From: Nitrospirota bacterium
GTDB lineage: Bacteria > Nitrospirota > Thermodesulfovibrionia > Thermodesulfovibrionales > JdFR-88
Direction of reading: 5' to 3'
Length of the DNA: 64,000 nt
Assembly (NCBI GenBank): GCA_021789555.1
Contig: JAJYJK010000001.1
Coordinates: 4,871 to 68,870, forward strand
Shown here piece by piece: positions 1-64,000 of the stretch (position 1 is its first letter; the number at the start of each line of letters is the position of its first letter). The notes below the pieces were generated by a model. It did not search any database. It had not been told where the DNA came from and worked only from the letters and a program-made list of their open reading frames with translations. Position numbers and translations under genes: made by a program.

Positions 1-882
1 GATGCCGCGCCTCCGGAGCTTTTGCGCAGATCCATTGAGCGGATCAGGACGTGGACGCAAATGACCGAGGGTATCATCCCCATTGATTACAGCCTGCACA
101 TGAAAGATTTTTTTGAGGCAAAACTCCCGTTTCCGGCCGAACGGGCCCAATACCTTCACGGCCTGGAGCCTGGTATCGGCCGCGGTTCATTCTATCCGCA
201 TTATCCCGACGTCGATGTCGCGGATATTTCGGCAATGACGCTCAGTGATGTCCACTCATTCGTGACAAACACAAATAAAAACCACTACCTAAAATCAAGC
301 AAAGCGGCCGATGACCTCCTGGAGGACATCTACCTCCGCCTTGACAGCGACATCCAGGAGACCGGGGGCAACACCCATCACTGGTTCGAATTGCTTTTGT
401 GGAGGGAGAGAGGGCTTATCTGGGGCATGGACCTGGAGTCAATCAAGAACCCTGTCAGATGGGCGTGGATGCCCCTCTTCGACAGGGAACTCATGGCGTT
501 GAGCTGGAACCTGACAATCGATCAGAAGATAGAGGCCCGGCTTTTGCTGGATGCCTCCGCGGCCATGGTGGCGGACCTTGCTGATATGCCATGCACCCGG
601 TATACCGGCGGCAGGAGGACGGGACTGGCCGGCCGGATAAAAAACAGAATACGCTCCGGGATGCGCCATTATTCGAGACGTATCGGCGGCACATCCTGCC
701 GGAACGAAGACGCGCCGGACCAGTCGGGCTTTTGGGAGGCGGGCCTGCTGAATAATGGCGGTCATATATGGGATGAATTTATCGACGGGAAGGACCTGCA
801 AAAGATCATCAGGATATCGCCGCATAACGCGCTTTTGTGGAGGCTGACAACCGTAAATTTCCTTGCTGAGGCATTTTTCTGA
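1..882 (+). CDS. Hypothetical protein, N-terminus cut by the window edge
   Basis: The frame is open from base 1, with no stop upstream of the TTG at 22, and stops at 880-882. No catalytic motif recognised. The tail only loosely resembles the C-terminal part of the AsnB-like protein at 18244-19986. Confidence 0.4.
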   Translation, partial: DAAPPELLRRSIERIRTWTQMTEGIIPIDYSLHMKDFFEAKLPFPAERAQYLHGLEPGIGRGSFYPHYPDVDVADISAMTLSDVHSFVTNTNKNHYLKSSKAADDLLEDIYLRLDSDIQETGGNTHHWFELLLWRERGLIWGMDLESIKNPVRWAWMPLFDRELMALSWNLTIDQKIEARLLLDASAAMVADLADMPCTRYTGGRRTGLAGRIKNRIRSGMRHYSRRIGGTSCRNEDAPDQSGFWEAGLLNNGGHIWDEFIDGKDLQKIIRISPHNALLWRLTTVNFLAEAFF

Positions 883-927
883 ACCGTCGCCGCCGCAGCC
901 CGGCCCGTTTTCAGAGGGCACGCCGAT

Positions 928-1731
928 ATGGAGAACCTCTTATGCTTAAGAAACGCATTTGGCGGATGGCTGGAAAAAATGAACGTTGTTCCTAAAAGCC
1001 CCGTGGTCAGAATGAAGCTCGCGTTTGGCCGGCTTTACTCCAAAATGTTTTCGGACGGCAAGGCGGCCGGCGTTGCCATTTCCTTTGATGACGCCCATGT
1101 CGATGAATGGTATTGCCTGAAAGACCTCTTCGGCAGATACGGCGCAAGGGTCACCTTTTTTGTCAGCAACTTCGATCTGTTGCCGGGGGAATCGATTGAA
1201 AAATTGAAGATGTTGCGGGACGACGGGCATGAGATCGCCTTCCACGGCCTAAGGCATCTCAGCGCGGGCAAGTTCGTTCAGGAGCATTCGCTGGATGAGT
1301 ACCTGGAAACGGAGATTTTTCCCGGTATCGATGCCATGAACAAAGCCGGGTTTTCACCGATGACCTTTTCGTATCCCTATGGAGTGCGCGCTCCTCATAT
1401 CGATGCGGCGCTCCTGAAATATTTCAGGCATGTCAGAGGGGTGGCCTGCACCGATAATAAAAGAAGACTGACCGACATCGGGCAGATTTATTGCGGACAT
1501 GAAGGAAGGCTGGTCTTCGCCGCGGGCATCGACAACGTATACGGAAACAGCGTCGAGGAAATACGCGCCGCCATGAAAAAGGCGCTCGAAAAGGGAAAGA
1601 CCCTCCTTCTTTTTGCTCACAGGACTTCCAGCGAACCGGGCGATTATTGCACGCCTGTTGCAAGGATAGAATCCGTACTCGAATATGCCTCGGGAATCGG
1701 CCTGAAATTCTATACGATCAAGGATATCTAA
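928..1731 (+). CDS. Polysaccharide deacetylase (NodB/CE4 type)
   Basis: NodB-type motifs are present: AISFDDAHVDEW (Asp-Asp), GHEIAFHGLRH and FSYPYG. Confidence 0.8.
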   Translation: MENLLCLRNAFGGWLEKMNVVPKSPVVRMKLAFGRLYSKMFSDGKAAGVAISFDDAHVDEWYCLKDLFGRYGARVTFFVSNFDLLPGESIEKLKMLRDDGHEIAFHGLRHLSAGKFVQEHSLDEYLETEIFPGIDAMNKAGFSPMTFSYPYGVRAPHIDAALLKYFRHVRGVACTDNKRRLTDIGQIYCGHEGRLVFAAGIDNVYGNSVEEIRAAMKKALEKGKTLLLFAHRTSSEPGDYCTPVARIESVLEYASGIGLKFYTIKDI

Positions 1732-1744
1732 AAGGGGAACGATT

Positions 1745-3244
1745 GTGAAAATCTTGTTCATTTATTCGTCCGAGGGCGTGGACCCATCATCCGAACCGCT
1801 CAGGTCGTGGTCGAAAGTGCAATTTGGCATCTCTTATATCTCCGCCGTTTTGAGGGCCCATGGTCACCAAACGAAGCTCCTGGTCCTGGGAAGCGACAGT
1901 TGGGAGAAAAGTCAACGGCTCATAAGCTCATACATGGAGGAATTCGACCCGCGTATTGTCTGCTTCACGGCAGTATTCTCCCAATTCTCCGTCATTGAGA
2001 AAGCGGCGCGGCATATCAAAAAAAATTGGCCGGACAAGTATTACGTCATTGGCGGAGTACACGCAACCCTCAATCCCGGGGCTGTCATCAGGGGCCCCTT
2101 TGACGCCCTCTGCGTGGGAGAAGGGGAATATCCCGTCCTGGAGTTGTGCGCTCAACTGGAAGGCGGGGAGGTCCCGCACGGGATATCGAACCTGTGGTTA
2201 AAATCCCCGGACGGGGAAATAAGCCGGAGCGCGCCGCGCGACTTCATCAGGGACCTTGACATATTGCCATTTCCGGACCGCGAGATGTGGGCCCCCTGGA
2301 TAAAAAAGGACCCGAATGATGAAATAACGGTGCTTGCCGGCCGCGGCTGCCCTTATGACTGCACGTATTGTTCCAACCACGCAATCCGGAGGGTCGCGGC
2401 AGGTAAATACGTCAGGATGCGCTCCCCCGAAAGCATTGTCCTGGAAATAGCATCCATATATGATGCCTGTCCTCAACGCAAAATCTATCTCGAAGCCGAA
2501 TCGATAGCCCTGGAGAAGAGATGGACCTTTGATTTCTGCGATAAGCTGGCGTCTTTTAACGCGTCGATAGGAAACGCCATCTCATACGGGTGCAATTTCC
2601 GCGTTTCAAGGCAATCATTGGATGAGGAACTCTTTGCCGCGTTTGAGAGGGCAAATTTTTACAAGATAAATATCGGCCTGGAAGCCGGCAGCGAAAGGGT
2701 GCGGCGCGAGGTGCTCAGGCGCAACTACTCGAACGATGATTTCCTGAAAGCCGCTTCCATGGCCCGCAGGCACGGGATGGCGGTCAATGTATACAATTTG
2801 ATCGGCATTCCGGGAGAGTCCCTCGCCGACCATATGGAGACGGTCCGCATAAACCGCCTCTGTCAGCCCGACAACCTCTGCACAAGCATATTTTTCCCCT
2901 ACCCTGGGACCGAACTCTACAGGACCTGTATCAGTCAGGGGCTCATAAAGGATTTTGTCAATACGACGAAGGAACGGCGGACAGCGGTGCTGGACCTGCC
3001 GGGCTTCTCCAGCGCCCAGATACAGGAGGCCTACGGGCTGTTTGACAGCCGCGTCTACAAGGGGCGCTTCCCGTGGTGGAAGAATTTGCTTCGCGCCGCA
3101 TACGGACGCGTGCCCGCGCAGGCAAGGTCCGCCATAAGCCGGGCGATGGTCAAAGTCCCGATAATGCGCGGCCTGCGCGAAGGCCTCAAGGCAAAATTGT
3201 TCGGACCCGCAAAAAAAGCGCATGATCAATCTTTACAGATATAA
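1745..3244 (+). CDS. B12-binding-domain radical SAM enzyme
   Basis: GTG start. The N-terminal cobalamin-binding-like part (MKILFIYSS, GGVHATL, CVGEGE) is followed by the radical-SAM cluster motif GCPYDCTYCS (CxxxCxxC). Confidence 0.85.
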   Translation: MKILFIYSSEGVDPSSEPLRSWSKVQFGISYISAVLRAHGHQTKLLVLGSDSWEKSQRLISSYMEEFDPRIVCFTAVFSQFSVIEKAARHIKKNWPDKYYVIGGVHATLNPGAVIRGPFDALCVGEGEYPVLELCAQLEGGEVPHGISNLWLKSPDGEISRSAPRDFIRDLDILPFPDREMWAPWIKKDPNDEITVLAGRGCPYDCTYCSNHAIRRVAAGKYVRMRSPESIVLEIASIYDACPQRKIYLEAESIALEKRWTFDFCDKLASFNASIGNAISYGCNFRVSRQSLDEELFAAFERANFYKINIGLEAGSERVRREVLRRNYSNDDFLKAASMARRHGMAVNVYNLIGIPGESLADHMETVRINRLCQPDNLCTSIFFPYPGTELYRTCISQGLIKDFVNTTKERRTAVLDLPGFSSAQIQEAYGLFDSRVYKGRFPWWKNLLRAAYGRVPAQARSAISRAMVKVPIMRGLREGLKAKLFGPAKKAHDQSLQI

Positions 3245-3268
3245 AGAAATCCTGGTTTACCGAACCGG

Positions 3269-4648
3269 ATGCTAGTCAGGATCAGGCCGTTTCTGGACGT
3301 CGGCAAAATTTCAAGGGCCCTGGAGCGGGCCACGGAGCTTGATGACCGTCCGATAAAGGAGTTCGAGACCGCCTTTGCCCGCCGGCTCGGGGCCCCCGGC
3401 GCGGCGGCCGTTGACAGGGGCAGGTCCGCCCTTCTGCTTGCCCTGAAAACATTGGGCATAAAGGGAGGTGATGAAGTCATCGTTCAATCTTATATCTTTC
3501 ACGTGGTTGTTGACGCCATACTGGAGCTTGGCGCCAGACCGGTGCTCGCGGACAGCCGCCTGGACGATTTCAATGTAGACCCCCGCGCAATCGAAAGGGG
3601 AATAACCCCCAGGACAAGGGCGATCATCGTGACCCATCTCGGCGTTCCATGCGATATGGGAGAAATCAGCGCCATTGCCCGGAAACATGACTGCTATCTC
3701 ATAGAAAACTGCGCCCATACGCTTGATGCCCAGTGCGATGGGAAAAAGGCAGGCGGGTTCGGAGACGTGTCGTTCTACAGCTTCGATATCGACAAACCGA
3801 TTTCGACCGGTGACGGCGGAATGCTCCTGATCAACAACGTCGACCTCCTTGAAAAGGCGCGCGGCATACTTGACGGCTACGGCAGGGTGCCTTTTGAAAA
3901 AGAGAAGCAGACCGTTTACGGGCTCCTTCTGCAACATTTTGTGACCGGTGATGGGGTTTATCCCGAAGACGGCTTCCTGCCGGTCGACTTCGGCAAGAAA
4001 GCGGTAAAAAAAGACCGGCGTCTGCTGTCGCTTGTGGAAAAGGCGGCATGCCAGGGGGGTACCGATGGATTCCGCGAGCGCATATTGCCTTATCTGCAGC
4101 GCAATCGCCTGCTATGCGAAAAAAAATCCCGGACCGGAGATATCATTTCAAGGGCCGCCAGTCGGGCAGGTGTTGCCCTTGGCCGGATGAACATACCGAA
4201 AATAGATTCCCCCCTCCTGTTGATGAATTCCCTCAGGAGCGCGGTCGGCATCGAATGCCTGAAGGATTTTGACAACTGCAAGGCACTCCGGGACCAAAAC
4301 ACGCAATATTATATCGACCATCTGGACACGGCCGCATTCGGACACCCGCGGATAGACAAAGGGAAAAAGACCGCCTTCATCCGGTATGCCGTTTTGAACA
4401 ATACGGGGTGCGAAAATTCCCGGATTACCGCAGCGGCAAGGAAACGGGGGTTCGAAATAGGCATCTTCAACTGGAGCGCGCCCGTCCACCTGTGTTATCC
4501 CTACAACAGGCTGCTGGATTTCGAACGGTCAAAATTACATAACAGCGAGCATCTGGGCAGGAGGCTCCTCAGCCTCCCGGTGCATCCCTACGTCGGCGAG
4601 GAGGCACTGGAGAGGATATGCCGCTTCCTGAACGGTTTCACCTCCTGA
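3269..4648 (+). CDS. DegT/DnrJ/EryC1/StrS-family PLP-dependent sugar-modifying enzyme with a long C-terminal extension
   Basis: Family motifs: GGDEVIVQSYIFHVVVDAI, FNVDP, AIIVTHLGVPCDM, ENCAHTL and FYSFDIDKPISTGDGG (candidate Schiff-base Lys). It resembles the protein at 31264-32358. Confidence 0.7.
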   Translation: MLVRIRPFLDVGKISRALERATELDDRPIKEFETAFARRLGAPGAAAVDRGRSALLLALKTLGIKGGDEVIVQSYIFHVVVDAILELGARPVLADSRLDDFNVDPRAIERGITPRTRAIIVTHLGVPCDMGEISAIARKHDCYLIENCAHTLDAQCDGKKAGGFGDVSFYSFDIDKPISTGDGGMLLINNVDLLEKARGILDGYGRVPFEKEKQTVYGLLLQHFVTGDGVYPEDGFLPVDFGKKAVKKDRRLLSLVEKAACQGGTDGFRERILPYLQRNRLLCEKKSRTGDIISRAASRAGVALGRMNIPKIDSPLLLMNSLRSAVGIECLKDFDNCKALRDQNTQYYIDHLDTAAFGHPRIDKGKKTAFIRYAVLNNTGCENSRITAAARKRGFEIGIFNWSAPVHLCYPYNRLLDFERSKLHNSEHLGRRLLSLPVHPYVGEEALERICRFLNGFTS

Positions 4649-4672
4649 ACGGTTTCACCTCCTGAACGGTTT
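4627..4672. repeat. 17-nt direct tandem repeat, about 2.7 copies (cctgaacggtttcacct), spanning the stop codon of the upstream gene
   Basis: Copies at 4627-4643 and 4644-4660 are identical, and a partial third copy lies at 4661-4672. The TGA of the 3269-4648 gene (4646-4648) lies inside copy 2. Confidence 0.9.
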
Positions 4673-4678
4673 TGCCGA

Positions 4679-5650
4679 ATGACAGGCAGGCACATGCAAG
4701 GCGATCTTCTTACCGGCAGTATCCCTTATACCAATTCGATCTTCCAGCAGCCGTGGTGGCTTGACGCGGTCGCGCCCGGCCGATGGAGTGAGATTGCGAT
4801 AAAGAAGGGGGAGGAAACCCTCCTGAGATTCCCCTATGTGACAGAGTCGAAAAATGGTTTTACCACCCTGAGCATGCCGCCCGTCACGCAAACCCTCGGG
4901 CCGTGGTTGAAACCCCGGCAGGGAAAGCACTCCAGCCAGTTGTCCCTCCAGAAGGAGCTGATGGCAGAGCTTATCCGGCGGTTGCCGCCCTTCGACAGCT
5001 TCTACCAGAGGTTCCATTATTCCATAACCAACTGGCTTCCCTTCTACTGGAACGGGTTTAGCCAGACGACACGTTATACCTATGTCATTGAGGACCTGAA
5101 AAATCCGGACAGGATCTGGGACCAAATGAAATCAAACATCCGCAACAAGATACGAAAGGCGGAAAAGTCCGGCGTCAGGGTGGTAGATTCCGATGACATC
5201 GAGACGTTTCTTGATTTAAACGAGATGACCTTTAAACGGCAGGGGCTGCCGCTGCCTTTTCCGAGGGATTTCGCGCGGCGGCTGAATTCGGCATGCGTCA
5301 GTAAAGGCGCCCGCAAGCTCTACATTGCATACGGTCCGGACGGCCGCCCCCAAACCGGCCTTTTTTGCGTTTATGACGGATATTGCATGTACAATCTGCT
5401 GCAGGGCGGCGACCCCGCATTAAGGGGAAGCGGCGCCAATGCGCTCGCCATGTGGGAGTCGATAAAATTCGCCTCGAAAACGGCCGAGGTATACGATTTT
5501 GAAGGCTCCATGATTGAACCGATCGAAGAATTTTTCCACAGTTTCGGCGCAATCCAGAAACCGTATTTCGAGATATCGAAGGTAAACAGCCGCAGGCTGA
5601 AGATGCGCCATCATGGACGCGAACTCCTGAAAGTCCTCCTGCACAGGTAA
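4679..5650 (+). CDS. FemAB/CelD-type GNAT-fold acyltransferase-like protein (copy 1)
   Basis: Clear paralog of 16501-17466 (YDFEGSMIEPIEEFFHSFGAIQKPYF versus FDFEGSMVPAIEQYFRGFGGRLTPYY). The QQPWWLDAV N-terminus and the IRNKIRKAEKSGV segment are typical of FemAB-like proteins. An alternative ATG lies at 4694. Confidence 0.6.
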   Translation: MTGRHMQGDLLTGSIPYTNSIFQQPWWLDAVAPGRWSEIAIKKGEETLLRFPYVTESKNGFTTLSMPPVTQTLGPWLKPRQGKHSSQLSLQKELMAELIRRLPPFDSFYQRFHYSITNWLPFYWNGFSQTTRYTYVIEDLKNPDRIWDQMKSNIRNKIRKAEKSGVRVVDSDDIETFLDLNEMTFKRQGLPLPFPRDFARRLNSACVSKGARKLYIAYGPDGRPQTGLFCVYDGYCMYNLLQGGDPALRGSGANALAMWESIKFASKTAEVYDFEGSMIEPIEEFFHSFGAIQKPYFEISKVNSRRLKMRHHGRELLKVLLHR

Positions 5651-5695
5651 ATAAAACTGACAATCGACAGATAAGACACGCGAAACCGGACCAGG

Positions 5696-7066
5696 ATGAT
5701 TACGATACGCATCGCCGATAATTTCATACCCGAAAGGACGTACAGCATCGACGTCCTGTTTTCGGAGTTCCTGGGGCTCGACTATAAAATCATGGTCGAT
5801 AACGCCGCGCGCGACTATGAGATAATTCTGGAAAACGGCAATACCCTTCTGGTGAGGGACATCTTCTTCGGGAAGTTCAAAGACGGCCTGGATTATCTCG
5901 ATGAGGACCAAATCCCCCTGAAGACGCCCCATTTCGAAAACCCGTTTACCGCGGCGTCGGATATCCCGGCAATTTTCGGCACCGATGAGCTTGTAATCAG
6001 GCAGGGGAAAATCGTCTGCGGCATCGACATCTTCGCATCTTCCTTTTTCATGCTTACCCGCTGGGAGGAATGCGCGAACAAGAGCAGGGATTCTCACGAC
6101 CGTTTCCCAGCTCATGAGTCGCTGGCCCATAAACGGCGCTTTCTCCATCGCGCGGTCGTCAACGAGTACGTTGAGATGCTGTGGAACATGCTGAGCCATC
6201 TAAAGTGCGGACAGGCGAGGAAGGAAAGGGCATTCAGGATTTTTGCGACCCATGATGTGGACGCCCCCTTCCTTCATGCGATGAAAAGCCCGCTTGCCGC
6301 CGTAAGGCAGATGGGCGGGGACCTTATCAGGAGGAAGGACCCGAGGGCCGCCCTTGACAATTTCAATTCCTGGTCGAAAATAGCCGGCGGCGATGCGAAA
6401 CGGGACCCCTATAATACGTTTGGCTTCATCATGGACCTCAGCGAGCAATTCGGCCTGCAAAGCACCTTCCTCTTCATGGCCGACCGCAGGCAGCCGGAAT
6501 ATGACGGAAATTACAGCATCGGCCACAGGTCCCTGAGAAGGCTTATGGCGGACATGCACGGCAGGGGACACGATATCGGTCTTCATGCGAGTTACGGGTC
6601 CTTTGACGACCGGAAACAGACGAAAAAAGAGTTGGACATATTAAAAGCCGTCTGCTTTGAGGAGGGCATCGGACAGCGGCAGTGGATGAGCCGCCAGCAC
6701 TTCCTGCGGTGGGAGACGCCGACCACTTTCAATAACCTCGAAGCCGCGGGCATAAATTATGATTCCACGCTGTCCTATGCCGACGCGGCGGGCTTTCGCT
6801 GCGGCGTCTGTTATGATTACCCTGCTTTCAATATCCTGGAGCGGGCCCGCCTCAATCTGCGCGAAAGACCGCTGCTGGTCATGGAATGCACGATAATAGA
6901 TGAACGCTATATGGGCCTCGGGGCCGGGGAAGCGGCCTTTTCCTTTATTAAATCGATCAAGGACACATGCCGCCGTTTTAAAGGCGATTTCGTAATCCTC
7001 TGGCATAATACCAGACTCGTTGCCTCGCCGGAGCGCCGGCTCTACAGCAGGATACTGAGGGCCTGA
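5696..7066 (+). CDS. Polysaccharide-deacetylase-like protein with an extra N-terminal domain
   Basis: Divergent NodB-like motifs: FATHDVDAPF, GHDIGLHASYGSF, LVMECT. The core resembles the shorter protein at 17466-18284 (ISHDVDH, GVHGMAF). Confidence 0.5.
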   Translation: MITIRIADNFIPERTYSIDVLFSEFLGLDYKIMVDNAARDYEIILENGNTLLVRDIFFGKFKDGLDYLDEDQIPLKTPHFENPFTAASDIPAIFGTDELVIRQGKIVCGIDIFASSFFMLTRWEECANKSRDSHDRFPAHESLAHKRRFLHRAVVNEYVEMLWNMLSHLKCGQARKERAFRIFATHDVDAPFLHAMKSPLAAVRQMGGDLIRRKDPRAALDNFNSWSKIAGGDAKRDPYNTFGFIMDLSEQFGLQSTFLFMADRRQPEYDGNYSIGHRSLRRLMADMHGRGHDIGLHASYGSFDDRKQTKKELDILKAVCFEEGIGQRQWMSRQHFLRWETPTTFNNLEAAGINYDSTLSYADAAGFRCGVCYDYPAFNILERARLNLRERPLLVMECTIIDERYMGLGAGEAAFSFIKSIKDTCRRFKGDFVILWHNTRLVASPERRLYSRILRA

Positions 7067-7074
7067 GGCTCCTG

Positions 7075-8013
7075 ATGCGCGGCCCTTTAATCAGCGTAAT
7101 AATGCCGCTCTATAATAAACGGCCGTATGTCGCCCGGTCCATAGGGAGCATAATGGAGCAGACCTACCGCGCCTGGGAGCTGATAATCGTCGATGACGGC
7201 TCCACTGACGGCTCGTCGGATGCGGTCCCCCGGGGCGACCGGCGGATCAAGCTGCTGCGGCAGACCAACATGGGACCGGCGGCCGCGCGCAATAAGGCGT
7301 TCCGTGCGGCCGCAGGGCAATATCTCGCATTTATCGACGCCGATGACTGCTATTACCCCTATAAGCTCGAACATGAAATGGGGCTCCTGTGGCAGCGGCA
7401 GAAGGCCGAATGGATGATGTCGGCTTACGATTATCAGTTGAACGGCAGGACAACCAGGCATTACATGAAAGACATAGGCGGGGCGGAGATCAAGGAAGAG
7501 ACGAGGGTCTTCGAAGACGCCCTCACCGAGCTGACAGTCGCCGGCTGGCCCAGCGACGGCCTGTTCATGAAAAAGACATTGTTTGAACGGCTGTCCGGTT
7601 TCAACGAGAACATGAGGTACGGCGAGATCACCGAGCTTATATTGCGGTGCGCCCTCATGCAGCCAAGGGTGCTGATATGTCACATCCCCCTCTATCTTCA
7701 TATAGATGTGCCGGAGAGTACGGCAAAGGCGACGAAGCACAAAAATGAATATCACCGGCACATGGGGATGAGCCTGCACGATCTCGGCAAAAAGTACCCG
7801 CGATATGCCGCGTTCCTGATGAGCGGCAGCTCCGCCTGCATGATCTCATATGGCGCGTCTCTGGTGCTTGGCGGAAGGGGCAAAGAGGCCCGCAGGTTCC
7901 TCCGAGAGGAGTTTCCTTTTGAGCGCGACATACGTTGGTGGAAACTGTGGACGACCAGCTGGTTGCCAGCGCGGCTGCTTGTCCGGATGCTGAAGACGGT
8001 CAAAGGGTGGTGA
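7075..8013 (+). CDS. Family 2 glycosyltransferase
   Basis: ISVIMPLYNKRPYV, ELIIVDDGSTDGS and FIDADD (DxD). Confidence 0.85.
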   Translation: MRGPLISVIMPLYNKRPYVARSIGSIMEQTYRAWELIIVDDGSTDGSSDAVPRGDRRIKLLRQTNMGPAAARNKAFRAAAGQYLAFIDADDCYYPYKLEHEMGLLWQRQKAEWMMSAYDYQLNGRTTRHYMKDIGGAEIKEETRVFEDALTELTVAGWPSDGLFMKKTLFERLSGFNENMRYGEITELILRCALMQPRVLICHIPLYLHIDVPESTAKATKHKNEYHRHMGMSLHDLGKKYPRYAAFLMSGSSACMISYGASLVLGGRGKEARRFLREEFPFERDIRWWKLWTTSWLPARLLVRMLKTVKGW

Positions 8014-8017
8014 TAAA

Positions 8018-9493
8018 ATGCGCGAATTCAACAAGCCGGGAATAATAATTGTTCTCTTGACGATCATTTTTTGCCTCTCCGGCGCCCTCATTGGAGACGC
8101 CCTTGCGGCGGTCTATTATGTATCGCCCACTGGCAACGATGACGCCCGGGGCACATACGCGGCGCCATGGGCAACTTTCATCAGGGCCATGATAGCCCTC
8201 AGGCCGGGCGACAGCCTGTATCTGAAGGACGGCGTCTATTGCCAATCTCTTGATGTAACGGTGTCGGGCAGGGCCGGCAAGGCGATAGTTTTCAGGGCGG
8301 TAAATGACGGCAAGGCCGTCGTCGACGGCCGGTGGATAATGAGGGCGCTGCGGATCGCCAACCGCTCCCATGTCGAAGTGGACGGCATAACCTTCAGACA
8401 TAGCGGCGGCGGCTCCAACGCCCATGGACTGGATATAAGCGGTTCCGACCATATAGTGCTAAAGCGGGTCATTGCCGACGGCTCCTCGGGGTACAATTCC
8501 GCTGTAATCAGCCTCTGCGGGGTAAAAGACAGTTTAATCGAGGACTGCGCGGGGTCGGGGCCGGGCAGGGTCGTCCTAAACATACTCGACTGCAGGAATA
8601 TAACCGTAAGACGGTGCTGGCTCGACTGGTCGGGCCCCAGCACCGGCGGCGGGGACACCTCAAGCATCGCCCAGATATATGACTCCTCCCACGTGCTAAT
8701 GGAAAATAATATCGGCGTCAACATGACCCACACGCCGACCGACGACCTGAGCATATGGGCGCATTACAAGAACGCCGATCACAATACGTTTATAGGAAAT
8801 GTCGTCTATCATACCTCGGCCTATTCGGCGGGCGGTTTCAGGGACACTGCCGAATATGGAAGCCATTCATCATATGGGCGGTTTGAAGATAACGTCTCAA
8901 TATTGCCCGTCGCGGGGGCCTACCACAGTGTGGACGCCGACGTTATCGGGACAGACCATCACATCTCGAAAAACAATACTTATGTGGGAGACGGCGGAGG
9001 CGAAGGCTTTTTTGTCCACGAACGGCCCAACAGGGCGGACCAGGTAACGACAGCGGCGGTGGAAAACTGCTCCTTCATCAATGTGGGGGCCGGAATTTAT
9101 GCAAGCAGCAGCGGCGACAACACGGTTTCCGCGCACAAATACAATAATTTCTACAAGGTGCAGGCATGCCTTTGGAACAAGAAACAAATGGTCCCTCCGG
9201 GGCTCGACAGGTCGGAGAAATGCAATACCTTGAATCCCGGATACGACGCCAGGTACGGAAAAGGCGCTTATCTTATGGCGTCGGCGGCGCTCAAAGGCAA
9301 GGGAGAAGCCGGGGCGGACATAGGCGCATCGGTGATATACCGCTATCAAAACGGGGTGCTCACCGGCGTGCCGCTTTGGCCCTGGCCCATGGAGGCCAGA
9401 ATTCTCGCCGAGTTCCACCTGAGCCCCACCTGGGAGGCAAAGGGAGGCATATGGAAGAGCTTGGCGGGGGTATACCCCCGCAGGAAAAAATGA
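8018..9493 (+). CDS. Secreted right-handed beta-helix (pectate-lyase-fold) protein, possibly a glycanase or epimerase
   Basis: Signal-peptide-like N-terminus (IIIVLLTIIFCLSGALIGDALA). It is followed by YYVSPTGNDDARGTYAAPWATF...GDSLYLKDGVY and repetitive G/N/D-rich turns typical of parallel beta-helix repeats. Confidence 0.6.
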   Translation: MREFNKPGIIIVLLTIIFCLSGALIGDALAAVYYVSPTGNDDARGTYAAPWATFIRAMIALRPGDSLYLKDGVYCQSLDVTVSGRAGKAIVFRAVNDGKAVVDGRWIMRALRIANRSHVEVDGITFRHSGGGSNAHGLDISGSDHIVLKRVIADGSSGYNSAVISLCGVKDSLIEDCAGSGPGRVVLNILDCRNITVRRCWLDWSGPSTGGGDTSSIAQIYDSSHVLMENNIGVNMTHTPTDDLSIWAHYKNADHNTFIGNVVYHTSAYSAGGFRDTAEYGSHSSYGRFEDNVSILPVAGAYHSVDADVIGTDHHISKNNTYVGDGGGEGFFVHERPNRADQVTTAAVENCSFINVGAGIYASSSGDNTVSAHKYNNFYKVQACLWNKKQMVPPGLDRSEKCNTLNPGYDARYGKGAYLMASAALKGKGEAGADIGASVIYRYQNGVLTGVPLWPWPMEARILAEFHLSPTWEAKGGIWKSLAGVYPRRKK

Positions 9494-19993: not shown

Positions 19994-21124
19994 ATGAAGA
20001 TTCTTACAATTGTCGGGGCGCGTCCCCAATTTATAAAGGCGGCGGTGGTATCGCGGGAAATCGCCGCGTTTAACGCCGGCCAGGACGGCTTGAAAATCGA
20101 TGAGGTAATCGTCCATACCGGGCAGCACCATGACGGCAATATGTCGGATATCTTTTTCAGGGAGATGAAAATTCCGGAGCCGCATTTTAACCTCGGCATC
20201 TGCGATTGTCCGCACGGTGCGATGACGGGCCGCATGCTGGAACAAATTGAAAAGGCCATAATGAGCGTCAGACCTCATGCCGTGCTCGTCTATGGAGATA
20301 CAAATTCGACGCTCGCGGGGGCGCTGGCGGCTGTAAAACTGCATGTCCCGGTCGCCCACGTCGAGGCCGGACTGCGCTCATTCAACATGAACATGCCGGA
20401 AGAGGTTAACCGGGCGCTGACGGACCGCATATCGAGGCTCCTGTTCTGCCCGACGGAAACGGCCGTAAAAAACCTGCTCCGTGAGGGAATAGCCGGAAGC
20501 TCGGAAACCTCGGCAGGAGCGCCTGCGGTCCTGGAGGTCGGCGACGTCATGTTCGACGCAACCGAATTCTACAGGCGCATCGGCAAGCCCGGCAAAGACA
20601 TACAGGCAATAGTGGACGGCGACAAAGGAGACTATTACCTCGCCACCGTCCACAGGGAAGAAAATACGGACGACTTTCGCCGTTTGAACGACATCGTCGA
20701 GGCCCTCGAAATGATAGCCGGGACCACTGCGATAATCCTTCCGCTTCATCCGAGGACAAGGAAGGCCCTCTCAAGACACGGCCTGCGCATGAACAAAGTA
20801 ACGCTTCTCGGCCCCGTAGGCTATTTTGACATGCTGGCGCTGCTGGACGGCTGCAAGGGGGTCTTGACCGACAGCGGAGGGCTGCAGAAAGAGGCCTATT
20901 TCTTCCGCAAGCCCTGCGTGACGCTTCGTGATGAAACCGAGTGGGTGGAACTGGTGGAACACGGGTTAAACACCATCGCGGGCGCGAAAAAAGACGCCAT
21001 AATCGGGGCTGAAAAGGCTTTTTTGTCACGCGGGACCGTCGGATTTTCCTGCGCTCTGTATGGCCGTGGCGACGCCGGGGCCAGGATAGTGCAGGCGCTG
21101 AACGATTACCTGGGCGGAGCATGA
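19994..21124 (+). CDS. wecB: UDP-N-acetylglucosamine 2-epimerase (non-hydrolysing)
   Basis: MKILTIVGARPQFIKAAVV, VHTGQHHD, VLVYGDTNSTLAGALAA, HVEAGLRSFN, LTDSGGLQKEA. Confidence 0.9.
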   Translation: MKILTIVGARPQFIKAAVVSREIAAFNAGQDGLKIDEVIVHTGQHHDGNMSDIFFREMKIPEPHFNLGICDCPHGAMTGRMLEQIEKAIMSVRPHAVLVYGDTNSTLAGALAAVKLHVPVAHVEAGLRSFNMNMPEEVNRALTDRISRLLFCPTETAVKNLLREGIAGSSETSAGAPAVLEVGDVMFDATEFYRRIGKPGKDIQAIVDGDKGDYYLATVHREENTDDFRRLNDIVEALEMIAGTTAIILPLHPRTRKALSRHGLRMNKVTLLGPVGYFDMLALLDGCKGVLTDSGGLQKEAYFFRKPCVTLRDETEWVELVEHGLNTIAGAKKDAIIGAEKAFLSRGTVGFSCALYGRGDAGARIVQALNDYLGGA

Positions 21125-22347
21125 ACATCGTCATCATCAACCATTACGCGGGTTCTCCCGGACACGGCATGGAATACCGGCATTACTACCTTGCCAGGCA
21201 ATGGACCGGCCTCGGCCACAGGGTCTGCATCGTGGCGGCGTCATATTCGCATCTCAGGCGCCGGCAGCCCGACACAGGCGGCATGATGACGCGCGAGATA
21301 GTGGACGGCATTCAATATCTCTGGCTTAAAACGCCGCGGTACAGGGGAAACGGGGCCAGACGCGCGCTTAATATGCTGACCTTCGCCCTGCTGCTTGTAT
21401 TTTCCACCAAAAAGATACTGCGAATTTGCAGACCGGGCCTGGTTGTGGCCTCCTCGCCCCATCCCTTCATCATCTTCGGCGCAGACAGGATTGCCCGCGC
21501 ATCCAATGCCAGGCTCACGTTTGAAGTCAGAGACCTCTGGCCGCTGACCCTGACCGAGCTGGGCGGGATTTCCGAACGGCATCCCTTTATCGTCATGATG
21601 CAGAAGGCCGAAAATATCGCATACAGGGTCTCCGACCGGGTGATATCGCTGCTGCCAAAGGCGGACAGCTACATGAGAGAGCATGACCTGCGGCGCGGGA
21701 AATTCGTCTATATACCAAATGGAATTGACGGCGCGGAATGGCAATCATCAAACAAGGCGGGCAACACGCATCACATGACGGCGTTGTCAGAAATTAAGCG
21801 GCAGGAGAAATTCATCGTAGGTTACGCCGGGGCGCACGGCCCCGCCAACGAATTGCATGCGCTCATCGACGCGGCCGCCCTCATGCAATCCTGTCCCGTC
21901 GTCTTCGTGCTCATCGGACACGGACCGGAAAAAAAACAGCTCCGGCAAAGAGCGGGGAAAAAGGGGCTGCAAAATGTAGTTTTCCTGGATTCGGTCCCCA
22001 AATCCGATATCCCCGGACTGTTGACCTCAATGGATATCCTCTATATCGGTTTGAAGAACGAACCCCTCTTCCGCTTCGGCGTCAGCCCCAACAAGCTAAT
22101 GGATTACATGATGGCCGCCAGGCCCGTAATACACGCGATAAATGCCGGAAACGACATGGTGTCTGAAAGCAATTGCGGGATTTCAATTGCTCCAGGGCAG
22201 CCGGAGGCCATTAGAGACGCCGTAATAAAACTGATAAATATGACGGCCGCCGAGAGAAACGCCATGGGAGCGAGGGGAAGGGACTATGTACTGGCCCACC
22301 ATGATTTCAGGGTCCTTGCAAGGCGCTTTTTTGAGGCGGTCATATGA
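21121..22347 (+). CDS. Family 4 glycosyltransferase (WbuB-like)
   Basis: MNIVIINHYAGSPGHGMEYRHYYLARQW N-terminus, typical of the WbuB-type subgroup. ATGA overlap with wecB. Confidence 0.8.
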   Translation: MNIVIINHYAGSPGHGMEYRHYYLARQWTGLGHRVCIVAASYSHLRRRQPDTGGMMTREIVDGIQYLWLKTPRYRGNGARRALNMLTFALLLVFSTKKILRICRPGLVVASSPHPFIIFGADRIARASNARLTFEVRDLWPLTLTELGGISERHPFIVMMQKAENIAYRVSDRVISLLPKADSYMREHDLRRGKFVYIPNGIDGAEWQSSNKAGNTHHMTALSEIKRQEKFIVGYAGAHGPANELHALIDAAALMQSCPVVFVLIGHGPEKKQLRQRAGKKGLQNVVFLDSVPKSDIPGLLTSMDILYIGLKNEPLFRFGVSPNKLMDYMMAARPVIHAINAGNDMVSESNCGISIAPGQPEAIRDAVIKLINMTAAERNAMGARGRDYVLAHHDFRVLARRFFEAVI

Positions 22348-23348
22348 AAATCGCCCACCTCGTACAGACCCATAAAAACCCGGAACTCTTGAGAAGAAGG
22401 GTCGGATTTCTCTCGTCCGACGAGAGCACATTTTTCATTCATGTGGACGCAAAAAGCGATATCAATGACTTTTCATCGATAAGGGGCGGTAATGTTTTTT
22501 TCAGCGAAAGGCGCGTCCCTGTATACTGGGCAGAATATTCAATGGTCGAGGCGATACTCATCCTGATCCGGCAGGCGATGGACGCGCCCCGGAAATACGA
22601 CTATTTCATACTGTCCACCGGAAGCGATTATCCGCTCAGGAGCAGGCAATATATCCACGATTTTTTTGAAAGGAATAATGGAAGGGAATTTATCAGCGCG
22701 ATAAGAATGATCAACGAGGACGGGTGCGTGGCGATCCATCAGATAAACACCCTGAGGATACCCTCTGACAAGCCGTTTTACCACGCTGTCATGAGGGTCG
22801 TGAACCAAACAGGGCTGACCCGCCGCGATTACAGGAGACATCTCGGGGACATGGCGCCCTATTTCGGCAACGCAGGCTGGGCGCTCACGCGGAGCGCATG
22901 CCAATATATCCTCGAATTCGTCAAGGGGAACCCATCATACTGCAAATATTTTGAGAACTCCTTTGCGCCGGATGAGATGTTTTTCCATACCATCCTTGGC
23001 AATTCCCGATTTGCGCGCCAAATGAGAAGACACCTGACCTTTGAGGACTGGAGCAATCAGGAGGAACTAAAAAAAGGCAGCGGGATCAGACATTGGTTGT
23101 CAATGCGCCTCTCCGATAAATTGGGCCACCCCTCACTTATGACCGAAAGACATGTCAGTTTTTTTGAAAGCTCAGGGAAAGTCATGAGTGACGTCAGTGT
23201 CTACGGGCCCGGAGAGATGCTGTTTGCGAGAAAATTTTCCGATGGCAACCTGCAACTGGTCCAAAGGATTGAGGACATGATAGGACAATGGCAGAGGCGC
23301 GCGCGCCCGGTATCAATTCGTGAAGCGGCGGAATGGGCCGGGCGATGA
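22344..23348 (+). CDS. GT14 (core-2/I-branching type) glycosyltransferase, copy 1
   Basis: MKIAHLVQTHKNPELL...FFIHVDAKSDINDF...VYWAEYSMVEA...GSDYPLRS...APDEMFFHTILGNS. Confidence 0.7.
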   Translation: MKIAHLVQTHKNPELLRRRVGFLSSDESTFFIHVDAKSDINDFSSIRGGNVFFSERRVPVYWAEYSMVEAILILIRQAMDAPRKYDYFILSTGSDYPLRSRQYIHDFFERNNGREFISAIRMINEDGCVAIHQINTLRIPSDKPFYHAVMRVVNQTGLTRRDYRRHLGDMAPYFGNAGWALTRSACQYILEFVKGNPSYCKYFENSFAPDEMFFHTILGNSRFARQMRRHLTFEDWSNQEELKKGSGIRHWLSMRLSDKLGHPSLMTERHVSFFESSGKVMSDVSVYGPGEMLFARKFSDGNLQLVQRIEDMIGQWQRRARPVSIREAAEWAGR

Positions 23349-24346
23349 AGATAGCCTATCTGATACAGACCCACAAAAATGCAGGTCTTTTAAAGAGAAA
23401 GATAGAACTCCTCTCATCCGACGAGAGCGCATTTTTCATCCATGTGGACGCAAAACATGATATCAACGCCTTTTCGTCCATTAAGGGCGGCAATGTCTTT
23501 TTTACCGGCAGACGCATACCGGTGTATTGGGCCGAATATTCAATGCTCGAGGCGATAGTTTCGCTGATGCGCCTCGCCCTCAGCGGACCTCAAAGGTTTG
23601 ACTACTTCATCTTATCGACCGGCAGCGACTATCCGTTACGGTCCAGGCAATACATACACGATTTCTTCATGAAAAACAGCGGCGCGGAATTCATCGGGGC
23701 CATAAAATTGCCCGACGGTGAAGCGGCAAATCCGCTGTATCGGGAGGCTACCGGGAAAAAACCCGAAAACTGCGGCGGCTACGCTGCCCGGCAGTACTAC
23801 CGCCGCCTGAATGCACTGAGAGTCCCATCCGACAGGCCGCTTTGGCGGCTCACGGTTAAAATGTCGACGAGATTGGGCCTGGCGCGCCGCGACTACAGAA
23901 AATATCTGGGGACGCTCGAGCCGTATGCGGGAAATGCCGGCTGGGCCTTAACAAGGGACGCATGTCGATATATCGTCAACTTCATCGACGACCATCCTCC
24001 GGTATGTAAATTTTTCGAGGGCATTTTTGCACCCGACGAAATTTTCTTTCATACAATCCTGGGCAATTCGGAATTCAAACACCGTATGAGGCGCCATTTG
24101 TGCTTCGAGGACTGGGCGCAGACAAACAGCCAGAGAGGGTACGGGGGGCTGCTGGAGCGCTCGTCCAACAAGGGAGGACACCCCGCCGTCCTGGATAAGA
24201 GACATATCGACTTTTTTGCCGGGACCGGGAAGGTGGTCATGAATGATATTTACGGCTCCGGGGAGGCGCTGTTTGCGAGAAAATTTTCCGATGACACCAT
24301 GGATCTGGTCGAGAGAATCGATGACATGATAAAAATGGGGACATAA
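23345..24346 (+). CDS. GT14 glycosyltransferase, copy 2 (tandem paralog)
   Basis: ATGA overlap with copy 1. MKIAYLIQTHKNAGLL...FFIHVDAKHDINAF...VYWAEYSMLEA...APDEIFFHTILGNS. It is collinear with copy 1. Confidence 0.7.
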   Translation: MKIAYLIQTHKNAGLLKRKIELLSSDESAFFIHVDAKHDINAFSSIKGGNVFFTGRRIPVYWAEYSMLEAIVSLMRLALSGPQRFDYFILSTGSDYPLRSRQYIHDFFMKNSGAEFIGAIKLPDGEAANPLYREATGKKPENCGGYAARQYYRRLNALRVPSDRPLWRLTVKMSTRLGLARRDYRKYLGTLEPYAGNAGWALTRDACRYIVNFIDDHPPVCKFFEGIFAPDEIFFHTILGNSEFKHRMRRHLCFEDWAQTNSQRGYGGLLERSSNKGGHPAVLDKRHIDFFAGTGKVVMNDIYGSGEALFARKFSDDTMDLVERIDDMIKMGT

Positions 24347-24389
24347 AGCCGTTTCGCCTTGGGTCAGGGAGAAAAAAAGGAGGGGGAAG

Positions 24390-25391
24390 ATGCTCAACGT
24401 CGGAGTAATAGGATACGGTTACTGGGGGCCCAATATCGTGAGGAATTTCAGCAGCCTGGACGGCGCCAGGGTCGTTGCTGTATGCGACAGAAACCAAAAC
24501 TCCCTGAGACAAGCGGCGCGGGCGTTTCCGGCGGTCAGGCCGACCGACGACTGCAATGAGATTGTCGCCGCCCCCGATATCGACGCCGTGGCGGTAATCA
24601 CGCCCGTTTCAACACATTACGAGCTTGCCAAAAAGGCGCTCCAAAACGGAAAGCACGTATTTGTCGAGAAGCCCTTCACGGCCTCCGTCGCGCAGGCCGA
24701 GGAACTCATAGAAATAGCCGAGCGGAAGGCCCTTAAGATCATGGTCGACCACACCTTCCTCTTCACCGGGGCCGTAAAAAAGATGAAGCAGCTAATAGAT
24801 GACGATATGCTGGGCGAGCTGTATTATTACGATTCCACGAGAGTCAACCTCGGGATTTTTCAGCATGATGTCAATGTGATATGGGACCTCGCGCCCCACG
24901 ATTTTTCGGTAATGGATTATCTTGTCCCGCAGAGGCCTTCCGCTGTGGCGGCATGCGGCAAGGCGCACTTCAACGGCCTGGAGGATATGGCCTATATCAC
25001 CGTCCACCTTGGTGGCAACATGATCGCCCATTTTAACGTCAACTGGCTCTCCCCGGTCAAGATCAGGTCCACCCTGATAGGGGGTGAAAAGAAGATGCTC
25101 ATCTGGAACGATGTCGACGCCGATGAAAAACTGAAGGTGTACGACAAGGGAGTGGAAATAGTGAACAACGAAGGCATATACGATCTTCTTGTCAGCTACC
25201 GCTGGGGCGATGTATGGGTGCCACGGGTCGACCAGGTGGAGGCCCTGAGGCTGGAAGCCGACTGTTTTTTGGATTGCATCGTCAATGACAAGACCCCGGT
25301 GAACGACGGTCATGCGGGTCTGCGCGTGGTGAAACTGCTCGATGCCTGCAATGTCTCGCTGAGAAACGGCGGACGGTTGGTGACCATATGA
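24390..25391 (+). CDS. Gfo/Idh/MocA oxidoreductase (WbpB-like sugar-nucleotide 3-dehydrogenase)
   Basis: VGVIGYGYWGPNIVRNF Rossmann start and HVFVEKPF. A strong RBS (aggaggggg) lies upstream. Confidence 0.8.
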   Translation: MLNVGVIGYGYWGPNIVRNFSSLDGARVVAVCDRNQNSLRQAARAFPAVRPTDDCNEIVAAPDIDAVAVITPVSTHYELAKKALQNGKHVFVEKPFTASVAQAEELIEIAERKALKIMVDHTFLFTGAVKKMKQLIDDDMLGELYYYDSTRVNLGIFQHDVNVIWDLAPHDFSVMDYLVPQRPSAVAACGKAHFNGLEDMAYITVHLGGNMIAHFNVNWLSPVKIRSTLIGGEKKMLIWNDVDADEKLKVYDKGVEIVNNEGIYDLLVSYRWGDVWVPRVDQVEALRLEADCFLDCIVNDKTPVNDGHAGLRVVKLLDACNVSLRNGGRLVTI

Positions 25392-25867
25392 GCTACCGCT
25401 CCATATCAGACGACGTCGTACTGGGCAATGATGTGAAGCTCGCGCAATTCATCAATCTCTACGGGTGCACCGTCGGCGACAATACCAAAATAGGGACCTT
25501 TGTGGAAATCCAGAAAAATGCCTTCATAGGGAAGAATTGCAAGATACAAAGCCATACTTTTATATGTGAAGGCGTCACTATCGAAGATGATGTTTTCATC
25601 GGCCACGGCGTCACCTTCATAAATGACAAATACCCGCGCGCCACAAATACCGGCGGCAAATTGCAGACGGAACGGGACTGGGAAGTCCGGCCCACGGTCG
25701 TAAAGAAAGGGGCTTCCATCGGGTCTGGGGCCACAATCCTCTGCAACGTGACAGTCGGCGAGAACGCAACCGTCGGCGCGGGAAGCGTGGTGACCAGGGA
25801 TGTGCCGCCCGGCTCGGTCGTCGCAGGCAATCCGGCCCGGAGGCTTGGAGACCGCGGTAATGAATGA
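25388..25867 (+). CDS. Hexapeptide-repeat N-acetyltransferase (WbpD/WlbB-like)
   Basis: Left-handed beta-helix repeats (IGKNCKIQSHTFICEGVTIEDDVFIGHGVTF...GENATVGAGSVV). ATGA overlap with the oxidoreductase. Confidence 0.8.
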   Translation: MSYRSISDDVVLGNDVKLAQFINLYGCTVGDNTKIGTFVEIQKNAFIGKNCKIQSHTFICEGVTIEDDVFIGHGVTFINDKYPRATNTGGKLQTERDWEVRPTVVKKGASIGSGATILCNVTVGENATVGAGSVVTRDVPPGSVVAGNPARRLGDRGNE

Positions 25868-25942
25868 AGCCCACCTCCCCTCCTTACAAATACCTTTATG
25901 GCTGCCGGAAATACATCAAGCGCCCGGCGGCAACGGAGGCAC

Positions 25943-28180
25943 ATGAGCAATATTTCTCTTTCCGATCGCATGGCCGTAATTATTTCCCGCGCCGGCCGTT
26001 GTCTTTCATTTGCCATCTTTGCCTGCCTGCTATTTTGGATGACGGCGGCCGCCTATGCCGGCATCACGACCCAGCATTACGATTTCGCCTATCCAGACAG
26101 GACGGGCCTGATTTCGGCGGGATGGAATTTTAATGCCGTTACCCCTTCCGGCGGCCTGCGGAACACAGAGCAGACGACTGGCGCAGTGGTATCATACGAC
26201 CAGACTGCCCATCCCGGCGTCCTTCAAATCCCCGCCGACACGGGAGACCTCTGGGATAACGCCAACAACTCAAGGAACACCCTGTTCAGGACACTGCCGC
26301 CCGACTGGACCAGCATACGGCTCAAATTGTTCTTTGGGCCGTCCCGGGACTATCAGCAGGCGGGCCTGCTGCGGGAGGCTTCGCTGTTTCAGTCGACCCG
26401 GCAGGACTATCAGAAGGCGTCTACAATGCCACGATAACGGTCGCTGCACCGGGCGCAAACAATAGTCCTCTAACCGTGAACGTCAGCCTGATCGTCAGAC
26501 AGAACCCCGCCGTGCAGGCAGCCACCTGAAAGGATGCGCATAAGGCCGCAATGAGCGTTTGGGTGGATGACGGCAATTCATCATGCTTCACCGAATTGCA
26601 AAACGCCGGTTTCGAGGGGACCTATGTCACGAATGATCCTGTGCCGTCATTCTATCCCCAGTATTATGGGGCCGGCATGGAGCTTGGATGTCATCTGTTT
26701 TATCACACTTGCGACGCCGTCACTGAGTACTATTTGAGATATACTCAGATCGAGCCCAATATAGCCGAAATCTGTGGCGGTACGCCGGAACCGTGCCCGG
26801 ACCTCGTATCCCTTGTCTGGCCCTGCGGATTTACCACCATCGAAGAAGAGGCCGTTTCATCCAATTATTACCTTGCGGCCCGGGGATACAATTTCAACCT
26901 GCTCGAAGAGACGACCCCCACGGACTGGCAAAACCTGAAAAGTTTCAATTCCCACGAGCACACTCCGTACCCGCCATCCGATCTGAAGACTGTCGTGGAC
27001 ATGGCTGTGCAGCAGGGCAAATGGGCCAATCTCGTCTTTCATACCTCTTGCAACGACGACGGCGCCATAGCCTATTCCGCAACCAAGGACATATGGGTGG
27101 CCCCCGCCGACACGGTAATAAAATATATACTGCAGCGACAGGGTTTCGTCCTGAACAGTTATCAGTCCGATTCCTCCACAACCACCTTTTCGTACAGTCG
27201 CCTTGGCATACCGATGTCGCCTTTCAGGGATTTTGAAACGGCCTTCACGCCGGCAGATACGGTCACCCTTCAGATCAATATAAACGGTTCAAATCCCCTC
27301 GCCTCCGTAACATTGAACGGGACAAGCTATCCATACAAATCGAGTGTCGAAGGCGGCAATACCATCGTTTTGATGGATGTCCCGATCGACAAAACCGTAA
27401 GGACCGTTACAATTAGTTCAACCGCAGTCCCGTCAATCGCGCTTACTCCGGCGGACCTCAATTTCAGCGCCTCCGTGGGGACAAATCCCGCAAGCCAGAC
27501 CATATCTTTATCCAACGGCGGAGGGGGGACCCTTAGCTGGACGGCGACTGCCGATAGTACTTCACCCGCGTGGCTTTCGGTGAGCCCCGGCATCGGTGCG
27601 GGAGATGCGACGCTTAGCGTCTCGGTAAACACCTCCAGCCTAGCCGCGGGGAACTTATACCAAGGCAATCACGATAGCGGCGACGGGGGCTGCAAATTCC
27701 CCCCAGGTAGTGAATGTGACGCTGACTGTAAACTCCACCGTTTCGGTTTCCTTTGCGACGGACTCCGGCGGCGGGCAGTACACGGACCACTCGGCGGTGG
27801 TATTTCAGGCGGATACGGATTATTCGGGTGGCTCAAAGGCTTCGACCACTTCAGCCATCAGCGGCACACCTGATCCAATTTTATACCAGAGCGAACGATT
27901 TGGGAACTTCTCATACAATATCCCGCTTCCAAACGGAAACTATAACGTGACCCTCAAATTCGCCGAGATCTACTGGAGCCAGGCGGGCAAAAGGGTCTTC
28001 AATGTGAGCATGCAGGGCGCGCAGGTCATAAGCAACCTGGACATCTACGCCCTGGTGGGCAGGAACGCGGCATACGATGTCACGCTGCCGGTCAGCGTCA
28101 CCAACGGAGCCCTTAGTATCAGCTTCACCTCGGTCGCGGATTACGCCAAAATAAGCGCCATCGAAGTATCGCCGAGATAA
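25943..28180 (+). pseudogene. Disrupted gene for a secreted multidomain protein (ConA-like / Ig-like / CE4 deacetylase-like / Ig-like / malectin)
   Basis: The coding signal continues across three lesions.
- A frame switch occurs near 26366-26380. The sequence ...FGPSRDYQQAGLL jumps to GGFAVSVDPAGLSEGVYNATITVAAPGANNSPLTVNVSLIV, which is only the last half of an Ig-like domain.
- An in-frame TGA lies at 26526-26528, between ...NPAVQAAT and KDAHKAAMSVWVDDG.
- A one-base frameshift lies in the G-run at 27648-27651. Removing one G gives SSLAAGTYTKAITIAATGAANSPQVVNVTLTV, running into the malectin-like end (YQSERFGNFSYNIPLPNGNYNVTLKFAEIYW). Confidence 0.55.
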
Positions 28181-28236
28181 TTGGCCGGTCAAGATAGACT
28201 TAAAATCGTCTTAATTTTTAAAAAGGAGAACGGACA

Positions 28237-29436
28237 ATGCGCAAAAGAGTTCCTTTTCTTGACCTTTCATCCATCCACAGGGATTTGGAAGACGAACTTG
28301 TGGCGGCATTCAGGGAAACCATGAGGACGTGCAGGTTTATCGGAGGGCCGATGGTTGAAGATTTCGAGAAAAACTTCGCCGGGTTCTGTGACACAAAACA
28401 TTGCATCGGCGTCGGCAGCGGAACGGACGCATTGCGTTTTTCGCTGATGGCGTCGGGAGTTAACCCGGGCGACACCGTCATCACAGTGCCCAACACCTTT
28501 ATTGCAACGACCGAGGCCATCTCACAGGCCGGGGCCATCGTTGACTTCGTGGACATTGACGAACAGACTTACAATATGGACCCGGCGAAGCTCGCTGCTT
28601 ACTTTGAGACGAAATGCCATATCGACAACCCCACCGGCAGGGCCGTCAGCGCCAGGACGGGAAGCCAGGTAGCGGCTGTACTCCCCGTTCATATCTATGG
28701 TCAGATGGCGGACATGGATTCCATCATGGACATTGCGGATAAATACAACGCAATCGTCATCGAGGACGCATGCCAGGCCCACGGGGCGGAATATTTTTCC
28801 GCAAAGACAACACGCTGGAGAAGGGCGGGCTCCGTAGGGATTTCCGCCGCCTTCAGTTTCTATCCCGGCAAGAACCTAGGCGCATGCGGCGAGGCGGGCG
28901 CGGTCACAACCGATAACGAAGAGATCGCCCGAAAAATCCGCATGCTCCGCGACCACGGCCAGATGAAAAAATATCATCACGAAATGGAGGGCTACAACGG
29001 AAGGCTCGATTCCGTCCAGGCGGGGATATTGAACATAAAACTGAGGCGCCTGTCCGGCTGGAATGAAAAAAGACGCCGGCATGCCGCCTATTACAGGGGG
29101 CTCTCCGGTCAAACGGACGGCCTTGTCCTTCCCTACGAACCCCCGTGGTCAAAGGCGGTTTACCATCTTTATATTGTACGCGCGCCGGACCGCAACGGAC
29201 TTCAGGAATATTTGGCGCGGCACGGCATAGAGACCGGCCTGCACTATCCGCTTCCCCTGCATCTGCAAAAGGCCTATTCGGCAATGGGATACAAGGCGGG
29301 CGATTTCAATGTGGCCGAAAAAGCCTCTGCCCAGGTGCTTTCGCTCCTCATGTACCCGGCCATTACGTCCGAACAGCAGGATTATGTGATCGGGACAGTA
29401 AAAGAGTTCCTGTCGGAACGGCGCTCGGTGGCCTGA
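28237..29436 (+). CDS. DegT-family sugar aminotransferase (WbpE-like)
   Basis: VPFLDL...GGPMVEDFEKNFAGFC...GVGSGTDAL...DTVITVPNTFIATTEAI...FSFYPGKNLGACGEAGAVTT. RBS aaggag upstream. Confidence 0.85.
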   Translation: MRKRVPFLDLSSIHRDLEDELVAAFRETMRTCRFIGGPMVEDFEKNFAGFCDTKHCIGVGSGTDALRFSLMASGVNPGDTVITVPNTFIATTEAISQAGAIVDFVDIDEQTYNMDPAKLAAYFETKCHIDNPTGRAVSARTGSQVAAVLPVHIYGQMADMDSIMDIADKYNAIVIEDACQAHGAEYFSAKTTRWRRAGSVGISAAFSFYPGKNLGACGEAGAVTTDNEEIARKIRMLRDHGQMKKYHHEMEGYNGRLDSVQAGILNIKLRRLSGWNEKRRRHAAYYRGLSGQTDGLVLPYEPPWSKAVYHLYIVRAPDRNGLQEYLARHGIETGLHYPLPLHLQKAYSAMGYKAGDFNVAEKASAQVLSLLMYPAITSEQQDYVIGTVKEFLSERRSVA

Positions 29437-29455
29437 ACGCCGGAGGGGACACATC

Positions 29456-30355
29456 ATGGCCCGAAATGACATACGGATAGCGTATCTGCTGCAGGCCCAT
29501 AAAAACCCGGTCCAAGTGAATAAATTCATACGGCAAATAGCCGGGGACGGGCATTCCGACGTCTATGTCCACATCGACAAAAAAAACGCCGGCAATATTG
29601 CGCCCCGGATCGCGGGCGGCAGGAACATAAAGATCATTGGAGAGAGCATGGACGTCAAATGGGGAGACATAAGCCTGGTGGATGCGACGTTATGTCTTTT
29701 GCGGGACGCGAATAAATCGGGCATGAAATATGACTTCGTATGCCTAAGGAGCGGTCAGGACCTGCTGGTCCGAAACGGTCTGCGAGAGTACCTTGCCCGC
29801 AATAACGGCAAGATTTTCATGAATGCGAAAAAAACGGGAAGCGGCGATGAGACGGCCTATTTCTGGTCGCTCAAATGGCCCTCATTCACAAGGGAGCGGC
29901 ATGATTCCGTCTTTCATCCCGCCAGGATTTCGCGGGCCGCGTTAATCAGGCTTTACAGGCTGGGCATCAATGTCATCCCCAACCCGAATAAGCCGGCCAT
30001 TGACGTATATCGGGGTTCGGCGTGGTTCTGCATACCAGGGGAGGTGGCGGCGTATATCCTCGATTATCTCGAAAATAACCCCTGGTATTACAAGGCATTC
30101 AGGGACGCCCTTGCGCCCGACGAGTATTTCTTCCAGACAATAATAATGAATTCACCGTATGCGTCCGGCAGCGTCTGCAACAATCTTACGTATCTAAGAT
30201 TCGGCGAAACCTTCCCGGACAACAATCATCCTCGCACGTTGACCGTGAAGGACATATCCGGGATTGAAAAATCCGATAAGTTCTTCGCAAGGAAATTCGA
30301 CGAGACAGTCGACAACAATGTAATCGAGTATTTTTGCCGGAGATGCGGGGCCTGA
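29456..30355 (+). CDS. GT14 glycosyltransferase, copy 3
   Basis: IAYLLQAHKNPVQVNKF...VYVHIDKKN...GQDLLVRN...APDEYFFQTIIMNS. It has the same motif order as 22344-24346. Confidence 0.7.
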   Translation: MARNDIRIAYLLQAHKNPVQVNKFIRQIAGDGHSDVYVHIDKKNAGNIAPRIAGGRNIKIIGESMDVKWGDISLVDATLCLLRDANKSGMKYDFVCLRSGQDLLVRNGLREYLARNNGKIFMNAKKTGSGDETAYFWSLKWPSFTRERHDSVFHPARISRAALIRLYRLGINVIPNPNKPAIDVYRGSAWFCIPGEVAAYILDYLENNPWYYKAFRDALAPDEYFFQTIIMNSPYASGSVCNNLTYLRFGETFPDNNHPRTLTVKDISGIEKSDKFFARKFDETVDNNVIEYFCRRCGA

Positions 30356-30367
30356 CAGGCGTGAAGG

Positions 30368-38345: not shown

Positions 38346-39707
38346 TCAAAAGGCGCCGCCCAGTTTCTTGTAGAAGGATTTTCTGGATATGCCCAGCGCC
38401 TTTGCGGCCTTCGATTTGTTGCCCCTGCATTGGGTGAGGGCCTTTTTGACGGCCATGGTTTCAAGCTCCTTAAGGGTTTTCAAGGTGTCGGCAAGCCCCC
38501 GCCGCCTTTTAAAGTATAGGATTTCGGACGGCAGTTGCCCGGCGGTTATGGCCCCTCCAGGGGCAAGCACGACCGCCCGCTCAATTACATTTCTAAGCTG
38601 TCTGACGTTGCCTGGCCAGGAATATCGCTGCAATGTCTCCATCATGTCCGCCGGGATGAGGAGTTTTTTGTCCTCCCGGAGGCAGTATTCGTTCAGAAAC
38701 TCCGCAGCCAGCAGCGGGAGGTCTTCGATCCGGTCCCTGAGCGGGGGCATCTTGATATGCACGACGTTGACGCGGTAAAAGAGGTCCTGCCTGAAATTGC
38801 CCCTCTGGACTTCCGCCTGGAGGTCGCGGTTGGTGGAGCAGACCAGCCGGAAATTCGTCTTTATCCTGCGGCTGCCGCCTATCCTTTGCATGTCCCTCTC
38901 CTCGAGCACCCGCAGGAGTTTCGACTGGAGCGGATGCGCCAGCTCCCCTATCTCATCGAGGAAGAGGGTGCCGGCCCCGGCCTCTTCGAACCTGCCTATC
39001 CTCCTTGAGTATGCCCCGGTGAAGGCGCCTTTCTCATAACCGAAGAGCTCGGACTCAATAAGCTCGCCCGGTATTGCCGCGCAGTTTACGGCCACAAAAG
39101 GTAAATCCCTCCTGGCGCCCCCGTAATGCAGCGCCCTGGCGGCAAGCTCCTTGCCCGTGCCGGTCTCCCCGGAGATAAGCACGCTGCTTGTGGAATCCCT
39201 TACCGACTCGATTATCTCGGCAACCCTCAGCATCCCGTCCGTCCCGCCTGTGAGGTTTATGCGCCTCTGGCAGCCCGGGCCCGTCTTCAGGCCCTCCAAC
39301 TCGCGTCTTGACCGCCTGTGCCCTATGGCCCGTTCGAGCATCTTCTTCAGTTTCAGAAAATCCGGCGGCTTGACAAAATAATAAAAGGCCCCCCTCGTAA
39401 GGGCCTCCACGGCCGATTCCACCGTGCCGTGGGCGGTCAGGAATATGACGGGAGTGCCGGGATGCCTTTCCAGGACAAAATCGAAAAGCTCCATCCCGTC
39501 CCTGCCCGGCATCCGCAGATCGGTAATGACCGCGTCGATGCCCTGCCCGTCCATGATGTCCATCGCCTTCGCGCCGTCAGTCGAGGAAAACACCTTGTAC
39601 CCGTCCCCGGAGAAGATGGCCGACAGGACTTTTAGCGCATTTGGTTCGTCATCCACCAGAAGTATGCTGGCCTTATTGACGTTTTCGCGGTCCCTGGAAA
39701 TAATCAA
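38346..39707 (-). CDS. Sigma54-dependent response regulator (receiver - AAA+ - Fis-type HTH)
   Basis: ILLVDDEP...AVITDLRMPGRDG receiver, ISGETGTGKE Walker A, ESELFGYEKGAFTGA (GAFTGA) and a C-terminal GNKSKAAKALGISRKSFYKKL HTH. The TTG start overlaps the upstream stop (TTGA). Confidence 0.9.
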   Translation of the reverse strand: MIISRDRENVNKASILLVDDEPNALKVLSAIFSGDGYKVFSSTDGAKAMDIMDGQGIDAVITDLRMPGRDGMELFDFVLERHPGTPVIFLTAHGTVESAVEALTRGAFYYFVKPPDFLKLKKMLERAIGHRRSRRELEGLKTGPGCQRRINLTGGTDGMLRVAEIIESVRDSTSSVLISGETGTGKELAARALHYGGARRDLPFVAVNCAAIPGELIESELFGYEKGAFTGAYSRRIGRFEEAGAGTLFLDEIGELAHPLQSKLLRVLEERDMQRIGGSRRIKTNFRLVCSTNRDLQAEVQRGNFRQDLFYRVNVVHIKMPPLRDRIEDLPLLAAEFLNEYCLREDKKLLIPADMMETLQRYSWPGNVRQLRNVIERAVVLAPGGAITAGQLPSEILYFKRRRGLADTLKTLKELETMAVKKALTQCRGNKSKAAKALGISRKSFYKKLGGAF

Positions 39708-42400
39708 ATCAGGTTGACCTCTTCCGTCCTTTCCAGGACGCCCTGGAAATTAGGCACCGTCTTTCTGATGCAGGCCATCACATCGTCCGTGGAAAGGGCG
39801 TGGACGGCCTCTTCAAGCTCCCTCACCATATCATCAAGCTCCTCATTTGAAGGGACGCTGGAGACGGCGATCCTGAGCTTTTCGTGGGAGGCGGGCAGCA
39901 CGGTCTCTCCCGCGTCGAATAGCTCCTCGAAGAGCTTTTCGCCCGGCCGGAGGCCGGAGAACTCTATCTTTATCTCCCTGTGGGGCACGAGGCCGGAGAG
40001 CCTCACGAAATTCTCCGCCAGGTCCAGTATCTTTACCGGCTCCCCCATGTCCAGCACGAATATCTCGCCGCCGCGTCCCGAGGCGCCGGCTATCAGCACA
40101 AGCTGCATGGCCTCCGGTATCAGCATGAAAAACCTCTTCACCTCGGGATGGGTGACCGTCAGAGGTCCGCCCTTGGCAAGCTGCTCCCTGAAGATGGGCA
40201 CGACGCTGCCGTTTGTCCCCAGGACGTTTCCGAACCTCACCACGCTGAACCGCGACGGCGACATGCGGTTCATGGCTATGGTCAGGAACTCGGCCAGGCG
40301 TTTCGTGGCGCCCATGACGCTGGTCGGGTTTACCGCCTTGTCCGTAGAGACGGCGACAAAACTCTCCACGCCGTGGCGGTCCGAGGCGTAAAGGAGGTTT
40401 TTGGTGCCAAGGACGTTGTTCTTCACCGCCTCCACCACGTTTGATTCCATCAGCGGCACGTGCTTGTAGGCCGCGGCGTGGAAGACGATCTGCGGGCTGT
40501 GCCTGGAAAACAGGTATTCGATGTAGGGGGGGTCCTGTATGTCGCCCACAACGCTCGAAAGGGCCGTGCCCTCCGCCCCCCCGCCGCGCCTTAGCTCCAT
40601 GTCTATGTGGAAAAGGTTGTTCTCGTACCTGTCCAGAAGCACAAGGGCGCGTGGATTATACTTCATTATCTGCCTGGACAGCTCGGAGCCTATCGAGCCG
40701 CCGGCCCCCGTCACGAAGACGGATTTGCCTTCTATGAAATCCCTGACGGATTTTATGTCGGCGCGGACAGGCTCTCTTTGAAGGAGGTCCTCCAGGGAGA
40801 GGGGTTTTACCCGGGAAGAACCGTATTGTTTCTGAAGGGCGGAGACGAGATTATCCTCCCGTATGAGACCAAGCCCGATGAGTCTGGCGCCCAGTTTGCC
40901 GCCCTCCGCCCTCTGGAGCGAAAGGCCCATGGCGAGCTGTGAATGGGTGATGTGGCCCGAGTCGATCAGCACCTGGCCTATCCTGGGGGCCAGCGAGACG
41001 TCCCCGTTCAGGATGTCCTCCATGACGGGCAGCTTCTTTACCTGGACATTAAAGGGCTTCGAAAGCTCGTATATCTTTTTAAGGCCCTCGGGGCCGCAGG
41101 GAAGCGAGATCAGTATCTCGTCGGGCAGATGTTTCCTGATGAGTTCGGGCAGTTGTTCCTTCGCCCCCAAAATGGGCACGCCGTGAATGGAGAGCCCCCT
41201 TTTGTACCTGTCATCGTCTATAAACCCCACAGGCTCGTAGGAATTCCTGTGCCCGTTGGTCTTCATCTGCCTGACCGCGAGCTCTCCGGCGTCTCCCGCG
41301 CCCACGATGAAGACCTTCCTGAGCGCGCCCTGCTGGCTCATGTACTCATTGAATATCCGGATCAGAAGCCTCGTGCCCCCGGATATCGGGACGAATACGA
41401 GGAAATCGATGACATAGATGGAGCGCGGATATCCCTTGTCGCCGAAGATAAAAACCACCGCGGCCATGAAAAGCGCATTGCCGGCGGCCGAGGTCCAGAG
41501 GATGTCCACCAGGTCTTTTATCCCGGCATACCGCCACAGGCTTTTATAGAGCCCGGCCCGGAGATAGAAAAAGAGCCTGATGGCAAGCAAAAGAGGGACA
41601 TACGTGAGGAACTGCCTTACGTTTACAGGCGACAAAAGCGACTCGAACCTCAGGATAAAGGCAAGATAGTTTGCAGCGGCCGTCTGGACAAGCAGGACCA
41701 GGGCAAATACCAGGCGCCTCCGCCTTATTATGAAATTCCGCATGGGGCCGTAAATGGACGTGGTGATGCGTCTTCCGTCTTTTTTTGTTTTTGCCCCGGA
41801 CGTCCGCCCGGCCGCCCAGCTCCGGAGCACCGTGCCCATCATGATACGGAGGTCCTTGACGGTCCCGGCGCTCCGCAGATAGTCCTTTGAAAGCCTTATC
41901 TTCTCCGGCAGTATTTTCTTGATATAGATATCCTCGCTGGCGGGGGAAAGCGGCACCGCGTCTTCCTCATGAATGAAGCAGACGGATGCGGGGTCGGTCA
42001 CGCCGGGCCGCACGGACAGCAGGCTCTTGTAATCGTCCCTGAAAAGCTCGACGTACTTCCTCACTTCCGGCCTGGGGCCGACAAAACTCATCTCACCCTT
42101 GAGGATATTTATCAACTGCGGCAGCTCATCGAGCTTGTATTTCCTCAAAAACGCGCCAAGCGGGGTGACCCTCGCGTCGCCCCCGAACGTAACGGGCAGC
42201 CCCTCAGCGGGCGCGCCGTCCCTCATGGTGCGGAATTTATAGATGGAGAAGGGCCTGAAATTCATGCCCATCCTCTCCTGGCGGAAAAAGACCGGCCCCT
42301 TCGAGCTTAGTTTCAGGGCCAGGGCGACCACCGCGAACAAAGGCGCGAAGGCGGCGAGCCCAAACAGGGAAAAAAGGATGTCGAGCGCACGCTTCATCAA
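39704..42400 (-). CDS. Fusion protein: PglC/WbaP-type phosphoglycosyl transferase domain + CapD/PglF-type membrane-anchored NDP-sugar 4,6-dehydratase, with an inserted MshEN-like segment
   Basis: - N-terminus: KRALDILFSLFGL...GPVFFRQERMG...IYKFRTM...DELPQLINILKGEMSFVGPRPE (bacterial sugar transferase).
- Then TM helices, VFIVGAGDAGELAV and VFVTGAGGSIGSEL, then FHAAAYKHVPLME, STDKAVNPTSVMGATKR (SDR catalytic region). Confidence 0.85.
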   Translation of the reverse strand: MMKRALDILFSLFGLAAFAPLFAVVALALKLSSKGPVFFRQERMGMNFRPFSIYKFRTMRDGAPAEGLPVTFGGDARVTPLGAFLRKYKLDELPQLINILKGEMSFVGPRPEVRKYVELFRDDYKSLLSVRPGVTDPASVCFIHEEDAVPLSPASEDIYIKKILPEKIRLSKDYLRSAGTVKDLRIMMGTVLRSWAAGRTSGAKTKKDGRRITTSIYGPMRNFIIRRRRLVFALVLLVQTAAANYLAFILRFESLLSPVNVRQFLTYVPLLLAIRLFFYLRAGLYKSLWRYAGIKDLVDILWTSAAGNALFMAAVVFIFGDKGYPRSIYVIDFLVFVPISGGTRLLIRIFNEYMSQQGALRKVFIVGAGDAGELAVRQMKTNGHRNSYEPVGFIDDDRYKRGLSIHGVPILGAKEQLPELIRKHLPDEILISLPCGPEGLKKIYELSKPFNVQVKKLPVMEDILNGDVSLAPRIGQVLIDSGHITHSQLAMGLSLQRAEGGKLGARLIGLGLIREDNLVSALQKQYGSSRVKPLSLEDLLQREPVRADIKSVRDFIEGKSVFVTGAGGSIGSELSRQIMKYNPRALVLLDRYENNLFHIDMELRRGGGAEGTALSSVVGDIQDPPYIEYLFSRHSPQIVFHAAAYKHVPLMESNVVEAVKNNVLGTKNLLYASDRHGVESFVAVSTDKAVNPTSVMGATKRLAEFLTIAMNRMSPSRFSVVRFGNVLGTNGSVVPIFREQLAKGGPLTVTHPEVKRFFMLIPEAMQLVLIAGASGRGGEIFVLDMGEPVKILDLAENFVRLSGLVPHREIKIEFSGLRPGEKLFEELFDAGETVLPASHEKLRIAVSSVPSNEELDDMVRELEEAVHALSTDDVMACIRKTVPNFQGVLERTEEVNLI
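40826..40984 (-). other. Inserted tandem MshEN-type (T2SSE_N-like) candidate c-di-GMP-binding motifs, residues 473-525 of the fusion protein
   Basis: RIGQVLIDSGHITHSQLAMGLSLQ - RAEGG - KLGARLIGLGLIREDNLVSALQKQ. These are two 24-residue copies of [RK]-[LI]-G-x2-L-I-x2-G-x-I-x4-L-x3-L-x2-Q separated by 5 residues. Confidence 0.6.
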
Positions 42401-42404
42401 TCGT

Positions 42405-43556
42405 TCACCTCTTGAACTTTCTGGCCAGATGCGTCACCACCTCGATTACTCCGGAGACCTCCTCCTCCATCATCCCCGGGTATATGGGAAGCGAGATGAT
42501 CCGCCCGAATACCCATTCCGAGGCCGGGTACTCATGCAGCCCGCAGCCGTATTTGTTCCTGTAGTAGGGGTGCCTGTAGAGCGGGATGAAATGGACCGAC
42601 GCGCCGATCCCCCTCTTCGACAGCTCGTCGATGAAGCGGTCCCTGCCGATCTGCAGGGTCTCCAGGTTCAGTTTCAGGCTGTAGAGGTGCCAGGCGCTCT
42701 GCCTGTCGGGCTTGACAAACGGCGTTATAAGCTCCTCCATCCCGCCAAAGGCCTCGTCATATCTGTCGGCGATCTCCCGTCTCGCCTGCCACATCCATTC
42801 CAGCTTCGCAAGCTGCGCGAGGCCAAGCGCCGCCTGGACATCGGTCATGTTGTACTTGCACCCGGCGGCTATGACCTCGTACCGCCACGTGCCGTTTTTC
42901 GCATATCTCTTCCATGCGTCCCGCGATATTCCGTGCAGCCTGAGGACCCGCATCGCCTCGGCCCATTGCCCGTTGTCCGTGACCGCCATTCCCCCCTCCC
43001 CGGTGCACAGGGTCTTTGTGGCGTAGAAGCTGAAGCAGGTGATGTCGCCCAGGCTGCCCACCTTCCTGTACCTGTACCATGCGGGCAGGGCATGGGCCGC
43101 GTCCTCGATCACATGCGCTCCGTGCGCCCTGGCCATGTCGAGTATCTCGTCCATATCGCAGGGCTGCCCCCCAAAGTGGACAGGTATTATGGCCTTCGTC
43201 TTTTCGGTGAAGTGCCTTTCGAGCCTGTTTAAGTCGATATTGGAAGTCCCCGTCTCCACATCCGCGAAGACCGGCCTGGCGTTAAAATAGCTGATCACCT
43301 CCGAGGTGGCCGTAAACGTCATGGCCGGCACGATCACCTCATCGCCCTCCCTGAGGCCGATGGCCCGGAGCGCCAGGTGGAGGCAGGCGGTGCAGGAGTT
43401 CATCGAGACCGCGTGCTCCGATTCGACGTATCCCGCGAACCTGTTTTCGAATTCGATCGTCCTGGGGCCCATGGTGAGCCAACCGGACCTGATGGCATTT
43501 ACCACGCCCGTTATCTCTTCATCGGTTATGTAAGGCTTGTGGAAAGGGATTTCCAT
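42405..43556 (-). CDS. DegT-family aminotransferase (PglE-like, NDP-4-keto-6-deoxy-sugar aminotransferase)
   Basis: IPFHKPYITDEE...GWLTMGPRTIEFENRF...SCTACLHLAL...GDEVIVPAMTFTATSEV...FSFYATKTLCTGEGG. Confidence 0.85.
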   Translation of the reverse strand: MEIPFHKPYITDEEITGVVNAIRSGWLTMGPRTIEFENRFAGYVESEHAVSMNSCTACLHLALRAIGLREGDEVIVPAMTFTATSEVISYFNARPVFADVETGTSNIDLNRLERHFTEKTKAIIPVHFGGQPCDMDEILDMARAHGAHVIEDAAHALPAWYRYRKVGSLGDITCFSFYATKTLCTGEGGMAVTDNGQWAEAMRVLRLHGISRDAWKRYAKNGTWRYEVIAAGCKYNMTDVQAALGLAQLAKLEWMWQARREIADRYDEAFGGMEELITPFVKPDRQSAWHLYSLKLNLETLQIGRDRFIDELSKRGIGASVHFIPLYRHPYYRNKYGCGLHEYPASEWVFGRIISLPIYPGMMEEEVSGVIEVVTHLARKFKR

Positions 43557-43693
43557 GCGGGTTATCTCCTCCGGGATGAAATATTCGCCGGTCCCAACGC
43601 GTCGCCCTCTCGGTTACAGGAGAAGGTCTTTTGGACAAGATTGGCTTTGGGGATTTTCTGGAAAAATCAAAGAATTTTCCGGATTTTCAATTT

Positions 43694-44215
43694 TCAAACC
43701 GCTTCTATGTCCTCGGCCGACACTTTGACGCCGATGCTCCTGCCAAGGATCTCTATGTTCACGATGAGCATATAACCGTCTTCCTTTTTGATTATCACAC
43801 CCGCGGCCCCATTGAGCGGGCCCCTCCTGACCATCACCCTCACGCCCTCCCTTAGGGCGGGATAGATGTCCAGGTCGTCTCCCTTTCCCATCATGAGTTT
43901 TAGGGAATCTATCTCCCCGTCGGGCACCGGAACCGGCACTCCCTGCTCTCCCGAGACGAGACTCACCACTCCTCTTGCCTTGAGGACGTTGACAAAATCC
44001 GAGGGGCACGGGTTTACCCGCACAAACAGATATCCGGGGAACAGCGGGAATTCGACCATCTTTTTGCGGTCTTTCCACTGCCGGTTCCTTTTTATGAGCG
44101 GCAGATAAGACTCCACCCCCTTTTTTTGCAGTTGCCCGTAGGCCACGCCTTCGTGTCTTGATCTGACGTATATGGCATACCATTTACACCCGATAGATTC
44201 CATAAGAGTTTCCAT
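43694..44215 (-). CDS. NusG-paralog transcription antiterminator (RfaH/UpxY-like)
   Basis: WYAIYVRSRHE...LPLIK...FPLFPGYLFV NGN domain and a KOW-like C-terminus (GVRVMVRRGPLNGAAGVI). The start is ATG 44215 or 44203. The ORF-track start at 44284 would bury the candidate promoter. Confidence 0.75.
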   Translation of the reverse strand: METLMESIGCKWYAIYVRSRHEGVAYGQLQKKGVESYLPLIKRNRQWKDRKKMVEFPLFPGYLFVRVNPCPSDFVNVLKARGVVSLVSGEQGVPVPVPDGEIDSLKLMMGKGDDLDIYPALREGVRVMVRRGPLNGAAGVIIKKEDGYMLIVNIEILGRSIGVKVSAEDIEAV

Positions 44216-44227
44216 GACATCGAAAAG

Positions 44228-44243
44228 AGCAATTGGCATGCCA
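44228..44243 (-). promoter_or_regulatory. Candidate sigma54 (-24/-12) promoter for the NusG-paralog operon
   Basis: The minus strand reads TGGCATGCCAATTGCT. GG and GC are spaced exactly as in TGGCAC-N5-TTGC. The predicted transcription start falls within a few nt of the ATG at 44215. Confidence 0.4.
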
Positions 44244-44472
44244 GCCGGGAAACCGCGGGCCGAGACCGGCCAAGGGACGGGCAAGTGGCTGAAATCTTAT
44301 CCGGTTCCCCGTTTTTGGATGCCGGGGACCGGCTGGCGCGCTGTCTTGCCTTTTCCGGCTCCCGGCCTCCGGTTTCCGGTCTGTTGCCTGAGGATACAAA
44401 ATGTTTATTCCAGATACATCCTCTTTTGAGAGGGGTTGTGCAGAAAGGTAACAGACAGGGGAAGCGGGGGTT

Positions 44473-45567
44473 TTATCCGGTTTCGGGCCAGTCGGCCACG
44501 GGTCCCGTCATGGCCCCGCCGGGCAAGGCGGGGGGTTGGGCGTCCGGGTGGCTGGCGGGGATGCAGAGGCGCACCGTTGTGCCGGCCCCTTTCCGGCTTT
44601 TAATCTGCAGCAGCCCGCCGTAGTTGCGCAATATCTCCCGCGTCAGGAAGAGCCCGAACCCCTTGCCCTTGTCCGCGGCGGCCGGCCTTTCATTTTTGCC
44701 GCCCAGGACCCCTGAGCCCGTATCGGATATGCTTATTACGACAAGGCCCCGCTCCCGGGGATGATGATGTCTTCCGGCCTGCAGGAGCGTCCGTACGCGG
44801 AGTTTCCCGCCCCGCCCCATGGCCTCAATCGCGTTATTGACCACGTTCAGGACGGCCTGTTCCAGCTGGAAGGGGTTTATGACCGCCTCCGGCAGCTTCG
44901 GGGCGTACCTGAACTCGGATTTTATCCCGTTTGCCAGGGCCTGGAGCGAGACGAAGACCTCTATTTTTTTCATCAGCGAGTTTATGTCCACCGCCTGGCC
45001 CATCTCGGCAATGCCCGCGGAGAGGAACTTTGAAATGAAATTGTCCAGGCGGGAGATCTCCTCCTCCATGAGCCTGGTGAACTCCAGCAAGTGTTTTTCC
45101 TGCCGGTATCTTTCCCCGAGGTACACCACGGCCCCTTTGATCGCGTTCAGGGGATTTCGCACCCCATGGGCCAGGATGGAGGCCATCTTGCCTATGTCGA
45201 TAAGCGGCTGGTAATTATAGAGCTGTTTTGCGAGCTGGCAGTAGTCCCTGGGACAGATTGTAATCCTGGCGCGCCTTTTCCCCTTTTGGCTAAAACCTTT
45301 CCGGCCGGGACTTAAGGGCTTTATGACCACATCGGCAAAAAACTGGCAGCTTGAAAACCTCATGCAGAACGATTTCAGCGCAACCGGCGTCCCGCCGGAG
45401 ATGGCCATGCGCACGGCGTCCCTGTTGCCGGCCTTGATTTTCGGCAGTATCTCGTAATATCTCCGGCCCCTCGGATCGCCGGCGCACCCCACAAGCTCCC
45501 GGAAACCCTCTTCGGACCAGTCGATGCGGAGATTCTCATCCGTGCAAAAAGAATAGGATTTCTTCAT
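44473..45567 (-). CDS. Cytoplasmic sensor histidine kinase (HisKA + HATPase_c)
   Basis: H-box MASILAHGVRNPLNAI, N-box VLNVVNNAIEA, G-boxes ISDTGSG and GKGFGLFL. No TM segment is seen. The start was taken at internal ATG 45567 because the ORF-track start at 45768 overlaps glmS. Confidence 0.8.
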   Translation of the reverse strand: MKKSYSFCTDENLRIDWSEEGFRELVGCAGDPRGRRYYEILPKIKAGNRDAVRMAISGGTPVALKSFCMRFSSCQFFADVVIKPLSPGRKGFSQKGKRRARITICPRDYCQLAKQLYNYQPLIDIGKMASILAHGVRNPLNAIKGAVVYLGERYRQEKHLLEFTRLMEEEISRLDNFISKFLSAGIAEMGQAVDINSLMKKIEVFVSLQALANGIKSEFRYAPKLPEAVINPFQLEQAVLNVVNNAIEAMGRGGKLRVRTLLQAGRHHHPRERGLVVISISDTGSGVLGGKNERPAAADKGKGFGLFLTREILRNYGGLLQIKSRKGAGTTVRLCIPASHPDAQPPALPGGAMTGPVADWPETG

Positions 45568-45757
45568 TATCCGGAAAGGCCATCTACATATTTTTTTAGT
45601 CGAATCGGCGGAAAAGTCAAGAGGAAAAACGGCAGCGGGCGTGACTTGAAAATCCACTACCCCAAAGGAACGATTTTTGCTACTATTAAGTGCATAGAAA
45701 ACCGGGTAAAGGCCATTTTTCGGATGGCCATCATCTTTGACTGGAGGGTGAGGCATC

Positions 45758-47617
45758 ATGTGCGGCATAGTCGGCTACATAGGGCAAAGGAGCGCGCTGC
45801 CGGTCCTGATAGACGGCCTAAGACGGCTCGAATACAGGGGATACGATTCCGCGGGCATAGCATACGCCAACGGCGAAGGCATAGGGATACACAAGACCAT
45901 GGGCAGGATTGACGACCTCAAAAATATCCTGCCTGCGCCCCTGCCGGAGGCGAGGGTCGGGCTCGGCCATACGAGGTGGGCCACCCATGGCGCCCCTTCC
46001 GACAGAAACGCCCACCCGCACGAAACGGGCGGTGTCGCGGTCGTCCATAACGGGATCATCGAGAATTATCAGCAGCTAAAGGCGCGCCTCATCGCGGAAG
46101 GCCATGAGTTCGCCTCCGATACGGACACGGAAGTGATACCGCAGCTCATATCGAGCTATATGCAAAAGGGGTTTCACTTCGAGGAGGCGATGAGGATGGC
46201 CATTTTGGACCTTAAAGGCTCCTATGCCCTCGGGATAATGAGCGCCTCCGCCCCCGGAAAGCTCTTCGCCGTGAGAAACGGAAGCCCGCTGGTTGTCGGG
46301 TTTGGCCCGGGGGAATTCTTTTTCGCCTCGGACATACCGGCCTTTCTGGCATATACGAAAAAATTCGCCTTCATGGAGGACGGCCAGATATTCACGCTTG
46401 CGGCGGGGGAAGAGGCCCGGCTTGAGCGCCTGGAGACAAACGGGAATTCGGGCGGGAATTCGGGGAAGAGGCCCCCGGAGCCCGAGCTGAAGATAGTGGA
46501 GATAGACTGGACGGCCGAGATGGCCGAAAAAGAGGGATATGACTACTTCATGCAAAAGGAGATCTACGAGCAGCCGGCGACCGTCATGGAGACCATGAGG
46601 GAGTGGCTCGACGACCCCATGGAGATGCTCCGCACCATGGGCATCACCCCGAAGATGATACTCGGGTTGAGGAGGCTCCACATAGCGGCCTGCGGGACTT
46701 CTTACCACGCCGCCCTGGTCGGCAAATACGCCATAGAGAGCCTGGCCCACATCCCCGTGGAGGTGGAGATCGCATCGGAATTCAGGTACAAGCACCTGCT
46801 CGTCGAAAAAAACAGTCTTTTCGTCTCGATCACGCAGTCCGGAGAGACGGCCGATACGCTTGCGGCCCAGCGGGAGGCCGGGAAGAAAGGGGCCCATACC
46901 CTCACGATATGCAACGTCGTTGGCAGCACGGCCTCCAGGGAGGCGGACTCGGTCCTTTATACCCGGGCCGGCCCCGAGATAGGGGTGGCGTCGACAAAGG
47001 CGTTTACCGCCCAGATGGCGGCCCTCTGCCTCCTTGCGGTGGCGCTCGGGGTCAAACGGGGCAGGCTCATCGCGGACGAGGCGGAAACGCTCACCGGCCA
47101 GCTTAAAAAGATGCCGCTCCTCATAGAAAAGGCCCTGGCAGCGGGGCCGCATGTGAAGGAAGTCGCCGCTTCCGTCACCGGCGCCCGGAGCATGCTCTAT
47201 CTCGGCAGGGGAATAAACTATCCCATCGCCCTCGAGGGCGCGCTGAAACTAAAGGAGATCTCCTATATCCATGCCGAGGGATATCCGGCCGGGGAGATGA
47301 AGCACGGCCCCATCGCGCTCATAGAAAGCGGGCTGCCGGTGGTCGTGGTAATCCCGATGGGCAGCCTCTTCGAAAAGACGCTCTCGAATATAGAGGAGGT
47401 CAAAGCCAGGGGCGGAAGGGTGATCGCGGTTACGGACGAGCCTGCCAGTCTTCAGGGCAAGGCGGACGAGACCATACCCGTGCCCTCCACCCATCCCGTG
47501 CTCTCGCCCTTCGTAAACGTGATACCGCTGCAGATGCTGGCTTTCCATACGGGGGTGATCAGGGGCAACGACGTGGACAAACCCAGGAACCTGGCAAAGA
47601 GCGTGACCGTGGAGTAA
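45758..47617 (+). CDS. glmS: Glutamine--fructose-6-phosphate aminotransferase
   Basis: MCGIVGYIG, RLEYRGYDSAGIA, two SIS domains (ITQSGETADT), C-terminal KPRNLAKSVTVE. Confidence 0.95.
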   Translation: MCGIVGYIGQRSALPVLIDGLRRLEYRGYDSAGIAYANGEGIGIHKTMGRIDDLKNILPAPLPEARVGLGHTRWATHGAPSDRNAHPHETGGVAVVHNGIIENYQQLKARLIAEGHEFASDTDTEVIPQLISSYMQKGFHFEEAMRMAILDLKGSYALGIMSASAPGKLFAVRNGSPLVVGFGPGEFFFASDIPAFLAYTKKFAFMEDGQIFTLAAGEEARLERLETNGNSGGNSGKRPPEPELKIVEIDWTAEMAEKEGYDYFMQKEIYEQPATVMETMREWLDDPMEMLRTMGITPKMILGLRRLHIAACGTSYHAALVGKYAIESLAHIPVEVEIASEFRYKHLLVEKNSLFVSITQSGETADTLAAQREAGKKGAHTLTICNVVGSTASREADSVLYTRAGPEIGVASTKAFTAQMAALCLLAVALGVKRGRLIADEAETLTGQLKKMPLLIEKALAAGPHVKEVAASVTGARSMLYLGRGINYPIALEGALKLKEISYIHAEGYPAGEMKHGPIALIESGLPVVVVIPMGSLFEKTLSNIEEVKARGGRVIAVTDEPASLQGKADETIPVPSTHPVLSPFVNVIPLQMLAFHTGVIRGNDVDKPRNLAKSVTVE

Positions 47618-47623
47618 TAAATA

Positions 47624-48697
<1,074 letters not shown>

Positions 48698-48805
48698 CTA
48701 TAACCCAAACGGTTCCTCCGGCTTTATCTTCATCAGGGGGGTGCAGGGGTGCTGGCATCTTGGCGCTGGCGTCCCCGCAAAAGATTTTTCCTAACTTGCC
48801 CGCCG

Positions 48806-48861
48806 CCCTCACCCCAACCCTCTCCCAGTGGGAGAGGGAGGAGCGAAGCGGAGGGTGAGGG
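48806..48861. repeat. REP-like nested palindrome, copy B (inverted relative to copy A)
   Basis: ccctcaccccaaccctctcccagtgggagagggaggagcgaagcggagggtgaggg. It lies between the second sigma54 activator gene and galE. Confidence 0.85.
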
Positions 48862-48903
48862 AATAGAGTTAAGGGTTGGCGGGTGGGGCAGGTTATTTCC
48901 GGT

Positions 48904-50370
48904 TCAAGCGCAGCTTTTTGAGGGGCTGATTTCCCTGAGCCTTTTATAGAAGGTCTTCCTGGAGATGCCAAGCAGCTTTGCCGCCTTCGATTTATTGCCC
49001 CGGCATTCCTCAAGCGCGCCTATGATGGCCTGCTCCTCTATCTCCCTGAGGGTCTGCGTGGCCGGGGGGGAAAAAGGCGGACAAGCCGCCCCGCAAACGC
49101 CGCCGGCGGCCGCGGCCGCTGGCTGACCGGCTGAAGGGCATCCGGGAGAAAGCCCTGTATTGCCGGCCCCGGAGACGAGTACCTCTTCGGGCAGGTCGTC
49201 CGGTGAGACCCGGCCGGTCCGGCTGAGTACTGTGACCCTTTCAAGGACGTTCCTCAATTGCCTTATGTTTCCGGGCCATGAATATTCGCAGAGGATATTC
49301 AGGACCTCCTCCGAAAGGGAAACGGTCTTTTTCTCCCGCTCCGAAAACTCCCCCACGAACTCCGCCGCCAGTTGCGGTATATCGTCTTTTCTCAGTCTCA
49401 GCGGCGGCACCCATATATGGACCACGTTTATCCGATAATAAAGGTCCATCCTGAAAGTGCCCGCCTGCACGTCTTTTTCGAGGTCTCGGTTCGTCGAGGA
49501 GACCAGCCTGAAATCGACTTTTATCTTCCGCCCCCCCCCGAGCCTTTCGACCTCCCTTTCCTGGAGCACCCGGAGGAGTTTTGCCTGAAGCGGCAGTCCC
49601 AGCTCGGTTATCTCGTCCAGGAAAATGGTGCCGGTGGCGGCCTCCTCGAACCTGCCTATCCTGCGGGACACGGCATTGGTGAAGGCGCCCTTCTCGTAGC
49701 CGAAGAGCTCCGACTCCAGCAGTTCGCGTGGAATTGCGGCGCAGTTGACGGCCACGAAGGGTTTCACCTTTCTGACGCCGCCATAGTGCAGGGCCTTCGC
49801 TATAAGCTCCTTGCCCGTGCCGGTCTCGCCCGTTATGAGGACGCTGCTTGTGGTGTCCCTGACGGACTCTACCGTCTCCAGTATCTTCTTTAGCGCCGGG
49901 TCTTTGCCTATGATCCGCATGGAGGGGTCGGTGGCGCCCGGCATCTGCTCGCACGGCATGGCCGCGCCGCGAGCGCCGGCCAGCTCCAGGTGCGTGCGGC
50001 GCGCCCGCACCGCCTTTGAGAGCACGCCCCTCAGCTTCGTGTAATCCGGGGGTTTTATGAAATAGTAATACGCTCCCTTCGTTATGGAATGGACGGCGGA
50101 CTCCACCGTGCCATAGGCGGTCAGAAAGATCACCGGGATATCGGGATGGTTTTGCTTCACGTACTCAAAGAGCTGCATGCCGTCAATCTCCGGCATCCTC
50201 AAGTCGGTAATTATCGCATCCATCGGTTCGTCCCTTATGATGTCAAGGGCCTTCCGGGCGTCGTAGGATTTGAATATGTTGTAGCCGTCGCTGGAGAGCA
50301 TCGCCGAGAGCACTTTGACGGCATTGGGTTCGTCGTCGACGATAAGCACATTGCCGTAACTTTCAGCCAT
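48904..50370 (-). CDS. Sigma54-dependent response regulator (paralog of 38346-39707)
   Basis: VLIVDDEP...AIITDLRMPEIDG, ITGETGTGKE, ESELFGYEKGAFTNA and HTH GNKSKAAKLLGISRKTFYKRL. A Pro/Ala/Gly-rich linker precedes the HTH. Confidence 0.9.
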   Translation of the reverse strand: MAESYGNVLIVDDEPNAVKVLSAMLSSDGYNIFKSYDARKALDIIRDEPMDAIITDLRMPEIDGMQLFEYVKQNHPDIPVIFLTAYGTVESAVHSITKGAYYYFIKPPDYTKLRGVLSKAVRARRTHLELAGARGAAMPCEQMPGATDPSMRIIGKDPALKKILETVESVRDTTSSVLITGETGTGKELIAKALHYGGVRKVKPFVAVNCAAIPRELLESELFGYEKGAFTNAVSRRIGRFEEAATGTIFLDEITELGLPLQAKLLRVLQEREVERLGGGRKIKVDFRLVSSTNRDLEKDVQAGTFRMDLYYRINVVHIWVPPLRLRKDDIPQLAAEFVGEFSEREKKTVSLSEEVLNILCEYSWPGNIRQLRNVLERVTVLSRTGRVSPDDLPEEVLVSGAGNTGLSPGCPSAGQPAAAAAGGVCGAACPPFSPPATQTLREIEEQAIIGALEECRGNKSKAAKLLGISRKTFYKRLREISPSKSCA

Positions 50371-50524
50371 TTTAGGAAGACCTCTCCCGTCTTGGAAATC
50401 GAGGATTTTTAACTGCGACGCGCTTTAAAGTAAACCTCTTTGCTACGTATTAAAATCTAGGGGAGAACGGGACCGATTACAATCTCCCGTTTGGGGGAAA
50501 GAGGGTTGGAAATAGCCCTGAGCC

Positions 50525-52783
50525 TCAGATGGTAAAGCCGTCGAAGGGCTCCTCGGGCAGTTCAACGCTGGTGCGGCCATTGCCGGAGTTTTCGTCCTCC
50601 CCCTGCCCGGTCTCGCTGACCTTCATGTCTATTTTCATATCTATCTTCATATCTGGGGGGTTCATATCCGGGGGTGCTGCGCCCGGAGAGGACCGCCCGT
50701 CGCAGAAATCGCCCTGCCCCCGATTGAAACCGCCCTGCTCCTTCATGAAGGACGGCTTCACGGCCACGGAGGGGCTCCATGAGACGGTCCGGTTTTTCCC
50801 GCTCGTCTTGGCCGAATAAAGGGACTTGTCCGCCTGTATTATGATGTTCTCCATGGAATCGCCGCTCTCCGGGTACATGGCGATCCCGGTGCTTATGGTC
50901 AGGCATCCGCCGGTCTCTTTCGTCTTTACGCCGGGCAGGACCATGGCGCATACGTTTCCCCTTATCCTTTCAAGGACAGTAAACGCCTCGTCCTTGGTGG
51001 TCTGAGGCATTATTATGGCGAATTCCTCGCCCCCGATCCTCACAAGGATGTCGTTTGCCCTGATGGAATTGGTCATTATGTTGGCTATCTCCCGCAGGGC
51101 GTAATCGCCGGCAAGATGGCCCTCGGTGTCATTGAGGGCCTTGAAATCGTCTATGTCCAGGATGGCCAGGGAGAAATTCAGGCCGTATCTCTTCGCCCTC
51201 TGGTATTCCTCTTCCAGCCGGACATCGAAATAGCGCCTGTTGAAAAGGCCCGTTAGGGGATCGGTTATCGAAAGCTCCCTCATCTGCTCGGAAGTCCTGT
51301 GGCAGCTTGAGAGTTTCAGGAGAATCGAGGACTGCATGGCGAAGGGCATGAGCACAGTGAGGTCCTTTTCCGTGAAGGGCTCCCCCGACGCCTTGTCCGA
51401 GACGTTCAGGATGCCCATCGTCTCCCCCGAGATCTTAAGCGGCAGGCTTATGCAGGACTGGGTCTTGAAAAGCGGCTTAGGGGTCCCGGAGAATGTCTTC
51501 AGCTTCTCTTCGTTGTCTATGAGGATCGGCACCCCCTGCTGAAAAACCCTTCCGGCGATGCCCTCCCCCACCCGTATCTTCACTTCCTTCATCAGCCACT
51601 TGTTCAGCCCCTTTACGGAAATGACGCTGAGGGAATCCCCGTCATCATCGGGCAGCATGACAGAGCACTTTTCCGCATCCACCAGGGCGGCGGCCTCGGC
51701 CACTATATGATCGCATAAGACCTGCTGGTCCTTGTAATGGGGGAATAGCTGCACGGTCTTCCTGGTTATCACGTTCAGGCCGTCCGAGTGTTTCTCGTAC
51801 TGCTCGCGCAGGTATCTTACGCCAAAGAGATAGGCCGAGAGCTTGCAGAGCTCGTTGACCGAATCGAATGCCTCGCGGTCCAGCAGGGAATTGAAAACAC
51901 CCAGGAACCCGAAAAAGCCTATCTGGGAATATATCGGGAAGAGGTACATGGAGATGATCTCTTCCGGGAAGCCCGAATGCTTCAGCTTATAACTGTCTAT
52001 GGCTGAAACGGGTATCCTCGACGAAACGGCGTTTGATACGAGGTAATTGTCCTTCGAGAGTCTCAGCCTCCTGATGATGTCCCGGTTGCGGCCGCCCACG
52101 GACTCGGGACAGAAGAAGTCCTTGTTCCGCGTGAATATGGCCGCGGTGTCTATGTTGAAAAGGAAGATGACCGTATCGACTATTATCTGCCGGACGTCCT
52201 CAATCGTGGCGTCGGACTTTATGTTCGCCGTAAGGCTTATTATCGTCTTCGACCACTGCCATCTCTTGTTCAGTTCGCCTTTTTCATATCCCGAGGAGAT
52301 TATATTTTCCAGCAGGAGCTTTATGGACCTTATATAGTTTTCAATGGTCTGCGAGTCCACGACTTTCAGCTCCGCCCTCCACTGCTCCTTCGTGCGGTTT
52401 GTAAGCCCGAACTTATCGGCCTTCGTGGCGTAGAACCTGGCGAAATCCTCCTCGGACATGTAAAAGCCATCGCACAGGGCCACCAGCATGATCTCCTTGT
52501 ACCTGATGGGGATAAAAACATGATACTGCATTGTAAAACCCTGGATGAGAAAGGATTTCGTGTTCTTGAGCGTCAGCTTCAGGTATTTTGACAGGAAACC
52601 GTTATACAGCTCCTGCCCTTTCTTGTCCGTCCTGATGGAACTGAGGAGGGGGTCTTCCCTGGAAGGAGCTATCAGCAGGTTTTCCCTGTCGTCATAGAGG
52701 GAAAAATTAAGCCCGGTGATGCTGGAGAGGGCCTTCATGGCCTTCGTCAAAAACTGTATATCAATGAGATGTATCATTCTCAA
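50525..52783 (-). CDS. Diguanylate cyclase with an N-terminal sensor region and a GAF domain (GGEEF active site, RxxD I-site)
   Basis: PLTGLFNRRYF, DIDDFKALND and RANDILVRIGGEEF. GGEEF is encoded at 51020-51034 and the RxxD (RAND) at 51050-51061, five residues upstream. A GAF-like region lies upstream (SVMLPDDDGDSL...GEGIAGRV). Confidence 0.9.
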   Translation of the reverse strand: MRMIHLIDIQFLTKAMKALSSITGLNFSLYDDRENLLIAPSREDPLLSSIRTDKKGQELYNGFLSKYLKLTLKNTKSFLIQGFTMQYHVFIPIRYKEIMLVALCDGFYMSEEDFARFYATKADKFGLTNRTKEQWRAELKVVDSQTIENYIRSIKLLLENIISSGYEKGELNKRWQWSKTIISLTANIKSDATIEDVRQIIVDTVIFLFNIDTAAIFTRNKDFFCPESVGGRNRDIIRRLRLSKDNYLVSNAVSSRIPVSAIDSYKLKHSGFPEEIISMYLFPIYSQIGFFGFLGVFNSLLDREAFDSVNELCKLSAYLFGVRYLREQYEKHSDGLNVITRKTVQLFPHYKDQQVLCDHIVAEAAALVDAEKCSVMLPDDDGDSLSVISVKGLNKWLMKEVKIRVGEGIAGRVFQQGVPILIDNEEKLKTFSGTPKPLFKTQSCISLPLKISGETMGILNVSDKASGEPFTEKDLTVLMPFAMQSSILLKLSSCHRTSEQMRELSITDPLTGLFNRRYFDVRLEEEYQRAKRYGLNFSLAILDIDDFKALNDTEGHLAGDYALREIANIMTNSIRANDILVRIGGEEFAIIMPQTTKDEAFTVLERIRGNVCAMVLPGVKTKETGGCLTISTGIAMYPESGDSMENIIIQADKSLYSAKTSGKNRTVSWSPSVAVKPSFMKEQGGFNRGQGDFCDGRSSPGAAPPDMNPPDMKIDMKIDMKVSETGQGEDENSGNGRTSVELPEEPFDGFTI

Positions 52784-53131
52784 TGGTTAAAGCAAAATCC
52801 ATACCCGTCAGTTCACCCTGACAATATTCATTTCCCCCGAAAGGCCTCCCCTCTCAAAGTGAAATATTGTAAATCAGGGAAATTTAAATGTCTAGTAAGC
52901 GCGCCGGCGGCCCCGGTCCGCCGATGACACCCCGGGCGCGAAACGGTCTTCCACTGCCTTCTAAAACGCATTTTTGGCTCCTGGCCTGAGATTAATAAAC
53001 GGATAGCGAGCGTATTTTTAGAGGTCCTGCCGAGGGAATATCCAATTAAACCTTGATAAATCACGTTTTTTTGTGTGAAAAGACACTAATTGCATATTAG
53101 GCCAATGTGACTTCACGCAGAAAGGCCCGGG

Positions 53132-53779
53132 GTGAAACGGCTGCCCCCAATTAACGGTTTTTTCAGGTATAATGTTGAAATAAAAATGAAAATATTTAAT
53201 AAAAAAAAGAAAACAGACGCGGAAGAACTTGAACCAAAAAGACATTTTGTCTCGAAAGAGCTTCGCTACTCGATAGCCTTAATAGTCATCGCATCGCTTG
53301 CAGCCGGTATAGGCTTCATCCTTTTGGCCAAGGCCCTTGGCACGGTCGTAAACCGCACTTTTGTGCCGTTTATCATAATGGCCGGCTATGTGGCCATCGT
53401 GGTCCTGCTGACGATGATCTTCAGCCACCGCTTCATAGGGCCATTTCCAAGGCTGAAGATGGAGATGCGCATCATCCTGGGCGGGGAATATTCCAGGCGT
53501 CTCCGGCTAAGGGTAAAAGACGACATATACATCAGGTCTTTCATAGATGAGCTAAACCTCCTGCTGGATGAATTCGAGAAGATGCACCGCCTGAAACTGG
53601 AATTCATCAAGTCAGTCGATGCCGACCTTCAGGCGCTCTCCTCGTGCATAGGCTCCGAAGACATGTCGAAGGAAGAGCTTGTCAAAAAAATACAGGACTG
53701 CCGCGGCAATGTCGGAGAACTGCTCAAAAAATACAGGTACAGATATGTACGGGGGCCCGAGGACAAGTCAATTTCCTGA
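53132..53779 (+). CDS. Small membrane protein with two TM helices and a HAMP-like segment
   Basis: IALIVIASLAAGIGFILLA and FIIMAGYVAIVVLLTMIF helices are followed by IGPFPRLKMEMRIILGGEYSRRLRL...FIDELNLLLDEFE. The start is uncertain (GTG 53132 or ATG 53186). Confidence 0.4.
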   Translation: MKRLPPINGFFRYNVEIKMKIFNKKKKTDAEELEPKRHFVSKELRYSIALIVIASLAAGIGFILLAKALGTVVNRTFVPFIIMAGYVAIVVLLTMIFSHRFIGPFPRLKMEMRIILGGEYSRRLRLRVKDDIYIRSFIDELNLLLDEFEKMHRLKLEFIKSVDADLQALSSCIGSEDMSKEELVKKIQDCRGNVGELLKKYRYRYVRGPEDKSIS

Positions 53780-53784
53780 CAGTT

Positions 53785-54636
53785 TCAGATGATGAACGAA
53801 AGCGCCGTGAACACGAAAACGGTGACGCTTATCCACCCGTTCATATTAAAAAAAGCGATATCAAGCCTGCTAAGGTCCTTCTCCTTCACCAGGGAGTGCT
53901 CGTAGATGAAGAATGCCGACACGAGGACGAGGCCGGCCCAGTAGGCCCAATTCATGTCCACAAGCGCTCCGGTCACGCAGAGCATTAGAACGCTTAAAAC
54001 GTGGAATGACCTTGCCGCCAGCAGGGATTTTCCGATGCCGTATCTTGCCGGCAGCGAATAAAGCCCGTATCTTCGGTCAAAATCGATGTCCTGCAGGGCA
54101 TACAGGACGTCGAAGCCGGCCAGCCAGAACACAACGGCGAAGGCGAGGCAGACGGCCCCCCATCCGAGGCTGCCCCGGACCGCGGCCCAGGCCCCAAGCG
54201 GAGAAAGCGACAGGGCCAGCCCAAGGAAAAAATGGGACATCCAGGTGAAGCGTTTCGTGTAGGAATAAAAGACCACGACCGCGATGGCCACCGGAGATAG
54301 CTCAAGACACAGGGGGTTTAACCTCCATGCAGCAAATATAAGAAGCGCGAAACTGGCGGCCGCGAAGACGGCGACCTCCGCGAGCCCCAGTTTGCCCGAG
54401 GGCAGCTCCCGGTCTTTCGTGCGCGGGTTCATGGCGTCTATCTTCCGGTCCACAATCCGGTTTACAGCCATCGCCCCCGAACGGGCCCCCACCATCGCCA
54501 CCGTTATCCAGAGGATTTTCGCCAAAGACGGATAACCTCCCGCCGCCATAATCGCCGCGGTAAACGCAAACGGCAGGGCGAAAATGGAATGGGAAAATTT
54601 TATCATCCGCAGGAAATGGACCAGGCGCTTGAACAT
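53785..54636 (-). CDS. UbiA-family aromatic polyprenyltransferase
   Basis: GARSGAMAVNRIVDRKIDAMNPRTKDRELPSG (first Asp-rich motif) and YALQDIDFDRRYGLYSLP (second motif). It is polytopic. Confidence 0.8.
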   Translation of the reverse strand: MFKRLVHFLRMIKFSHSIFALPFAFTAAIMAAGGYPSLAKILWITVAMVGARSGAMAVNRIVDRKIDAMNPRTKDRELPSGKLGLAEVAVFAAASFALLIFAAWRLNPLCLELSPVAIAVVVFYSYTKRFTWMSHFFLGLALSLSPLGAWAAVRGSLGWGAVCLAFAVVFWLAGFDVLYALQDIDFDRRYGLYSLPARYGIGKSLLAARSFHVLSVLMLCVTGALVDMNWAYWAGLVLVSAFFIYEHSLVKEKDLSRLDIAFFNMNGWISVTVFVFTALSFII

Positions 54637-54662
54637 ATCGGGAGTTTATTATACCCCGGCCG

Positions 54663-55457
54663 TTATTTCCTGTCCCTTTTATGCCTGTTTAAAAGGGCGT
54701 CCACTATATTGGGCATCTCCTGCCTGCAGCGCGCATTCGGCATCGAGAAGGTCAGATGGGCGGAGCCGGCCTTTATCGAAATGGAGCTTACCTCATGGTC
54801 GCTGCTGACGACTACAACCACGGGGGCCTTTCGGATCGAGGGTATCCGTTCCAGTTGCTCGAACGCGCTGTAGGAGCTGAAAGGCAGGTTATTGGAATCC
54901 ACAATGATGAGTGCGGGATTGAACATCCTCGCCTCTTCAGGCCCCCGCACCGCCTTCACCTCGTATCTGTCTTCCGGTAATGACGGGATTTCAGCCGCGG
55001 TGGATACAAACAGCACCATTTTCCTTTCACCGGGCTCCGCCTCTTTCCAGATGGCCTCAAGTATCTCTTCCGCCAGGATGCCTTCCGCGTCAAAGTCCTT
55101 TCCCCACTTCGTATAACCGCCTATCTCCCTTTCCCTCTGCATGACATAGTGGGAGATCTTCCTTTGCTCGACTGCGTCCTTGACGAATTGCACCCCGCAG
55201 GTATTGTCCGCCACATTGACGGCCCTCCCGGTAAGCCAGCATATCTCATCCCCGGGCAGAAGGATGGCGAAATCGATGGCTGCGCCCGGCTGTATTAAAT
55301 TCTCGGCATAAGGGACGCTCAGCAAGACGCCCCCCAGGCTTATGTCGATTATCTTGATCCGTTTCGCAACCGCCCTAAATGCCTTGTTTTTGACGGCGAT
55401 CTTCAGGGGCCTCGAAACCGGGACGGGCACCCGTATATATTCCCGGCGATTTGTCAT
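54663..55457 (-). CDS. PilZ-domain c-di-GMP receptor with a C-terminal receiver-like/Rossmann-like domain
   Basis: Both canonical PilZ motifs are present: RREYIR (RRxxxR, 55431-55448) and DISLGG (DxSxxG, 55329-55346). The C-terminal ~130 aa (MVLFVSTAAE...LIIVDSNNLP...VVVVVSSD) look like a CheY-like fold. Confidence 0.8.
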   Translation of the reverse strand: MTNRREYIRVPVPVSRPLKIAVKNKAFRAVAKRIKIIDISLGGVLLSVPYAENLIQPGAAIDFAILLPGDEICWLTGRAVNVADNTCGVQFVKDAVEQRKISHYVMQREREIGGYTKWGKDFDAEGILAEEILEAIWKEAEPGERKMVLFVSTAAEIPSLPEDRYEVKAVRGPEEARMFNPALIIVDSNNLPFSSYSAFEQLERIPSIRKAPVVVVVSSDHEVSSISIKAGSAHLTFSMPNARCRQEMPNIVDALLNRHKRDRK

Positions 55458-55515
55458 GCTTTTTTAAAAAGATATCCTCCGTAAATTTCCTCAGAATTTT
55501 TTTATCCCGGTGACG

Positions 55516-55950
55516 CTATTTGCCCCTTTTCACTTGCCCCGTTTGCCCCGCCGCCTGTATAAAACCTTCCATGGAGATATTCACATAAGGCCTTTTGGGG
55601 TCGTTGCTGGTAATGAGGACGTTTTTTGCGATATAACCGTTTTTGCCCGCTGTATTTATCCTCACCGTGATGGTCCCTTTCCGGCCGGGCGGAAGACTTG
55701 CCGAACTGGCAAGCGCGGCCGTGCAGCCTCAGCCGGGCTTCAACCTTTCGATTACAAGCGGCTCATCGCCGGTATTCCTGAATGTAAAGCTTCCCTGGAC
55801 GTTTGAGCCGGCCGCCACCTTCCCGAAATTTATGATCTCCCTGTCAAGGGAAATCGCGGGCTGGGCGAACAGCGGGGATGGGGAATGGAAAAAAGACAAA
55901 AGGGATATACTGATTATAAGGACCCCCTGAAAAAGGCACAGACGTTTCAT
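55516..55950 (-). CDS. DUF1573-like secreted protein interrupted by an in-frame TGA (candidate selenocysteine, or a nonsense mutation)
   Basis: A signal peptide is followed by INFGKVAAGSNVQGSFTFRNTGDEPLVIERLKPG-TGA-GCTAALASSASLPPGRKGTITVRINTAGKNGYIAKNVLITSNDPKRPYVNISMEGF. The TGA (55729-55731) sits where the family has the first Cys of its CGCT motif. The frame stays open to the TAG at 55516-55518. Confidence 0.5.
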
Positions 55951-55979
55951 TATTCGATTATAAACAATCCCTTCGATAA

Positions 55980-56009
55980 TTGAAACGGCGGCCCCATATT
56001 TTTTATAGT
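55980..56009 (+). promoter_or_regulatory. Possible sigma70 promoter for uvrA
   Basis: TTGAAA (55980-55985), an 18-nt spacer and TATAGT (56004-56009), about 30 nt before the ATG at 56039. Confidence 0.35.
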
Positions 56010-56038
56010 AAAGGGTTGGATTTTAATTCGGAGTGTCT

Positions 56039-64000: not shown

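Follow-up and report, generated by a model that had tools for sequence, protein, structure and literature searches.

The region analysed here is a window of 64,000 nucleotides from the genome of a Nitrospirota bacterium (assembly GCA_021789555.1, contig JAJYJK010000001.1, positions 4,871 to 68,870 of the forward strand); positions given below are those of the window unless another contig or locus is named. On its minus strand, an ATG at 55950 opens a reading frame of 73 amino acids (55950-55729) that is ended by a TGA at 55731-55729. This TGA is the sole interruption of a longer frame: beyond it lie 70 further open codons (GCTAALASS...KRGK), which run up to a TAG at 55518-55516. The complete CDS (55516..55950, minus strand) is thus 144 codons long, the UGA being its 74th, and the site reads KPG-U-G-C-TAAL, where the UGA (55729..55731) is taken as selenocysteine (Sec), U74. 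The UGC at 55723..55725 encodes Cys76, which accompanies U74 in the U-G-C motif and does not vary in alignment A3. The initial annotation of this stretch had described the premature TGA with 70 in-frame codons behind it, and all of its coordinates were verified; its broader reading of the gene as a candidate selenoprotein is supported by the Sec-decoding genes of the organism, by the Sec/Cys alignment column and by a covarying hairpin, each of which is described below.

The gene is flanked on one side by a divergent uvrA (56033-58546, plus strand) and on the other by genes for a PilZ-domain protein (54663-55457, minus strand) and a UbiA-family prenyltransferase (53785-54636, minus strand). The PilZ and UbiA genes also adjoin the selenoprotein gene in close relatives. 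When neighbours were clustered over 30 loci, divergent uvrA adjoined the gene in 11 of them and the UbiA-family gene in 5, and no functional partner emerged from the gene neighbourhood of these 30 loci.

Translated through the TGA, the protein matches PF07610 (DUF1573) over residues 33-129 with 83.1 bits (cut-off 26.1) and PF22544 with 56.7 bits. Since the PF07610 match spans the TGA, the DUF1573 domain, a HYDIN-VesB-like Ig domain (55564..55854, minus strand), is complete only if that codon is translated. Residues 1-29 (55864..55950, minus strand) have the features of a Sec-type signal peptide: an MKR start, a hydrophobic core and an LFA followed by QP. The same ending, A-x-A and then QP, recurs in orthologues (AYAQP, LLAQP, VSAQP), and the protein is therefore predicted to be exported.

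An AlphaFold model built on a 32-sequence alignment (pLDDT 91) places residues 33-132 in an eight-strand beta sandwich, from which an N-terminal helix (residues 4-21) is detached, and it puts U74-G75-C76 in the turn that joins strand 65-72 to strand 77-81. A sequence search of the PDB gave no match below E = 0.08. Foldseek, starting from the model, found as the top PDB fold 2qsv, a Porphyromonas gingivalis protein of function not known (E = 4e-7), followed by Ig domains of the PapD/ASH/HYDIN type; for the modelled structure, these matches confirm the Ig-like fold class and offer no functional pointer.

The occurrence of the TGA in other genomes was examined in two samples. A search of the window's own genome and 60 relatives (61 genomes in all, E ≤ 0.001) found a homologue in 38. 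All 30 order-level orthologues (the window's own copy and the 29 relatives' loci that were fetched) carry a TGA in the same column and align collinearly with the window protein over their whole length; the motif at the TGA is U-G-C-[T/S/A]-A in 28 of them and U-R-x-C (UxxC) in the other two. In a wider sample of 301 genomes from the phylum, 145 matches passed E ≤ 1e-8, with an in-frame TGA in 106 and none in 39 (counted by hand). Ten additional TGA loci, drawn from further families and classes, read S-U-G-C as well, and the TGA column was identical in all 40 loci that were read by eye. The two UxxC proteins (L048 and L049) are variant selenoproteins, with U-R-x-C in place of U-G-C.

Homologues that lack the TGA fill the column with cysteine. 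Those of the same phylum have S/P-C-G-C-T at this point, and CGCT also occupies the column in homologues from Ignavibacteria, Chromatiales, Flavobacteriales and Opitutia; the Cys-form sequence, ...GCGCTAAL... or ...SCGCTAAL..., aligns directly with the TGA column, and Cys stood there in all 15 Cys forms that we looked at. The invariant residues of alignment A3 are N59, U/C74, G75, C76 and G105, with no further conserved Cys. Judged from this alignment, TGA and Cys in one column are the classical Sec/Cys pair, as the initial annotation had anticipated when it suggested that the TGA replaces the first Cys of the family's CGCT motif; the comparison of orthologues that it had recommended finds conserved Cys or TGA at exactly this column.

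The same data bear on the two simplest explanations of an internal TGA. The first, also raised in the initial annotation, is a nonsense mutation of TGC or TGT to TGA that has left either a pseudogene or a product cut short at 73 residues. It agrees with translation table 11, which puts a stop at TGA, and with the way in which ORF callers split the gene, but it is contradicted by TGA in the same column throughout the order, the class and the phylum, by the 70 downstream codons, which are conserved as protein and contribute to a complete Pfam domain, and by a covarying hairpin that follows the TGA in the TGA forms only. The second is an artefact of assembly or sequencing, in favour of which stands the state of this metagenome-type assembly, a draft of 108 contigs; against it, more than 100 independent assemblies, some closed genomes among them, have this codon at this very column. 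The recurrence of the TGA in over 100 independently assembled genomes excludes both a private nonsense mutation and an error in the reads, and we consider it extremely improbable that the gene is a pseudogene and give the idea of an artefact just as little credence.

The reading of the codon as selenocysteine draws further support from the RNA downstream of it. The nucleotides at 55696..55714 (minus strand) can form the hairpin GCUUGCC-AGUUC-GGCAAGU, which starts 14 nt after the UGA and has a stem of 7 bp, including a closing G-U pair, and a 5-nt loop whose positions 2-3 are G-U. Its core, the 6-bp CUUGCC-AGUUC-GGCAAG (55713-55697), lies 15 nt past the UGA, so that the loop begins 21 nt after that codon; it is the flanking G-U pair that lengthens the stem to 7 bp (55714-55696). 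In every Sec form, a hairpin occurs 14-17 nt past the UGA, with the loop AGUUC or AGUUCN. Two registers of the stem can be told apart: the window sequence and 8 others have a 5-nt loop (alignment A2), and the 27 sequences of alignment A1 have a 6-nt loop. Pairing in A1 extends to 94.2% of cells and drops to 20-42% once the partners are slid, double (compensatory) changes occur in all 7 pairs, and the observed covariation score was matched by none of 500 shuffles; in A2, 90.5% of cells are paired and double changes occur in 4 of 7 pairs.

Over the interval +12..+45, the Sec forms fold with a mean of -10.8 kcal/mol as against -5.0 for 15 Cys forms (Mann-Whitney p = 1e-5), and when their peptides are recoded with synonymous codons, stability falls by about 2 standard deviations. 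The hairpin also leaves its mark on the protein (55696-55722 in the window and the same stretch in relatives). Of 38 Sec forms, 37 use AGT as the first loop codon, out of the six that serine has, and the SECIS fixes Ser-Ser as AGU-UCN. The stem makes the amino acids that it encodes covary, through codons paired across the loop (AUG/CAU for Met/His, GCU/AGC for Ala/Ser and GUC/GAC for Val/Asp). The Cys forms are free of this constraint. In the two UxxC proteins, L048 and L049, the hairpin with its AGUUC loop sits 3 nt farther from the UGA, moving with the extra codon.

These observations support the inner hairpin as a conserved, covarying SECIS, beyond what chance would give, and bear out the proposal of the initial annotation that the 6-bp hairpin serves as one. 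That annotation had also suggested an outer GGCCG/CGGCC stem. The outer pairing does appear in the minimum-energy fold of the window sequence, but it is not kept in relatives (L022-L024 cannot form it), and we dropped it as a part of the SECIS. A scan of 55450-56050 against Rfam, with E up to 10, returned no SECIS and no other credible family, as is expected of bacterial SECIS elements.

Bacterial SECIS elements of the Escherichia coli fdhF type are stem-loops that directly follow the UGA, are bound by SelB and have a conserved G in the apical loop (PMC1976440). The hairpin described here resembles them in that it lies inside the CDS, 14-15 nt past the UGA, with a stem of 6-7 bp, a loop of 5-6 nt and G-U at loop positions 2-3. 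It differs from them in its family-specific AGUUC loop, in its two registers (5-nt and 6-nt loops) and in matching no Rfam model. A hairpin of the same general design is present elsewhere in this genome: a formate dehydrogenase (FDH) gene, on the same contig and outside the window (G000:C99, ~77.7 kb), has a UGA within CARVUHAPTV, and 11 nt after that UGA comes GUGGCC-GGUCU-GGCCAC, whose loop, GGUCU, again has G-U at positions 2-3.

The genome (2.85 Mb in 108 contigs) is equipped to decode such a codon. It has a tRNA-Sec (73 bits on RF01852; called SeC with anticodon UCA by ARAGORN) together with selA (584 bits), selB (361 bits) and selD (333 bits), all four above their curated cut-offs, so the Sec-decoding genes that the initial annotation had wished to see in the genome are all present. 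The selD gene, outside the window (G000:C66:13161-14087, minus strand), carries an in-frame TGA of its own, a UGA within GCAGUASKF. TGA is also the commonest stop of the genome, ending 792 of 1774 long ORFs, and we rejected a reassignment of TGA in the genetic code on this ground.

The genome has a second tRNA of tRNA-Sec-like shape. It lies outside the window (G000:C101:2301-2390, plus strand; L002:1501-1590 in the fetched locus), is 90 nt in length, has a long variable arm and the anticodon GCA (Cys), and scores 47.8 bits on RF01852, for which the gathering score is 47. Directly downstream of it is an ORF (L002:1622-2233, starting MIIDARGQSCPKP) that we take to resemble the selenium-metabolism protein YedF. 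The tRNA fits the selC* class of tRNA-Cys, which has been described in Nitrospirae, Firmicutes, Thermodesulfobacteria and Proteobacteria, in some cases with a UCA anticodon (PMC7609411).

Such tRNAs are the basis of another way to account for the open frame, namely that the UGA is read through as something other than Sec: as Cys, by a tRNA-Sec-like tRNA-Cys of the selC* type, or as Trp, by near-cognate suppression. The tRNA-Sec-like gene in this very genome and the published selC* genes with a UCA anticodon (PMC7609411) lend this idea some substance. The anticodon GCA of the selC*-like tRNA, however, reads UGC and UGU and not UGA, and we rejected this tRNA as the decoder of UGA74; further, the genome has a canonical tRNA-Sec(UCA) with the full selA/selB/selD set, and the hairpin after the UGA is SECIS-like and similar to the hairpin of the genome's own FDH. 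Read-through as an amino acid other than Sec is accordingly a very unlikely account, if a slightly better one than pseudogene or artefact. We call the TGA a genuine Sec codon, one that belongs to the gene for a small, predicted-secreted protein of the DUF1573/OS_HP2 family.

The gene is a member of a selenoprotein family that has been catalogued since 2007; its kind is already known, and the call is in this sense an ordinary one. The first report of OS_HP2 as a family of selenoproteins concerned the Olavius algarvensis symbionts (Zhang and Gladyshev, 2007; PMC1976440), it appears as “OS_HP2, pfam07610, UxC” in the GOS survey of 2008 (PMC2398784), and a DUF1573 selenoprotein with the motif UGC is included in two reviews (PMC9312934; PMC13188914). 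The window protein has both hallmarks of the catalogued DUF1573/UGC family, a PF07610 match above the gathering score and Sec in a U-G-C (UxC) motif, and it shares with OS_HP2 the existence of Cys homologues with CGC. Its best NCBIfam match is NF041425, “OS_HP2 family (seleno)protein,” a model of the subfamily_domain type that asks for at least 100 bits; the window protein reaches 82.7, below this curated cut-off, and nine relatives that were tested reach 72-82, all of them below 100 as well. These scores suggest a sister clade, within PF07610, to the sequences on which NF041425 was trained. The clade (72-83 bits) differs from OS_HP2 as modelled there in two more respects: it is widespread in the phylum, and 11 of 30 relatives have the domain fused to cytochrome c.

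DUF1573 proteins of the Cys form, such as those of Bacteroidota (the nearest solved fold is 2qsv, from P. gingivalis), have in common with the Sec forms the Ig-like sandwich and a CGCT in the same column. They differ in having Cys for Sec, in the absence of a hairpin after that codon and in the Ala-Ser-Ser stretch, which encodes the SECIS loop and is conserved in the Sec forms only.

The signature of recoding, the SECIS hairpin with its covarying pairs, the Sec-decoding genes and the place in the family are all observed; export and a redox or metal-handling role are inferred. The best overall explanation, and one that we hold with high confidence, is that the gene encodes a 144-residue DUF1573/OS_HP2 selenoprotein, predicted to be exported, whose UGA74 is decoded by means of SelB and the hairpin, and which probably carries a U-G-C redox or metal site in the periplasm. 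During translation, SelB with Sec-tRNA-Sec(UCA) and GTP would bind the hairpin (stem 55714-55696, loop AGUUC), and the complex would deliver selenocysteine at UGA74 in place of termination. Translation would then proceed via G75-C76 into the remaining half of the Ig-like sandwich, and the N-terminal signal peptide would route the product to the periplasm, where the U-G-C triad, in what the model presents as an exposed beta-turn, would most likely cycle between selenol/thiol and selenylsulfide or else bind a soft metal.

Tight vicinal Sec/Cys redox centres have precedents in the C-terminal GCUG of mammalian thioredoxin reductase and in the CXC motifs that act as disulfide-isomerase mimics. As in those, the spacing between Sec and Cys is zero or one residue, and a strained selenylsulfide may be possible; in fold and in cellular compartment, the protein described here is unrelated to them.

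Fusions to other domains add a hint of function. In eleven of the 30 orthologues (L030, L032, L034, L035, L036, L040, L041, L043, L044, L045 and L046), the Sec DUF1573 domain is followed at the C-terminus by a fused cytochrome c domain (PF13442/PF00034), which is some 100 residues long and has two CxxCH motifs; among the UxxC variants, L048 has an N-terminal SCO1/SenC domain and L049 a CarboxypepD_reg domain. Together with the signal peptide, the Ig-like sandwich with its U-G-C turn and the motif itself, the fusions to cytochrome c and SCO1/SenC suggest that the protein handles metals or takes part in redox chemistry in the periplasm, most likely by way of a selenol/thiol-selenylsulfide couple or a soft-metal site. 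The 11 cytochrome c fusions, with their two CxxCH motifs, and the one SCO1/SenC fusion further lead us to propose, tentatively and as an idea that we rate as less than likely, that the Sec DUF1573 protein of this phylum might be a dedicated periplasmic selenium redox or copper-handling module that exchanges electrons with c-type haems.

What the present analysis contributes beyond the known family is thus a gap in annotation, a covariation-supported SECIS and a set of fusions that may serve as leads. Its main value lies in the first of these: standard gene callers truncate the gene at the TGA, and NF041425, the curated model for this selenoprotein, misses the entire clade (72-83 bits against a cut-off of 100 bits), so that the members in the phylum are probably annotated as truncated DUF1573 fragments. 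For the DUF1573 family, we obtained a clean SECIS with covariation behind it, in which an RNA hairpin can be seen to dictate the peptide that it encodes (Ala-Ser-Ser, with paired Met/His, Ala/Ser and Val/Asp). The fusions to cytochrome c and SCO1 are the sole functional lead for the DUF1573 domain, and if a selenium redox or copper-handling module were indeed at work here, this would be the first mechanistic assignment for that domain.
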